Positions 1 to 64,000 are shown, counted from the stretch's first letter. The stretch: 64,000 bases of DNA from Bacteroidales bacterium (GCA_046546095.1 JBKGYK010000001.1:19941-83940), one strand, 5' to 3'. Program-made: numbers and translations. Notes: generated by a model not told the origin, from the letters alone.

Positions 1-1283
1 CTTTTCAGGGGATATATCCGGCTCATATTAAAACTCAGTTCAGGCAGGGTCATACTAACAGAGCTGTCCCTGGCATTTTGATTGTGCAGCAACGAAAGAT
101 TCAGAGAAAATGGTGTGTTAGGCCAGTTTTTGCTGAAGTTTACGCTGGATGTTTTTGTATTGTTCAGCCGGTTACGTGCATTGTATGTATTGTACCGGTC
201 ATAAGCGCTGGAGCTCATATCCACACTGGCACTAAAATTTATGCTCGGATGTGCTTTGGGGTCCTGCTGGTGCTTCCATTGAAATTTATACATACGGTTT
301 GTGCCGTAATCCTCAAGGCCGCGGTAACCCAAAACATTTTTATTATAATTGAAACCAAGTCTGCCACTCATTTTGTAACGCACTTTATAGTTGGTGGCCA
401 CACGAGCCTCCCAGCTCCCTTTGGAATAAATCCCGCCGGTGAGCAGCAGATCAAGATAATCGTTGATGGCAAAATAATACCCTCCGTTTCTCAGAAAGAA
501 TCCGCGACGTTGCTCCTCACCATATTCAGGAATCACCACTCCGGATGTAGCCCCTTTTTTGTTTGGAAAAAAACCAAAAGGAATGCCCAGGGGAGTTGGA
601 ATATCTTCAAGCACAAGAAAAGCGGGTCCTGCTACAATTTTATCATCCGGAATTACCTTGGCTTTTGATATCTTAAAGTAAAAGTGCGGATGGTCAAGGT
701 CGCAGGTGGTAAATCTTCCATCTATCATATGGACGGATTTGTCCTGCTGTCGTTTTGTTAACCCACCGTGCATGTAGCTGCCATCCAGCTCTGTTGTAAC
801 TTCTTTTATGATACCACGTTTCGAATCAAAATTATACCGGATGGTATCGGCTTCAAAAGTCTCATCAGCCTGACTAAACACAGGTTTTCCGACTGTATTA
901 CCGGATGAATCCTGCAATCCATAAGCCAGGACTTCTTTTTTCTCAAGGTCTACACGGATAAAATCGGCATTCAATTGTATATCATCATAGGTAATTTCGG
1001 CTTCCTTGTACAGATAAACCAGCTTTTTCTGCACATACATAATGTTGCTGTCAACAGCATGATAATAAACGGGATAATCAAGGCTTTCTGCTGTACTTTT
1101 TTTCTCAATGCTGTCACTTTTTGTACTGTCGGCAGATAAACTATCAGAAGAAATGCTGTCATTAAGAGGGGTTATTTCGGTAGTATCCGGAAAAGGAACA
1201 TTGCCAAAAACACTTGCCGGGGCGGGATAAAAAGCAGCAAAAACCTGATTCAGACACGCAGTCAGCAGTAATGCACTACCCAT
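1..1283 (-). CDS. LptD/OstA-like outer-membrane LPS-assembly protein (Bacteroidota type), partial; 3' end runs off the window start
   Basis: Absent from the ORF track because it has no stop in the window. My manual minus-strand translation is open from ATG 1283 (alternative in-frame GTG at 1322) down to nt 1. It starts with a signal-like MGSALLLTACLNQVFA, then ...IRYNFDSKRGIIKEVTTELDGSYMHGGLTKR... and ends ...SMTLPELSFNMSRIYPLK. The + ORF 78..668 is its shadow. Confidence 0.55.
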   Translation of the reverse strand, partial: MGSALLLTACLNQVFAAFYPAPASVFGNVPFPDTTEITPLNDSISSDSLSADSTKSDSIEKKSTAESLDYPVYYHAVDSNIMYVQKKLVYLYKEAEITYDDIQLNADFIRVDLEKKEVLAYGLQDSSGNTVGKPVFSQADETFEADTIRYNFDSKRGIIKEVTTELDGSYMHGGLTKRQQDKSVHMIDGRFTTCDLDHPHFYFKISKAKVIPDDKIVAGPAFLVLEDIPTPLGIPFGFFPNKKGATSGVVIPEYGEEQRRGFFLRNGGYYFAINDYLDLLLTGGIYSKGSWEARVATNYKVRYKMSGRLGFNYNKNVLGYRGLEDYGTNRMYKFQWKHQQDPKAHPSINFSASVDMSSSAYDRYNTYNARNRLNNTKTSSVNFSKNWPNTPFSLNLSLLHNQNARDSSVSMTLPELSFNMSRIYPLK

Positions 1284-1383
1284 TGTTAACAAGCTTTTTA
1301 TTATTTTTTCAAATATCTTCACCTAATTGGCCTTGTTTTTGTATTTTTAAATCTGGTTCAAAACTAATTAAAATATTGCATTC

Positions 1384-2604
1384 ATGACAGCAATGCAGGC
1401 TATGAAAAAACAATTAAGAAGAACGCTTTGGCTGGCAGGTTTATTTTGCCTTCCAATCTTAATGAGCGCGCAAAACTCATCCGATGATATTAAAATCCGG
1501 AAAGTTTGCATTGACCCCGGACATGGTGGTAGAGACCCCGGTGCTGTGGGCTCCTTTTCCTATGAGAAGGATCTTGTTCTTGATATGGCCCTGAAACTGG
1601 GCGGGTATATTGAAGAACATTTTCCTGATGTAGAAGTTATTTATACAAGAAAAACAGACAAATTTGTCAAGTTATATGAGCGGGCAAAAATTGCCAACGA
1701 TGCAAATGCTGACCTTTTTATCAGCATACACATCAATGCAGCAGGTTCTCCCAGGGCATACGGCACCGAAACATTTGCCATGGGCCTTGACAAATCCGAA
1801 GCCAATCTGGCCATAGCAAAAAAAGAAAATGCAGTGATTCTCAAAGAGGAAAATTACGAGGAAAATTACGAAGGTTTTGATCCAACCAGCCCTGAGTCTC
1901 ATATCATGTTCAGCATGTTTCAAAATGCTTACCTGGATCAGAGTCTGAACCTTGCAGCCATCGTACAGGATCAGTTCAGGGAAAGGGTAGGCCGGTTTGA
2001 CCGGGGCGTAAAACAGGCAAACTTCTGGGTTTTATACAAAGTTGCCATGCCCAGTATTCTGATTGAAGCAGGGTTTATTTCCAATCCTGAAGAAGAAAAG
2101 TTCCTCAATACAGAAAACGGAATCACCTACATGTCATCAGCAATTTTCAGAGCTTTCAAAGAGTATAAGAAAGCCTTTGAGGCCGATAATCTGCTGGCAG
2201 GTGATGAGATCGATGACTTGATAGGTGAAAATCCTCAGGAAGATACATTGGAAGAAACGGATAGTCTGACAGAAGAAACAAACAAACACAGTGAAGCTGA
2301 TTCCTCTGGATTACCAAGCTATCCGCCATCAGACAATGAAGATGAAATCTGTTTCAGGGTACAAATTGGCACAAGCAGCAAAGCCATACAAAATCCGGAT
2401 AAAGATTTCCCCGGAATTGATGATTTCTGGCAATATAAACACAACGGCAGCTACAAACATACTGCAGGAAAAACAACTGATTACCTGGAAATTATTGAGT
2501 TACAAAAAGAATTAAAATCTCAATATAAAGGTTGCTTTATCGTTGCATTTAAAAATAAAGAACGGATAAGTGTACGTGAAGCAATAGAAGCATTAAACAA
2601 ATAA
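1384..2604 (+). CDS. N-acetylmuramoyl-L-alanine amidase (Amidase_3) with C-terminal SPOR-like domain
   Basis: 406 aa with a signal peptide. Motifs CIDPGHGGRDPGA, ADLFISIHINA and GVKQANFWVL, then an acidic linker. The C-terminus ICFRVQIGTSS...GCFIVAFKNKE is SPOR-like. Confidence 0.9.
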   Translation: MTAMQAMKKQLRRTLWLAGLFCLPILMSAQNSSDDIKIRKVCIDPGHGGRDPGAVGSFSYEKDLVLDMALKLGGYIEEHFPDVEVIYTRKTDKFVKLYERAKIANDANADLFISIHINAAGSPRAYGTETFAMGLDKSEANLAIAKKENAVILKEENYEENYEGFDPTSPESHIMFSMFQNAYLDQSLNLAAIVQDQFRERVGRFDRGVKQANFWVLYKVAMPSILIEAGFISNPEEEKFLNTENGITYMSSAIFRAFKEYKKAFEADNLLAGDEIDDLIGENPQEDTLEETDSLTEETNKHSEADSSGLPSYPPSDNEDEICFRVQIGTSSKAIQNPDKDFPGIDDFWQYKHNGSYKHTAGKTTDYLEIIELQKELKSQYKGCFIVAFKNKERISVREAIEALNK

Positions 2605-2606
2605 TT

Positions 2607-3653
2607 ATGGCAAAAAACCTGAGTCGAAAATATACACTCACCGGTATCCTTGTTGTTTTGATACTGGGTTTCAGCTACTGGGGATTTAATTTTCTGAAAG
2701 GCAATGACCTCTTTGATGAGCAGGATACTTTTCATGTTGTTTATCAACAGGTAGAGGGATTGAATGTATCCTCTCCGGTAACAATGAATGGCTATGAAAT
2801 CGGGAACGTAAGCGATATATCCTTCATACCCAATACACAAGGCAAACTCATTGTGAGCATCAACCTGGATAATGAATACCAGATTCCGGATTCTTCCATC
2901 GCGAGGATTTACAGCAAGGATTTGATGGGAACCAAGGCCATTGCAATTGAGCGGAGCGGCAAACAAGCACTCCACAACTCTGGCGACACACTGATAGGAA
3001 AAACAGAAGAAAGCCTCCGGGACCAGGTAAGCATGCAAATGCTGCCAATCAAAAATCAGGCTGAGGAACTCATGAAAGAAATGCGAACGGCCATAGAAGT
3101 AGTAGGATACATCTTTAATGAAGAAACACAAAGCAACCTGAAAAACAGCTTTTCAAGCATCAAACGTACAGTAGGATATCTGGAATCCTCCACCCAGAAC
3201 CTGGATTCACTTATGACTCAGGAAAAAAGCCGCATCGCATTGATACTTGCCAATATTGACCGGATCACGGCAAATCTGAACGAAAACGGTGAGCAAATCA
3301 GCAACACAATAAATAATCTTTCTGAAATTTCTGACAGTCTGAAAGCTGTCAACATGAAACAAACCATGGCTGATGTAAATCACAGTTTACAGAACATGGC
3401 AGAAATCACTGATAAAATTAACAATGGTGAAGGAAGTCTGGGCCTGCTCATCAACAACGATTCCCTGTATAACGAGCTGCAGCGGGCCAGTTACAATCTT
3501 GACCGGCTGGTATGGGACATGCGTGCCAATCCTGAGCGCTATATCAAACTCAGGCTTTTCGATCTGCGACGCGATGTACAGGTGATTGATGAGTCTATGC
3601 TCAATAAAAGGGACAAAAAACGCCTGGAAAAGAAAAGAGAAAGAATGGAATAA
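2607..3653 (+). CDS. MlaD/MCE-family protein (lipid-transport ABC system periplasmic component)
   Basis: 348 aa with an N-terminal TM helix. MCE core FHVVYQQVEGLNVSSPVTMNGYEIGNVSDI and a long helical C-terminus. Starts 2 nt after the amidase stop. Confidence 0.85.
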   Translation: MAKNLSRKYTLTGILVVLILGFSYWGFNFLKGNDLFDEQDTFHVVYQQVEGLNVSSPVTMNGYEIGNVSDISFIPNTQGKLIVSINLDNEYQIPDSSIARIYSKDLMGTKAIAIERSGKQALHNSGDTLIGKTEESLRDQVSMQMLPIKNQAEELMKEMRTAIEVVGYIFNEETQSNLKNSFSSIKRTVGYLESSTQNLDSLMTQEKSRIALILANIDRITANLNENGEQISNTINNLSEISDSLKAVNMKQTMADVNHSLQNMAEITDKINNGEGSLGLLINNDSLYNELQRASYNLDRLVWDMRANPERYIKLRLFDLRRDVQVIDESMLNKRDKKRLEKKRERME

Positions 3654-4859
3654 TTACTTTTCAGCTTTCTTCTTTTTCCATATTTCATAACTAAGCAACA
3701 AATTAAAATTCAGCGCTGTCTTTCCATGGGCACGGATGCTCATACCCATGGTAAAACTCTCTGTCAGACCATAAGTGAAGCTATAGCGCTGAAAAAAATG
3801 CTTATCCTGGTAATCTGTTCCGTAATAAGGTGCATACATATAGGTACCCCAGTGTTGAGAAAAGACAAAATCACCCAAAATAAGTTCATGCCCTGCAAGG
3901 AATGACAACTCCCGGTAATCAACCGGCAGGTTTTCCTGTTCCATCTGCTGCTTTCGCCTGTAATTGGCATGTCCTTCCAGACCCAGGGAAAACCCGTTAA
4001 GTCGAGATACCCGTTTGCCTGCCAGTATCATTGCCCCAATGGCAGGTTTCCCGTCCTTAATGGCATCAGAGCCTTCGCTTTTGTACATGCTTCCATATAA
4101 AGATGCCGTCAGAGTGAGCAAATTATGCCAGGCAGGCTGCTCAGAAACATCCGGAAATATCACAGGATCAAATGTATAACCGGCACCCAGACCAAAAACA
4201 GGAAAATTCAGGCCCTTATTTGGCTCTTTGATTCCAATGTTGGAAATATGATTGTATTTTGCATATGCCATGATAAACCAATTTTTGTTGATGTATCTGC
4301 TCAAATACAGGTCCAGATGTGTCAATATACTCAGATGAGAACTGATAAAAAGATTTGCAGGATTGCTGTTTTCGTCATATACTTTACTGACATAAGATGC
4401 TCCAAGACCAACACGCAAGGACAGGAGAACAAAGCCCCGGTAATTTATAAAGGGTTCTGCAAAAACAATCACTGATGTTGAACTTCCCAAAACCTGTGGA
4501 TAATCAAAATTCACATGCATCAATGATACACCTGCTTTACTGAGTGGTTCACGCAAACTATGGTCAGGCCTTGCCAACAAATGAAATCCGGCTTCGATTT
4601 CCGTTCCAAAGGGATGTGCAGAACCAACATCTACAAGACTGCGGGAATGAGGGACAACAAAACCATAGTGTGGTTTCAAACCCACATAAAACGGATTATT
4701 GCTTCTCTCCTGCCCCAACACAACAAAGGATATCAGAAAAAACAGAGAAAAAACAAGACCGTATTTATGTTTTGAACATAAGAACATCACATAATAAAAA
4801 TATAAAAACCACAGATTCAAGGCAAATAATACGGATATTTTATTAAACAAATCGCTCAT
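3654..4859 (-). CDS. PagL-like lipid A deacylase / acyloxyacyl hydrolase family outer-membrane protein
   Basis: 401 aa with a beta-barrel-like alternating pattern. The His-x-Ser-Asn motif (AKYNHISNIG) is characteristic of PagL-type deacylases. The start is uncertain; the alternative is M25 at 4787. Confidence 0.55.
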   Translation of the reverse strand: MSDLFNKISVLFALNLWFLYFYYVMFLCSKHKYGLVFSLFFLISFVVLGQERSNNPFYVGLKPHYGFVVPHSRSLVDVGSAHPFGTEIEAGFHLLARPDHSLREPLSKAGVSLMHVNFDYPQVLGSSTSVIVFAEPFINYRGFVLLSLRVGLGASYVSKVYDENSNPANLFISSHLSILTHLDLYLSRYINKNWFIMAYAKYNHISNIGIKEPNKGLNFPVFGLGAGYTFDPVIFPDVSEQPAWHNLLTLTASLYGSMYKSEGSDAIKDGKPAIGAMILAGKRVSRLNGFSLGLEGHANYRRKQQMEQENLPVDYRELSFLAGHELILGDFVFSQHWGTYMYAPYYGTDYQDKHFFQRYSFTYGLTESFTMGMSIRAHGKTALNFNLLLSYEIWKKKKAEK

Positions 4860-4909
4860 TTGACTGTCATATAATTATCAAATTACAAGCAAACAAATCA
4901 AATACTGAG

Positions 4910-6313
4910 ATGATTAATTATACCGGAACCTATACAGACCAATACCAGCTCACGATGGCGCAAGCCTACTTCAAACAAGGCAAAGCCGATGATAAAGCTG
5001 TATTTGATTACTTTTTCAGAAAATTGCCTTTTGATAGTGGCTATGCCGTTTTTGCAGGCCTTAATGATTTGCTTGATATACTGGAACAACTCCATTTTGA
5101 TAAAAAAGAAATTGACTACCTGAAAGGTTTGGGGTTTTCAGATGACTTTCTCGACTTTCTGAAAAATTTTCGATTCCGCGGCAAGATATTCAGCAGCAGC
5201 GAGGGTGATATCGTCTTCCCTACCAGGCCTGTGCTGCAGGTAGAGGCCACAATAATCGAAGCTCAGTTAATTGAAACTCTCCTGCTGAATGTTCTGAATT
5301 TTCAAACCCTCATTGCCACCAAAGCAAGCAGAATGAAATTGATAGCCGGTGAAAAACAACTCGTTGATTTTGGTTTACGCAGAGCCCAGGCTGCAGGTGG
5401 GTATTATGCCAGCAAGGCAGCAGTGGCAGGTGGTTTTAACGCCACAAGCAATGTCCGTGCCGGCATGGATTTCAATATCCCCGTATCCGGCACCATGGCT
5501 CACAGCTTTATCCAGTCCTATGATGACGAGCTCAGTGCTTTCCGCGCTTATGCCGCTTCCTATCCGGATGACTGTGTGCTGCTTGTAGATACCTATGATA
5601 CACTAAAAAGTGGTGTTCCCAATGCCATCAAAACAGGAAAAGAGCTGGAGAAAAAGGGACACAAACTTAAAGGCATCCGTCTGGACAGTGGTGACCTGGC
5701 CTATATGGCAAAAGAAAGTCGAAGACAACTTGATGAAGCCGGCCTGGATTATGTGAAAATTGCTGCATCCAACCAACTGGATGAACAGGTTATCAAAAGC
5801 CTGATGGAACAAAATGCACCCATTGATTTTTTTGGTGTAGGAACCAGTCTGGTCACAGGGAATCCTGACGCTGCACTTGACGGTGTGTACAAATTATCAT
5901 ACGCCGGAGGAAAACCACGGCTTAAACTCTCAGAAAATGTAGAGAAAATCACTCTGCCACATAAGAAACAAGTATACCGCCTTATCGGTACTGATGGCAA
6001 TTTTTTGGGTGGAGACCTTGTCAGTCTGAGAGATGAAGAAGATATTGAAGAGATGTTTCATCCACATATCAGGGATAAAAGTATGAATACTGAAAACTGT
6101 CAAAAAGAAGCACTTCTGAAACCGGTGATGGAACATGGCAAACGACTCAAAGCCGGAGAGCGACTGGATGAGATTGCAGAATTCAGCCAGTCACAATTAA
6201 AAAAATTGCCCGATGAGTATAAACGTTTTACCAATCCGCATATATACAAAATTGGCATAAGTAAAGCTTTGCAGAAAGAACGCAATAAACTCATAGAAGC
6301 ACACAATCAATAA
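4910..6313 (+). CDS. pncB: Nicotinate phosphoribosyltransferase
   Basis: 467 aa. The N-terminus YTDQYQLTMAQAYF, SGTMAHSFIQ and the overall layout are typical of NAPRTase. Confidence 0.9.
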   Translation: MINYTGTYTDQYQLTMAQAYFKQGKADDKAVFDYFFRKLPFDSGYAVFAGLNDLLDILEQLHFDKKEIDYLKGLGFSDDFLDFLKNFRFRGKIFSSSEGDIVFPTRPVLQVEATIIEAQLIETLLLNVLNFQTLIATKASRMKLIAGEKQLVDFGLRRAQAAGGYYASKAAVAGGFNATSNVRAGMDFNIPVSGTMAHSFIQSYDDELSAFRAYAASYPDDCVLLVDTYDTLKSGVPNAIKTGKELEKKGHKLKGIRLDSGDLAYMAKESRRQLDEAGLDYVKIAASNQLDEQVIKSLMEQNAPIDFFGVGTSLVTGNPDAALDGVYKLSYAGGKPRLKLSENVEKITLPHKKQVYRLIGTDGNFLGGDLVSLRDEEDIEEMFHPHIRDKSMNTENCQKEALLKPVMEHGKRLKAGERLDEIAEFSQSQLKKLPDEYKRFTNPHIYKIGISKALQKERNKLIEAHNQ

Positions 6314-6325
6314 AAAGTAAACTGT

Positions 6326-6943
6326 ATGAATACACTCATAATTATTGATGCTCAAAACGACTTTATGCCCGGAGGCAGCCTTGCTGTGCCCGACGGAGAC
6401 AAAATAATTCCGGTAATCAATGCATTGCAGGAGCATTTTGATTTGGTTATTGCTACCCAGGACTGGCACCCGGAAGGTCACGGCAGTTTTGCCTCTGCCC
6501 ATGCCGGAAAACAGGCATTTGACAAAACCCAACTCAATGGCCTGGAACAAATCCTCTGGCCCGATCATTGTGTACAAAAGAGCAAAGGAGCAGATTTTCA
6601 CCCGGATCTGGAACAGGCTTCCATAGAGGCCATATTCCGAAAAGGCATGGACCCCGGCATTGACAGTTACAGCGGATTTTACGACAACGGACACAAAAAA
6701 AACACCGGCCTGGCCGGATATCTGCGTGAACGTGGTGCAAAAGAACTGTATTTCTGTGGCCTGGCGGCTGATGTTTGTGTGCAATATTCTGTTAAAGATG
6801 CCATCAGGGAAGGCTTTTCTGCCAGATTGATTACCGATGCCACACGTGCCATAGATGGTGATGCTTTTGAAGATATCAGACAGGAGCTGAAAGAAAAGGG
6901 ATGCAGAATGATGCAGTCTGATGAGCTAATCCGTTCCATGTAA
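6326..6943 (+). CDS. pncA: Nicotinamidase / pyrazinamidase (isochorismatase fold)
   Basis: 205 aa with LIIIDAQNDFMPGGSLAV, DWHP..H and the catalytic-Cys region LYFCGLAADVCV. Confidence 0.9.
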   Translation: MNTLIIIDAQNDFMPGGSLAVPDGDKIIPVINALQEHFDLVIATQDWHPEGHGSFASAHAGKQAFDKTQLNGLEQILWPDHCVQKSKGADFHPDLEQASIEAIFRKGMDPGIDSYSGFYDNGHKKNTGLAGYLRERGAKELYFCGLAADVCVQYSVKDAIREGFSARLITDATRAIDGDAFEDIRQELKEKGCRMMQSDELIRSM

Positions 6944-7016
6944 AAACAAAACGCAATACATACCATATGGATAAATATTATGTAATTCCCGGAACAATGC
7001 AAACAATTATGAGAAG

Positions 7017-7529
7017 ATGAAAAACATTTCACTCATTATTATAATAACACTGCTTATGTTTTCATGCAAATCTACAAATGTACCAACACGTGCAAAATCG
7101 GTCGATCTGGAAAAATATGCCGGCACCTGGTATGAAATCGCAAGATATCCTGTCAGCTTTGAGGAGGGCTGTTCCTGTGTAACTGCTACATATAAGCCCA
7201 GAGGAAGATATGTCCGTGTAATCAACAGATGCAAAAAAAACGGAGAATCCAGGGATATCAAAGGCAAGGCTTTCCCGGTAAAAGGCAGTAACAATACCAG
7301 GCTAAAGGTCCGCTTTTTCTGGCCTTTCAGTGCAGGATACTGGATTATAGGACTGGATGATGAATACCAGTGGGCACTGGTCGGCAGCCCGTCAAAAAAA
7401 TATTGCTGGATTCTGGCCCGTGACAAAACCATTTCCACAGAAGAGCTGAAATACATCACTGATATCATGCATGCAGAAGGATATGATAAAAACCGTTTAC
7501 ATTTCACAAAACACAATTGCCATGAGTAA
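7017..7529 (+). CDS. blc: Bacterial lipocalin (Blc-type outer-membrane lipoprotein)
   Basis: 170 aa. Lipobox-like LLMFSC, lipocalin signature [12 protein letters not shown], and [19 protein letters not shown]. Confidence 0.85.
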
Positions 7530-8022
7530 AATCAAACTGTTAAAAGAAGACATCACAAAAATGAAAACCGACGCCATTGTCAATGCAGCCAATGAAAGTC
7601 TGCAGGGCGGTGGCGGAGTTGACGGCGCCATACACAGGGCTGCCGGTCCGGAATTACCCGAAGCCACAAAAAAAATCGGAGGATGCCCCACAGGGGAAGC
7701 CCGTATCACAAAAGGCTTCAAACTACCGGCACAGTATATCATTCATACGGTAGGTCCGGTTTGGCGCGGTGGCGGTAAAGGCGAAGAAATACTGCTGGCC
7801 TCAGCGTACAGGGAAAGCATGGCCCTTGCAGAAAAACACAGGCTCAGCAGCATAGCTTTCCCCAACATCAGCACCGGTGTATATGGTTTTCCCAAAGGAA
7901 AAGCTGCAAAAATTGCTGTTGATACCGTGAGGGACTATATGGCGAATCATAACTATCCCGAAAAAGTCTATTTTGTGTGTTTTGATGATGAGAATTACGA
8001 CATTTATCAAAAACTGCTTTGA
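7522..8022 (+). CDS. Macro-domain protein (O-acetyl-ADP-ribose deacetylase / ADP-ribose binding, YmdB-like)
   Basis: Motifs [26 protein letters not shown] and [16 protein letters not shown] moved the start to ATG 7522, which overlaps the blc stop (cATGAGTAA). The track start at 7471 lies inside blc. Confidence 0.85.
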
Positions 8023-8064
8023 GGCTAAGGTCTGATCAATTTTATTTTATTCACAGTGAGGATT

Positions 8065-8979
8065 TTAAGCAGCTTCTTTTTCGCTGGCTGCATATTCCAT
8101 GGCCCAAATACTTACAAATCCCGCAATAATAATCACCACAGCCACAGCAAATTCGGCATTGATCTGCGGCAAGTACCACTCATAACCCACTGCTTTTATC
8201 TCTCCGTTGAATGTCTCGCTTATCACATTTTTCCAGGGCCAGAGAATCCCAAGAGATCCCATAATGAAACCGGAAAGCAGGGCAATTGTCTGATTTCGGT
8301 ATTTCTTAAATACCCATGAAAGTATCCATGAAAATGCCAAAATACCAATGCCTGCTCCAAGTACAGTGGGAATAAGAATATCCATGCGCATGTTATTGAC
8401 AGCATCAATCATGATGAGCTGATAATTACCCATCAGGATGAGAACAAAAGAACCGGAAAGGCCGGGAAGTATCATACTGCATGCTGCAACCATTCCGCAA
8501 ATCATCACATACCAGACAGCAGAATTACCGGCAGCAGGGGTCAGTAAAGATATGCTTATTGCTGCAGCAGTTCCTATAATAAAATTCAGAACCACTGCCC
8601 AGTTCCACTTTTCTATCCGCCTTGCGACAAAATAGACAGATGCCATCACCAGTCCAAAGAAAAAAGCCCAGATATGGATGGGATAATGTTCAAAAAGATA
8701 GTCAAACAGTTTGGCAATTGTCAGTATGGCAAGTGCGATACCAAACAGGACAAAAGCAAGAAAGAAGAAATCAACATGACGTGCAAATCCTTTAAAATCC
8801 CCTTTCAGCACTAGTTTTAAGGCCTGAAGGTTAAAAGATTTGATCGCATTGATCAGACGTTCAAAAATACCCGTAATCAGGGCGATGGTTCCTCCGGAAA
8901 CACCCGGAATAACATTGGCAGCCCCCATTGCCATTCCTTTCAGGGAGAAATTGATTGCATCTTTTACTGAATGTTTCAT
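8065..8979 (-). CDS. DUF368 family membrane protein (family implicated in undecaprenyl-phosphate recycling)
   Basis: Polytopic membrane protein with the DUF368 hallmark GMAMGAANVIPGVSGGTIALITGIFERLI, repeated as PGLSGSFVLILMG. ATG 8979 is preferred over the TTG at 8988. Confidence 0.85.
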   Translation of the reverse strand: MKHSVKDAINFSLKGMAMGAANVIPGVSGGTIALITGIFERLINAIKSFNLQALKLVLKGDFKGFARHVDFFFLAFVLFGIALAILTIAKLFDYLFEHYPIHIWAFFFGLVMASVYFVARRIEKWNWAVVLNFIIGTAAAISISLLTPAAGNSAVWYVMICGMVAACSMILPGLSGSFVLILMGNYQLIMIDAVNNMRMDILIPTVLGAGIGILAFSWILSWVFKKYRNQTIALLSGFIMGSLGILWPWKNVISETFNGEIKAVGYEWYLPQINAEFAVAVVIIIAGFVSIWAMEYAASEKEAA

Positions 8980-9003
8980 ACGGCACAATATTAGCCGGCA
9001 ATA

Positions 9004-10416
9004 TTAGGAATTTTTCCTTAAAAGGGCACGCAATTCTTCGAGATATTGGGCTTTGGGATAGAATTCAAAAAAATCACTGGAGGCTTCTTTGTTAAGTTCC
9101 ACAGCTTTTGAAAAATAAGTAATGGCATTGAGCTTATCCTCAACTTCAAGGTGATAAGCAGCCAGTCTGTATTTTATCTGAGCCGTATCATGATTGTATG
9201 TTTCGCCACGCAGGAGAAGTTCAATGGCTCGATCAACTTTTCCGGTAGAAAATTCCATATCAGCATAAGACAACCAGAAATCGGGATCGTAAGGATACAA
9301 CTGCAGGGCTTTTTCAAAAGCATGTTCGGCATCCTCATCAAAGCCCATCTTTTGAGACGCCATACCCAGTGAATACCAGTAATCAGGGTTATATGGAGCA
9401 TGGTTCAAAGCCGTTTTCAGATAATATATACTCTCAAGAAAGGCAGCATGGTCAAATTTTAACAAGCTCATTCCGTAATATGTATCAGAAAACTCTGCAT
9501 CAATTTCCTGAGATTTTTCGAAACATTCCATGGCTTTATCAGCATCACCGGATTTGCGGTAAGCTTCACCCATTTCATAATGAATCTCTGCATCCCCGTC
9601 CTCATGCTGCAACAATATTTTATATTGGGCTACGGCCTCCTCATATTCCTCGAGATTAGCCAGACACTGAGCCTTACCGTGGATTGCAGGAATATAATCA
9701 GGATTGATTGTAAGGGCATAGTTAAATGCCTCAAGTGCTTCGGAGCAATCATCCTGATTGTTATAATTCACCCCCAGGTTATACCAGGCAGACTCTGAAA
9801 AAGGATTAAGATTCAGATACTTATGGTAATATTTCACACTTAGCTTATTATTGCCCGCTTTTTCGTGGCAATATGCCAGGTCATAGAGTAATTCAGGATC
9901 CCTGCCACCGGAAACTTTATAGGCTTTTTCGAAATAGCGTACAGCAGATGTAAACTGACGCGCAGTTTCAAATGTTGTTGCAATGGTATAATACATTTCG
10001 TCGGCTTCCTCACCAGCCATTTCTAAAGCTTTATTGAAATGCAATTCTGCCTTGTCAAATTGTTTGTTGAATACCAGTATCATACCTTTAAGGAGGGAAA
10101 CCTCAGGTCTTGAGGGCTCAATGGCTTCCACAACTTTCAGCATATTCCAGGCAGCGGAAATTTTTCCGTCAGAAAAGAGATATTTTGCTTTTCGGATTTT
10201 GATTCCCACCGCATCGGGGTGCAGTTTATCAGCCAGCAAAAGCAATGCTTTGACCTCCTTTGTTTCATTTTGATCCAGGAACTGGTCAAGCAAAACTTCC
10301 AACTCGCTAACTTCAAAGTATTGCATAGCCTTGCCACCTTGCTTAAAGGCTTCATACTTCTGATTCAGCTCGTTAAATTCGTCCGGCAATAAAAATCCGA
10401 AATTTCCCTCACTCAT
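9004..10416 (-). CDS. Tetratricopeptide (TPR) repeat protein
   Basis: 470 aa with repeated about-34-aa A/Y/L-patterned units (…AWYNLGVNYNNQDDCSEALEAFNYALTINPDY…). Confidence 0.8.
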   Translation of the reverse strand: MSEGNFGFLLPDEFNELNQKYEAFKQGGKAMQYFEVSELEVLLDQFLDQNETKEVKALLLLADKLHPDAVGIKIRKAKYLFSDGKISAAWNMLKVVEAIEPSRPEVSLLKGMILVFNKQFDKAELHFNKALEMAGEEADEMYYTIATTFETARQFTSAVRYFEKAYKVSGGRDPELLYDLAYCHEKAGNNKLSVKYYHKYLNLNPFSESAWYNLGVNYNNQDDCSEALEAFNYALTINPDYIPAIHGKAQCLANLEEYEEAVAQYKILLQHEDGDAEIHYEMGEAYRKSGDADKAMECFEKSQEIDAEFSDTYYGMSLLKFDHAAFLESIYYLKTALNHAPYNPDYWYSLGMASQKMGFDEDAEHAFEKALQLYPYDPDFWLSYADMEFSTGKVDRAIELLLRGETYNHDTAQIKYRLAAYHLEVEDKLNAITYFSKAVELNKEASSDFFEFYPKAQYLEELRALLRKNS

Positions 10417-10477
10417 ACAATTATTACTCCTAAATTTCCATTACAAATGTAATCAAAATCCAGATAAGTTTAAAACA

Positions 10478-11116
10478 TTATTTCAACAGTTTGATCACTT
10501 TTTCGGGATTATCGTTTTTGAATACAGCAGAACCAGCCACAACAGCATCGACACCGGATTTTTGGAGAATTTCCACATTGTCCGGAGAAACCCCACCATC
10601 CACTTCAATGATTAGTTTCGGGTTTTTACGGTCTGCCATTTCGCGCAATGCCTTGATTCTGCTGATACTTTCGGGGATAAAGGACTGTCCTCCAAACCCG
10701 GGATTCACAGACATGATAAGAACCAAATCTATTTCGGGCAAAATGCTTTCAAGCAGATGCACGGGAGAATGCGGATTTAAGGATACACCGGCTTTCATTC
10801 CGGCCTGTTTTATTTCCTGAATACACCGGTGCAAATGTGTAACAGCTTCATAATGCACAGTAAGTATATCGGCTCCGGCTTTTTGGAAATCCCTTACATA
10901 GCGCTCGGGTTTTTCAATCATCAGATGCACGTCCAGTGGTTTTTCCGCCACAGATTTTATTTGCGAAATAACAGGAAAGCCAAAGGTAATGTTTGGCACA
11001 TACATGCCATCCATGATATCCAGGTGAATCCAGTCTGCCCGGCTTTTGTTGAGCATTCGGATTTCATCCCCGAGTTTCAGGAAATCTGCCGATAATAATG
11101 ATGGTGATACAATCAT
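10478..11116 (-). CDS. rpe: Ribulose-phosphate 3-epimerase
   Basis: 212 aa with SLLSADF, HLDIMDG and MSVNPGFGGQSFI. Confidence 0.95.
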   Translation of the reverse strand: MIVSPSLLSADFLKLGDEIRMLNKSRADWIHLDIMDGMYVPNITFGFPVISQIKSVAEKPLDVHLMIEKPERYVRDFQKAGADILTVHYEAVTHLHRCIQEIKQAGMKAGVSLNPHSPVHLLESILPEIDLVLIMSVNPGFGGQSFIPESISRIKALREMADRKNPKLIIEVDGGVSPDNVEILQKSGVDAVVAGSAVFKNDNPEKVIKLLK

Positions 11117-11124
11117 TGTTTTTT

Positions 11125-11164
11125 TACTTGCAAAGAAAAAGAAAATCCCGGATTTCCGGGATTT
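11125..11164 (-). terminator. Intrinsic terminator directly after rpoD
   Basis: On the minus strand: TAA-ATCCCGG-AAAT-CCGGGATTT followed by TCTTTTTCTTTG. The 9-bp stem is 11143-11151 / 11156-11164, and the stop codon lies within the stem. Confidence 0.7.
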
Positions 11165-12029
11165 ATTTGAGATAAGATTTCAGGTTTTTGTGTCTGGATG
11201 ATTGTTTCAGCCGCCGGATGCAGGATTCTTTAAGCTGCCGTACCCGCTCTCTGGTCAGACCATAAATCTCACCAATTTCCTCAAGAGAGTGGGCATAATA
11301 TCCATTCAAGCCATAATACATTTTGATGATTTCGGCTTCTCTTTTGTTGAGTATGCTAAGCGTGCGGTTGATCTCTTTATTGAGCGATTCCTGCATTAGT
11401 TCATCATCCGGGGGAACATTGTCTTCAGACTCCATGAGATCTTCCATGGTACCATCATCGCCCTCATCTCCAATGGGCTTATTCATTGACAGTTTGCGAT
11501 TGACATTTCTCATATGCTCTTTCACATCACCCAGCCCTATTTGCATAAGATGTGCTATTTCCTCATCAGTAGGCTCACGCTGAAATTCCTGTTCAAGTTC
11601 GATTTTTGCTGAATTGATTTTCTGAATGGTACCGATTTTGTTCAATGGCAAGCGAATCAGGCGTCCCTGCACAGCCAAAGCATGGAGTATTGATTGTCTG
11701 ATCCACCATACAGCATAAGAAATAAACTTGAAGCCACGGGTTTCATCAAACCGTTGTGCCGCCTTGATGAGACCAAGATTTCCCTCATTAACAAGGTCTT
11801 GCAGACTCAAACCCTGGTTCTGATATTGCTTAGCAACAGATACAACAAAGCGCAAATTGGCATGCACCAACTTGTCCAGAGCCTTTTTATCACCCTGCTT
11901 GATTCTCTTGGCCAGTTCGATTTCTTCATCGGGGGAGATCATATCCATTTTTCCAATCTCCTGAAGATATCTCTCAAAGGCCGGAGTATCGCGGTTTGTT
12001 ATTTGCTTTGTTATTTTTAATTGCCTCAT
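11163..12029 (-). CDS. rpoD: RNA polymerase primary sigma factor (sigma-70 family, Bacteroidota sigma-A type)
   Basis: 288 aa. Region 2 FISYAVWWIRQSI and region 4.2 EEIGEIYGLTRERVRQLKE. Confidence 0.95.
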   Translation of the reverse strand: MRQLKITKQITNRDTPAFERYLQEIGKMDMISPDEEIELAKRIKQGDKKALDKLVHANLRFVVSVAKQYQNQGLSLQDLVNEGNLGLIKAAQRFDETRGFKFISYAVWWIRQSILHALAVQGRLIRLPLNKIGTIQKINSAKIELEQEFQREPTDEEIAHLMQIGLGDVKEHMRNVNRKLSMNKPIGDEGDDGTMEDLMESEDNVPPDDELMQESLNKEINRTLSILNKREAEIIKMYYGLNGYYAHSLEEIGEIYGLTRERVRQLKESCIRRLKQSSRHKNLKSYLK

Positions 12030-12192
12030 TTTTTTATTCCTTCCTCTTAATGATAATTTGCATTAAGTATTGTTTTCTTTCTTCTTATACGTAGACGTTT
12101 ATTTTATTGTTTTGGTTGCCTAATGTTAACAACATAAGCATCAATTTTGTTGTAATGATTGAAATATTAAGGCAATAATGTTGATAACTTAC

Positions 12193-12223
12193 TTTGCCAC
12201 AACAAAAATTATTTGTATGTTTG
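12193..12223 (+). promoter_or_regulatory. Bacteroidota-type promoter for rho (-33 TTTG / -7 TAnnTTTG)
   Basis: TTTG at 12193-12196, a 19-nt spacer, then TATGTTTG at 12216-12223. This leaves a leader of about 120 nt before the rho ATG at 12349. Confidence 0.6.
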
Positions 12224-12348
12224 CCGCACATTCAATAAAACAACAATTAAGGATATTCTTTTATATCCCTTAAAAACACTCTAAATTTTCTGACATTATA
12301 GTGTAAAACGCAAAAAATGCGAAATAGTTAATTTAATTTAAACAATAC

Positions 12349-14199
12349 ATGTACGACATTCTCGATTTAAATCAGAAGAAACTTCCTGAACTGAGACTAA
12401 TAGCAAAACGATTAAATATAAAGCGTTTAAATTCCTACCGAAAAAAGGAACTTGTTTACGCTATCCTCGATGCCCAGGCCATCGAAGAGTCTCAAAGCAA
12501 CAACAAGCAAAAAACTCAGGATAGTAAAGGTGATAAACAGGACAACCGAAATGAGAAATCCCGCAAATCACCCCGGCCCCGTAAGCGTAGTGAAAAAGTA
12601 GCTACCGCCGATCCCGAACAGAACAAGATTACTTTTGACAAACCCAGGGACAAAACCAGGGAAGAAAACAAAACCGAAGGTTCTGTTGCAGACAAAGATT
12701 CAGGTAAAAATGCATCAGGTGAACAAAACAAGCCGGAGCAAACCTCCCGCTCACACCGAAAACACCGCAGGCACGAGGCTCAACCGGCTCCAAAGCCGCA
12801 GCAAAAACCTGCAAAAGCATCTCCTGCTCAGGAATCTAAGCAAGCCGATAAACCGGTAGTAAAAGAACAAGAGAAAAAGAAAGCACCAAGGCCGCAAAGA
12901 CCAGAGCCCCCAAAAAATGTTGAGAAAAAACCTCAACAGGAACAAACGGCTCAGTCTCCTGACAAAAGCAAAAACCTACAGCATGACAAACGCCATGGTG
13001 GGCAGAACAATAGTAACACTCAGCAGAAGTATCAAAAGAACAACAAAGACAAGCGAAACGACAATACACCTTTTGACTTCAGCGGCCTGATTACAAGCAC
13101 AGGTGTTCTGGAAATCATGCCGGACGGCTTTGGTTTCTTACGTTCATCAGACTTTAATTATCTGAGCAGCCCCGATGATATTTATGTTTCCCAATCACAA
13201 ATCAAGCTTTTTGGATTAAAAACAGGAGATACCATCGAAGGCACCATCCGTCCGCCGAAAGAAGGAGAAAAGTTTTTCCCGCTCATCAAAATCAAGAGCA
13301 TAAACGGGCGCACACCTGAATTTGTCAGAGACCGTATCCCGTTCGACCACCTGACACCAATTTTCCCGGATGATAAATTCAACATACTCGGTAAAGGACA
13401 GGATAGCCTGAGTACCCGTATTGTTGACCTCTTCTCTCCCATTGGTAAAGGACAACGTGGACTGATTGTTTCACAGCCGAAAACAGGAAAAACAGTTCTT
13501 CTGCAGCAAATTGCCAATGCCATCGCAACAAATCACCCTGAAGTGTATCTGATGATACTTTTGGTTGATGAGCGCCCGGAAGAGGTAACTGACATGGCCA
13601 GAAATGTGAATGCTGAAGTTGTTTCTTCCACCTTTGATGAACCGGCAGAACGACATGTAAAAGTGTCAAACATCGTACTGGAAAAAGCCAAACGCATGGT
13701 AGAATGCGGACATGATGTTGTCATCCTGCTCGACTCAATCACACGCCTGGCCAGAGCACACAATACCGTTGCACCAGCATCAGGCCGTGTACTCTCAGGT
13801 GGTGTGGATGCAAATGCATTACACAAACCAAAACGTTTCTTTGGCGCAGCCAGAAACATCGAAAAAGGCGGATCACTTACCATACTGGCCACAGCTCTGA
13901 CTGAAACAGGCTCCAAAATGGATGATGTTATCTTCGAAGAGTTTAAAGGAACAGGTAATATGGAATTGCAGCTTGACCGCAAACTTTCAAACCGCAGGAT
14001 TTACCCATCACTCGATATTACAGCCTCCAGCACACGTCGCGAAGACCTGCTGCACTCCAAAGAGTTGCTGAACAGAATCTGGGTACTGCGCAAATTCCTC
14101 TCCGATATGACATCTATAGAAGCCATGAACTTCATGAGACAGCGTTTACCACAAACAAAATCAAACGAAGAGTTTCTTGCTACCATGGACAAAGGATAA
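12349..14199 (+). CDS. rho: Transcription termination factor Rho with about 200-aa low-complexity insertion
   Basis: 616 aa. N-terminal helical bundle, then a K/Q/P/E/N-rich segment (about aa 46-245). CSD-like [16 protein letters not shown]-loop SQPKTGKT, and [10 protein letters not shown]. Confidence 0.95.
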
Positions 14200-14225
14200 C
14201 AACAAATAAAAAATATCATTTATCA

Positions 14226-14259
14226 AAACCCGGGGCCATGTCTCCGGGTTTCGTTTTTT
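14226..14259 (+). terminator. Intrinsic terminator after rho
   Basis: AAACCCGG(GG)-loop-(CT)CCGGGTTT followed by CGTTTTTT. The stem is 14226-14235 / 14242-14251. Confidence 0.8.
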
Positions 14260-14399
14260 ACCCCATAATACCTCATAGACTGCTATGCTTCAACCACTTG
14301 AAGGATCCACTTCCACACATCCAGCTACGCCTGACATCAAGTATTTTTGACATGTAGCATATTTTTTCGTATATTTTGTCAGAATTAATCCGGAAAATC

Positions 14400-15869
14400 A
14401 TGAAAAACCTTAAAGCAAAGCCATATTATTTAGCAGTCTGTTGCCTGATTTTGATAAGCGTGCTTTTCCCGGCATGCAATAAGGACAATGAATCAAAAAG
14501 ATCATCCCGAAAGCAGGATGTCACAGACGGACAAATTACTCCCCGCGACCTTGATGAAATCAAAGAAGACGGAAAACTGGTGGCCCTGACTACATTCAGC
14601 AACACAAGTTACTTCTTGTATCGCGGTCAGACCATGGGTTTTGAATATGAGTTACTTAAACGTTATGCTGATCATCTGGACGTAGAGCTTGAAATAAAAG
14701 TTTCTCACAGTATTGACAGTTTGCTGCCAAAAATTCAAAACGGGGAAGCAGACATACTTGCACACGGTATGACAATCACCTCCGACAGAAAAAACAAAGT
14801 GGATTTTACCGATTATCTGTTTCTTACACATCAGGTGCTAGTACAAAAGAAACCGGACAACTGGCGGCAAATGCACTGGAGTGAGATTGAAAAAGCGCTC
14901 ATACATGACGCCATTGAACTCATCGGTGATACGGTATCGATCAGGAAAAATTCGTCCTATTTTAAACGCATACAAAACCTGTCAAAAGAAATCGGCGGTA
15001 AAATATACATCGACACACTTCCCGGAGACCTTTCTACGGATGAAATCATCCAAATGGTGGCAGAAGGGGAAATTAAATACACCATTGCAGATGACAACAT
15101 CGCCGGCATCATGGCATCTTATCTGCCGGTTTTGAACATAGAAGTGCCTGTGAGTTTTTCGCAACGCATCAGTTGGGCTGTCAATCAGTCATCTGAAAAC
15201 TTGCTGGCAGAAACCAATGGGTGGTTAAATCAAATAAAGGATGAGGCTGATTATTACGTGATATACAATAAATACTTTAAAAACCGCAGCAGATTCAAGA
15301 GCCGTGTTGAGAGCGAATTTTACAGCCTCAACAACAACAAAATCAGCAGATATGATGAAACAATCCAAAAATATGCACTGCAGATTGGCTGGGACTGGCG
15401 CCTGTTGGCTTCTCAGATATATCAGGAGTCTCAATTTGATCCGGTAGCACGATCATGGGCAGGCGCACAGGGACTGATGCAAATTATGCCAGCAACAGCC
15501 AGAGAACTTGGCGTGACAAATGTTTACAATCCCGAACAAAGCATCAAAGGTGGCACAAAATATCTGGATCGAATCTACCACCGCTTTGATGAAATAGAAG
15601 ACAGTATCCAGCGCATCAAATTCACACTGGCATCATACAATTGCGGCTACGGGCACGTTCTGGATGCACAGGAACTGGCAAAATATCAAAACCTGAAGGA
15701 TGATATCTGGGATGACAATGTCGAAAAGATGATACTGAAGCTATCCAACCCACAATACTACAATTTACCAATCATAAAATATGGTTATGTGCGTGGCCTG
15801 GAACCGTATCTTTATGTTGATCATATTTTCAAGCGCTATGTACATTACCGTCAATTTATTCAGAATTAG
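14400..15869 (+). CDS. MltF-like lytic murein transglycosylase (periplasmic solute-binding-like domain + SLT domain)
   Basis: Lipobox LFPAC, an SBP_bac_3-like N-terminal half, and an SLT motif QIYQESQFDPVARSWAGAQGLMQIM...ASYNCG. The track start at 14376 is TTG; ATG 14400 is preferred. Confidence 0.8.
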   Translation: MKNLKAKPYYLAVCCLILISVLFPACNKDNESKRSSRKQDVTDGQITPRDLDEIKEDGKLVALTTFSNTSYFLYRGQTMGFEYELLKRYADHLDVELEIKVSHSIDSLLPKIQNGEADILAHGMTITSDRKNKVDFTDYLFLTHQVLVQKKPDNWRQMHWSEIEKALIHDAIELIGDTVSIRKNSSYFKRIQNLSKEIGGKIYIDTLPGDLSTDEIIQMVAEGEIKYTIADDNIAGIMASYLPVLNIEVPVSFSQRISWAVNQSSENLLAETNGWLNQIKDEADYYVIYNKYFKNRSRFKSRVESEFYSLNNNKISRYDETIQKYALQIGWDWRLLASQIYQESQFDPVARSWAGAQGLMQIMPATARELGVTNVYNPEQSIKGGTKYLDRIYHRFDEIEDSIQRIKFTLASYNCGYGHVLDAQELAKYQNLKDDIWDDNVEKMILKLSNPQYYNLPIIKYGYVRGLEPYLYVDHIFKRYVHYRQFIQN

Positions 15870-15893
15870 CAAGTAAAACAGAAGAATAAATTT

Positions 15894-17267
15894 TCAGTAT
15901 TCCAGGATTTTCAGGCGTTTTGCATACTTATCCATGTATTGTCTGATGATTACCTGTACATCTTTGTTGTCAGGAAATGGTCTGATACAATCCAGAATCT
16001 CCTCCTGCCTTTCGGCAAGCACACGGTTGATGTAGCCGTACCCAACATATCTGCCCTGCTGAAGTTGCACAACTCCAAGCTCTTCATCGTTGCGCCCCCG
16101 TTCAACCAACAACAAATTGCTTTCCACGACACTGTATTTTCGCAGCAGTTTTTTCACTCTCTTATTGTATTCATCCGGAGTTTCTTTGCCGATACATGCT
16201 CCCTTGCACTCACCCAAACCATGACCAAAACATGCTCCTGCAGATTCGTACAAGCCACAGAGTTTCTGACACAGTGTAAAATCTTCAGCCCATCTGAAAA
16301 GGGTTGCTTTGGCAGATTTCATGGAAGTAAAACAAAGAACAGGGGTCTCCTCTGATTCTGCGGTTCTGAGCAAACGCAAGTGGAGGTAATCACGCTCATC
16401 GCTATATACATACAAACCGTACCTGCTCACTGAACGTCGCTGGGCACGGTTAAACCGGGGTTTTTGCACCTTTATCTCGTGTGATTCTTTCAGCAGGGCA
16501 ATCAATTCACTGCCTGTGATTTCATAATCAATGTCTGCAATTTTAGATTTCATCTCCACTGCTCTGCCCGTATTTTCATTGTTCAGGTGGGAATGAACAC
16601 GCTTATAAATATTGTTGCTCTTGCCAATGTACAGTAAACTTCCTGTATCATCGTAAAAATAATACACACCTGTTTCTTCAGGAAGTGCCTTGACGCTTTC
16701 AATACGCAAGCCGGCATGCAAGCCACGGAAACCAGTACTTTCAACATGCAGACCACGATTTTCCAGAATGTCCTTTTTCCTGAGCCATGCAAAAAGATCA
16801 ACTGTTGCACGTGCATCACCTGCGGCTCTATGCCTGTCGGTTATTTCTATGTTCAGATACTCGCTGAGGATATCAAGTTTATGCGAACTCAGCTCCGGCA
16901 ACAATTTCCGGGATAATCTTACGGTATCAATGGTATCGCGCTTGTAATCATATCCGAGTTGCCTGAATTCGTTTTTGATAAAATTGTAATCAAAATTTAC
17001 ATTATGGCCCACAACTACGGAATCTTCCGTGATTTCAATGATTTTCCTAGCAATTTCATAAAAACAGGGAGCATCCTCTACCATTTCGTTGGTAATGCCT
17101 GTGAGCCCAGTGATAAAGGGTGGAATACGGCATTCCGGGTTAACCAGGCTTTCAAATGAATCTGTGATTCTCTGCCCGTCATAAATATAAATGGCGATAT
17201 CGGTGATTTTATCGCGCCGCGGACTTCCGCCTGTGGTTTCCACATCAAGGACAGCGTAACGTGTCAC
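15894..17267 (-). CDS. DnaQ-like 3'-5' exonuclease fused to a GIY-YIG (UvrC N-terminal-like) nuclease domain
   Basis: GTG start. ExoI YAVLDVETTG, ExoII VVGHNVNFDYNF, ExoIII HRAAGDA. GIY-YIG motif GVYYFYDDTGSLLYIGKSNNIYKRVHSH. Cys cluster CQKLCGLYESAGACFGHGLGECKGAC. Confidence 0.85.
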   Translation of the reverse strand: MTRYAVLDVETTGGSPRRDKITDIAIYIYDGQRITDSFESLVNPECRIPPFITGLTGITNEMVEDAPCFYEIARKIIEITEDSVVVGHNVNFDYNFIKNEFRQLGYDYKRDTIDTVRLSRKLLPELSSHKLDILSEYLNIEITDRHRAAGDARATVDLFAWLRKKDILENRGLHVESTGFRGLHAGLRIESVKALPEETGVYYFYDDTGSLLYIGKSNNIYKRVHSHLNNENTGRAVEMKSKIADIDYEITGSELIALLKESHEIKVQKPRFNRAQRRSVSRYGLYVYSDERDYLHLRLLRTAESEETPVLCFTSMKSAKATLFRWAEDFTLCQKLCGLYESAGACFGHGLGECKGACIGKETPDEYNKRVKKLLRKYSVVESNLLLVERGRNDEELGVVQLQQGRYVGYGYINRVLAERQEEILDCIRPFPDNKDVQVIIRQYMDKYAKRLKILEY

Positions 17268-17593
17268 TTTTTCTTTGATTTTTTTGATTTTTTACCCCCG
17301 ATTTGCTCTACATCAACATATGCAGGCCTGCGCATGAAAATCACCATAAGTGCACCTGCGATGCCGCCAGCAATGCCACCGCTCAACCCTGGTAAACCAG
17401 CGTATATCATAATCACATGAAGGACAAACAAGCCCACCAGAACAAAAAATGCAAGCTTAGCTATATTCTTCCATTTGTATTCCACCCTGACCCGTGCACC
17501 ACAATTCACACAATACATATCAGGCAAGCCCCTTCTCTTGACAAAAGGGCGTTTCAGCAAGTTACCGCTGTGATGACAATTCGGACATTCCAT
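17264..17593 (-). CDS. Zinc-ribbon membrane protein, function unknown
   Basis: 109 aa. CPNC...CVNC zinc-ribbon pairs, two hydrophobic helices and a Lys-rich tail. Its stop overlaps the downstream GTG start (GTGA). Confidence 0.55.
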   Translation of the reverse strand: MECPNCHHSGNLLKRPFVKRRGLPDMYCVNCGARVRVEYKWKNIAKLAFFVLVGLFVLHVIMIYAGLPGLSGGIAGGIAGALMVIFMRRPAYVDVEQIGGKKSKKSKKK

Positions 17594-17818
17594 GAAGCAA
17601 AGTTAACATCTAATTCATTGTTTTCAAAAAATGCAAACACAAATACTGCTTCCGCATTTCTGACACTCTACCGGCAATCATCAACTATATCGAAAGCTAA
17701 AATATACCATCATCATTCCCGGATAATGCGGGAAACACAGATATTTGCTTAAACCATTTCCTTTCAATATTGTTATGTATTGGCACAGGTTTTATTATCT
17801 TTAACGAAAGCTCAGATT

Positions 17819-18502
17819 ATGAAAAACACGATACTCTTATTGATTTTTGCAAGCATAAGTATGGCTCTTTATGCACAGGATGAAAACCTTGTGACACTGG
17901 AAGCCACAGTTTCCGATATGAAAGACAATCCTCGCCACGGGGAACAGATTTTATTTGAAAGTGAAACAACAGACAATACGTATTCTGCAGTCACCGACAA
18001 AAGCGGCAAACTAAGTCTGCAACTGCCCGGCCCGGACACCTATCTGATTAAGGTGAAAGGCATTGGTTCTGAACTGGATTACAACAAAATTGAAATCCCG
18101 GAACTACAGCCGAACCAGAGTTATGGCACCTTCGAGCTGACCATCAAATTTGATCCTCCCCGGACATTCGTACTTGACAACGTTTATTTTGATACGGGCA
18201 AATCTACCATCAAACACTCCTCCACTGCAGAGCTGAACGAGTTGAAGGAGTATCTCGAATTAAAACCCTCTGTCAGGATTGAAATTGCAGGACATACAGA
18301 TGATGTAGGTTCCGATGAGAGCAATATGACCTTATCGCAAAACCGAGCCGAAGCTGTGCGGAACTGGCTGATAAGAAGAGGCATTGATGGTGACAGAATA
18401 AAAGCCAAAGGCTATGGTGAAAACCAACCGGTCGCTCCCAATAATTCACCGGAAAACAGGCAAAAAAATCGCAGAACAGAAGTCAGAATTCTGAGCGAGT
18501 AA
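17819..18502 (+). CDS. OmpA-family (peptidoglycan-binding) protein
   Basis: Signal peptide from ATG 17819. OmpA_C motif VRIEIAGHTDDVGSDESNMTLSQNRAEAV...NRRTEVRI. Confidence 0.85.
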   Translation: MKNTILLLIFASISMALYAQDENLVTLEATVSDMKDNPRHGEQILFESETTDNTYSAVTDKSGKLSLQLPGPDTYLIKVKGIGSELDYNKIEIPELQPNQSYGTFELTIKFDPPRTFVLDNVYFDTGKSTIKHSSTAELNELKEYLELKPSVRIEIAGHTDDVGSDESNMTLSQNRAEAVRNWLIRRGIDGDRIKAKGYGENQPVAPNNSPENRQKNRRTEVRILSE

Positions 18503-18732
18503 AAAACAACAGGCAAAAAAAGACGTTTCTGATCATTTCGGGTATTTCCCTGTGATCATCTGGCTTTACTGCTTATTGCGCAAAATCAAAATCTTCATTA
18601 ATGCCGTATTCTGCCGGCACTTCCGCTGGGGAACCAAATGATCCGGGTAGTTTACACATAAAAATAACGAAAAAACCTGAACAATATGCTCGTTCGGGGT
18701 TTAGTATGATGAACCCTTAAAATCAAAAAATA

Positions 18733-18927
18733 ATGGCTATTAAAAATTTAAGAATCGAAGAAGGATGCACTGCATGTGGTGTATGTGAAGAAGTTGCACC
18801 GGATGTTTTTAAAGTAGAAGATGAAGCAATCATCATTGAAGGCGCAGATTTGGCGGCCAATGAAGATGAAATCAGAGAGGCTGCCGAAGAATGCCCGGTT
18901 GAAGTAATACAATTTGATGAAGCCTGA
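18733..18927 (+). CDS. Small ferredoxin (single Fe-S cluster type)
   Basis: 64 aa, acidic, with CTACGVCEEVAP ... ECPVEVI. Confidence 0.8.
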   Translation: MAIKNLRIEEGCTACGVCEEVAPDVFKVEDEAIIIEGADLAANEDEIREAAEECPVEVIQFDEA

Positions 18928-18944
18928 TCAGTGTAAAACTAAAA

Positions 18945-18972
18945 GATGGCCGCTCCGGGCGGAGCGGCCATC
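18945..18972. terminator. GC-rich 12-bp perfect hairpin between convergent genes (likely bidirectional terminator)
   Basis: GATGGCCGCTCC-GGGC-GGAGCGGCCATC, flanked by A4 upstream and A6 downstream. A T-tract therefore follows the hairpin only on the minus strand. Confidence 0.65.
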
Positions 18973-19146
18973 AAAAAACCAATTAAACTAAACCATTAAC
19001 CATTAATCTCCGCTAAGGGGCCACGGACAAGCCATATTCTTTATTTTAGCACCAATTATTCTACATTTACAAAGATATATAAGCCGGCAATTATACCATC
19101 CGTACTAATACTTATTTTTAATATAAGCCTTTTTGCCTAATTATCA

Positions 19147-20310
19147 CTACGTATTTACACGTATGTACTGAACAAAAAACAAAGACAGCAAAGCAATGCC
19201 TGCGCCAGCAATAAAAGGTATACGCCAGTTAAGCAGCCACAGAGCACCACCCAGCACCGGAATAACAACAGCAGAAATGTGATTGATTGCATAAGCCGTA
19301 CTTACTGACGGGGCGACATCCTGCGGATCTGCAACTTTCTGAAAATAAGTATTGATGCCCATAGCAAAGCCAAAAAATATGTGATCAATTACATACAATA
19401 CAAGTACAAACCATACCTGCTCAATAAAAGCATAGCCCAGAAAAACCAGGAAAAGGCTGCTGTATTCCAGGCTAAGCATTTTTCGTTCACCAAAACGCGC
19501 AATGCCCCGTGCAATATAAGGGTAAACAAAAAAGGTCAAAAGATTATTGATAATATAAAGTATGGATACCTGCTGCACCGAAAAACCATACTTTTTAACA
19601 AGCATAAAAACGGCAAATACAACAAAAATTTGTCTCCTTGCACCACTGAGAAAACTTAACAGGTAATAAAGCCGGTATTTTTTCTTAATAAACAAATGTT
19701 TGCGCTGCCTGATCACAACATCCAGATTGCGCCTGTCGGTAAGTGCATATACACCCAGGCCAATGACGATAAGCCCAAATGCCAGGTAAATGAACTTCAT
19801 TGCCACATAGCCGGCAATAAACCATATCAATAACCCGACAAGAATGTTAATGATGGCACCATAGGATTTGTATCTCGCCAGCATGTGAGGAGATTCGTCT
19901 GTACTGAAATGCTGCAGGGTGAGTGATTTATTGACAGTTTCGAAATAATGAAAGCCAAGTGAAAACACAAAAGTGGTAAGCAACAGACCTGTAAGGCTCG
20001 GAAAAAAGCCTGTTACAGCAAGCCCGCCTCCCATCAGAACAATGGCCCAGGCAGCAAACCGGTGCTCACGAAATAACAGTAAAAAAAATACGACAAAAAA
20101 AGTTAATAAACCGGGCAATTCCCGGACCGACTGAATGCTTCCCACGGCCAGACCGCCAAGGCCAACCTCATCAACAGCAAAATTATTAAAAAGGGTGCGC
20201 CATGCCTGCAAACCGGCCACAGATACAAGTGCCAGCAGCATCAGGTATGAATAGGCTTTGTTCTGTTTCATCCCTTCCAGCACAATCTTTCGCTGCTCTT
20301 TTCGTGTCAT
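19147..20310 (-). CDS. MFS transporter
   Basis: 387 aa with about 12 predicted TM helices and an MFS-like loop R/K motif. Confidence 0.8.
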   Translation of the reverse strand: MTRKEQRKIVLEGMKQNKAYSYLMLLALVSVAGLQAWRTLFNNFAVDEVGLGGLAVGSIQSVRELPGLLTFFVVFFLLLFREHRFAAWAIVLMGGGLAVTGFFPSLTGLLLTTFVFSLGFHYFETVNKSLTLQHFSTDESPHMLARYKSYGAIINILVGLLIWFIAGYVAMKFIYLAFGLIVIGLGVYALTDRRNLDVVIRQRKHLFIKKKYRLYYLLSFLSGARRQIFVVFAVFMLVKKYGFSVQQVSILYIINNLLTFFVYPYIARGIARFGERKMLSLEYSSLFLVFLGYAFIEQVWFVLVLYVIDHIFFGFAMGINTYFQKVADPQDVAPSVSTAYAINHISAVVIPVLGGALWLLNWRIPFIAGAGIALLSLFFVQYIRVNT

Positions 20311-20383
20311 GCTGCAAAGGTGTGGAGTTTAATCAGAAAAACCAATCATTTTGAACAAATGTTCACATAATTGAATTCATGCA

Positions 20384-22834
20384 TTAGGAATCCATTCCCT
20401 GGCCGACTCTTCCGGTATTCCTGTCACCGTGGCGAAATCTGTATTTTATCGACAAACTGAAAACGGGCGTGTATCTTGTTGAATAAAGCACCTCACGGGT
20501 GGATTCCACACCGGCATAATTGTTATAATTTCCCTGTGGTGTAAGGTTTGTGAGCAGGTTCCTGGCTGACAGAGAAATCATGAGTTTCCGCTCGAAAAAA
20601 TGTTGTGAAAAGGAAGCCATAGCGCTGAAGGAAGGAAAATCGTAGCCGTCAAAACGGATGTCGCGGCTTTCATAATTCAGATACAGTTTTCCGGACGTAC
20701 TTTTGGCAATTTTCATACTGCCATTCAGTTTGGCAGAAAAGCCGTAATTTCGTTTGACAATTTCTTCAACAGGCACTCCCTGGGCTTCCAGGCTTTCTGA
20801 CAGGCTGGCTGCATCAATATAACTGTGGTAAATACTGGATGAAAAACTCAGGCTGTATTTTCCATTAAAAGACACATAAGCAGACAAATCCGCACCCAGT
20901 CTGGACTGAAATGCGATATTGTCCGGCATCCGGATACTTAGTATCTCATTTACCGGATAAGACATGTATGAAACTTCATTGTTGGTCTGGCTGTAAAACA
21001 ACTCAGCCGACATATTCCACAGGGCCTGGTTATAATTGTATCCCAGATAAACATTGTTGTAAGCAGAAGGTTCCAGATCGGGATTGCCGGTGCTCCAGGA
21101 GGTGGGGCTGCGTTTCACAACAAAATCACTGAGATATCCAGCCCAGGGTACACGCACGGAGCGGGAATAACTCAGCTTAATATCCTGCAGACTGTCAATC
21201 GCAAATTGAATTGTGGCAGATGGCAACAGGTTATAATATTGCTTTCGTACCCGGATGGTGGTATCCTCCAGGCTTTCCGTATAATGATCATAATTATGGT
21301 GGTATGCTTTATGTTCCTGCTCAAGGCCAGCATCCAGTTTCCACTTATTCAGTTTTGTCCCGAAACGGAAAGACAGGCTCTGATTCACTGTATATCCTTC
21401 CTGATTTTCATATTGAGATTTCACCGGTTCACCATCCATATAGTGTTTACTTTCATTGGAAAAAACCGGACTGTAACGGCCCCGGTATCTCATATTCCAT
21501 CGTGATTTTTCAGAAACAGGGTGATTATAATACATCCCTGTCATGAAACCGGCATCTTTATCTGTGCTTACAGTGCGGTAAGTACTGCTGTCATCTACTG
21601 GACTCCCTTCCAAAACCTGGTAATCGTAAGCGTTTTTGGATGCTGATTTACTGCGCAGGTCCGGCATGGAATAGTGCAGATAGGCAGTAAATTCCCGTAG
21701 CGTGGTGTCAAAACTGTGCCGCAGAAAAGCATAGGCATTGGTACTCAGCCGTTCATTATTGTTATTTGAAGTTTTCAGATAATGCTGATGAATGTTATCA
21801 TCAAGATACAAGAGATTTTCAGATTCTGACTCTGAGTCCCACGTATATCGATTCATCCCTGCAGCCATTAGCAACTTGGTTTTATCTGTAATTTCCCATT
21901 GTGTTCCAAAGGAATTATACATATACAGGTAGGCATTATGATTAAAAGTCTCAGATTCGGTATCATAAAGAACATCTCCTGCACGTCTCTCTCCCTCTGA
22001 TAAAGCTTCTTCCATGTTATTGTTTCCGTACAGCCAGAAATTATTAAAAATCAAAAAATCACCTTTTTTATAATTCAGGTTAATGTAACCGTTGGAGTAG
22101 CTGAGGTTTTCGAAATCCGGAGTGCCTGTTCTGCCGCTCAGCACACCACTGAAACCATCGGTTGTGGCCTGTTTTAGTTTGATGTTTATGATGCCGCCTT
22201 TACCATCTCCTCCGCTCCGCATGGATGCATCGATAAGCTCAATTTTCTCAACCTTATCAACCGGAATCATTGCTATATCCGGATAAACATATTCTGCAGG
22301 CATATCATCCACCAATATTTCAGGGGTGCTGCCTTTATACCGGATATTGTCTTCCTGATCTACTACAACTCCTGGCAGAGCGCGCAACAGATCATAAATA
22401 TCCCGGGATGCAGCTTTCTGTTCCTCATCTACACTGTAAACTTTCCGGTCGAATTTCTGCACAACCTTATTCTGTGCAGCAACATTCACTTCCGAAAGCA
22501 CCGTGGTATCCGGGCTCAGGTACAATTTTCCCATGTCCACTTTTCGCCCGCCAGACATGTCCACAGGCCAGCGCTTGTTCCGATATCCAAGGCTACTTGC
22601 CTCAAGGGTAAGTTCGCTCATTTTATCACAGGAAAGCGTAAACAGGCCATTTTCATCTGTCATGCTACCTGCCACAGCTGAATCCCGGGCATTGAGCAAA
22701 ACGATGTTTGAATACGGCAAAGCAGCTTTATTTTTGGCATCGTATAAACTTCCTGAAATTTTTATGGATTGTCCGGAAACAGGTAAAACCACAACAATAG
22801 CAAGACCAAGCAAAAAAGCAAAATTACGTACCAT
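20384..22834 (-). CDS. TonB-dependent-receptor-like outer-membrane beta-barrel protein with CarboxypepD_reg-like N-domain
   Basis: 816 aa with a signal peptide. N-terminus IKISGSLYDAKNKAALPYSNIVLL...GLFTL. Plug-like region, long beta-barrel, C-terminal ...SIKYRF. Confidence 0.8.
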   Translation of the reverse strand: MVRNFAFLLGLAIVVVLPVSGQSIKISGSLYDAKNKAALPYSNIVLLNARDSAVAGSMTDENGLFTLSCDKMSELTLEASSLGYRNKRWPVDMSGGRKVDMGKLYLSPDTTVLSEVNVAAQNKVVQKFDRKVYSVDEEQKAASRDIYDLLRALPGVVVDQEDNIRYKGSTPEILVDDMPAEYVYPDIAMIPVDKVEKIELIDASMRSGGDGKGGIINIKLKQATTDGFSGVLSGRTGTPDFENLSYSNGYINLNYKKGDFLIFNNFWLYGNNNMEEALSEGERRAGDVLYDTESETFNHNAYLYMYNSFGTQWEITDKTKLLMAAGMNRYTWDSESESENLLYLDDNIHQHYLKTSNNNNERLSTNAYAFLRHSFDTTLREFTAYLHYSMPDLRSKSASKNAYDYQVLEGSPVDDSSTYRTVSTDKDAGFMTGMYYNHPVSEKSRWNMRYRGRYSPVFSNESKHYMDGEPVKSQYENQEGYTVNQSLSFRFGTKLNKWKLDAGLEQEHKAYHHNYDHYTESLEDTTIRVRKQYYNLLPSATIQFAIDSLQDIKLSYSRSVRVPWAGYLSDFVVKRSPTSWSTGNPDLEPSAYNNVYLGYNYNQALWNMSAELFYSQTNNEVSYMSYPVNEILSIRMPDNIAFQSRLGADLSAYVSFNGKYSLSFSSSIYHSYIDAASLSESLEAQGVPVEEIVKRNYGFSAKLNGSMKIAKSTSGKLYLNYESRDIRFDGYDFPSFSAMASFSQHFFERKLMISLSARNLLTNLTPQGNYNNYAGVESTREVLYSTRYTPVFSLSIKYRFRHGDRNTGRVGQGMDS

Positions 22835-22921
22835 GATATTATACTTTGTTTATTATTTACAAACGTTCAATAAATGCAAACAAAATGCCTACTAAGTTAC
22901 ATGATTTAACTGATTCACAAA

Positions 22922-22929
22922 CAAACATA
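22922..22929 (-). promoter_or_regulatory. -7 box (TATGTTTG) for the outer-membrane receptor gene
   Basis: The reverse complement of CAAACATA matches the Bacteroidota TAnnTTTG consensus, about 88 nt upstream of the start at 22834. Confidence 0.4.
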
Positions 22930-22961
22930 TTGTATAAATTGTAAAAAACCTTCATTTTTTG

Positions 22962-22969
22962 TAATTTTG
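22962..22969 (+). promoter_or_regulatory. -7 box (TAATTTTG) for the HExxH gene; implies a near-leaderless mRNA
   Basis: TAATTTTG ends 4 nt before the ATG at 22974. Confidence 0.4.
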
Positions 22970-22973
22970 CTAT

Positions 22974-23663
22974 ATGCGTGATGTTTTGTTTTTATGTATA
23001 ATAATTTTTAATGGCACATTGCTTTTTTCCCGGGAGTTACCGGATTCATGCCTGTACGAAAAGGATAATTGGCCTGAGGTTGCTGACAGCCTGAGCGACA
23101 GCATCACCCGAGACGTAAGCATTGACACCAGCTACTCTCCGGCATTCTACACAGCTTTAGCCCATTATCCGGATCTGTATGATACGGAAATACATTTTAA
23201 AGAAAAAGCCATCAAAACAACTGCAGCCACGCGGCCAAAATTCTTTTCTGTATTTAAAAAGCCGGAAAACCGGTCATATCAAATATTTGTTAATGACAAA
23301 AACAAACCGGAAAAGTCCGTTTATTACAAGGACTTACCATACAATGCACGCATAGGACTGCTTGGCCATGAATTATCTCATATTCTGGATTTCAGCAAGA
23401 TGAGTTCTATGGAGATTTTCGGGATGGGGATAAAATATGTTTTCAGTCCAAAATACAGAAAAGAGCTGGAATACCAGGTTGACCAACAGGCCATTGAACA
23501 CGGACTGGGTTGGCAGGTGTACACATTCACCGACTATATTAACAACAAAAGTCAGGCCTGTCCTGAGTACATCAGTTATAAAAGGAAATATTACATGTTA
23601 CCTGAAGAAATTATCGAATATATCAATCTTACTGACAGCATCAGCGAGGTGGCTGATTATTGA
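22974..23663 (+). CDS. Hypothetical secreted protein with HExxH zinc-metallopeptidase-like motif
   Basis: 229 aa with a hydrophobic N-terminus and LLGHELSHILDF (HExxH). No family recognised. Confidence 0.5.
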   Translation: MRDVLFLCIIIFNGTLLFSRELPDSCLYEKDNWPEVADSLSDSITRDVSIDTSYSPAFYTALAHYPDLYDTEIHFKEKAIKTTAATRPKFFSVFKKPENRSYQIFVNDKNKPEKSVYYKDLPYNARIGLLGHELSHILDFSKMSSMEIFGMGIKYVFSPKYRKELEYQVDQQAIEHGLGWQVYTFTDYINNKSQACPEYISYKRKYYMLPEEIIEYINLTDSISEVADY

Positions 23664-25398
23664 GTTCATGAATTTGCTGCTTTCCTTTCCGGCGATGCAT
23701 TTTTTTTATGTTTTTTTCATCGTCACGGGATGTTTCAATAAAAGGAGCGTGGATATAAAACATAGTGTTCATTTGTTTCCTTTCAGAATCTTTCACATCA
23801 GAAACTGCTGCTTTTTTCCGCACAGGCGGATAATAAAGGAAATAATTTTCATCGTAAAACACCAGACGATAGAGGTTATGCAGCATCAGATAATCCATAC
23901 CGGCAAAATCATAATCGGCTTTGGCCTTGCGTGTAGGTTCTGTGGTGGGCCAGACAATACGTGAAGATGTACACCAATGCACTGAGTATCCTTTTTTGGT
24001 GGTATCGGAAAAAGGACCGTTTTCAGGAGCTTCAAGCAACAAATCGGCAAACCAGGTAGAATCTGCAACCCATGCCTCACTCCCTTTGTAGTAATCCTTG
24101 AGCCCCTCTTTGTTGAGCAGGTAATTGGTCAGTACATAGTAGCGGTATTCTTCAGGATTTCCAAGATTGCGCAGGGCTTCAATCACAGGCTCGCGCTGCC
24201 CGTGGACATTGCCAAAAGCTGCCAGTGAACGGGTTTTATTGTCATCCCAGTTGCGCGGTAATGCAATGGCTGCTCCGAAAGGCAATTTCAACTCTTTATA
24301 AAACACCGTCTCAAAAAGCCATTTTGTAAATCCCCGTCCGGAACCTTCAAAATGCAAATCATTTCTGCCGGTAATTTCCTGCACAGTTTCAGCAAATCCG
24401 TATGCATTCACCAGAATCCCAAAATCTTCGCCAGAGCCTTCCCGCACGGGATGCTCCGTTACGGGATTCATAATATACCAGCGGGTAGCCATCAGTTTTA
24501 AAAACTCTACTGGCCGGATTTTGCCCATGCCATACCAGGGTTTAAAAACCATGGATGCCTGTTTTTTATCCTGATGCAGATTGCTGTACAAGCGAAGGCT
24601 CATGTCTTTTGCCCAGCTCCTGAAATCAATTGTATCCCCTGTCATAATGCCTTTCGACCTCAGGTAATCCGGTATCATATCATTCACAAACCGCACCGGG
24701 ATATCCTTAACGGACTCTCTGGACAGAAAGTGCTCCATGATAGCCATGGCCTCCAGGTGATGTACTATCACATCCTGACTCAAACCCTGCATTGGAATGG
24801 TTCCTTTCTGAAAAATGGATTTATAACGGTTGGTTCCGGTATATTGCTCATCCGCTTTACCCAATTCAAATCCGAAATGTTTATGATTAGCCTGCCAAAA
24901 TCCAAAACTCACATCATCACGAATCATAAAACCATTGATATCTGCGGGATAACGGATATAGTTACTGATAGAGTCACCTTCATGCAGAATTTTTTTGTTG
25001 TGATAAGTGCGCAAATTATATTCCGAATACAAATCCAGCCGTTCCAGCGCCAGCATGGCATAATACAATTGGGCGAGGCTGTGCTCATAATCTTCTTTGT
25101 TTCGTTTTAACAATTCGATTTCTGTCACAAGGAAAGAGATGTAATTATTAACGTTACTGTTCCCATCACTCCAGCCCAGGATATCGCGGCCCCATTTGTT
25201 GGTACGCCTGTCTACGGCAGGAATATTTACGCCATAATATTCAACGTCTTCACTGACAATCAAAAACTCATTTTCCAGCCTTTCCCTGTAATCGTTGTAT
25301 TTTGCCATCATCCCGATATGGGGATAATCCTGAGCATGAGTAAGCAAAGGCCAGGCCGTTACCAAAAAAACCAGTATGAGCCTGCAATTATTTTGCAT
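23641..25398 (-). CDS. Hypothetical secreted protein (about 585 aa), no recognisable family
   Basis: Long uninterrupted ORF. The signal peptide MQNNCRLILVFLVTAWPLLTHAQ starts at ATG 25398, which overlaps the CDF stop by 11 nt. The 3' end overlaps the convergent HExxH gene by 23 nt. Confidence 0.6.
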   Translation of the reverse strand: MQNNCRLILVFLVTAWPLLTHAQDYPHIGMMAKYNDYRERLENEFLIVSEDVEYYGVNIPAVDRRTNKWGRDILGWSDGNSNVNNYISFLVTEIELLKRNKEDYEHSLAQLYYAMLALERLDLYSEYNLRTYHNKKILHEGDSISNYIRYPADINGFMIRDDVSFGFWQANHKHFGFELGKADEQYTGTNRYKSIFQKGTIPMQGLSQDVIVHHLEAMAIMEHFLSRESVKDIPVRFVNDMIPDYLRSKGIMTGDTIDFRSWAKDMSLRLYSNLHQDKKQASMVFKPWYGMGKIRPVEFLKLMATRWYIMNPVTEHPVREGSGEDFGILVNAYGFAETVQEITGRNDLHFEGSGRGFTKWLFETVFYKELKLPFGAAIALPRNWDDNKTRSLAAFGNVHGQREPVIEALRNLGNPEEYRYYVLTNYLLNKEGLKDYYKGSEAWVADSTWFADLLLEAPENGPFSDTTKKGYSVHWCTSSRIVWPTTEPTRKAKADYDFAGMDYLMLHNLYRLVFYDENYFLYYPPVRKKAAVSDVKDSERKQMNTMFYIHAPFIETSRDDEKNIKKMHRRKGKQQIHELNNQPPR

Positions 25399-26251
25399 CC
25401 ACCTGAATGGTTGGTTCAACATCAAGTTTTTCTCTGATAGCCACACGTACTTTTTGTTGAATTTCATTTACCTGATACAGGGACATATCACCAGGCAATG
25501 AGATATGAAAAGTCAGTTCATCGTGGTCGCCGTATGAATGCACATGGAAATGGTGAGAAAGAACATCAAAGCCGGCGACATTGTTGGCAATTTCCCTTAC
25601 CTGTTTTACAAGATTTCCATCGGGTTTTCTTCCCAAAATCACATCAATTGCTTTGACGATGATGCGCCAGGCTGTGTAAAATATTATCAGGGCAACAAGA
25701 ATCCCAAGCACACCATCAATCCACCAGGCATACTTTTGAAACATGATTCCAATCAAAATCACCACTGAAGATATGGCGTCACTTCGATGATGCCATGCAT
25801 CAGCTTTCAGTGTCAAAGAATTGAGTTTTTTGCCCACGTACAGTGAATACTGTGCCATGCCTTCTTTCACCAGCAGGGAAATGATGGTAACGACAATGGC
25901 CAGAGTTCCGAAATATGTGGATTCTTTTGAAATCAGTTTCTTGATGGCCTCAATACCAAAATTTGCACCTATTCCGATGAGAATCACACCGATAATAATT
26001 GAAGCTACCAGTCTAAAACGGCCATGTCCGTATGGATGCATCATATCGGGAGGCTTATTGGCTGCTTTGTAAAACACGAGCAGAACAATGGACGAAGCAG
26101 AATCGCTAAGTGTGTGCCAGGCATCTGCCATGAGTGCAACACTACCACTGACAACACCAGCCCAAAGCTTTAGGACAAAAAGCAAGACATTGCCTGCAAC
26201 AGCAATCCATCCGGCCAACATAGCCTTTCCATATGATACCTTGCTGGACAT
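25388..26251 (-). CDS. Cation diffusion facilitator (CDF) family metal efflux transporter
   Basis: 287 aa with 6 TM helices. ADAWHTLSDS and ADAWHHRSDA metal-site motifs, and a C-terminal cytoplasmic domain. Confidence 0.9.
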   Translation of the reverse strand: MSSKVSYGKAMLAGWIAVAGNVLLFVLKLWAGVVSGSVALMADAWHTLSDSASSIVLLVFYKAANKPPDMMHPYGHGRFRLVASIIIGVILIGIGANFGIEAIKKLISKESTYFGTLAIVVTIISLLVKEGMAQYSLYVGKKLNSLTLKADAWHHRSDAISSVVILIGIMFQKYAWWIDGVLGILVALIIFYTAWRIIVKAIDVILGRKPDGNLVKQVREIANNVAGFDVLSHHFHVHSYGDHDELTFHISLPGDMSLYQVNEIQQKVRVAIREKLDVEPTIQVDAK

Positions 26252-26298
26252 TCTTTGCTAAATTAGCACAAAAACATCAAAGTCAAAAACAACAGATA

Positions 26299-26727
26299 CT
26301 ATTCTTTTTTCGAGAGTTGTTTACTGACAGCCGCCTGAAGTGTTTCTTTTTGCTGCAGTCCGATTTCTTTCCATATTTCTTGTCCGTTCTGAAAGATAAT
26401 GATGGTGGGAATGCTTCTTACCTGATATTTGGCAGCGATTCTGGGAAAGGCATCTACATCCAGTTTCAGGACACGAATCTCATCTTTCATTTCTGTACTT
26501 AGCTCGCTCACAATGGGTCCCTGAATTTTACAAGGACGGCACCAGTCTGCATAAAAATCCACCACAACCGGTTTGTCAGCCTTTATGTGTTCATAGAATT
26601 CTTCAGCATTCTCAACAACAATCACATCTCCGTCAGGTTCACCTGCACCACATGACATTACAGATGCAAACAATAAGGCCACAAACAAAACTGTCAACGA
26701 TAATTTACCCGGATTTTTCATTTTCAT
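26299..26727 (-). CDS. Exported (lipoprotein-type) thioredoxin
   Basis: 142 aa. Lipobox-like SVMSC, active site WCRPCK, and a thioredoxin fold pattern. Confidence 0.85.
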   Translation of the reverse strand: MKMKNPGKLSLTVLFVALLFASVMSCGAGEPDGDVIVVENAEEFYEHIKADKPVVVDFYADWCRPCKIQGPIVSELSTEMKDEIRVLKLDVDAFPRIAAKYQVRSIPTIIIFQNGQEIWKEIGLQQKETLQAAVSKQLSKKE

Positions 26728-26941
26728 TTCTCTTTTTAGTTATCCATGTATCAATACTGTCTCCAATAACCCAACCCAGCAAGCCGCCAAGCGCCATATC
26801 GTAATACCACAATTTTTTTAGCGGACAGGCTCCACTGGCACAGCCCACGTAGTAGTAATACAAAAAACCTGCCAATAAGCCGACCATGGTCAACCAAAAG
26901 GCAATGGGATGCTTTTTGTAAAAATATTTTATTTTATTCAT
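26705..26941 (-). CDS. Small two-helix membrane protein with GCASGACP motif (DUF6132-like)
   Basis: 78 aa with two hydrophobic helices separated by VGCASGACPLKK. Overlaps the thioredoxin gene by 23 nt. Confidence 0.55.
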   Translation of the reverse strand: MNKIKYFYKKHPIAFWLTMVGLLAGFLYYYYVGCASGACPLKKLWYYDMALGGLLGWVIGDSIDTWITKKRNENEKSG

Positions 26942-27038
26942 AAATTTCTAAAAGTGCTAAACAGGCAGGCTGCTTTTTTGTTCATAAAATAAAGACAAAG
27001 ATTTCAGATTAAAACATTATCTTTAAAAAAATCATCAT

Positions 27039-27566
27039 ATGGCACTTATAAAAAAAGTACGCAACATCAGTCCGCAAATTGGCAGAGACTGTTTTCTGGC
27101 AGAAACAGCGGTTATAATCGGAGACGTTAAGATTGGCAACAACTGCAGCATTTGGTACAACACTGTGCTTCGGGGTGATGTGAATTCCATAAATATCGGA
27201 AACAATGTAAACATTCAGGATGGTGCTGTGCTTCATACTTTATTCAAAAAATCAACCATACAGATTGGAAATAAAGTAAGTATCGCTCACAACGTCACTC
27301 TACACGGTGCTGAAATTCATGATTTTGCACTCATAGGCATAGGTGCCATCATTCTGGATCATGCTGTAATCGGGAAACATGCCATCATCGCGGCCAACTC
27401 CCTTGTAAAAGCCGGCACTGAAGTAGAGCCCTACTCTGTTTATGCAGGCATTCCGGCAAAAAAAATCAAAGATGTTGATCCGGAACAGACGCATGAGATG
27501 AATGAAAGAATCGCAAATAATTATGTAAAATACGCTGGGTGGTACAAAGAAGCTGATAGTTGGTAA
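27039..27566 (+). CDS. Gamma-carbonic-anhydrase-like hexapeptide-repeat protein (YrdA/PaaY family)
   Basis: 175 aa with a left-handed beta-helix hexapeptide periodicity and IWYNTVLRGDVNSINIG...VLH. Confidence 0.85.
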   Translation: MALIKKVRNISPQIGRDCFLAETAVIIGDVKIGNNCSIWYNTVLRGDVNSINIGNNVNIQDGAVLHTLFKKSTIQIGNKVSIAHNVTLHGAEIHDFALIGIGAIILDHAVIGKHAIIAANSLVKAGTEVEPYSVYAGIPAKKIKDVDPEQTHEMNERIANNYVKYAGWYKEADSW

Positions 27567-27703
27567 ATAGCACATCTGACAAAATTTGGTTTGTAGGGCA
27601 TATGAAAGTCAGGGAATCAAAAAAAGAACATCAGTTAGCGTATTTTTTCTTATTTTAGCAAGGTAGATACAGTGGTATCTATCCAGATAAACAATAACTA
27701 ATT

Positions 27704-29596
27704 ATGTGTGGAATAACAGGTGTATTTTCGTTCAACCGGGCAGGTACAGATTTTGACAGGTACACGCAAAAAGCAGTGGAAACGCTAAAGATGCGTGGTC
27801 CGGACATTCAAATAACCCACAGTGACGGTCCGGTAAGCATTGGCCATTCCAGGCTGTCAATCATTGACCCGGGAGAACAAAGCAATCAACCTTTCCTGAG
27901 CAGGGACGGCAGAATAGCCGTTGCTTTCAACGGGGAGTTTTACAATCACAAATCATTCAGAAAAGAGCTCCGGCACGAGGGCTATGAATTCACCACCGAA
28001 TCCGATGCAGAAGTGGTACTTCAATTGTACCGGAAGTGCGGCTCTGACTTTGTCAGATATATCAATGGTTGCTTTGCTCTGGCCATATGGGACAGTAACA
28101 AATCGCAGCTTTTCATTGCCCGTGACAGAATGGGTATAAAGCCTCTCTACTATTACCATGGAGATGATTTTTTGGCCTTTGGCTCTGAAATGAAGGCACT
28201 TTTGTCCTATCCTGTACCCAGAAACCTTGATACTGCCAGCCTGTATGCATATTTCCAGCTCAATTACATTCCGGACAACCGGAGTATGTTACAGGATGTT
28301 TACATGCTCAGACCTGGCAGCAGTATGATTATTACACGTGAAGGCATTACAGAAAACACATGGTACCGTCTCCCCCGGAAGGAGATTGGTCAAACGCCGG
28401 AGTTTTCCTACGAAGAAGCCATCACTGAACTCAGAAAGCAGCTTGACAATTCTGTCAGCCGCAGGCTGATGTCGGATGTTCCTCTGGGTACTTTTCTCAG
28501 TGGCGGCATAGACTCTTCCGTAGTGACTGCCCTGGCAACACAGCACAGCAAGAACCTTCATACCTACTCTCTGGGGTTCAAAGATGAAGCCTGGTTTGAT
28601 GAAACTGAAAAGGCAGAAATGCTGGCAAAAAAGTTCAACACAAATCACCACAGTTTCAAAATCAGCAATCAGGATATGCTGAATGACCTTCCTGAGGTAC
28701 TGAATTATCTCGATGAACCATTTGCAGATTCTTCAGCACTCGCAGTATACAGTTTGAGCAAACTTACAGCCAAAGATGTCAGGGTTGCCCTCAGTGGTGA
28801 TGGTGCTGATGAGCTCTTTGCCGGATACAACAAGCATCTGGCTCACAAAAGAGCCGCCGGCAAAAGTCCCGGCAACCGCATGCTTAAAGCCGGCGGTTTT
28901 CTTTGGAAATCACTCCCGCAATCAAGGCAGGGAAAGATCAGCAATCGATTCAGGCAAATGAACCGATATTCTGCCGGACTACAGCTCGAGGCCGAAGAAA
29001 GGTACTGGCTGTGGTCTAGCCTCAGCAATGAAAAAAACGTATCCGCACTGCTCAGGCTGCAGCCTGACATGGAAAGCTATCATGCCAGAAAAAACAGCCT
29101 GCTGAGCAACATCAAAGCCCGTCCGGATGATTTGCAGGAGATTTTGCATACGGATATGCGAATGGTATTGCCATACGACATGCTTTACAAGGTGGATATG
29201 ATGTCAATGGCAAACAGCCTGGAGGTCAGAACCCCTTTCCTTGACCATCACGTGGTGGACTTTGCATTCAGCTTGCCATTTGAGTATAAGCTGTATCAAT
29301 CCAGCAAAAAACGCATATTAAAGGACAGTTTTGCCGGAGAGATTCCTGCAGAACTGCTTAAAAAACCAAAACAGGGTTTTGAAGTACCCTTGCTGAAATG
29401 GTTCCGCAATGACCTGGCAGGCAAGCTTGAAAAAGAAGTATTTAACCGGGAATTTCTGGAAGAACAGGGGATTTTCCAGCCTGAAGCTGTCATGCAGATG
29501 AAAAGACAACTGCACAGCAAAAATCCCGGAGACATACATGCCCGCATTTGGGCATTGCTGGTATTTCAAAACTGGTACAGAAAAACCATTATCTAA
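27704..29596 (+). CDS. asnB: Asparagine synthase (glutamine-hydrolysing) family amidotransferase
   Basis: 630 aa. N-terminal MCGI (Cys2 nucleophile) and PP-loop SGGIDSS. Confidence 0.9.
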   Translation: MCGITGVFSFNRAGTDFDRYTQKAVETLKMRGPDIQITHSDGPVSIGHSRLSIIDPGEQSNQPFLSRDGRIAVAFNGEFYNHKSFRKELRHEGYEFTTESDAEVVLQLYRKCGSDFVRYINGCFALAIWDSNKSQLFIARDRMGIKPLYYYHGDDFLAFGSEMKALLSYPVPRNLDTASLYAYFQLNYIPDNRSMLQDVYMLRPGSSMIITREGITENTWYRLPRKEIGQTPEFSYEEAITELRKQLDNSVSRRLMSDVPLGTFLSGGIDSSVVTALATQHSKNLHTYSLGFKDEAWFDETEKAEMLAKKFNTNHHSFKISNQDMLNDLPEVLNYLDEPFADSSALAVYSLSKLTAKDVRVALSGDGADELFAGYNKHLAHKRAAGKSPGNRMLKAGGFLWKSLPQSRQGKISNRFRQMNRYSAGLQLEAEERYWLWSSLSNEKNVSALLRLQPDMESYHARKNSLLSNIKARPDDLQEILHTDMRMVLPYDMLYKVDMMSMANSLEVRTPFLDHHVVDFAFSLPFEYKLYQSSKKRILKDSFAGEIPAELLKKPKQGFEVPLLKWFRNDLAGKLEKEVFNREFLEEQGIFQPEAVMQMKRQLHSKNPGDIHARIWALLVFQNWYRKTII

Positions 29597-30780
29597 TGCC
29601 AAAAATACTAAGAATAATCAACCGGTTTAACCTCGGCGGCCCTACCTATAATGTGGCCTACCTGAGCAAATATATGGCACCGGAATTTGAGACCCTGCTG
29701 ATCGGAGGTAAGAACGGCAAGACAGAGGGCTCTTCAAATTACATTGTACAAAACCTTGGTCTGCATCCCATCATCATTCCTGAAATGCAAAGAGAAATCA
29801 GCTACCGCAATGACTATCTTGCTTATCAGAAAATCAAAAACATCATTAAAAGGTATCAGCCTGATATTGTACATACCCACGCTTCAAAAGCCGGTGTACT
29901 TGGCCGCTTGGCTGCCAGCCGGCAAAATGTTCCTGTCATTGTACATACCTTTCATGGTCACGTTTTTCATTCCTATTTCAGCAAATCAAAATCAAGATTT
30001 TACAAGGGTATAGAGCGAAATCTGGCAAAAAAAACAAGCAAAATCATTGCCATCAGCGACATTCAAAAACAAGAGCTTTCCATTGACCATGGTATAGCCG
30101 CAGAGAAAAATATCAGTGTGATTCCCCTGGGTTTTGATCTGGAAAGATTTCAAACAGATTATTGTTCAAAACGACACAGTTTCAGGGAGCATTACGGCAT
30201 TGCTGATGATGTTGTTTCCATTGGCATTGTTGGACGCCTTGTTAGCGTAAAAAATCACGAGCTTTTCATCAATGCTCTGGCCAGGGTTAGGCAAGTTACC
30301 AATAAAAAATTTGAAGCCTATATCATAGGTGATGGGGAGCTTAAAGAAAAACTGATTGCTCAGGCAAGAAACAGCGGTTTGACTGTCAGTGAAAATCCTG
30401 CCAAAGGCTTAACCGCTGAGATCAACTTCACTTCATGGATAAAAAATATCGACTGGGCGTTTGCGGGGCTGGATATTGCCTGTCTCACTTCACATAATGA
30501 AGGAACACCGGTAAGCCTGATTGAAGCCCAGGCAGCCAACACACCGATTGTATCCACCAATGTAGGAGGAATTGAGAACGCAGTAATACCTGGCAGAACG
30601 GCTTTACTTTCTGAAACCAACCAATTGGAAGGCTTTTTCAAAAATCTTGTTGAAATGATTAACAATGAAACACTCAGAAAACATATGGCAACACAGGGGT
30701 GGCCTTTTGTGAAAGACAAATTTCACTATACAAGGCTTGTAGGTGATATGACAAAGCTTTACAATCAATTAATGCCTTAG
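29596..30780 (+). CDS. Glycosyltransferase family 4 (GT-B, GT1/RfaB-like)
   Basis: ATG 29596 overlaps the asnB stop (TAATG). The N-terminus is ILRIINRFNLGGP and the E-x7-E region is EGTPVSLIEAQAANTPIVSTNVGG. Confidence 0.85.
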   Translation: MPKILRIINRFNLGGPTYNVAYLSKYMAPEFETLLIGGKNGKTEGSSNYIVQNLGLHPIIIPEMQREISYRNDYLAYQKIKNIIKRYQPDIVHTHASKAGVLGRLAASRQNVPVIVHTFHGHVFHSYFSKSKSRFYKGIERNLAKKTSKIIAISDIQKQELSIDHGIAAEKNISVIPLGFDLERFQTDYCSKRHSFREHYGIADDVVSIGIVGRLVSVKNHELFINALARVRQVTNKKFEAYIIGDGELKEKLIAQARNSGLTVSENPAKGLTAEINFTSWIKNIDWAFAGLDIACLTSHNEGTPVSLIEAQAANTPIVSTNVGGIENAVIPGRTALLSETNQLEGFFKNLVEMINNETLRKHMATQGWPFVKDKFHYTRLVGDMTKLYNQLMP

Positions 30781-30805
30781 CTGGCTTTTGTTTCATCATT
30801 TTTAT

Positions 30806-30813
30806 TACTTTTG
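30806..30813 (+). promoter_or_regulatory. Possible -7 box (TACTTTTG) upstream of the polysaccharide export genes
   Basis: Matches TAnnTTTG, 21 nt before the ATG at 30835. The upstream TTTG at 30787 is only 15 nt away, which is a suboptimal spacing. Confidence 0.3.
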
Positions 30814-30834
30814 AAAAGATAAAATAACCGGCAT

Positions 30835-31620
30835 ATGCTCAGGTACAAAAAGAAAATCATCATACTTTTTAGCTTCGTGCTGATAATCATGGGATTTGAG
30901 TCTTGTCAAGTACTCAGGCCATCTGAGATGTTTCAGATCGGGGATGATTATCCACTGGCCGAATTTGAAAGCAGTCAGAAAGAATATAAAATCAAACCCT
31001 TTGACAAACTTGCTTTGAGAATAACCACCAACGAAGGTTTTGCTCTGGTCGGTCTGGCAAATGACCAAAGATCCGGAGGCAGCGGCAATTCAAATGAAAG
31101 ACAGCGTGGACTGGAATATCTTGTAGAATACGATGGTCTGATCAAACTTCCAACACTTGGGCGGGTGAAAATTTCCGGCATGACAATCCGTGAAGCAGAA
31201 ACCTTTCTTGAAGAAGAATACTCGGAATATTATCAGGAGCCCTTTGTTCTGATGGAAGTAACCAACCGGAAAGTAATTATTTTCAAAGACGGGGGTACCA
31301 GTGGAACAGTATTGACCATTCCATCAGAGAACCTCACACTGATTGAAGCCCTGGCCCAGTCAGGAGGCATCACAGATATCAGCAAAGCATACCGCATAAA
31401 ACTTATCCGGGGTGATTTGACCGGTGATCCCAAGGTATATTATTATGATATATCAGCTCTGAAAGAATTGCAGGACACTAATATTTTACTGCAGGCCAAT
31501 GATGTGATTTATGTGGAAAGCAAACCAAAATATGTAAACCGTGTTCTTACAGAAATCAGCCCGTATTTAACGCTTTTAACTACAGGACTGACAGTATATG
31601 GACTTTTCATTGCAAATTAG
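30835..31620 (+). CDS. Polysaccharide export protein (Wza-like; Poly_export + SLBB)
   Basis: 261 aa. Lipobox-like GFESC, KIKPFDKLALRI, and SLBB-like TLIEALAQSGGIT. Confidence 0.85.
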   Translation: MLRYKKKIIILFSFVLIIMGFESCQVLRPSEMFQIGDDYPLAEFESSQKEYKIKPFDKLALRITTNEGFALVGLANDQRSGGSGNSNERQRGLEYLVEYDGLIKLPTLGRVKISGMTIREAETFLEEEYSEYYQEPFVLMEVTNRKVIIFKDGGTSGTVLTIPSENLTLIEALAQSGGITDISKAYRIKLIRGDLTGDPKVYYYDISALKELQDTNILLQANDVIYVESKPKYVNRVLTEISPYLTLLTTGLTVYGLFIAN

Positions 31621-31626
31621 GCATTT

Positions 31627-34107
31627 ATGAACCAGCGAAAGATACCCGTCATCAACCAGAAATTTGACTTTTTCACTTTTATGAAGGTGTTAAGAAAAAG
31701 CCTCTGGATCATTGGCGTCTGCCTGGTAACAGGTATTATTACTGGTTTTTTATACATCAGATACACTCCCCCGGTATATCAATCCAGCTCCGTATTGCAA
31801 GTCAGCACAAAAAACAAAACCAATGAGATCCTGGACATTGATGACATGTACGAAACAGGCCTTGACCCTGTCATTGAACTTATCCGTTCCAAAGAATTTC
31901 TGAAACGCTGTTTTCATTTACTGCCTCTGGAAGTATCCTATTACAAACAAGGAACTTTTCTTTCCAATGAATTGTACCGGAGTTCTCCCTTTGAAGTAAA
32001 TTATCAAATCACCGATCAGGCTCTTTTTGACAATGAAATCAGGCTGGAATTCAGTCAGGGTAATATTCTGATCAAATATGAAATTTCAGGCAGAAAATAC
32101 GAATTCAAACTAAAACCAAACAAGTGGCATGATATCGAAGGCGGCCAAATAAAAATCGAGGTATCCGATTATGATCAAATCAATTTTTACCAGAATCAGC
32201 TCAATAAAAGCGGATATTATTTTGTCATCAATTCTGCCAAGAAAATTCTCAGTAAATACTCCAACAACCTGAACATAAATGTTCTAAACAAGTCAGCAGG
32301 TACCATAGAAATAAGTTTCATTGATAAAAACGCACGAAAAACCGCCGATGTTGTTAACACCATCAGTTCGGAATTTATCAAATATGATATTGAAAAGAAA
32401 AAAGAAGGAGCCAACAATATCATTACCTATATTGACAAGCAACTGGACATTGTTTTTACACAACTGGATTCTACGGAAAAACAATTGCATGATTTTAAGA
32501 AAAACAATAAAATTACCGGCAGCAGCTTTATCAATCAAAATAAACAGCAGGAAAATTACAATACACGAGACCTTTCGACAGCTGTTTCCCGCATAACAGA
32601 TCTTGAAAATGAATCCATCAATCTGGAATTTGAAATCCGCACATTACGGCATATAGCCAATGAAATCAAATCAGAAGAAGACGTCAATGTATATGAACTG
32701 ATGGCCTTACTTAGCGGCACACACAGTGAATCATTTATGAAAAGCATGCTCAATTCCATGCTGGACCTGTACAATCAACGCAGCATTTTGCTCAATGATG
32801 TGACAGAGGAGAACCACAAAATCAAAACCATTGACATACAGATTGCCACCAAAAAAACGCAGATTATTGATTTCCTGAAATCCAATATAGATCAACTGGA
32901 ACAAAGCCGGGAGGACTATCAGGAAAAAATCCGGGAGATTGAAGCCAAAGCATACAGTGATTCATCATATCAGGAAATTGAATATTCCAGACTTCAGCGC
33001 TTATTTGATATCAATGAGAACTTCTATCATCAGCTAATCCAAAAAAAGGCTGAATACATGATAAGTCAGGCAGGTTATGTTTCTGACAACACGATACTGG
33101 AAAACGCCACTGTACCACGCTACAGGCTGAAACCCTCCAGAAAAAATGTTGCCCTCATGGTCATCCTGCTGGTAATATTTATCAGTTTCCTGATCATACT
33201 TATCCGCTATCTTTTTTACAACAAAATCAGCACAATACAGGAAATTGCAAATTTCACGGACATTCCGGTGATAGGCGCCATCCCACTGCACTCGTACAAG
33301 TCAGAACACTCCAGGCTGCTGGTGCATAAGAATCCAAAGTCCATGCTGACAGAATCCTTCAGGAACATCCGCTCCAATATGGAGTTTCTGGCAGAACAGG
33401 AAAAATCATCTGTCATCACGATATCTTCCACCATTTCAGGTGAAGGCAAAACATTTGTAGCCATCAACCTGAGCGGAATACTTGCAATGACAAACAAAAA
33501 AGTGGTTTTGCTTGATCTTGACCTGAGAAAGCCCAGATTACACAAGTCATTTGACTGTGAAAACAACAAAGGCATCAGTACCATACTCATCAACAAGCAC
33601 TCCATTGAGGATTGTGTACATACAACGGAAATCAGCACACTCGACCTGCTCACTTCCGGTCCGATTCCGCCCAATCCTTCGGAACTCATTCTTACAAAGA
33701 GATTTAACCAGATGCTGGAGGATCTGAAACAAAGTTATGATTTCATTGTCATTGATACTCCGCCGGTTGGTATTGTGACTGATGCCATCAGATCTTTCCA
33801 GGATTCTGACTATGCACTGTACATTACCCGAGCAAGCCACTCACCAAGGACATTCATATCATACATCAACAATCTGGCCGAAAGCAAATCCCTGACTAAC
33901 CTGAGCCTTATTCTCAACGGCATGGACGAATCATCAGGAAAATACGGCTACGGTTATGGCTATCATTATGGATATTCCTACGGGTATGGTCCATCCTACG
34001 GATATAAAGATTATATTAAAAGTAACGATTACTATGATGAGCCAGGCAGAAAAAGACGAAGATTTAGCCTCAAACGCATTTTTAACAAAAAACGCAAAAA
34101 TCAATGA
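31627..34107 (+). CDS. Polysaccharide co-polymerase / BY-kinase (Wzc-like chain-length determinant with tyrosine autokinase)
   Basis: 826 aa. Two TM helices flank a coiled-coil periplasmic region. P-loop SSTISGEGKT and Walker B FIVIDTPP. Tyr-rich tail GKYGYGYGYHYGYSYGYGPSYGYKDY. Confidence 0.85.
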   Translation: MNQRKIPVINQKFDFFTFMKVLRKSLWIIGVCLVTGIITGFLYIRYTPPVYQSSSVLQVSTKNKTNEILDIDDMYETGLDPVIELIRSKEFLKRCFHLLPLEVSYYKQGTFLSNELYRSSPFEVNYQITDQALFDNEIRLEFSQGNILIKYEISGRKYEFKLKPNKWHDIEGGQIKIEVSDYDQINFYQNQLNKSGYYFVINSAKKILSKYSNNLNINVLNKSAGTIEISFIDKNARKTADVVNTISSEFIKYDIEKKKEGANNIITYIDKQLDIVFTQLDSTEKQLHDFKKNNKITGSSFINQNKQQENYNTRDLSTAVSRITDLENESINLEFEIRTLRHIANEIKSEEDVNVYELMALLSGTHSESFMKSMLNSMLDLYNQRSILLNDVTEENHKIKTIDIQIATKKTQIIDFLKSNIDQLEQSREDYQEKIREIEAKAYSDSSYQEIEYSRLQRLFDINENFYHQLIQKKAEYMISQAGYVSDNTILENATVPRYRLKPSRKNVALMVILLVIFISFLIILIRYLFYNKISTIQEIANFTDIPVIGAIPLHSYKSEHSRLLVHKNPKSMLTESFRNIRSNMEFLAEQEKSSVITISSTISGEGKTFVAINLSGILAMTNKKVVLLDLDLRKPRLHKSFDCENNKGISTILINKHSIEDCVHTTEISTLDLLTSGPIPPNPSELILTKRFNQMLEDLKQSYDFIVIDTPPVGIVTDAIRSFQDSDYALYITRASHSPRTFISYINNLAESKSLTNLSLILNGMDESSGKYGYGYGYHYGYSYGYGPSYGYKDYIKSNDYYDEPGRKRRRFSLKRIFNKKRKNQ

Positions 34108-35171
34108 ACCTGAATTCTTCTCTGCTGCTTATTGTTACATTTTTACTTGCATTAATTACGGGTTATGCTCTGAATAAATTTTTCCTGAACCGGCCAATAA
34201 GATTTCTGGTTAAGAAAGCCAACAAATCTGCTATACGCTGGAGCAGCCAGTCAAAACCGGTTTTCGGTGGCATCACATTTTTTGTTTTGTTTATCCTCGC
34301 CTTTCTGGCATACATTTTACTGATTGACAGAAACATGGCCTTTGAAGAAAGATATATAGCATTGTTTCTGATTGTTATCATTTCGTTTCTGATGGGGCTC
34401 TCTGATGATCTGATCAGCACACCACCCTATTTCAAATTTTTTGTACAAATACTTAATGCCATTATCCTGATTTCCTTTGGCATTTTTATTAAAATATCCC
34501 CCATCCCGGCAGTAAACTATGGCATTACTGTTCTATGGGTTGTTGGCATCATGAATTCCATCAACATGCTGGACAATATGGACTCCATCACCAACCTTGT
34601 TTCCCTTTCCATTTTTGGTGGCGTATTTGCACTGATTCTTTTGAACGGCCAGACAGGCTTTATGCCTTTTTTGATGCTGTTTATAATAGCCGGAAGCCTC
34701 AGTTTTCTATACTTCAACTGGCACCCTTCAAAAATGTATATGGGAGACAACGGGAGTCAGTTCCTGGGAGCAGTTCTGGCCTTCCTGGGAATCATTTATT
34801 TCTGGAATGCAATACCGATGGAAGCAAGCAGTTTCGGATACAACAGCAAACAGGCAATGATTGTACTTCTCGCCTTCATTGTTCCGATTTCCGATACCAC
34901 TACCGTTACCATCAACCGCCTGATGCGCGGACAGTCTCCTTTTGTGGGCGGCAGGGATCACACAACACATTACCTCTCATATGCCGGCCTGAGTGACAGA
35001 CAAGTAGCCGGACTACTGTTTGCCATCAATGCTGTTTCAACAGCACTGGCTTGCTATATCATCCTTAACACGCCAAACTGGAATTCATTATGGTTTTGGT
35101 CGTGTTTTACATGGGCTTTTATTATCTTTGTCAGCTTGTTTAGTTTGACAAAAATTGTAAAACCCAAATAA
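34104..35171 (+). CDS. Polyprenyl-phosphate HexNAc-1-phosphate transferase (MraY/WecA family, initiating glycosyltransferase)
   Basis: 355 aa, polytopic, with GLSDDLIS, NSINMLDNMD and MGDNGSQFLG. Overlaps the upstream gene by 4 nt. Confidence 0.85.
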   Translation: MNLNSSLLLIVTFLLALITGYALNKFFLNRPIRFLVKKANKSAIRWSSQSKPVFGGITFFVLFILAFLAYILLIDRNMAFEERYIALFLIVIISFLMGLSDDLISTPPYFKFFVQILNAIILISFGIFIKISPIPAVNYGITVLWVVGIMNSINMLDNMDSITNLVSLSIFGGVFALILLNGQTGFMPFLMLFIIAGSLSFLYFNWHPSKMYMGDNGSQFLGAVLAFLGIIYFWNAIPMEASSFGYNSKQAMIVLLAFIVPISDTTTVTINRLMRGQSPFVGGRDHTTHYLSYAGLSDRQVAGLLFAINAVSTALACYIILNTPNWNSLWFWSCFTWAFIIFVSLFSLTKIVKPK

Positions 35172-35176
35172 TAAGA

Positions 35177-36157
35177 ATGACAAAAAAAAGACGATTTTTT
35201 ATTAATTTTCCGGTCTACCTGGTAATAGTGATGCTGGGAGGTTTTGTTGTGATGCAGTTGTTCCTTGGCTCAAGTGAGCAACTACCGCCACCGGACAGCA
35301 AAACCGTTGTGGAAAACAACTTTTATGCGGCAAAACAACCGTTGATTCCGGAAAAATTGGAATTTGCCGGTGAATCCGTACCTCTGCATCTGTATGATGT
35401 CAGAGAAAGTCTTGACAGAGAAATGATTACAAACTCCTATTACCATTCTTCTACCATACAGATACTTAAACGTGCAGAACGCTATTTCCCATACATTGAT
35501 TCCGTACTGAAAGCCAACAACATACCTGAGGATTTCAAGTACCTGTGTGTGATAGAAAGCAGTTTAAAAAATACCACATCCCCGGCCGGAGCCAAAGGGT
35601 TTTGGCAGTTCATGAAATCAACCGGCAGAGAACATGGCCTGGAGATCAATTCCTATGTTGACGAACGTTACAGCCTTGAGAAGTCCACACAGGCAGCCTG
35701 CGAATACCTGCAGGAAGCATATGATATTTTTGGGAGCTGGACACTTGCAGCGGCAGCCTATAATATGGGAAAATCCGGTTTAAAACGTCATGTTAACGAA
35801 CAGCGCGTAGACAATTATTACGATCTTTATCTGAATGCCGAAACAGCAAGATATGTGTACAGAATTCTGGCAATGAAAACCATCATGCCAGATCATGAAA
35901 GTTATGGCTTTATGCTAAAGACCGTAGATAAATATGCTGAGCACAAACACAGAACACTGATTGTTGATACAACCATCACAGATCTCGTGAATTTTGCTTT
36001 TCAACAAGGGGTGAATTATAAAATTCTCAAAGAATTCAATCCCTGGCTCACCAATACTTTTCTTACAAACAGAACAGGTAGAGAATATAAAATACTCTTA
36101 CCTGATCCGGACGTAAGACCCTGCAAACCTGCTGTACCCCAACGCGAAAAAGAATAA
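35177..36157 (+). CDS. Lytic transglycosylase (SLT domain) protein
   Basis: 326 aa with an N-terminal TM helix and CVIESSLKNTTSPAGAKGFWQFM ... AAAYNMG. Confidence 0.8.
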   Translation: MTKKRRFFINFPVYLVIVMLGGFVVMQLFLGSSEQLPPPDSKTVVENNFYAAKQPLIPEKLEFAGESVPLHLYDVRESLDREMITNSYYHSSTIQILKRAERYFPYIDSVLKANNIPEDFKYLCVIESSLKNTTSPAGAKGFWQFMKSTGREHGLEINSYVDERYSLEKSTQAACEYLQEAYDIFGSWTLAAAAYNMGKSGLKRHVNEQRVDNYYDLYLNAETARYVYRILAMKTIMPDHESYGFMLKTVDKYAEHKHRTLIVDTTITDLVNFAFQQGVNYKILKEFNPWLTNTFLTNRTGREYKILLPDPDVRPCKPAVPQREKE

Positions 36158-36205
36158 ACATAAGATATCTCTTGTGCTTAGTAATCACAGATCACAGGAA
36201 GGCTG

Positions 36206-39046
36206 ATGAAGCAGATGGAAACATACATTGACATTGAGGGTGCCAGAGCCCATAATTTAAAAGATATCTCCTGCAGTATTCCGCGATACAAACTTACGGT
36301 TGTAACCGGACTCAGTGGAAGCGGGAAGTCATCACTGGCTTTTGACACTATATATGCTGAAGGGCAGCGCCGTTACCTGGAAACTTTTTCGGCATATGCC
36401 AGACAGTTTCTCAGTAAGATGGAACGCCCCGAAGTGGACAAAATAACAGGTCTTAGCCCTGTTATTGCCATAGAACAGAAAACGACAAGCAAAAATCCCC
36501 GCTCTACGGTAGGAACAATCACTGAAATATATGATTACCTGAGGTTGCTGTATGCCAGAGCCGGTATAGCATACTCCTACAAAACAGGAGCAGAAATGGT
36601 ACGATACAGTACAGATCAAATCCGGGAGATCATACGAAACGACTACAATAACAAAAAGATCATACTCCTCAGTCCCGTTGTTCGCGGCAGAAAAGGACAT
36701 TATCAGGAATTGTTTGAGCGCATTCGTCAAAAAGGTTTTTTGCAGGTACGCGTAGATGGTAAGATAACAGACATCAGCCCGGGCATGATGCTTGACCGCT
36801 ACAAAATTCATCATGTGGAGGTGGTGGTTGACAAGCTGAAAATCAATGAAAAAAGCCTGGGCAGACTAAAAAAAAGTCTGGAACTGACACTTGATATGGG
36901 TGAAGGCATTGCCATGCTGTATGAGATTGAAAATGAGCAAACCCGGTTTTTCAGCAAACATCTAATGTGTCCAGACACGGGAATCTCATACAATGAACCC
37001 GCACCTCATAGTTTTTCATTCAATTCTCCCGAAGGAGCATGTCCAAAATGCAGCGGACTGGGTGTGGTAAAGGATTTTGATCCAAAAAAAATAATCCCGA
37101 ATCCGGAGCTAAGTATCAGACAGGGTGGAATTACACCTCTTGGCAAATACAAAAACATGTTGCTGTTCTGGCAACTTGAAGCTTTGGTGAAACGGTACAA
37201 GGCCAATCTTGACACCCCATTGTCAAAACTGCCCGAAAAAGCCATAAATGAAATTTTCTATGGCACGGAAAAACCGCTGCTATTGCAAAACACTCCACTG
37301 GGTGGAGAATCCAAATATGAGCTTCGTTTCGACGGGATCCTCAGTCTGCTGGAAAAAAAATCCGGCGAGGAACAAAACCTCAAAAGCAAAAACAAGTGGA
37401 GTGAACAATTTGTACACAACAAAACATGTCCGGTCTGCAAGGGACAGCGCCTGAAAAAGGAATCCCTGCATTTCCGCATACATAATAAAAACATCGCAGA
37501 ACTGGCACATATGGAGCTCTCTGAGCTTTCCGTCTGGTTTGAGACAGTAGAAAAGCACCTCAGTAAGAAACAAAAGACAATCGCCACCGAAGTGTTAAAA
37601 GAAATCCGCAGCAGGCTGGGTTTCCTGCTGGATGTCGGGTTGGAATATCTGGCCCTTGATCGTCCTGCAAAAAGCTTATCAGGCGGAGAGGCACAGCGCA
37701 TCCGGCTGGCAACTCAGGTAGGATCACAGCTTGTAAATGTTTTGTATATCCTTGATGAACCCAGTATCGGACTACATCAGAGGGACAATCACAGGCTTAT
37801 CAATTCACTAAAAAACCTGCGTGACAAAGGCAATTCAATTATGGTGGTGGAGCATGATCAGGCTATGATAGAAGCCGCTGACCACGTACTGGACCTGGGA
37901 CCGGGAGCCGGCAACTACGGAGGCAAAATTATGGCTCAGGGAACTCCCGAGGAAGTCAGGCAGAGTGAAGGTCTGACCGCAGATTATCTATCAGGCAGGA
38001 AGCGGATTCATGTGCCTGATAAACGCAGAAAAGGCAATGGAAAAAAACTTACCATCAAAGGATGCCGGGGAAACAATCTGAAGAATATTGATGTAAGTTT
38101 TCCTCTTGGCAAGCTTCTCTGTATTACCGGTGTCTCGGGTTCAGGAAAATCCAGTTTAATAGACGACACACTATACCCTGCCCTCAGCAAACATTTTTAC
38201 AGATCCCATCAGATGCCACTGGATTATGACAAAATACACGGCCTTGAAAACATTGACAAGGTCATTGAAGTCAATCAGGCCCCATTGGGACGCACCCCAC
38301 GATCAAACCCCATTACCTATACCGGCATTTTCACTGATATCAGAAAACTCTTTGCTCAACTGCCCGAAAGCAAAATCCGTGGCTATCAGCTTAGCAGGTT
38401 TTCTTTCAATGTCAAAGGCGGCAGATGCGAAACATGCAAAGGTGCCGGAAGCATACCAATTGAAATGAATTTTCTGCCCGATGTCTATGTTGAATGCAGC
38501 GAATGTCATGGCAAAAGATACAATAAGGAAACGCTGCAGGTGCGCTACAGGGGAAAATCCATCAACGATGTACTCAATCTTACGGTTAACCGTTCTGTCG
38601 AATTTTTTGAAAACATCCCCAAATTGCAAAAGAAACTGAAGGTTTTGCAGGATGTTGGACTGGGCTACATCACACTTGGACAGTCCTCAACCAGTCTGTC
38701 GGGAGGTGAATCACAACGTGTAAAACTGGCATCGGAACTGATGAAAAAAGATACCGGCAAAACATTCTATATCCTTGACGAGCCTACCACGGGGCTGCAT
38801 TTTGAAGATGTGCAGGTACTGATGAATGTACTGGGACAATTGGCTGATAAAGGCAATACCATTCTTGTTATTGAACACAATCCTGATGTAATCAAACTGG
38901 CCGACCACATCATTGATTTGGGGCCGGAAGGTGGCAAAAATGGCGGAGAACTGATGGCCACAGGAACGCCTGAAGAAATTGTCAAAAAAGCAAACACATT
39001 CACGGCAGACTTTCTCAAAGATGAACTGTCAAACACAGCCGGTTGA
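36206..39046 (+). CDS. uvrA: Excinuclease ABC subunit A
   Basis: 946 aa. [23 protein letters not shown], two ABC modules, CxxC zinc modules and [12 protein letters not shown]. Confidence 0.97.
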
Positions 39047-40347
39047 TGACAAATAAACGCATTGCATATTATGCTCTTGGATGCAAACTTAATTTTGCTG
39101 AAGCCTCTGCCATGGCTACAGGATTCGAACCATACGGATATCATCTGGTACCTTTCAGGCAGGAAGCTGACATATACATTATCAACACGTGTTCTGTAAC
39201 TGAAACTGCCAACAAAAAAAGCAGGAAGGCAATTCAAAAAGCGATACGCACAAATCCGCATGCTATTATTGTGGTAACGGGTTGCTATGCTCAGCTCAAG
39301 CCGGATGATATTTCTTCTATAGATGGGGTGGATTACATCATGGGTGCCGGTGAAAAAAACCTTGTCGCAGAGATGGGCGATAAGCTTGAAAAACAAAGGA
39401 AAACAAAAATTCTGCATTCTGATATCCGAAAATCCACCGGCTTCTTATCAGCCTGGTCTGCAGGAGAACGCACGCGCAGTTTTCTTAAAGTACAGGATGG
39501 CTGCGACAATCATTGCAGCTATTGTACAATCCCGCTGGCACGTGGTAGAAGCCGTAACCTGCCGGTCAATGAACTGGTAGAACAAGCCCGCAGAATTGCT
39601 GAACAGGGCTTCCGGGAAATCATACTGACTGGCATCAACATTGCTGATTTTGGAAAAAGTACAGGAGAAACCTTCCTGCAGCTTCTCAGGGCACTTGGCG
39701 GGATTGATGATATAGACAGATACAGACTTTCCAGTACAGAACCGGATTTACTCGATGATGAAATCATTGAATTCGTACTTTCTCACCCGAAATTCATGCC
39801 TCACTTTCACATTCCTCTGCAAAGCGGATCAGACAATATGCTCAGGCTCATGCGTCGCAGATACGATACCCGTCTTTTTGCCGGCAGAATCAGCAAAATA
39901 AAAAAAACAAAGCCTGATGCCTTCATTGGTATAGACCTCATTGTCGGGGTTCCCGGAGAAACCGAAATCCTGTTTCAGGAATCCCTGGAGTTTGTCAGAA
40001 GTCTGGACGTTTCCTTTGTTCATGTATTCACCTATTCAGAACGGGAAAACACCCCTGCCCTTACAATTAAGCCGGCAGTGCCGCACCGCATCCGCAAAGA
40101 ACGAAGCCTTGCTTTTCATCAGCTTTGCCGGGAAAAAGAAGCCTGTTTTTACAAATCCCAGCAAAATCAGACACGGCCGGTACTTTTCGAATCGTCGGTT
40201 CAAAACGGATACATCCACGGCTTTACTGATAACTACCTGCGCGTAGCCGTTCCGGAAGATAAAAAGCTGATCAATCGTATAAAGCATGTTTATTTGGAAA
40301 GCATCAATGAAAATGGTATTTTTATCTCCAAAGAAGTAAATCAATGA
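39046..40347 (+). CDS. mtaB: tRNA t6A37 methylthiotransferase (radical SAM, MtaB)
   Basis: UPF0004 N-domain INTCSVTETA, radical-SAM CDNHCSYCTIP, and a TRAM-like C-terminus. ATG 39046 overlaps the uvrA stop (TGATG). Confidence 0.9.
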   Translation: MTNKRIAYYALGCKLNFAEASAMATGFEPYGYHLVPFRQEADIYIINTCSVTETANKKSRKAIQKAIRTNPHAIIVVTGCYAQLKPDDISSIDGVDYIMGAGEKNLVAEMGDKLEKQRKTKILHSDIRKSTGFLSAWSAGERTRSFLKVQDGCDNHCSYCTIPLARGRSRNLPVNELVEQARRIAEQGFREIILTGINIADFGKSTGETFLQLLRALGGIDDIDRYRLSSTEPDLLDDEIIEFVLSHPKFMPHFHIPLQSGSDNMLRLMRRRYDTRLFAGRISKIKKTKPDAFIGIDLIVGVPGETEILFQESLEFVRSLDVSFVHVFTYSERENTPALTIKPAVPHRIRKERSLAFHQLCREKEACFYKSQQNQTRPVLFESSVQNGYIHGFTDNYLRVAVPEDKKLINRIKHVYLESINENGIFISKEVNQ

Positions 40348-41138
40348 ATTTAAAATTTTTATGCACCCAGGTCACCCAAATTGTTGTACAGACCGGGAAA
40401 TTTATCCAACAACAGCAAAAGAAAATCACCCTTGATAAGATTGAACAAAAAGGCATCAATGATTTTGTCACCAGCATTGATAAAGAAGCTGAACAACGGC
40501 TGATTGGTTTTTTAACTCCGCTGATTCAGAATGCCGGTTTCATAGCAGAAGAAAACACCGTTGCGGATTCAAACGCCGAATACAAATGGATTATTGATCC
40601 CATTGACGGCACAACCAACTACATTCACGGAGTATCACCCTTTGCTATATCCATAGCACTACAACATAAAGGGAAAACAATTCTGGGTATCATCTATGAA
40701 ATCAGCCTCAACGAAGTTTTTTATGCTCATGAAGATGCCAAAGGCGCATACCTCAATGACAGACCAATCAAAGTATCAGACCAGTCGGAACACAATCAGT
40801 CACTGATTGCAACCGGCTTTCCATACAATGATTTCACCCGTCTGGAAAAATATATGGAAAGCCTGAACTTTTTCATGCATCAATCTCAGGGCCTAAGACG
40901 TTTAGGTAGTGCAGCCACAGATTTGGCGTATGTAGCATGTGGCAGATTTGAAGCTTTTTACGAATACAGCCTCAAACCCTGGGATGTAGCAGCCGGAGCA
41001 TATTTGGTGCAGAAGGCAGGCGGAAAAACAAGTGATTTTACAGGTGGAGACAAATTCGTTTTCGGCGGCGAAATTGTGGCAGCCAACAGCAATTATTATG
41101 ACACTTTCCTGAAAGAAGTTCAAAGACATCTGCTGTAA
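40344..41138 (+). CDS. Inositol monophosphatase family protein (SuhB-like)
   Basis: 264 aa with WIIDPIDGTTNY and LRRLGSAATDLAYVACG. Overlaps mtaB by 4 nt (ATGA). Confidence 0.9.
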   Translation: MNLKFLCTQVTQIVVQTGKFIQQQQKKITLDKIEQKGINDFVTSIDKEAEQRLIGFLTPLIQNAGFIAEENTVADSNAEYKWIIDPIDGTTNYIHGVSPFAISIALQHKGKTILGIIYEISLNEVFYAHEDAKGAYLNDRPIKVSDQSEHNQSLIATGFPYNDFTRLEKYMESLNFFMHQSQGLRRLGSAATDLAYVACGRFEAFYEYSLKPWDVAAGAYLVQKAGGKTSDFTGGDKFVFGGEIVAANSNYYDTFLKEVQRHLL

Positions 41139-41181
41139 AACAAAATATCATTATTTTCGTTTAACCTTAAAATGATATATT

Positions 41182-42627
41182 ATGAAACCGCTGGTAATCT
41201 TTTTCATCGCTGCACTGACAACATTTTCTGCCAGTGCCCAAAGCCTGGAGGCATATTTCCATCATGCCGGATTCGATTCGCCTGAAGGACCCTATATTGA
41301 AACTTATCTCAGTACAATCGGTCGTACAGCTACCTTTGTAAAAACCGACAAAGGCTATCAGGCCAATATTGAAATCACCATGCTGTTTAAACAGAATGAC
41401 AGCATTCGATCATTCAAAAAACACATCATCAACAGTCCGGTGATTGAAGATTCTCTTAAAAAACGCCCAAACTTTGTTGATGTTCAACGCATACCACTTG
41501 AACCAGGCAGGTATGATCTGGAAGTCATCATCAGGGATGCCAATAAAACAACAAGTTCTTACCTGATAGAAGATGAGTTCAATCTCAACTTCCCTGATGG
41601 AAAGCTGGCTTTTTCAGGTTTTCAGCCTGTGGAATCTTTCACAAAAAGTGATGAGGCATCAGTTTTAACAAAAAGCGGGTTAAAAATGGTTCCTTATGTA
41701 TCGAATTTCTATCCCGGCAATATTGATAAACTGAATTTTTACATTGAATTGTATAATGCTGATAAAGCCATTGGAGAACCTTACCTTTTGAAATATTACA
41801 TTAGTGAATACGAAAACAAAGAAACTGTAGAAAGCATTGGACGCCATAAACGCATGGAAGCCAAAGCAATCACTCCGGTTACAGGACAACTTGACATCAG
41901 TGATCTTAGATCCGGCAATTACGAAGTGATGGTTGAAGCCATAAGCAAAGAAAATGAAATCCTTGCTCAGACTGCTTACTTTATTCAACGCAGCAAACCC
42001 GTTGATCTGGCAGAACTTGAGGATATGGACAATTTTGAAATGAACAAAATGTTTGCCGGCAAAATGGACAACAAAGACTCCCTGATTTATTACATCAGTA
42101 GCTTGCGCCCCATCGCCAATGAAAGAGAAAAGCGTTTTATTGACAGGGAAATGCAGGGCACTGATCTAAACTTTATGAAGCGATTTTTCTACACTTTCTG
42201 GTATGACAAAAATCCTCAGGATCCCGGCGGAGAATGGAAGGTATACCGAAAACAGATTGGCATCACAGAAAAGCTCTTCGCTACTCGCAACAAACACGGA
42301 TTTGAAACCGACAGAGGCAGAGTATATCTGGAGTACGGGCCGCCCAATGATGCCTATTCCAATGATCACGAACCCAGTGCATATCCATATGAGATATGGT
42401 CGTATTACAGAGCCGGAGATCAGCGCAACAAGAAATTTGTATTTTACAATCCCAATCTTGCCGGAAAAGATTATGAATTATTGCATTCCAATGTACGCGG
42501 GGAATTGCAAACCCCAAACTGGGAACGTTATTTGAGTAAACGAAATAATGACCTCTACAATCAGGACATCATGCAAAGTGATGATCAGTGGGGCAGCCGC
42601 GCCAGGGAATATTATGACAGTCATTGA
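41182..42627 (+). CDS. GWxTD domain-containing secreted protein
   Basis: 481 aa with a signal peptide. C-terminal KHGFETDRGRVYLEYGPPN...YPYEIWSY matches the GWxTD signature with W replaced by F. Confidence 0.7.
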   Translation: MKPLVIFFIAALTTFSASAQSLEAYFHHAGFDSPEGPYIETYLSTIGRTATFVKTDKGYQANIEITMLFKQNDSIRSFKKHIINSPVIEDSLKKRPNFVDVQRIPLEPGRYDLEVIIRDANKTTSSYLIEDEFNLNFPDGKLAFSGFQPVESFTKSDEASVLTKSGLKMVPYVSNFYPGNIDKLNFYIELYNADKAIGEPYLLKYYISEYENKETVESIGRHKRMEAKAITPVTGQLDISDLRSGNYEVMVEAISKENEILAQTAYFIQRSKPVDLAELEDMDNFEMNKMFAGKMDNKDSLIYYISSLRPIANEREKRFIDREMQGTDLNFMKRFFYTFWYDKNPQDPGGEWKVYRKQIGITEKLFATRNKHGFETDRGRVYLEYGPPNDAYSNDHEPSAYPYEIWSYYRAGDQRNKKFVFYNPNLAGKDYELLHSNVRGELQTPNWERYLSKRNNDLYNQDIMQSDDQWGSRAREYYDSH

Positions 42628-42632
42628 TTTCT

Positions 42633-43604
42633 ATGAAACCGGAAATACTCAAAGGAATTAACAGCGAATATCTTTTCTTCCCGGACAAAGAAGAAACCAT
42701 TCTGTCGGCCGGGAAATTCTCCACCACATATCTGGGTGCAGACAGCAGTGCAAAAAGGGTCATTATCAAACAGTTGAACCCAAGATTGGCAGAAGATGAT
42801 CAGGCCCGCTACCGTTTTCTTGTCGAAGCCGGTATCAGGATTAAGCATCCGGCCATTGTCAGAGCGATTGATTTGATAAAAACCAGGGATACATATTTCA
42901 TTATCCAGGAATATATCCACGGCACAGACCTCAAAACCCTGATAAAGCGGGGTGATTTCAAACACAATTCCCTTCTGGCCTGCCGCCTGTTAATTCCACT
43001 GTTGGATGCCATTGCCGCTATTCACCGGAAAAACATCATTCACCGTGATATAAAGCCATCAAATATTCTGGTAGCATATAAACCCGGCACCGGCGATATC
43101 GACTGGCATCATCCCGATGTTAAGCTGATTGATTTTGGTTTATCAAAAACAAACGACGGCATACCACTTTTTCCCGGAAGCAAAAAACGACACCCCTTCC
43201 CCATTCTGTATGCAGCTCCGGAAGTCGTTCTGAACCGGGAAGACCTCACAGATGAACGCTCTGATTTATACAGCCTTGCCCTGGTAATGATGGAAATGTT
43301 CACCAGCCAGCCTGTTTTTTATGCTGACAACCCGGCAGCCATTATCACAAGACAGATATCTGACATGCCACGACGACCTGCCAAAATGTACCCCAGGTTT
43401 TATGAGATTTTCCGGAAGGCAGCAGCAAAACAGAAGTTTCACATCTCCCCTTCCAAATTACCGCCTGAGAGGATAACGGAAATCCTCAAAGATGGGTTGA
43501 ATGAGCGCTACGATTCTGCCGAAGCAATGCATCAAGACCTGATGCAATTTATGCGCAAGCCGGGCGAAATGCCCAAAGGTTTTTTTCAACGTATTTTTAA
43601 GTGA
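42633..43604 (+). CDS. Hanks-type serine/threonine protein kinase, catalytic domain only
   Basis: VIIKQL (Lys), HRDIKPSNIL, IDFGLSK and YAAPEV. The track start is a TTG at 42624 that overlaps the GWxTD stop; the first ATG is at 42633. Confidence 0.85.
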   Translation: MKPEILKGINSEYLFFPDKEETILSAGKFSTTYLGADSSAKRVIIKQLNPRLAEDDQARYRFLVEAGIRIKHPAIVRAIDLIKTRDTYFIIQEYIHGTDLKTLIKRGDFKHNSLLACRLLIPLLDAIAAIHRKNIIHRDIKPSNILVAYKPGTGDIDWHHPDVKLIDFGLSKTNDGIPLFPGSKKRHPFPILYAAPEVVLNREDLTDERSDLYSLALVMMEMFTSQPVFYADNPAAIITRQISDMPRRPAKMYPRFYEIFRKAAAKQKFHISPSKLPPERITEILKDGLNERYDSAEAMHQDLMQFMRKPGEMPKGFFQRIFK

Positions 43605-43826
43605 TAAGAAATTCGCTCTCTTGATGTAAATAGCACCGGATTGAAGTTCACCGCCTCAGCCAGGTTTGCGTTGTAGCAAGCCCAGGATACCACCCTGCAG
43701 GTCGTACCGCACAATACACACCTGAACCATGAACATGAAAAATTCATGAATAATGCCTGCCATATCAATATGCATTGGATATATGGCTCCGATGTAAAAA
43801 CCTGCTGGGATATAGAAAAAAAACTT

Positions 43827-43834
43827 TATATTTG
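43827..43834 (+). promoter_or_regulatory. -7 box (TATATTTG) for the cytochrome bd operon
   Basis: Perfect TAnnTTTG match, 20 nt before the DUF4492 ATG at 43855. Confidence 0.5.
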
Positions 43835-43854
43835 ATTTCAAGATAAGATCAGTT

Positions 43855-44094
43855 ATGTCGGTTTTTAAAAGGATTTTTCAGTTTTATTATCAGGGATTCC
43901 GCAACATGCCCCGCTGGGGTAAACAATTATGGGCCATCATTTTATTTAAAGGTATTGTAATTTTCATCCTCATACGTTTTATCTTTTTCCCAAATTATCT
44001 AAACAAAAACTTTGATTCGGATCAGGAACGTGGTGAGCATGTATTGGAACAACTAACGAATAAAAAAACAAACAATGACACTACTAAGCATTGA
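43855..44094 (+). CDS. DUF4492 small membrane protein (cyd-operon associated in Bacteroidota)
   Basis: 79 aa with FQFYYQGFRNMPRWGKQLWAIILFKGIVIFILIRFIFFPNYL. Overlaps cydA by 20 nt. Confidence 0.7.
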   Translation: MSVFKRIFQFYYQGFRNMPRWGKQLWAIILFKGIVIFILIRFIFFPNYLNKNFDSDQERGEHVLEQLTNKKTNNDTTKH

Positions 44095-45649
44095 CTGGGC
44101 GCTGGTAAACTGGTCACGGGCACAGTTTGCACTCACTGCCATGTATCACTGGATTTTTGTGCCGATTACCCTCGGTATCCTGTTCATCATTGCCTTTATG
44201 GAAACCCGGTATGTTCAAACGGGCGATCCCGAATGGAAACGCATCACAAAATTCTGGATGAAGCTCTTTGGAATCAACTTTGCTCTTGGGGTAGCCACCG
44301 GACTGATTCTTGAATTTGAGTTTGGTACAAACTGGTCAAATTATTCTTGGTTTGTCGGAGATATTTTTGGTGCACCACTTGCCATTGAGGGCATCATGGC
44401 ATTCTTTATAGAATCCACTTTCATTGCAGTGATGTTTTTTGGATGGAATAAAGTGAGCAAAAAGTTTCACCTGACAGCCACCTGGCTAACCGCTTTGGGA
44501 GCCAATCTTTCAGCCCTTTGGATACTTGTAGCCAACGGCTGGATGCAATTCCCTGTCGGGATGGAGTTTAATCCGGACACGGCCCGCAACGAAATGGTGA
44601 ATTTCTGGGAAGTATTCCTCAGCCCGGTAGCAATCAACAAATTCACGCATACCATCACCAGCGGCTATGTGCTGGGATCCATTTTTGTCATTGGGGTTTC
44701 CAGCTGGTTTCTGCTCAAAAAACGCGAACAATTGCTGGCAAAACGAAGCATCATCATTGCCTCTGTATTTGGTTTTATTTCCCTGCTGGCAGTAATTTAC
44801 ACGGGCCATGGCTCTGCCCAGGAAGTGGCAGACAAGCAGCCCATGAAACTGGCAGCCATGGAAGGTTTGTACCAGGGTAGCGAAGGTGCCGATCTGATTG
44901 GCATCGGTATACTCAATCACAAAAAAGAAATCAACGATGGACAGGAAGCCCTCAATTTTCAGATTGCCTTTCCCAAAATGCTGTCATGGCTCAGCTTTGG
45001 CGATACCGATGCATATGTACCTGGCATTGAGGATCTGCTCAATGGAAGTGAAAAATACGGCATAATGCCGGCAGAAGAGCGCATGGCACGCGGTGATACT
45101 GCTGTCAATGCATTGAAAAAGTACAAAGAAGCCCGGAAATCAGGCGATACGGAAACGGCCAAAAACTCACTGGCGCTGTTTGAAAAACATTACGACCACT
45201 TTGGATATGGCTATATTCAAACCAAAGAAGAACTGGTGCCTCATGTTCCACTGGTTTTTTACTGTTTTCACTATATGGTAGCCACAGGCTTCCTGTACAT
45301 TCTGCTTTTCCTTGTTTTCCTCTGGCTTGCCATCACCAACAAAATAGAAAAAATCAAATGGGGCAAACCATTGTTTATCTTTGGTATCATATCAATTCCA
45401 ATGGTTTTCATTACCAGCGAAGCCGGCTGGGTCGTTGTTGAAGTGGGCAGACAACCCTGGATTGTCCAGGATCTTATGCCTGTTTCTGCCGCTGTCACCA
45501 ACATATCATCCAATTCAGTGCAACTAACATTCTGGATATTTGCTGTGATTTTTACCGGATTGCTGATTGCCGAGCTGAACATCATGACCCGCGCCATCAA
45601 AAAAGGCCCGGCTAAAAAAGAAGTTGAACAAAAAACCAGGGAGGAATAA
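44075..45649 (+). CDS. cydA: Cytochrome bd ubiquinol oxidase subunit I
   Basis: 524 aa with QFALTAMYHWIFVP, a Q-loop, and EVGRQPWIVQDLM. Confidence 0.95.
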   Translation: MTLLSIDWALVNWSRAQFALTAMYHWIFVPITLGILFIIAFMETRYVQTGDPEWKRITKFWMKLFGINFALGVATGLILEFEFGTNWSNYSWFVGDIFGAPLAIEGIMAFFIESTFIAVMFFGWNKVSKKFHLTATWLTALGANLSALWILVANGWMQFPVGMEFNPDTARNEMVNFWEVFLSPVAINKFTHTITSGYVLGSIFVIGVSSWFLLKKREQLLAKRSIIIASVFGFISLLAVIYTGHGSAQEVADKQPMKLAAMEGLYQGSEGADLIGIGILNHKKEINDGQEALNFQIAFPKMLSWLSFGDTDAYVPGIEDLLNGSEKYGIMPAEERMARGDTAVNALKKYKEARKSGDTETAKNSLALFEKHYDHFGYGYIQTKEELVPHVPLVFYCFHYMVATGFLYILLFLVFLWLAITNKIEKIKWGKPLFIFGIISIPMVFITSEAGWVVVEVGRQPWIVQDLMPVSAAVTNISSNSVQLTFWIFAVIFTGLLIAELNIMTRAIKKGPAKKEVEQKTREE

Positions 45650-45652
45650 CGT

Positions 45653-46804
45653 ATGATAACCACAGCCATTTCACATCTTGCATTGCAACAATACTGGTGG
45701 GTGCTGATAGCCCTGCTGGCCGGATTGCTTGTCTTCCTGCTCTTTGTTCAGGGCGGACAGTCGCTGATTTTCAGCATGACCCGTGATGACAATGAACGCA
45801 CCATGATGCTCAATGCCATGGGCAGAAAATGGGAAACAACATTCACAACCCTGGTAACATTTGGTGGTGCATTTTTTGCATCTTTCCCTCTGTTTTACGC
45901 CACAAGTTTTGGCGGCGCATACTGGATGTGGCTTGCTATTTTACTTTCGTTCACAATTCAGGCTTTCAGCTATGAATACCGAACCAAGTCAGGAAATATT
46001 TACGGGAAAAAATTCTTCAATTCCCTGCTGTGGATCAATGGCATGTTCGGTCCTTTCCTGCTGGGCATTGCCGTGGGAACTTTTTTCACCGGCAATGATT
46101 TCCTGATGGTTGACAGCGATATTCGCGAAAGCTTCTGGCAAAATGACTGGCGGGGTTTGGAATCCCTGGCCGACTGGCGCAACCTCGCACTTGGCTTTAC
46201 CCTGGTTTTCCTTTCCCGAATTTCGGGTATTTTGTACTTCATCCATGTCATTGATGATGAGAGCCTGATCAAAAAAGCAAAAAAACATCTGGGATACAAC
46301 ACTCCTTTCTTTCTCCTGTTTTTCCTGACATTTGTTACCGCATTGTTGCTTAAAGACGGTTTTGCAGTAAACCCGGAAACAGGAGACGTAAGCAGGGAAG
46401 CGTACAAATATCTGCACAACTATCTGGAAATGCCGGTGGCGCTCATTTTGTTTATTCTGGGTGTAGCTGCCGTACTGTTTGGTGTTTTCAGAACCCTTCT
46501 GAAGAAGGATGCCGGCGACAAGGCGTTCTGGATTACAGGACCGGGAATTGTGCTGGTGGTGATGTCATTTTTCTTCGTGGCCGGATTCAACAATACAGCA
46601 TTTTACCCCTCCACTTATGATCTGAACTCATCCCTGACCATACAGAATGCTTCCTCCAGCCTCTTTACCCTGAAAGTAATGAGCATAGTTTCTTTACTGA
46701 TTCCTTTTGTGGTAGCATACATTGCCCTGGCATGGCGCTCCATCAACAAGAACAAAATCAATAAGGAAGAACTTGAGGACAAAGACAATTCACATGTTTA
46801 CTAA
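45653..46804 (+). CDS. cydB: Cytochrome bd ubiquinol oxidase subunit II
   Basis: 383 aa, polytopic. Starts 3 nt after cydA and is preceded by a GGGAGGA Shine-Dalgarno-like sequence. Confidence 0.95.
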   Translation: MITTAISHLALQQYWWVLIALLAGLLVFLLFVQGGQSLIFSMTRDDNERTMMLNAMGRKWETTFTTLVTFGGAFFASFPLFYATSFGGAYWMWLAILLSFTIQAFSYEYRTKSGNIYGKKFFNSLLWINGMFGPFLLGIAVGTFFTGNDFLMVDSDIRESFWQNDWRGLESLADWRNLALGFTLVFLSRISGILYFIHVIDDESLIKKAKKHLGYNTPFFLLFFLTFVTALLLKDGFAVNPETGDVSREAYKYLHNYLEMPVALILFILGVAAVLFGVFRTLLKKDAGDKAFWITGPGIVLVVMSFFFVAGFNNTAFYPSTYDLNSSLTIQNASSSLFTLKVMSIVSLLIPFVVAYIALAWRSINKNKINKEELEDKDNSHVY

Positions 46805-46821
46805 TCAAAATCCGAACAGAC

Positions 46822-46965
46822 ATGAAATACACATATGAAATATTACAACTGATCGCCTGGCCCGTCCTGATTTATGTCAGCTACTTCATTTCCATGAGAA
46901 TGATTGACAGATTTGAAAAAAAAATCAAAACAGATAAACCGACCAGATCAGAAAATCAGAAATGA
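46822..46965 (+). CDS. Unlisted 47-aa single-TM ORF after cydB (candidate small bd-oxidase accessory subunit)
   Basis: Manual translation: MKYTYEILQLIAWPVLIYVSYFISMRMIDRFEKKIKTDKPTRSENQK. It starts 17 nt after the cydB stop, and its TGA overlaps the ATG of the next gene (ATGA). It falls below the track's size cut-off. Confidence 0.4.
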   Translation: MKYTYEILQLIAWPVLIYVSYFISMRMIDRFEKKIKTDKPTRSENQK

Positions 46966-47345
46966 TGAAAAGCAAACAAGGATTATTTCTTCTCCTGGCG
47001 GCTATTGTGATGGTTTCCGCGGGATGTAACCGCAAACTTCCATGCGAAAAGATATCTTCGGATAACAGCTTTTACCGTGCCAGCGGTGTGGCTTTCAGTC
47101 AAAGACGCGATATGGCCCAGGAGAAAGCGCTCAATGTAGCCAAGCGCAATCTGGTAAAGGAAATAGCCACGGACATGCATAAAAAAACCGGCGTTAATGA
47201 AAAGTTGCTGATGGATACACTCAAGAAAGGCATTACAATACAGGAAATGGAAGTTGTCTGTAAACATACTGACCGCCACAAGGGCTCATTTCGCTGCAGC
47301 CTGGCCATAGAAATGCCTGTAAAACGATTTGAAGATATTGGTTAG
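46962..47345 (+). CDS. Hypothetical lipoprotein
   Basis: 127 aa with signal peptide and lipobox VSAGC. The helical A/K-rich middle (AQEKALNVAKRNLVKEIA) is vaguely LPP20-like. Confidence 0.6.
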   Translation: MMKSKQGLFLLLAAIVMVSAGCNRKLPCEKISSDNSFYRASGVAFSQRRDMAQEKALNVAKRNLVKEIATDMHKKTGVNEKLLMDTLKKGITIQEMEVVCKHTDRHKGSFRCSLAIEMPVKRFEDIG

Positions 47346-47763
47346 CTGAAGTGTAAAAACAAGATATTGCAGGGCGGGAAAATACATCGGGAAATAACAT
47401 CAGTCAGCTGCTCATACCTGACCTTATCAGGCAGAAAAAAACCTCTCATAAGAAAGTGCAATCTATTCATGCAATATGTCCCTTGATTAAAATCCTGGCC
47501 AGCTATGAATTTTTACATATTTCAGTTTTCCTAAACAAAGGAAATCACTATTAAAGATTTCGCAAATATCTGAAAATCAATTAACGCATTCAACTACAAT
47601 TGTTTATTATAGGGATACTCTTCTTACTGTTCGGCAACCGTTTGCCGTAAGAAACACAGGGCATTTCGAAGCCCCAAACCATCAAAATGCCAGTGGTTTT
47701 TTCAATCTTATATAGCTCAAACCTGCCTGCCAGCCAGGTTTGCTACTTTCTTTATTATGTTTT

Positions 47764-48579
47764 TTATTGGGTGTTGCCAGATGAGCTATCATTGATATAA
47801 TTAACTATTTCAATTACAGGTGCTGTCCAAATGGTATCTCTGTTTTCCTTTAAATATTCAAGTAATTTTCGATGTTCATTTTTATCAAGCACTGATGAAT
47901 GCCCCTCGTCTATACCATGAAAAACAAACACAATTAACATTTCTTTCTTCCTGGCTTTATTGATAAACCCAACGAGTTCATCATAAGAGTAACCATCAAC
48001 AGGAATAGCTCTGATATTAAATAAATCTATATTGTTTAAAGAATTCATGCCAGGAGTAACTCCACGGGCAGCAATAAAATCTGAATGTAAATCAGACATA
48101 TATAAAGAGTCTCCGGCAAATTTATTGCCACATGGATAGGCATAAGTTCTTTCTGTCTCACCATCAACAAGTTGAAACAATGTATTGGCTAGTCTGATTT
48201 CATCCAGAATTCGGTTAATCGAATAATTATCCATATCATAATCTGATTTCACCCATTCATTTCCTTTTGTTTTACTGTTACACGGATGAAATAACGAGTG
48301 ATTACCCAGTTCATGCCCATTATTTGCCAGACTCCGCCATTCTTCAATTCTATTATGAAAAGAAACGGCATTTCCATAGACATAAAATGTTGCATTCAAT
48401 CCTAATGAGTCAAGTAAGGGTGCAACAATATCAAGATGACAACCCAAAGCATCATCATAAGTAAGAGCAACTGCACATTTTCTATCGTTCCATTTTACTG
48501 TATCTTTTTTTTGTCCATTGGCTTGGATTAAAAATATAAAGAACATAATAACGAAAACCAGGATTTTTTTTATTTGCAT
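47764..48579 (-). CDS. Polysaccharide deacetylase (NodB homology domain) family protein
   Basis: 271 aa with a signal peptide, VALTYDDA, NGHELGNHSLFH and YAYPCG. G+C is markedly lower than in the neighbouring genes. Confidence 0.85.
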   Translation of the reverse strand: MQIKKILVFVIMFFIFLIQANGQKKDTVKWNDRKCAVALTYDDALGCHLDIVAPLLDSLGLNATFYVYGNAVSFHNRIEEWRSLANNGHELGNHSLFHPCNSKTKGNEWVKSDYDMDNYSINRILDEIRLANTLFQLVDGETERTYAYPCGNKFAGDSLYMSDLHSDFIAARGVTPGMNSLNNIDLFNIRAIPVDGYSYDELVGFINKARKKEMLIVFVFHGIDEGHSSVLDKNEHRKLLEYLKENRDTIWTAPVIEIVNYINDSSSGNTQ

Positions 48580-48926
48580 ATTCTTTTTATTTAGCTAATC
48601 ATTAGTGAATGTGTTATTATATTCAATTGTCCGGTAAAACCTCCAGCTCTCAGGCCTGCTTGCAATTGCGTGCATATAGCGTTTGGCATTTCGATGCACT
48701 TTCCTATCAGGTTGCCGTTTCATTTATAACGTTTTATGTTGTTTAAAATCCATCAATTTCATCCTTTGTTTCTCATTACTTCTTGAACTAAATCCGCCAG
48801 CCAGCGGATAGCCTGTTCACCCAAAGATAGTCATATTCTTTGGTTCTACATCAAATTCACATGCCTAAGGCAGACAGGAGTGGGTAATGATTGAATTATT
48901 AATTTTGAGTGAAAATAACGAATTAG

Positions 48927-49082
48927 AATATCAGGGCTAAAGCCCATTCCATCTTTCATGTGCTTATCACCCTGACCTGAAGGCCAGGGTTAATTACTCG
49001 AAGGCATATTCATCAAAAAAAACCCGTCCTTTAGGGCGGGGTTTTTAAGGCGAAAAACACAATGGGCTTTAGCCCTGATATT
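48927..49082. repeat. 156-bp element: perfect 22-bp terminal inverted repeats around a 112-bp core
   Basis: AATATCAGGGCTAAAGCCCATT (48927-48948) against AATGGGCTTTAGCCCTGATATT (49061-49082), exact reverse complements. Each arm contains GGGCT-AA-AGCCC. Confidence 0.9.
49015..49046. terminator. Bidirectional intrinsic-terminator-like hairpin inside the IR element
   Basis: A8-CCCGTCC-TTTA-GGGCGGG-G-T5. On the plus strand there is one G.U pair and a T5 tail. On the minus strand there is one A.C mismatch and a T8 tail. Confidence 0.6.
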
Positions 49083-49485
49083 ATATTTGATAAAATATTC
49101 CACGGAAATTGCAGTAGAACCTAATTTTTTTATGATGATTGCATATCTGATGATTAAAAAACCAATTCATATCTGCGAAAAAGAACAACACCAACGATCC
49201 TGGAGCAGGCAGAAATTGCGGTCATGAATTTGAAACCCTCATCGACAAGTTATCAAGCCAGATAAGAATGAGCAGACAAAACAAAAGGAGGTTGCCCACA
49301 GAGCGAAAAATTATCACAAAACCCGAAGCAGCAATGTCTATACCGGAATTCAGTGCTTGCAATCAGTTGCAAATAATATTTCCTGGCTGGTGAGCCAGGG
49401 TTTATCCTTTTAATAGCAGGTATTTTCATGACAACAATCCAACACTCCTTCTGAAAATATTCAAAACTGGCAATACTGAGCATGT

Positions 49486-50400
49486 TTAGTTTCTTTCCAT
49501 AAAATCCAGAACATCTCTCCAGATGAGGGCTTTTCCCTCTTCGTTCAGAACCTCATGGCGCAGGTGGGGATAAATCATCATATCTGGTGCTACGCCAAAT
49601 TTCTCAAAACGGCGCTTAACTTTTTTGACACCGATGCCGTAATTCCCAACGGGGTCATCGGCACCGGAAATCAGTAGTACCGGCAAGCCTTTTAGCAGTT
49701 TACGGAGTTCTCTTTTTCTGTGAATCACATTGATGCCATACAACAAATCGCGATAAAAAGCTCCGCTGGCCACAAAGCCACACCAGGGATCCCTTGTATA
49801 GGCTTGCACTACGGATTTATCGGAACAAATCCAGGCATATTCGCTGTTTTCATCTTTAAACTTTTTGTTATACGCACCAAAACTGAGTTTGTGCAGGAAG
49901 CCGGCATTTTGTTCGGGATCTTTAAAAAAGAGGCTCAGATTAGCCAGGGCAAAGCCTCCCAGTCTTTCAGGCAGGGTGAGATTTCCGGTTCCCGACAGCA
50001 CCCAGGCCTTTGCCATGCGCGGATGGCGTATCATGAGACAACGAACAAAGAAACTTCCCATACTGTGTCCCAGAAGATAAACCGGCAATTTGTAGGTTTC
50101 CTGCAACTGATCATTAAAACGTTTCAGATCCTGGCATACCTTATTCCAGCCGTTTTTCTCATCAAAATAGCCGGTTTTTCCTGCCTCGCTACCGGTCACA
50201 CCATGCCCGGGATGATCATTGGCAGCCACAATAAAACCATTTTTGCACATATACCCGGCAAATTCCGCATAACGGGCTGAATGTTCTGCCATGCCATGCA
50301 CAATCTGAAGCACGCCTCTGGCCTCTGTTTCCGGCATCCATATGCGGTAAAACACATGTTGCCCTGTGGCTGACGGAAAACGTCCCTGATGTTCTGTCAT
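49486..50400 (-). CDS. Alpha/beta hydrolase (lysophospholipase / monoglyceride lipase-like)
   Basis: 304 aa with HGMAEHSARY and the nucleophile elbow GHSMGS. Confidence 0.85.
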   Translation of the reverse strand: MTEHQGRFPSATGQHVFYRIWMPETEARGVLQIVHGMAEHSARYAEFAGYMCKNGFIVAANDHPGHGVTGSEAGKTGYFDEKNGWNKVCQDLKRFNDQLQETYKLPVYLLGHSMGSFFVRCLMIRHPRMAKAWVLSGTGNLTLPERLGGFALANLSLFFKDPEQNAGFLHKLSFGAYNKKFKDENSEYAWICSDKSVVQAYTRDPWCGFVASGAFYRDLLYGINVIHRKRELRKLLKGLPVLLISGADDPVGNYGIGVKKVKRRFEKFGVAPDMMIYPHLRHEVLNEEGKALIWRDVLDFMERN

Positions 50401-51497
50401 GATTTGAAATATTTATCAAAATCCTTTAGTCCAAATTCTTTCCATAGCCCTTTCATTTCTTCAAACAGGGCAGGCGGTACAGGAACTCCATATACAGCAC
50501 GCTCCAGATAACTAAGATGCTCTTTTTCACCAGCCGTATAAATGTGTTTCTGATCCGGCATTTTCTTTGATTTCCGCAAACTGCGCAAGATATCGCCGGT
50601 AATGCGTTTGAAAGATTTTATGTCGTTGAATGCTTCAATGTTTATGGCGATGAAGAAATGGCCAAGCCTGTAGGGAACTTTTTTACCGTCGCTCATACCG
50701 GAGAGAGCGTGCATAAAACCACCGCCTTGCAGAGCAGCAGAGAGTATTTCCACCACGGTAGCATAACCATATCCTTTGTATCCACCGCCATCTTCGCCTA
50801 TGCCCCCAAGCGGTGTGAGTGCAGCTTCCTTATCAACCAGGGCTTTGAGAACAGCTTTGGGATCTGTCATGGTTTTTCCTTCCCGGTTTATCACCCAGCC
50901 TTCCGGCAGCTCTTTGCCGTGTTTTTCGTAATATTCAAATTTTCCGCGCTGTGACACAGATGTGGCACAATCCAGAAAAAAGGGGAAATCTTCATCGCTG
51001 GGCATCACAAAAGTCAGTGGGTTGGTACCAAGCATGTTCTCAACACCAAAAGTAGGCGCAATGGATGGGCGCGCATTGGTTCCGGTGATGCCGATCATAT
51101 TTTCTTTTTCTGCCATCATACCATAATAACCGGCAATTCCGTAATGGGAAGAATTCCGTACGGCCACCATACCGATACCCTGTTCCCTTGCTTTATCAAT
51201 GGCCATCTGCATTGCTTTTTTGCTGATGACATGTCCCATGCCGTTATTGCCGTCCAGAACAGCTGTAGCACCAAACTCTTTTATCACATCCACCGTGGTT
51301 TCAGGCTTCAGTATACCATCATCAATACGATCCAGATAAATGGGTTTGAGACGGTTAATGCCGTGGGAATCTATACCAAGTTTATCGGCGCTTATCAACA
51401 CATCTGCAACAATCGCTGCATCAGCCTCAGGTACGCCTTTTTTCATCAGACATTGTTGCATAAAATTCTCAAGTACATCAAAAGGGATATTTCTCAT
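50397..51497 (-). CDS. Ldh_2 family oxidoreductase (malate/L-lactate/ureidoglycolate dehydrogenase-like)
   Basis: 366 aa with ADKLGIDSHGINRL and SHYGIAGYY. Overlaps the hydrolase gene by 4 nt. Confidence 0.85.
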   Translation of the reverse strand: MRNIPFDVLENFMQQCLMKKGVPEADAAIVADVLISADKLGIDSHGINRLKPIYLDRIDDGILKPETTVDVIKEFGATAVLDGNNGMGHVISKKAMQMAIDKAREQGIGMVAVRNSSHYGIAGYYGMMAEKENMIGITGTNARPSIAPTFGVENMLGTNPLTFVMPSDEDFPFFLDCATSVSQRGKFEYYEKHGKELPEGWVINREGKTMTDPKAVLKALVDKEAALTPLGGIGEDGGGYKGYGYATVVEILSAALQGGGFMHALSGMSDGKKVPYRLGHFFIAINIEAFNDIKSFKRITGDILRSLRKSKKMPDQKHIYTAGEKEHLSYLERAVYGVPVPPALFEEMKGLWKEFGLKDFDKYFKS

Positions 51498-51645
51498 CGT
51501 TTTTATCGTTTTGGACGAAGTTACAAAAATTTCAGAAGCTTATCCTATTGAAACAACAGATTTGAAAATCATCATAACAAACCAAAAAAACAAAATTTAT
51601 CATTATATTAGTGCGATTTTACAAAACCTTTATAAACCAATCACT

Positions 51646-52650
51646 ATGAAAAAAATTATCAATCCAATGATTTTTGCTGTAGCAGCAACGATTCTGATCA
51701 CATCCTGCAGCAAACAACCCGAGCACATCAACACCATTCCCGGCGATGCATTTGCAGTAATTACCTTTAATCCGGACGAAGAAAACCGTGATGAGGTAGT
51801 GGAAGACATTCAAAACAATGAAGATTTTCGTGAATTTATGAAAGAAGTCCGTGAGGACAGTAAAGTCATGGCGAATATTCTGGAAGATTTCATTGAAGAT
51901 CCAACCACTAGCGGGATAGATATGTACGAAGAGATATTTGCATTTGCTGCGCCGCTTGATGATTACATGATTTTTGGCACCAGTATGCTGCTCAAAAAAG
52001 CTTCCACTTTTGAAGAAGTTCTCAAAAAAGTAGCAAAGGAAATGGAATTTGAGCTAAAGATCGAGGACGAAGACGGTTACAAAAAAGTAAGATTCCCCAT
52101 GGGCATCGCTATTTGGGACAAGACCAAAGTTATGGTTCTGGGTAGCAACGGCATAGCCGATCTGGAGGAAAAAGCCAAAGAGTTCATGCAGCAGAAAGTC
52201 AGTAAGAGCATTATGAAAAATAAGGATTTTTCAGAATTTTACGAAAATGCCATGGATTTCAACCTTTGGTTTTCCAGCAATATTGAAAATCTTGAAACCG
52301 AAATTACCATGATGGAAAAAATGCTGGAAGTTCAGTTGGATGACAATTTTGCTCATATGCATTTTGACTGGGATAAGAAGGCCGGCCAGTTTACCATGAT
52401 TACCAAAATGCGTGTCAACGAAGATATCCGGGACATGAGCATCACCGACATGTCGGAACTCCTTGAAGAAACCGGAGCAATGAACCGCTTGCCAATGCTT
52501 GGAGGGTCACGGGAATACTCAGAAGAGTGGGCAGAAGAACAACTCAGAGAGGAAGACTGGGAGGAAGCAGAAAAAATCATGGACACCATCAAAGAAGAAG
52601 ATGTAGAAGCCATGCTGAAAGAACTGGAAAAAGAAATGGATGCACAGTAG
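51646..52650 (+). CDS. DUF4836-like lipoprotein with acidic C-terminal tail
   Basis: ATG 51646 gives MKKIINPMIFAVAATILITSC (lipobox), then IPGDAFAVITFN. The C-terminus is E/D-rich. The track start at 51340 lies inside the divergent gene. Confidence 0.65.
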   Translation: MKKIINPMIFAVAATILITSCSKQPEHINTIPGDAFAVITFNPDEENRDEVVEDIQNNEDFREFMKEVREDSKVMANILEDFIEDPTTSGIDMYEEIFAFAAPLDDYMIFGTSMLLKKASTFEEVLKKVAKEMEFELKIEDEDGYKKVRFPMGIAIWDKTKVMVLGSNGIADLEEKAKEFMQQKVSKSIMKNKDFSEFYENAMDFNLWFSSNIENLETEITMMEKMLEVQLDDNFAHMHFDWDKKAGQFTMITKMRVNEDIRDMSITDMSELLEETGAMNRLPMLGGSREYSEEWAEEQLREEDWEEAEKIMDTIKEEDVEAMLKELEKEMDAQ

Positions 52651-52655
52651 TATCT

Positions 52656-53294
52656 ATGGCAATTGAGTTACACAACATTATCCCTTCTCCACTTGAAGAA
52701 CTTCCCATGGAAGATTCTCAGGTATGGAGAAGGGATATTTCATTTCTGCCGGGGCATGATTATCTGATATATGCTGAATCCGGCAAAGGAAAAACTACCC
52801 TGATCAATCTGATTTACGGTCTGCGAAGCGATTATCAGGGAAACCTGCTAATTGATGGCCGTAACAGCAGAGACTTCACACACAGGCAGCGTATTGCCCT
52901 GCGCAGGGAACATTTTGCTTTGGTACCGCAGGGATTGTGGCTATTTGAACATCTCAGTGGCATAGAAAACATACGCATAAAAAACAATCTCACCAGCTAT
53001 ATGGACGAATCCGGAATTCAGGAGTATCTGAAAGCCTGCGGTATTGCTGATCATCAGCACAAACCTGCAGGATTGCTTTCCTTCGGGCAAAAACAGCGTT
53101 TTGCTATCATTCGTTCCTTATGTCAACCATTTCGTTTTTTATTGCTGGATGAAGCCTTTTCTCATCTGGACAAAAGCAATAAGGACATCATCACTGATAT
53201 TCTGAAAAAAGAAGTCAGACACAGAAATGCCGGCATGATATTAACCAGTCTGACTGATCATGAACCAGGTTTTGATAAAATTATCAGATTATGA
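52656..53294 (+). CDS. ABC transporter ATP-binding protein (divergent signature motif)
   Basis: 212 aa from ATG 52656. Walker A AESGKGKTT, signature LSFGQKQR (rather than LSGGQ), and Walker B LLLDEAFSHLD. Confidence 0.8.
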   Translation: MAIELHNIIPSPLEELPMEDSQVWRRDISFLPGHDYLIYAESGKGKTTLINLIYGLRSDYQGNLLIDGRNSRDFTHRQRIALRREHFALVPQGLWLFEHLSGIENIRIKNNLTSYMDESGIQEYLKACGIADHQHKPAGLLSFGQKQRFAIIRSLCQPFRFLLLDEAFSHLDKSNKDIITDILKKEVRHRNAGMILTSLTDHEPGFDKIIRL

Positions 53295-54475
53295 TTTGGA
53301 AAGTATTGCGGCAGGAATTTAAGGTTTCACAAATGTTGTTGATCATCACTGTGATGTTTGCCGGGTTTAGCATTATCATGCTTACTGCACGTTTTTATGC
53401 AGATATCCGTCCGGTTTTTTCAGGTGAGGATCTCTGGCAGACCGAACATCTGATCATAAGCAAGGAGGTATCCCCTCTTACAACAACAGGACAGCTACTC
53501 AGGAAGCGGGATAAGCCTTCATTTTCCGAAAAGGAAATGGCAGAGATTAAGGACCAGCCTTTTGTAAAAGACCTTGCTGCATTCACAGCCAGCAGCTTCA
53601 AAGCTACTGCCTATACCAGAAACAAGGAACTCGGGGGGTTTTATACAGAGTTGTTTTTTGAATCTGTACCTTCCCGCTATATTGATTTGGACAGCGATTC
53701 ATGGAAGTGGACAGAAACGAGTGAATTCATCCCTGTAATTTTACCAAAATCCTATCTCAACCTGTACAATTTTGGCTTTGCTACTGCTCAGAATCTGCCG
53801 CAGATATCCGAAGAAGCTGCGGGTCTGATTCCCTTCAACGTCAGAGTTCAGGGCAGGGACAAGCAGGCACAGTTTGATGCAAGAATTGTAGGTTTTTCCG
53901 ACCGTCTCAATACAATTCTTGTTCCCGAGCCATTTCTGCAATATGCCAATTCTGAATTCGGCAACAAAAAGCCACCTGTTTCACGTCTGATTCTTATCAC
54001 ACCGGATCCGTCAAATCCAGACTTACTGGAATATATCAGAGAAAACAAGTATGATTACAACCAGGAACAACTCAACAGCGGTAAGGCAAGGATGCTCCTG
54101 AATACCGTTACAGTCATTGTGCTGGCTACCGGACTATTCATCAGTTTACTGGCTTTATGGATGTTTATTCTCTCCTCCCATCTGCTGCTGCAAAAAAATA
54201 AAACGAATATTCATCATCTTATTGCACTCGGCTACAGTCATTCCCAGATACTGGCACCATTCAGAAATCTCAACATTATCATCAGCTTGCTTGTGTTTGC
54301 TTTAAGTCTGCTTCCGTTTTTCATACTCCGCGAAATATGGCTGGAAAATCTGCAATCAATCCTGCCGGCTGAAAGTTCCGGCAACATTCTGATACTGGCA
54401 GGTGGTTTTGTTTTGCTGATGATCCTATCCGGCCTGAATATTCTGAGTACTGCCAGAGAAATCAAAAAAATTTAA
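53291..54475 (+). CDS. FtsX/MacB-like ABC permease
   Basis: 394 aa. One TM helix, an about-230-aa periplasmic domain, then three C-terminal TM helices. Overlaps the ATPase gene by 4 nt. Confidence 0.7.
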   Translation: MIWKVLRQEFKVSQMLLIITVMFAGFSIIMLTARFYADIRPVFSGEDLWQTEHLIISKEVSPLTTTGQLLRKRDKPSFSEKEMAEIKDQPFVKDLAAFTASSFKATAYTRNKELGGFYTELFFESVPSRYIDLDSDSWKWTETSEFIPVILPKSYLNLYNFGFATAQNLPQISEEAAGLIPFNVRVQGRDKQAQFDARIVGFSDRLNTILVPEPFLQYANSEFGNKKPPVSRLILITPDPSNPDLLEYIRENKYDYNQEQLNSGKARMLLNTVTVIVLATGLFISLLALWMFILSSHLLLQKNKTNIHHLIALGYSHSQILAPFRNLNIIISLLVFALSLLPFFILREIWLENLQSILPAESSGNILILAGGFVLLMILSGLNILSTAREIKKI

Positions 54476-54490
54476 GATATACAGCCGGAT

Positions 54491-55468
54491 TTAAAACAAT
54501 CCCAGGAAAGTATTTCCGTTTTCATCGGTACGCAGGTAAATTTCATCACCCGGTTTCACACGATCATTTTTGCCCAGACCATTACGCCGGCGCAATTTTT
54601 TCTCTTTCACTCCGTAGCGTTGACTGACTTCCCAAAGGGATTCATCTTCTTCAACAACATGCTTTTCAAATCCTCTGTCAGCACGATTACGTTTTGGCTC
54701 AAGATAAACAAACTGTCCTGCCGAAATATCATCCGACTTATTCATATCATTGTACTGATACAATTGCCAGGCCGCCATGTCAAACTCCTGTGCCAGGGCT
54801 GTAATGTTGTCACCCCGGCGGGCAACAATCAGTTGACGACCATTGTTCTCAATAATTTCGCGATCATATGGATCAATCACCCAATTATCGGAAAATCCAG
54901 GCTGTACCCTGTTCCTGACGGTACCATCAGCCAGCACATGCAACTTGTCTGTTTGCGGTTTAACACCTTTATCGTATTCCTGCAGGTTATGTCGTTCTAT
55001 CAGGCCGATCAGAATGTCAGCATATTTAGGGTTGGTAGCATAGCCGGCTTTCTTCAGTCCTCTGGCCCATCCGACATAATCAGTGGGCTCAAGATCAAAC
55101 AGAAATGCATAGCGAGAGTATTTCATCAGAAACTCTGAATGGTCTTTAAATGATTCATAAGCATTTTTGTATTTTCTGAAACATTCCTGATCCGCATCAT
55201 CATCATGGTAAATCTTCTCCCCAATCCAGTCGGAGTGGCATTTTATCCCGAAATGATTTTTTGCTTCGACGGCCAGCTGGCTGTTGCCGGAGCCGGATTC
55301 CAGAATTCCCTGCGCCAGGGTAATGGAAGCAGGAATACCGGTGCGTTTCATCTCATCAACCGCCCAATCTGCATATTCATCTATATACATTTCAGTAGTG
55401 AGGGTTTCCTGTGCTTTAAGCGAAAAAACGCAGGATATCAGAAGGAAAAACACAAGTAACTTTTTCAT
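54491..55468 (-). CDS. Glucosaminidase-domain peptidoglycan hydrolase with LysM repeats
   Basis: 325 aa with a signal peptide. PASITLAQGILESGSGNSQLA...KNHFGIK, and two LysM-like segments (ITALAQEF..., SLWEVSQRYGV...). Confidence 0.85.
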   Translation of the reverse strand: MKKLLVFFLLISCVFSLKAQETLTTEMYIDEYADWAVDEMKRTGIPASITLAQGILESGSGNSQLAVEAKNHFGIKCHSDWIGEKIYHDDDADQECFRKYKNAYESFKDHSEFLMKYSRYAFLFDLEPTDYVGWARGLKKAGYATNPKYADILIGLIERHNLQEYDKGVKPQTDKLHVLADGTVRNRVQPGFSDNWVIDPYDREIIENNGRQLIVARRGDNITALAQEFDMAAWQLYQYNDMNKSDDISAGQFVYLEPKRNRADRGFEKHVVEEDESLWEVSQRYGVKEKKLRRRNGLGKNDRVKPGDEIYLRTDENGNTFLGLF

Positions 55469-55563
55469 AAATAATGCTTTTATCCAAAAGTACAGACTTC
55501 TGTTTTTGATAATGCAATCCCCTGCTTTAAGTTATCAACATCACAGAGTTAAAAGCAGCACAA

Positions 55564-56277
55564 TCAGGCTGCGACAGGCTTTTTCCCTCTTTTATTTTCT
55601 TCGATCATCACCAGAGAACCGCGATAGAAAATAAAGGCAGCCACTGCCATCAGGGTGTGGGAAATATCAAGATAATTGAACCAGATATCCAGACTCCACC
55701 TGTTAAGATATATAATGGAGGAAATAACAGCGAGAATCACAGCAAAGATGAAAATTTTACTGGCCCTGCTTCTTGTTTTATAAAAGACATAAACAGAATA
55801 TGATCCCACCACAAACATAACACCGTAGGCGGAGTGTATTTCAACAAAGCGGAAATTCATGAAAGCAAAGGTAAGTGCCATGAAAGTAAGCAACTCAACA
55901 ACATTCATCCATTTAAAAAAAACAATGGCCTTTGGGGGAGCTACGCCTTCTGCATGCTCTATGGCTGCCCTTTCAAGCAACATTACAGCCAGCATAGAGG
56001 TAATCCAGCCAGGCAGTTTCCAGCCAAAACTCAGTGCATACAAAAATCCGTGACCAATCACTCCGCCAATGAAAGTGGCTATACCCATGCCCAAAAAATA
56101 AAACATCAGATATTTGCGTATTTTCAAATCACTTTTCACCTGCATTAGTTTGTAAAAAGCATAAAAACAAACAAGTGCTACCAACACATCGGTAATCATA
56201 GTAACTGGTTCATCTATCCGGATACCCAGAGGGTAAACTGAAGGTTGGTTTTGTAATATCAGCATCGCATCAATCAA
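55564..56277 (-). CDS. Hypothetical 7-TM membrane protein
   Basis: 237 aa with about seven hydrophobic helices and no motif I can name with confidence. Confidence 0.6.
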   Translation of the reverse strand: MIDAMLILQNQPSVYPLGIRIDEPVTMITDVLVALVCFYAFYKLMQVKSDLKIRKYLMFYFLGMGIATFIGGVIGHGFLYALSFGWKLPGWITSMLAVMLLERAAIEHAEGVAPPKAIVFFKWMNVVELLTFMALTFAFMNFRFVEIHSAYGVMFVVGSYSVYVFYKTRSRASKIFIFAVILAVISSIIYLNRWSLDIWFNYLDISHTLMAVAAFIFYRGSLVMIEENKRGKKPVAA

Positions 56278-56373
56278 ATTTTATTTCGGTATTCATTAAT
56301 GGCTAACAAATAAACAAAAAATAGGATCAATCCCGTCAGATTTTTTTTACAATGGATTTTGGAGGTTGAAAAG

Positions 56374-57585
56374 TCACGGTCCACAAAAATAATCACCACC
56401 TGTGTTGTCATGGGTATTGTCTGATTCCTCCAGATTGAGGTTGGGGTTACATGCTTCGGGAGCAGCGTAAAACACACAATTCTCCAGATGATTGAAATGA
56501 ACATGATGTACATTGAGGTTCGGTGAATCCCACATTCTGATTGCTCCCATATTTTCGGAATCAGCAGCGTATTCTATTTCAGCGTGACCGATTTCGTTGT
56601 TCGGATTTTGAGTTTGATCAAAAACAAAACCTCCCCAGGCACCTGCTGTTTTTGTTTTTCCGGTAAAAATCAGGGGTTTTTCCGGAGCTCCAACGGCATA
56701 CAGGCCTGCCTGATCTGATTCTCCGACAGTAAGCGTAGCTGCATCTTCAAAGGCCATTGTTATGCCGGGACTTAGTGTAAGCACGCCGGAAGCAACATAT
56801 ACAGGCTTGTCTATATGATATGGCACAGCGTGATCCTCCCACAACACATCATTAGTAATAATCGCAGGATTGCTAAAACCATCCGTACCAACCACAATGG
56901 CATCCTGAGCATTGCCGGTAAAAGAACCGCCCTCAATGGCACCTACCATATTGGCAGGAATAAACACTGGCACCATATTGCCACTTAGCCTGTTGTTGAC
57001 AAAAGAGCCCAGGCTCGCAGACTGGTTGCTGATACGCAAGCCATAGCGTCCGCTGTTGCGTATGCTGCTGTTATTGATGGCGGCTGATGCATCTGCATCG
57101 ACAAAAACAGAAGCGATATCACCATGTGGACTAAATTCAAACCCGCCACCATATTCTACCACACAATAATTGAGCAAGTTATTTTCGTTTTCAGAGAGAA
57201 AAGCAATAAAACCCCACGCTCCGGCCACTTTTTCTTCACCGGTAAATACAATGGAATCATCAGGGGTTCCGTCGGCTTTCAGTGAACCACGGACATCCAG
57301 TGCTGCATCCTCAGCAAAAGCAATTTCCACACCCGGTTCAATCTGCAAATCGCCCCTGACCACAGACCTTCGCGTAATCAGATAATCAAGGCCTTCTCTG
57401 TGGTTTTCCAAAACCAGAAGAGAGTCTTCAGGTACCAGTATATTGTTGTCATGGGCACCCTGCGGAAGCTGTACCGGTATCAAATCCGGCATTCTGTCAT
57501 CATCTGCAGGCTCACAAGCAGGAATGAGGATAAAAAGCATGGCAAGTCCGGACAAAACAATCAACAACTTTTGCAAATTCTGCAT
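56374..57585 (-). CDS. Hypothetical lipoprotein with internally duplicated beta-helix-like module
   Basis: 403 aa with lipobox LIPAC. Two copies of a ...PG(V/I)x(I/M)AFxxDAxLxV...(I/L)(V/I)FTGxxKxAGAWGG(F)xF pattern. Confidence 0.6.
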   Translation of the reverse strand: MQNLQKLLIVLSGLAMLFILIPACEPADDDRMPDLIPVQLPQGAHDNNILVPEDSLLVLENHREGLDYLITRRSVVRGDLQIEPGVEIAFAEDAALDVRGSLKADGTPDDSIVFTGEEKVAGAWGFIAFLSENENNLLNYCVVEYGGGFEFSPHGDIASVFVDADASAAINNSSIRNSGRYGLRISNQSASLGSFVNNRLSGNMVPVFIPANMVGAIEGGSFTGNAQDAIVVGTDGFSNPAIITNDVLWEDHAVPYHIDKPVYVASGVLTLSPGITMAFEDAATLTVGESDQAGLYAVGAPEKPLIFTGKTKTAGAWGGFVFDQTQNPNNEIGHAEIEYAADSENMGAIRMWDSPNLNVHHVHFNHLENCVFYAAPEACNPNLNLEESDNTHDNTGGDYFCGP

Positions 57586-57662
57586 AATATTTGGATTTAT
57601 GTGTTACCATCACAAAACGAGAAGCTCTACAGAAATGTTTAATTTTTTTTCGGAAAGCCAAA

Positions 57663-60377
57663 CTACAATCTTTTTACCCGGCTTGTCTTTTGAAGCCATG
57701 GCCACTTCTTTCCCGCGTTGAAAAGAATACAGTACTGGATGATTGCCATTATCAGAATCATCACAAAGGAAAGCAGGAAATGTCTGACTTTTTGTCCTGC
57801 CACCTGAACAAAGGCTGCTTTTGGTGATAACAGATTACCGGTTCGGTAATAAGGATATGTATATAAAACAAGCTCCCCATCCTTCAGATCAACAACATTG
57901 TTACTGGCAAATTGCACTGGATACCAAAGCGCCGGAAAAGATTTCGGTATTGGTTTTTCAACATCCTGCAAGTTGAGGCTGAACACTTTGCTCACATACC
58001 GGTCAAGTAATTCAGGCCGGTTTGTCTGTTGAGAATCAATTTGTGCGGCAATTTCAACCGGCAAAGCATCAAGCAGCAGTTTTCCGCAGTTTTGATTTGT
58101 CGTATCGTTCTCACAAAATTCCCGCCATGCCGGCAACACATCCTGCAGGTAAAACAGGCTCAGGTAATATACTTTTTCTTTCCGGTATTCCGATTCGGGA
58201 TGCTGATAAAGGCATTCGGTAATCAATCCTTCATAAGCCCATGATGCGGCAAATATCCGGCTCACCGGCAATGCTGTATTTTCCTTATTTCTCCCGGGGA
58301 ACTGCTCCCATGGTATCATTGCTCCGCTGAAAAGTATCTGAGGAATCAATAAGACCGGAACAAGAAGATAAACCCACAGCCTGCCGCGGGACAAAAGTGA
58401 TAAAAGCAAACCAGTTGCAGCAGAAAACACATACAAAGCAAAGTACATCAGCGTGAGCGGAAAAAAGAAAAACTGCAGTTGCAAAATCCAGACAGAAATA
58501 AACCCAAACAAAACAGCCTGAAGCAGGCCTCCCGGGATAAAGACAGCCAGTTGAGCGGACAAAAAGGAGGCATTGTTTCTTTCCGTCACCCATTCCCTTT
58601 TGCGTTCAGGAGCAGCACTGCTCAATTCGCCGAGCGTGAACACCAGGCCTGAGAAAAGTGCCACAACAATACTCATGACAAAAAAGACCGGCAAATGGGG
58701 ATTGTATTCGGGTATATATTCCTGCGATTCTGAATACCGGCATACGGATGCGACCAAAACTGCCATTACAGGAGCATAGGCAAGAAACATACTGACAAAG
58801 GCGGGTCTTTTTCTCAAAACAGCCATTAAAAACCGCAGGTGTTTCGGCCAGGAGATTTTCTTCTTTCCCGGTTCCTTACCGGCTTTCGTGGGACAAGCAA
58901 TTTCCCTGACGGGATAATTTCTGTGCCAGAATTCCGGCGGATATTTTCTGTGCCTGCCGGGTCTGCCGTACTCATCGGATCTGGTTTGTCTGATAAAGCT
59001 TTCCGCTTTTGCCAGACTGATATTCTGCATTTTCCCCGGAGAGCTGTGCTTTCTTTCAGGGGTATTGAAAACGTGTTTGACAAAGCCGTCAGGTTTGCCA
59101 AAATAAACAGGTTGTCCGCCTTTATCCAGGTAAAGCATATTGTCAAAATATGACATCAGCGCTGCATCCGGCTGATGCAGGGTACATATCACCATGCAGC
59201 CTTTATTGGCGGCATCCCTCAAAAAATGAATAACCGATTCCGTATCTTCAAAAGACAAGCCACTGCTCGGCTCATCGCATAGCAGTATATCAGGCTGACA
59301 AGCCAGGCCACCGGCAATATTCAGGCGTTTTCTTTCTCCCCCTGACAAAGCAGAATCCCGTGGTGGCCCCGGGACTGTATTTCTTTTCTCGTACAGGCCG
59401 GTTTCTACCAGCAGTGTGTTTGCTCTTTCCTGTGGCGTGGACACACCAAATTTCAGCGCTATTTGTTCCAGTTGCATCTTTGCAGGCATATCCGCATTCA
59501 GACTGTCTTCCTGAGGAACAAACGAAATCAGGGGATTTTCAGGATAAAATAAGGGGCTGCCTTTATCAGGATGCAGGATCCCTGCAAGTATTCTCAACAG
59601 GCTGCTTTTGCCGGCACCACTTTGTCCCATTATAGCGCTAAGCGATGGTGCCTGTATTTCCAGGTTGAGGCCATGAAAAAGACGTGTACCATAGCCCCGA
59701 AAATCAAGACCGGAAATACACAGATTCTGGTTTGAATCCACAGAGGATTTTGCAGCTCTGAGAATATCGGAATAAATCAGAAATCTCCCTTTGCTCAGAT
59801 TGATTTTCCGCTTATATTCCATCCGCACAAACAATTCAGGATTTGCATCTTTTGTTGCATGCCCAATATTTTTGAAATATATTTCTTCCGGAGAAACAAA
59901 AATAACGGACAGATCATCTGGCAACAGTTCTGGTCTAAGTTGTCTGCTATGCACAAGGTCACCGGTAACCACCTCATGCATTACCTGATACACACCTGGA
60001 CTGATAAGAAACACATCTGCAAGAAGCCGGACAAAATCAAAATTCTCCTGCTTGTTGCTTGCATATTCTGCAACAAATTCCATCGTTCTCAGGCACAGGA
60101 GGTGTCTTTCTTCAATGTTCAGGGTTTCCCTTATGCTTTCTACGGATTTTAAAAACTTCACCGAACTTACACTCAGACCTTTTTTTCCGGTTTTTGCGGA
60201 AAATTTTTTCCTGTACTGATGATAAAGCGTCCATGCCTGCTTCATTTGCTCATCTGAAAGGACATCCGACAAAAATATTTCGAGAAAGTGTTCTGCTTCC
60301 TGCGACACTTTTTTATCACTTTGTGAAGCAAGTATGGCAAATATTTGTAATATGGAATGATGAACCGGGCTGAGCAT
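57663..60377 (-). CDS. ABCG-like ABC transporter (NBD + ABC-2 membrane domain) with about 240-aa N-terminal and about 170-aa C-terminal extensions
   Basis: 904 aa. Walker A GQSGAGKSS, signature LSGGERKR, Walker B ILLCDEPSSGLS, and TLHQP. The membrane domain spans about aa 520-730, followed by an extra domain and a final TM helix. Confidence 0.8.
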   Translation of the reverse strand: MLSPVHHSILQIFAILASQSDKKVSQEAEHFLEIFLSDVLSDEQMKQAWTLYHQYRKKFSAKTGKKGLSVSSVKFLKSVESIRETLNIEERHLLCLRTMEFVAEYASNKQENFDFVRLLADVFLISPGVYQVMHEVVTGDLVHSRQLRPELLPDDLSVIFVSPEEIYFKNIGHATKDANPELFVRMEYKRKINLSKGRFLIYSDILRAAKSSVDSNQNLCISGLDFRGYGTRLFHGLNLEIQAPSLSAIMGQSGAGKSSLLRILAGILHPDKGSPLFYPENPLISFVPQEDSLNADMPAKMQLEQIALKFGVSTPQERANTLLVETGLYEKRNTVPGPPRDSALSGGERKRLNIAGGLACQPDILLCDEPSSGLSFEDTESVIHFLRDAANKGCMVICTLHQPDAALMSYFDNMLYLDKGGQPVYFGKPDGFVKHVFNTPERKHSSPGKMQNISLAKAESFIRQTRSDEYGRPGRHRKYPPEFWHRNYPVREIACPTKAGKEPGKKKISWPKHLRFLMAVLRKRPAFVSMFLAYAPVMAVLVASVCRYSESQEYIPEYNPHLPVFFVMSIVVALFSGLVFTLGELSSAAPERKREWVTERNNASFLSAQLAVFIPGGLLQAVLFGFISVWILQLQFFFFPLTLMYFALYVFSAATGLLLSLLSRGRLWVYLLVPVLLIPQILFSGAMIPWEQFPGRNKENTALPVSRIFAASWAYEGLITECLYQHPESEYRKEKVYYLSLFYLQDVLPAWREFCENDTTNQNCGKLLLDALPVEIAAQIDSQQTNRPELLDRYVSKVFSLNLQDVEKPIPKSFPALWYPVQFASNNVVDLKDGELVLYTYPYYRTGNLLSPKAAFVQVAGQKVRHFLLSFVMILIMAIIQYCILFNAGKKWPWLQKTSRVKRL

Positions 60378-60637
60378 ATCAGGAAAATCCAGATTATTTC
60401 ACAGTAAATGTATGACAAATATCAGAAAACACAAAACCACTTTTACATCAATCTGTCATGCAGTTGTATCTTAGGAATTTTTAGTAAGAAACAATCCTTT
60501 TTTGATCAGAAACATATTTCAAATCACAGGGATAATGAAACAGGCACATAAGAGACTAAAACCAACGATTTTAGTTAAAATATATGTTCAAAAATCAGAA
60601 TAAGCCAAAAAAACAGAATAATTCTATCAAAATGAAT

Positions 60638-60645
60638 TATATTTG
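60638..60645 (+). promoter_or_regulatory. -7 box (TATATTTG) for the SDR gene
   Basis: Perfect TAnnTTTG match, 16 nt before the ATG at 60662. Confidence 0.45.
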
Positions 60646-60661
60646 CGTAAATACTTGTGTT

Positions 60662-61468
60662 ATGGAAACCAAAAAAGTTGTAATCATTACAGGAGCATCA
60701 TCCGGCATTGGATTAGCTTTGTCGCGACATTATGCCGATCATCATTACAATGTGGTTATGGTAGCACGGAATAAAGAGAAGTTAGAGCAATTATCAGAAG
60801 AGCTATCTGAAAAGACCGAGGTGCTGGCTGTACCGACAGATGTTTCAAAGGAAGAGGAATGTAAGCGCATGGTTGAAACGGCCATAGACAGATTCGGAAG
60901 GATAGATATCCTGATCAACAATGCAGGCATTAGCATGCGTGCTAAGTTTGCGGAGCTGGATCTTTCTGTCATGCACCGGCTGATGGATGTCAACTATTGG
61001 GGAACAGTAAACTGTACAAAATATGCACTTCCTCATATTCTTGAAAATCAAGGCTCCGTTGTTGGTGTATCGTCAGTTGCGGGCATTCACGGCTTACCCG
61101 GACGCTCCGGCTACAGTGCTTCAAAATTTGCCATGCACGGATTTTTGGAAACCCTGCGCATTGAACACATGCACAATAATCTGCATGTACTGATCATTGC
61201 CCCGGGCTTTACCTCAAGCAATGTACGGAAGTCTGCCCTCACTGCTGACGGCACACCGCAGGGCGAAACTCCACGGCAGGAAGACAAGATGACTTCTCCG
61301 GAACATGTTGCATACCGTATCTATCGTGCCGTCAAACAAGGCCGCCGTTTTATCGCAATTTCCAGTGCAGGCAAACTTACCAATCTGATAAAAAAATTCT
61401 GGCCTGCCTTTCTGGACCGCATGTTTTTCAGAGCCATGAAGAAAGAACCTGATTCTCCCTTAAAATAA
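60662..61468 (+). CDS. SDR family oxidoreductase
   Basis: VVIITGASSGIG, NNAG and YSASK. ATG 60662 is preferred over the track start at 60584. Confidence 0.9.
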   Translation: METKKVVIITGASSGIGLALSRHYADHHYNVVMVARNKEKLEQLSEELSEKTEVLAVPTDVSKEEECKRMVETAIDRFGRIDILINNAGISMRAKFAELDLSVMHRLMDVNYWGTVNCTKYALPHILENQGSVVGVSSVAGIHGLPGRSGYSASKFAMHGFLETLRIEHMHNNLHVLIIAPGFTSSNVRKSALTADGTPQGETPRQEDKMTSPEHVAYRIYRAVKQGRRFIAISSAGKLTNLIKKFWPAFLDRMFFRAMKKEPDSPLK

Positions 61469-61525
61469 ACCATTGTCATCCTGGTTTGTTATTGTGCATA
61501 CAGTACGAACCAACAAAGGTATCTT

Positions 61526-61945
61526 ATGAAAAATCTGCTGACTCTTACATTGTTACTCATTGGCAGCATGCTAATGGCACAAAGCTATACTGTTGAAGCA
61601 AATGTCAGGAATGTCCGGTCCGGCGATGGTGTTATAAGCGCCGGTTTATACAATAGTCCAGACGATTTCCCGGAGAAAGGCAAAGAGTTTATGGGTGTAA
61701 AAACCGAGGCTAAAGAAGGCATCACCACCATACGCTTCGAGGATGTACCAGCGGGGAAATATGCCATTGCAATTTTACACGATGAGAACAAGAATGACGA
61801 GATGGACCGAAATTTCCTTGGGTTCACGCAGGAAGGTTATTGTTTCTCTAACAAAGCCCGGAGTAAGCTTGGTGCTCCAAAATTTGAAAAAGCAGCATTC
61901 CGGGTTCAGGGTGATGTGTATACAACGGTTTTCATGAATTATTAA
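61526..61945 (+). CDS. DUF2141 domain-containing secreted protein
   Basis: 139 aa with a signal peptide, GVISAGLYNSPDDFP and YAIAILHDENKNDEMDRNFLG. Confidence 0.75.
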   Translation: MKNLLTLTLLLIGSMLMAQSYTVEANVRNVRSGDGVISAGLYNSPDDFPEKGKEFMGVKTEAKEGITTIRFEDVPAGKYAIAILHDENKNDEMDRNFLGFTQEGYCFSNKARSKLGAPKFEKAAFRVQGDVYTTVFMNY

Positions 61946-61975
61946 AGACAATCTGAAGAAACGGATTATATCATG

Positions 61976-62002
61976 CCATGTTTTCGGTGCCGAAAACATT
62001 GG
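61976..62002. terminator. Palindrome between convergent genes (possible terminator, no U-tract)
   Basis: ATGTTTTCGG-TG-CCGAAAACAT (61978-61999), extendable to CC...GG with one bulge. Confidence 0.35.
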
Positions 62003-62046
62003 CCTTCCCGGCTTCCCCATGACATCTTTGTGAATTCGGGCAAATA

Positions 62047-62859
62047 CTACTTTTTCTGATGATGAAGGAGGTTTCGGCCTATAGCATACAAGCTATTGAT
62101 CTTCAGACTCTCTGAATTGTATTTCAGGCTTTCTGCACCGGGTCCTGACAAGACCTTTCCTCCGGAGGCGCGCAGAACAGCATCACCTGCGGCAGTATCC
62201 CATTCGTACAGGCTCCCTGCCCTGAGGTGGATATCAGCAGAACCTTCTGCCACCCGGCAAAATTTCACGGAGCTTCCTTCCTGTGTAACATGTGCTTTGG
62301 GGTACACCTTTTTGACTTCCTCGATATAGGATTGTGTAGCAGCATTCATGTGTGACTTTGTCACAAGGATGACAGGATTATTCGTTTTATCGCAAGGCAG
62401 TGCCGTGCTTTTTTTCATGATGTCTGCAGCCGGAATTTTTCCATCAGTAACCTTCAGTTTCCATGCGCCCATATTTTTGACGCCGTACCACAGATCTGCC
62501 ATCCCGGGTGCAAAAACAACACCCAACACCGGTTCGTTGCGCCGGACAAGGGCAATGTTAATGGTATATTCATCCGTTCCGTTCAAATAGGCCAGGGTGC
62601 CATCTATGGGATCAATCAGCCAGAAGAGGCTGAGTTTTTTTCTCTCATCAAATCCGGGTAAATCGGACTCTTCGGATATTACAGGCAGATCATGCTCAGA
62701 CAACTGCCGGATGATTTCTTCGTTCACCGCATAATCTGACTCAGAAACCGGGGTATTGTCGGCTTTTTTCTGAATATCTATCGTTTCGAACTGTCTTTCC
62801 AGAGCAATTTCTCCGGCATCTATGGCAGCCCGGAGAGCGGTTTCGAGATAATTCAGCAT
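62047..62859 (-). CDS. cysQ: 3'(2'),5'-bisphosphate nucleotidase
   Basis: 270 aa with TPVSESDYAVNEEI, PVISEES and WLIDPIDGT. Confidence 0.85.
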   Translation of the reverse strand: MLNYLETALRAAIDAGEIALERQFETIDIQKKADNTPVSESDYAVNEEIIRQLSEHDLPVISEESDLPGFDERKKLSLFWLIDPIDGTLAYLNGTDEYTINIALVRRNEPVLGVVFAPGMADLWYGVKNMGAWKLKVTDGKIPAADIMKKSTALPCDKTNNPVILVTKSHMNAATQSYIEEVKKVYPKAHVTQEGSSVKFCRVAEGSADIHLRAGSLYEWDTAAGDAVLRASGGKVLSGPGAESLKYNSESLKINSLYAIGRNLLHHQKK

Positions 62860-63633
62860 CTACCAGTTATCCTCCTTATCTTTATTAAAATGGGCTGCAG
62901 CAGCCTGAGCAGTCGGCATCACAAGAATATCATTGATATTGACATGATCAGGACGTGAAACCACAAACAATATAGTTTCCGCGACATCTTTTGCCATCAA
63001 TGGCTGATAACCTTTGTAAACTTCCTCTGCCCTTGCTTCATCACCGTGAAACCGCACCACTGAAAATTCAGTTTCAACAGCACCCGGCGCAACCTGAGAC
63101 ACTTTTATTCCATCCTCCAGCATGTCTCTCCGCATGCCTTTGGTAAGCGCATCCACAGCATGTTTGGTGGCACAATATACATTGCCGTTGGGATACACTT
63201 CCTTACCGGCAATGGAACCTATATTGACAATCTGTCCTCTTTTTCGTTCAATCATTCCGGGAACAACGGCACGGGTAACATAAAGCAGACCTTTGATATT
63301 TGTATCAATCATTTTTTCCCAGTCGTCTGTATCTCCGGACTGCAGAGGAGACATACCCGATGCCAGTCCGGCATTATTGATAAGGATATCAATATTTGCC
63401 CAGGCTTCCGGCAAACTATTGATGGCCTCATCCACCTGTGCTTTGTCTCTGACATCAAAATGAAGAGTATATACGCTGCCGTTGTCACGAAGCTTCAGCT
63501 TGTCACCGATTTCGCCCAGTCTTTCTTTACGGCGGCCTGTGATGATTACTCTGTATCCGTTGTTGACAAGAAGTTCAGCAGTAGCTTCGCCGATACCGGC
63601 GGTAGCACCTGTTATTAAAGCAATTTTATTCAT
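62860..63633 (-). CDS. SDR family NAD(P)-dependent oxidoreductase (YdfG-like)
   Basis: 257 aa with ALITGATAGIG, NNAG and YCATK. Abuts cysQ with no gap. Confidence 0.9.
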   Translation of the reverse strand: MNKIALITGATAGIGEATAELLVNNGYRVIITGRRKERLGEIGDKLKLRDNGSVYTLHFDVRDKAQVDEAINSLPEAWANIDILINNAGLASGMSPLQSGDTDDWEKMIDTNIKGLLYVTRAVVPGMIERKRGQIVNIGSIAGKEVYPNGNVYCATKHAVDALTKGMRRDMLEDGIKVSQVAPGAVETEFSVVRFHGDEARAEEVYKGYQPLMAKDVAETILFVVSRPDHVNINDILVMPTAQAAAAHFNKDKEDNW

Positions 63634-63680
63634 AAATAATTCGGTTTGTAAATATCAATTGTCACGTAAAGATAGTAAAA

Positions 63681-64000
63681 TCACCTGATTTTTTCCATAA
63701 AAACAATATTTTCGACGTGATGCGTATGAGGGAACATATCCACGGGTTGCACTTCCTTCACCTTGTAATTTTCTTTCAAAAGGCTGATATCTCTGGCCTG
63801 TGTTCCGGGATTACAACTCACATATACAATTCTGTCAGGAGCTGTTTGTTCAATTACTGCAATTACATCCTTATGGACACCGGCACGAGGGGGATCAAGC
63901 ACGATAACATCAGGTTTTCCGTGAGTTTTCACGAAACCGGTTTTCATCACATCTTTCATATCCCCGGCAACAAAAACCGCATTTGAAATATGATTCATTT
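63681..64000 (-). CDS. rlmD: 23S rRNA (uracil-5)-methyltransferase RlmD/RumA family, C-terminal part; 5' end beyond the window
   Basis: VIVLDPPRAGVHKDV, IVYVSCNPGTQARD and PVDMFPHTHHVENI. The frame continues to nt 64000. Confidence 0.8.
   Translation of the reverse strand, partial: MNHISNAVFVAGDMKDVMKTGFVKTHGKPDVIVLDPPRAGVHKDVIAVIEQTAPDRIVYVSCNPGTQARDISLLKENYKVKEVQPVDMFPHTHHVENIVFMEKIR

Follow-up and report, generated by a model that had tools for sequence, protein, structure and literature searches.

The window analysed here is a 64-kb stretch of DNA from a Bacteroidales MAG. Its longest interval without an ORF of at least 120 amino acids is a 906-nt gap at 48580-49485, in agreement with an earlier note on this DNA, which had described the gap as the largest ORF-poor one of the window. 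On its upstream side the gap is bordered by an alpha/beta hydrolase gene (49486-50400, - strand), with an Ldh_2 gene (50397-51497, - strand) farther out on the same side, and on its downstream side lies a polysaccharide deacetylase gene (47764-48579, - strand). Within the gap, the exact reverse complement of AATATCAGGGCTAAAGCCCATT (48927-48948) is found at 49061-49082, with identity at 22 of 22 positions. The whole unit measures 156 bp and the core between the two 22-bp arms 112 bp (48949-49060). When up to three mismatches were allowed, no other copy of AATATCAGGGCTAAAGCCCATT was found in the 64-kb window, and none of 100 dinucleotide shuffles contained any match to it; the perfect inverted repeat reported earlier stands as described. 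A repeat search extended the arms to 37 nt at 84% complementarity (48921-48957 and 49052-49088). Blastn similarity to other fetched loci inside the 906-nt gap was limited to 48921-49099.

Pfam searches of all ORFs of at least 120 amino acids detected no recombinase or transposase domain in the window, and tblastn detected no Y1 transposase there, consistent with the earlier remark that the window encodes neither kind of enzyme. The tRNA/tmRNA scan found none, and the plasmid and phage collections gave no match. The Rfam scan suggested in the earlier note yielded no family at the gathering threshold over the whole window; between 48300 and 49700, with E values up to 10 allowed, the matches were at chance level, the best of them reaching 24 bits against cut-offs of 47-60, and these sub-threshold matches were driven by the terminator-like hairpin described below. 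In the sigma-70 promoter scan, the sites were not above those of shuffles and the core had none. A TAnnTTTG-like box (TAATTTTG, 48900-48907, + strand) lies 19 nt 5' of the left arm.

Each arm of the repeat carries a hairpin of its own, with a 4-bp GC stem and a 4-nt loop. The left arm (48927-48948, + strand), the exact 22-mer, is composed of the tag (A)TCA and hairpin 1, GGGC-TAAA-GCCC (48934-48945). The right arm (49061-49082, - strand) repeats this tag and hairpin 1 in the opposite orientation, and reads GGGC-TTTA-GCCC on the + strand at 49064-49075. The left arm opens a longer module (48926-48994, + strand), in which hairpin 1 is followed by a pyrimidine-rich 21-nt spacer, by hairpin 2 (CCCTGACC-TGAA-GGCCAGGG, 48970-48989, + strand) and by TTAAT. 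Hairpin 2 has a single A.C mismatch on the + strand, which becomes a G.U pair on the - strand; the mini-palindromes of the arms and the core hairpin with one mismatch, all pointed out before, are present. The right module (49017-49083, - strand) faces inward toward the left one and contains hairpin 1, the spacer TGTGTTTTTCGCCTTAAAAA and a terminator-like hairpin 2. The central spacer between the inward-facing modules (48995-49016) is unconserved in the family to which, as described below, the two modules belong.

What was taken earlier for a bidirectional terminator is hairpin 2 of the right module. With its flanking runs it spans 49015-49046 and reads A8, CCCGTCC-TTTA-GGGCGGG, G and T5, the A8 run lying at 49015-49022, the stem CCCGTCC/GGGCGGG at 49023-49040 and the T5 run at 49042-49046. 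On the + strand the stem contains a G.U pair and is followed by T5, and this is the only reading that the terminator scan accepts; on the - strand the terminator-like form is weaker, with a C.A mismatch in the stem and U8 after it. The RNA fold energies of the 43-nt hairpin context are -14.9 kcal/mol for the + strand and -10.8 kcal/mol for the - strand. Because the scan accepts the + strand only and the - strand stem is mismatched, the term bidirectional is only partly true. This flanking of hairpin 2 by A8 and T5 is peculiar to the window copy and its closest relatives, two of the fetched loci (L073 and L103), in which related hairpins are followed by TTTTTAAGGC(G)AAAAA.

Does this two-hairpin arrangement occur elsewhere? 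An exact scan with the 18-nt arm core ATCAGGGCTAAAGCCCAT, using one genome per species, found it in 109 genome stretches, as compared with about 17 expected by chance from the size of the collection. The arm is thus not confined to this locus. About 30 of the matches had no other feature of the element, lay mostly within genes of unrelated phyla and fit the chance background. Hairpin 2 followed the arm core in 81 of 112 copies, at a distance from hairpin 1 of 17-24 nt with a mode of 18, whereas the sequence between the hairpins was unconserved. The consensus module is about 65 nt in length and consists of TCA, hairpin 1 (GGGC-TAAA-GCCC), a T-rich spacer of 17-24 nt, hairpin 2 with an 8-bp GC-rich stem and a TNAA loop (TAAA, TGAA or TTAA), and TTA. 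The left arm, the hairpin at 48970-48989 and the TTAAT after it match this pattern exactly, and the window element therefore belongs to the family.

A covariance model, R1, was built from 21 gap-free instances. When the 64-kb window was searched with the filters off, R1 gave exactly two strong matches, which face inward; both are full length, with 57.1 bits (E 2e-13) for the left module and 55.4 bits (E 7e-13) for the right one, and the next best match reached 15 bits. Across 100 fetched loci R1 identified 185 modules, more than 60 of them without the exact 18-mer seed. A plain pattern search recovered 134 modules, spread over 80 loci, whereas shuffled loci yielded none. In the 62 modules that had not been picked by the exact 18-mer, the T, C and A of the tag were kept at frequencies of 0.89, 0.79 and 0.77, and the stem positions at 0.85-1.0. 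No match to R1 was found in four control loci carrying deacetylase orthologues (L116-L119, about 24 kb in total). At least 80 module loci lie in MAGs of Bacteroidota, Ignavibacteriota, Chlorobi-like bacteria and Brocadiaceae. The hosts comprise MAGs of Bacteroidota, Ignavibacteriota, Chlorobi-like bacteria, Balneolaceae and Delongbacteria, several Brocadiaceae, and two other MAGs labelled Planctomycetota and Elusimicrobiota, with Runella defluvii as one cultured strain.

To examine the conservation of the structure, 145 distinct modules were aligned by fitting to R1, a procedure in which the alignment leans to the modelled structure. Standard pairs occupied 96.9% of the cells, and changes on both sides were seen in 10 of the 12 pairs. 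The covariation score was 0.442 as compared with 0.133 after shuffling, and fell to 0.05 or less when the partners were slid by 1-3 columns. Since the seed was an exact 18-mer and the model was fitted afterwards, the apparent conservation in these numbers is inflated; an unfitted alignment of 21 sequences gave the same picture. Hairpin 1 variants such as GGAC...GTCC and CGGC...GCCG are compensatory inside one arm. The fact that compensation occurs within and not between the arms indicates that each arm folds on itself rather than pairing with the other in a long helix, and it upholds the earlier view of a DNA-level element as opposed to one long RNA helix.

The module is directional. The loop reads TAAA, TTAA or TGAA in 141 modules, as compared with TTTA or TTCA in 3. 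The 5' tag TCA and the 3' tag TTA are kept across the family, whereas no conserved sequence was found 5' of the module. After hairpin 2 the family has TTAAT and not a U run. A strand preference based on wobble pairs was also considered and dropped: stem mismatches in the seeded set numbered 15 C.A/A.C against 2 G.T, and the excess faded in the larger set (26 C.A/A.C against 13 wobble, p = 0.053).

Some of these features would also be expected of a structured RNA, an sRNA or a cis-acting RNA present at this locus in two convergent copies. The compensatory changes in both stems, the strand-specific loops (141 against 3), the T-rich spacers and the TAnnTTTG-like box TAATTTTG 5' of the left arm are all compatible with that idea. 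Covariation, however, is equally expected for the single-stranded DNA substrates of HUH enzymes, and G.U is not favoured among the stem mismatches of the module strand (13 wobble against 26 C.A/A.C). The module has no Rfam family, nothing upstream of it is conserved, the flanks of the L103 copy are unrelated, and the TTAAT after the family's hairpin 2 stands in place of a U run. Relative to their flanking genes, single modules had the same orientation in 13 cases and the opposite one in 8, with no strong bias, and modules also occur as inverted pairs around a transposase gene, tnpA. We regard a structured RNA as quite improbable on these grounds, and the two convergent small RNAs proposed in the earlier note gain no support from them.

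The dispersal of the modules was then compared among loci. In L103, from another uncultured Bacteroidales MAG, a doublet is homologous to that of the window from arm to arm, in the order arm, GTGTTTTTCG, terminator-like hairpin, hairpin 2 and second arm. Its central spacer is unrelated to that of the window and longer. The similarity starts at TATCAGGGC and stops at GCCCTGA, and the flanks beyond are unrelated. A related MAG (L027) has the left module alone at the orthologous site. Relatives that carry deacetylase orthologues at 73-80% identity have other upstream neighbours, and their loci are without the module. An inverted partner was found for 27 seeds, 14 of them in compact doublets of 87-97 nt and 13 in doublets of 145-286 nt. 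Intergenic elements accounted for 84 of 92, lying between tandem gene pairs in 37 cases, convergent pairs in 16 and divergent pairs in 8. The window has a single element in its 64 kb, a far lower density than that of classical REPs; other 8-kb loci contain as many as 6 modules, and exact arm cores number 1-12 per assembly. Target-site duplications, which the earlier note had suggested looking for, were found neither at the window element (at the junctions GAATTAG-AATATCAGG and CCTGATATT-ATATTTG) nor at the L103 doublet with its unrelated flanks. No empty site was found, and a conserved flank, such as the specific tetra- or pentanucleotide beside which IS200/IS605 elements insert without duplicating their target, could not be made out from two insertion sites. 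Because neither a target-site duplication nor an empty site came to light, we infer mobility from dispersal alone.

A perfect 22-bp inverted repeat around a 112-bp core with an asymmetric terminator-like hairpin, in a Bacteroidales MAG, could also suggest an invertible segment, in which a recombinase flips 48949-49060 and so switches the strength of the terminator facing the hydrolase operon. Invertons are common in Bacteroidales, and the element resembles those of Bacteroides in being a short, intergenic segment bracketed by inverted repeats. One Logan contig stops 11 nt outside the right arm, whereas the remaining contig breaks occur at SNPs, away from the arms. The core differs from that of Bacteroides invertons in having no promoter, no recombinase is nearby, and the arms are those of a dispersed family of hairpins. 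Across phyla the arm module is conserved and its hairpin covaries within the arm, which argues against a locus-specific crossover site. Many doublets of the family have only about 50 nt between the arms, occupied by one shared palindromic hairpin, and inversion of such a core would alter almost nothing. No integrase, resolvase or recombinase domain was detected in ORFs of at least 120 amino acids over the 64 kb. The sole other assembly that spans the site has an identical element in the same orientation, so that, unlike in Bacteroides invertons, a single orientation is seen in both assemblies (n = 2). The inverted junction was absent from genome and metagenome contigs; since the normal core junction was also absent from the metagenomes, this count is uninformative. 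Inversion is highly improbable in the light of these results, and the invertible attenuator envisaged in the earlier note finds no support in the conserved arms, the lack of a recombinase in 64 kb or the orientation in the other assembly.

The ORFs of all fetched loci were clustered for recurrent neighbours. One small protein of 139-155 amino acids recurred. It scored 82-100 bits against Pfam Y1_Tnp (PF01797) and 64-71 bits against the NCBIfam IS200 equivalog, passing the cut-off of 55, whereas its 25-30 bits against NCBIfam REP_Tyr_transpos failed the cut-off of 80. Among solved structures the nearest was IS608 TnpA, ISDra2 TnpA also matched, and TnpA-REP chains gave no match. The homologues are 139-157 amino acids in length with a conserved C-terminal tail, and carry the HuH motif DH[LIV]H and the tyrosine motif YxxxQxxHH, with YI.NQ.EHH present in 48 of 52. 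The clustering yielded no recurrent partner other than this Y1 transposase. The representatives of the larger clusters, judged by eye and not by Pfam, resembled generic sensor-kinase, ABC-transporter and glycosyltransferase proteins.

By tblastn, tnpA adjoins the arm core in eight loci (L020, L022, L041, L043, L046, L085, L096 and L106). The layout is that of two outward-facing modules, one on the - strand just 5' of the gene and one on the + strand starting from its 3' end, with hairpin 1 proximal to the gene and hairpin 2 outside. In L046, a module at 1449-1513 (-) precedes tnpA at 1530-1958, and a second module lies at 1947-2011 (+); the corresponding positions are 4687-4753 (-), 4762-5190 and 5179-5245 (+) in L020, and 6156-6221 (-), 6303-6767 and 6719-6784 (+) in L085. 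In all, tnpA was found between inverted modules in L020, L046, L085, L096, L122, L127, L131 and L133. The TnpA C-terminus is NQG* in L020, L046 and L022, and FQG* in L122. Since QG* is encoded by CAG GGC TAA/TGA, the stop codon of tnpA is, in these loci, the loop of hairpin 1. The QG terminus occurs in 10 of 52 database homologues.

As a seed-free test of the association, six transposase homologues were taken from the protein database and their contigs were fetched. The two-sided module geometry was present in five of the six (L122, L127, L131, L133 and, in weak form, L125), and the sixth locus, L130, had hairpin-2-like stems only. Complete inward doublets like that of the window lie beside tnpA in L122, L131 and L133. 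In blastn comparisons, the right module of the window resembles the module beside tnpA in L127-L129, loci that had been found by protein only.

The link to a Y1 enzyme also bears on another possibility, that a DDE transposase mobilises the element as a classical MITE with terminal inverted repeats. An intergenic element of 156 bp with perfect 22-bp terminal repeats and without coding capacity has the form of such a MITE. The element is flanked by no direct duplication either in the window or in L103, however, its arms are themselves hairpins with compensatory substitutions, and the only recurrent adjacent protein is a Y1 HUH transposase; a DDE-mobilised origin is hardly credible with this combination. 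The earlier suggestion of a MITE or a solo pair of IS ends came close in another respect: the arms correspond to those hairpins that lie nearest the gene in the end modules of an IS200-like Y1 element, and the unit is a doublet of these modules without the gene.

Which of the known Y1 systems does the family resemble? REP/BIME/REPIN sequences and their RAYT/TnpA-REP partners (PMC2817692, PMC3333891, PMC8266576, PMC3116915) share several properties with it. Both are tagged, GC-rich palindromic hairpins that lie in intergenic regions as singles or inverted doublets with covarying stems. In both, inverted copies or doublets lie on either side of a small HUH Y1 gene, and side effects on transcription termination and mRNA stability are plausible. 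REPtrons are found in Enterobacteria, Pseudomonas and Stenotrophomonas (PMC2817692, PMC3333891, PMC8266576, PMC3116915). There are also differences. The tag is TCA in the module family and GTAG or CGTC in REPs. The unit is a composite of two unlike hairpins with a fixed spacing (17-24 nt), which is not the case in REP, and its copy number looks low (one element in 64 kb; 1-12 exact arm cores per genome). The arm sequence is common to several phyla; a given REP is usually confined to one species or genus. The RAYT/TnpA-REP clade belongs to class 2 with a Y...NP motif, whereas the partner of the modules is a class 1, IS200-like enzyme with YxxxQxxHH. Strict membership in the RAYT/REP group thus fails on the enzyme.

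The comparison with IS200/IS605 elements (IS608, ISDra2 and IS200) gives the reverse picture. Here the enzyme agrees, in that it passes the IS200 equivalog and has IS608 TnpA as its nearest structure, and subterminal hairpins are present at both ends. Classical IS200/IS605 elements have asymmetric ends with hairpins on one strand (PMC6006769), whereas the ends in the module family are inverted repeats of about 65 nt, module(-) and module(+). Classical membership therefore fails on the inverted-repeat ends. The window doublet, moreover, has the gene-proximal hairpins on the outside, unlike a simple deletion derivative of IS200/IS605. As hairpin 1 is outside in the doublet and inside in the tnpA unit, internal deletion of the latter would not simply produce the former.

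A third comparison is with subclass 1.2 of the TnpA-Y1 enzymes defined by Quentin et al. 2018, proteins of about 148 amino acids with DH[IV]H, YIKNQKEHH and a conserved C-terminal tail (PMC6006769). Subclass 1.2 was described in Cyanobacteria and Bacteroidetes as having a low copy number, lacking REPs and generally lacking terminal structures of the IS200 type (PMC6006769). Judged by sequence, the module-linked transposases fit this subclass. The difference from the subclass as surveyed is that tnpA is here flanked by inverted two-hairpin modules, which are also dispersed without the gene.

Taken together, the sequence comparisons make it likely that the 156-bp unit is a solo, gene-less doublet, a non-autonomous REP/BIME-like (MITE-like) member of the Y1-linked module family. 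In single-stranded DNA, for example at a replication fork, each module would fold into two hairpins. A cognate Y1 transposase, presumably encoded elsewhere in the genome, would bind the folded hairpins, and would then cut and rejoin the DNA beside the conserved tags, so that the doublet might be copied or moved in trans. IS608 TnpA and E. coli TnpA-REP bind hairpin single-stranded DNA in vitro, and cut and rejoin it at a conserved motif (PMC3333891, PMC8266576), and it is by analogy with these results that we infer such a mechanism for the module family.

The position of the element may also have consequences for the neighbouring genes. The second hairpin of the right module, flanked by A8 and T5, probably ends transcription from both sides, and the - strand hydrolase operon would in that case terminate before the promoter of the deacetylase. 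A transcript of the operon (- strand) would meet hairpin 1 and a U-rich tract, then hairpin 2 and U8, and finally both left-module hairpins. It is plausible that the element would terminate transcription or stabilise RNA. Could such a role be all that there is? The element would then be an immobile host feature unconnected with transposition in this lineage, in which intrinsic terminators are clustered with hairpins that stabilise mRNA where the Ldh_2/hydrolase operon ends. Its location between the end of one - strand operon and the start of the next - strand gene is what one would expect of such a feature, as are a terminator-like hairpin whose tail is U8 in the - strand reading and T5 in the + strand reading, convergent gaps twice as frequent as divergent ones (16 against 8), and a window without a transposase. 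This explanation leaves unaccounted for, however, the 18-nt core, the fixed spacing and the TCA and TTA tags across phyla, as well as the modules that bracket Y1 genes and the L103 doublet in an unrelated context. We consider it unlikely as a complete account. A terminator function for the host is compatible with the gene-less, Y1-linked doublet, in which it could be a secondary, co-opted role.

For annotation, the gene-less doublet, as the probable miniature relic of a mobile element, means that the perfect inverted repeat of the window should not be recorded as a phase-variable switch or as a pair of sRNAs, and that the terminator-like hairpin is explained as a part of the module. R1 provides a searchable module that links the repeat to an IS200-like subclass previously without cognate DNA, and thereby a candidate substrate that can be tested. 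The inverted two-hairpin ends pose the question of how a Y1 enzyme handles symmetric ends. A wider reading, which we offer tentatively and with some doubt, is that IS200-like subclass 1.2 Y1 enzymes may drive a two-hairpin, REP/BIME-like family with symmetric composite ends and a stop-codon hairpin, extending from Bacteroidota, Ignavibacteriota and Chlorobi-like bacteria to anammox Planctomycetota. If that were true, the module family would stand, in mechanism and in evolution, between IS200 insertion sequences and domesticated REPtrons, with the window element as one of its gene-less doublets.

Most documented REP/BIME-type repeats, with their Y1 transposases, come from Proteobacteria and Cyanobacteria. 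In the open literature searched, neither the module nor its sequence was found described; the sole textual match was a H. influenzae REP, GTAGGGTGGGCTTTAGCCCACC, that shares GGGCTTTAGCCC and was treated as a coincidence of form and not as homology. Two other identities were considered and rejected. A CRISPR array had been suggested by the 212-nt spacing in L073, where the units are whole modules with the second hairpin and there are no unique spacers. An integron attC site had been suggested by TAAC...GTTA around hairpin 2, which at 26 nt is too short, has no extrahelical bases and is accompanied by no integrase.

In two Brocadiaceae loci (L043 and L106), the arm is followed after about 15-20 nt by the first 30-40 codons of tnpA. 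In one Brocadiaceae MAG, a module lies within about 200 nt of the terminus of several contigs, for example at the contig start in L015, L054, L058, L062 and L093 and at the contig end in L037 and L063. Such breaks at modules and 5' ends of tnpA fit a multi-copy, IS-like element, and R1 should be useful for annotating assembly breaks of this kind, along with intergenic hairpins, in Bacteroidota, Ignavibacteriota and Brocadia MAGs.

In an assembly comparison, the window differed from GCA_964522185.1 at four positions over 2.8 kb (48832, 48851, 49221 and 49224), comprising two SNPs and one indel with an adjoining SNP. All of these differences are intergenic and lie outside the element, and the 156-bp element and the flanking genes are identical in the two assemblies. 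Four short-read contigs from other samples (L004, L003, L002 and L006) end within the same intergenic gap, at 48720, 48757, 48850 and 49093, respectively. The break at 48850 adjoins a SNP (48850/48851), and one break, that at 49093, falls 11 nt beyond the right arm. The breaks in the gap suggest strain variation or a repeat-induced interruption of assembly; their positions do not fit the geometry predicted for a simple inversion.

The Bacteroidetes -7 promoter box TAnnTTTG has two matches near the element. TAATTTTG, at 48900-48907 on the + strand, precedes the left arm by 19 nt and is directed into the element. TATCTTTG, at 48829-48822 on the - strand, lies downstream of the element, some 240 nt before the deacetylase start, and is a candidate for the deacetylase promoter.

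Elsewhere in the window, Pfam (E up to 1e-5) gave nothing for five ORFs of 127-608 aa (46962-47345, 22974-23663, 23641-25467, 56374-57585 and 78-668). After the cytochrome bd genes come the 127-aa ORF and another of 47 aa, and both keep this position in the other assemblies.

Among the loci fetched from other genomes, the module, a two-hairpin unit of about 65 nt that is present twice in the window element, was also found within larger repeat arrangements. In L085, tandem arrays with a unit of 46-47 nt surround the transposase gene (5650-6300 and 6770-6990); the units are half or whole copies of hairpin 2 (...AAAGTCCGAGGTTAATGTG...), and five full modules occur within 1.3 kb, so that arrays and modules together form a BIME-like mosaic. 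L073 carries three modules head-to-tail at a spacing of 212-213 nt (1312-1807 and 3540-3833), each preceded by a hairpin that runs into TTTTTAAGGCAAAAAT and shows 89% identity to window 49030-49081. The orientation of the arm relative to the TTTTTAAGGCAAAAAT-linked hairpin in L073 is opposite to that in the window.

The - strand Y1 transposase gene of L041, a Bacteroidetes MAG locus, is interrupted (region of about 6767-6974) by an insert of ~130 nt bearing a palindrome unlike the module (CGTCATTGCGAAGGAGG...TTCGCAATGACG). The insert is apparently a CGTC-tagged repeat that entered tnpA, the frame of which picks up again past the insert and terminates at a GGGCTAAAGCCC hairpin. In the anammox Brocadiaceae MAG CAYHFB01, several contigs (L015, L054, L058, L062, L093, L037 and L063) terminate at most ~200 nt from a module and have ~45 nt of flank past the arm in common. 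This shared flank may be the tnpA 5' end; among the Brocadiaceae loci, tblastn located tnpA codons in L043 and L106 only. The pattern of contig ends in CAYHFB01 suggests an active multi-copy IS that breaks up the assembly.
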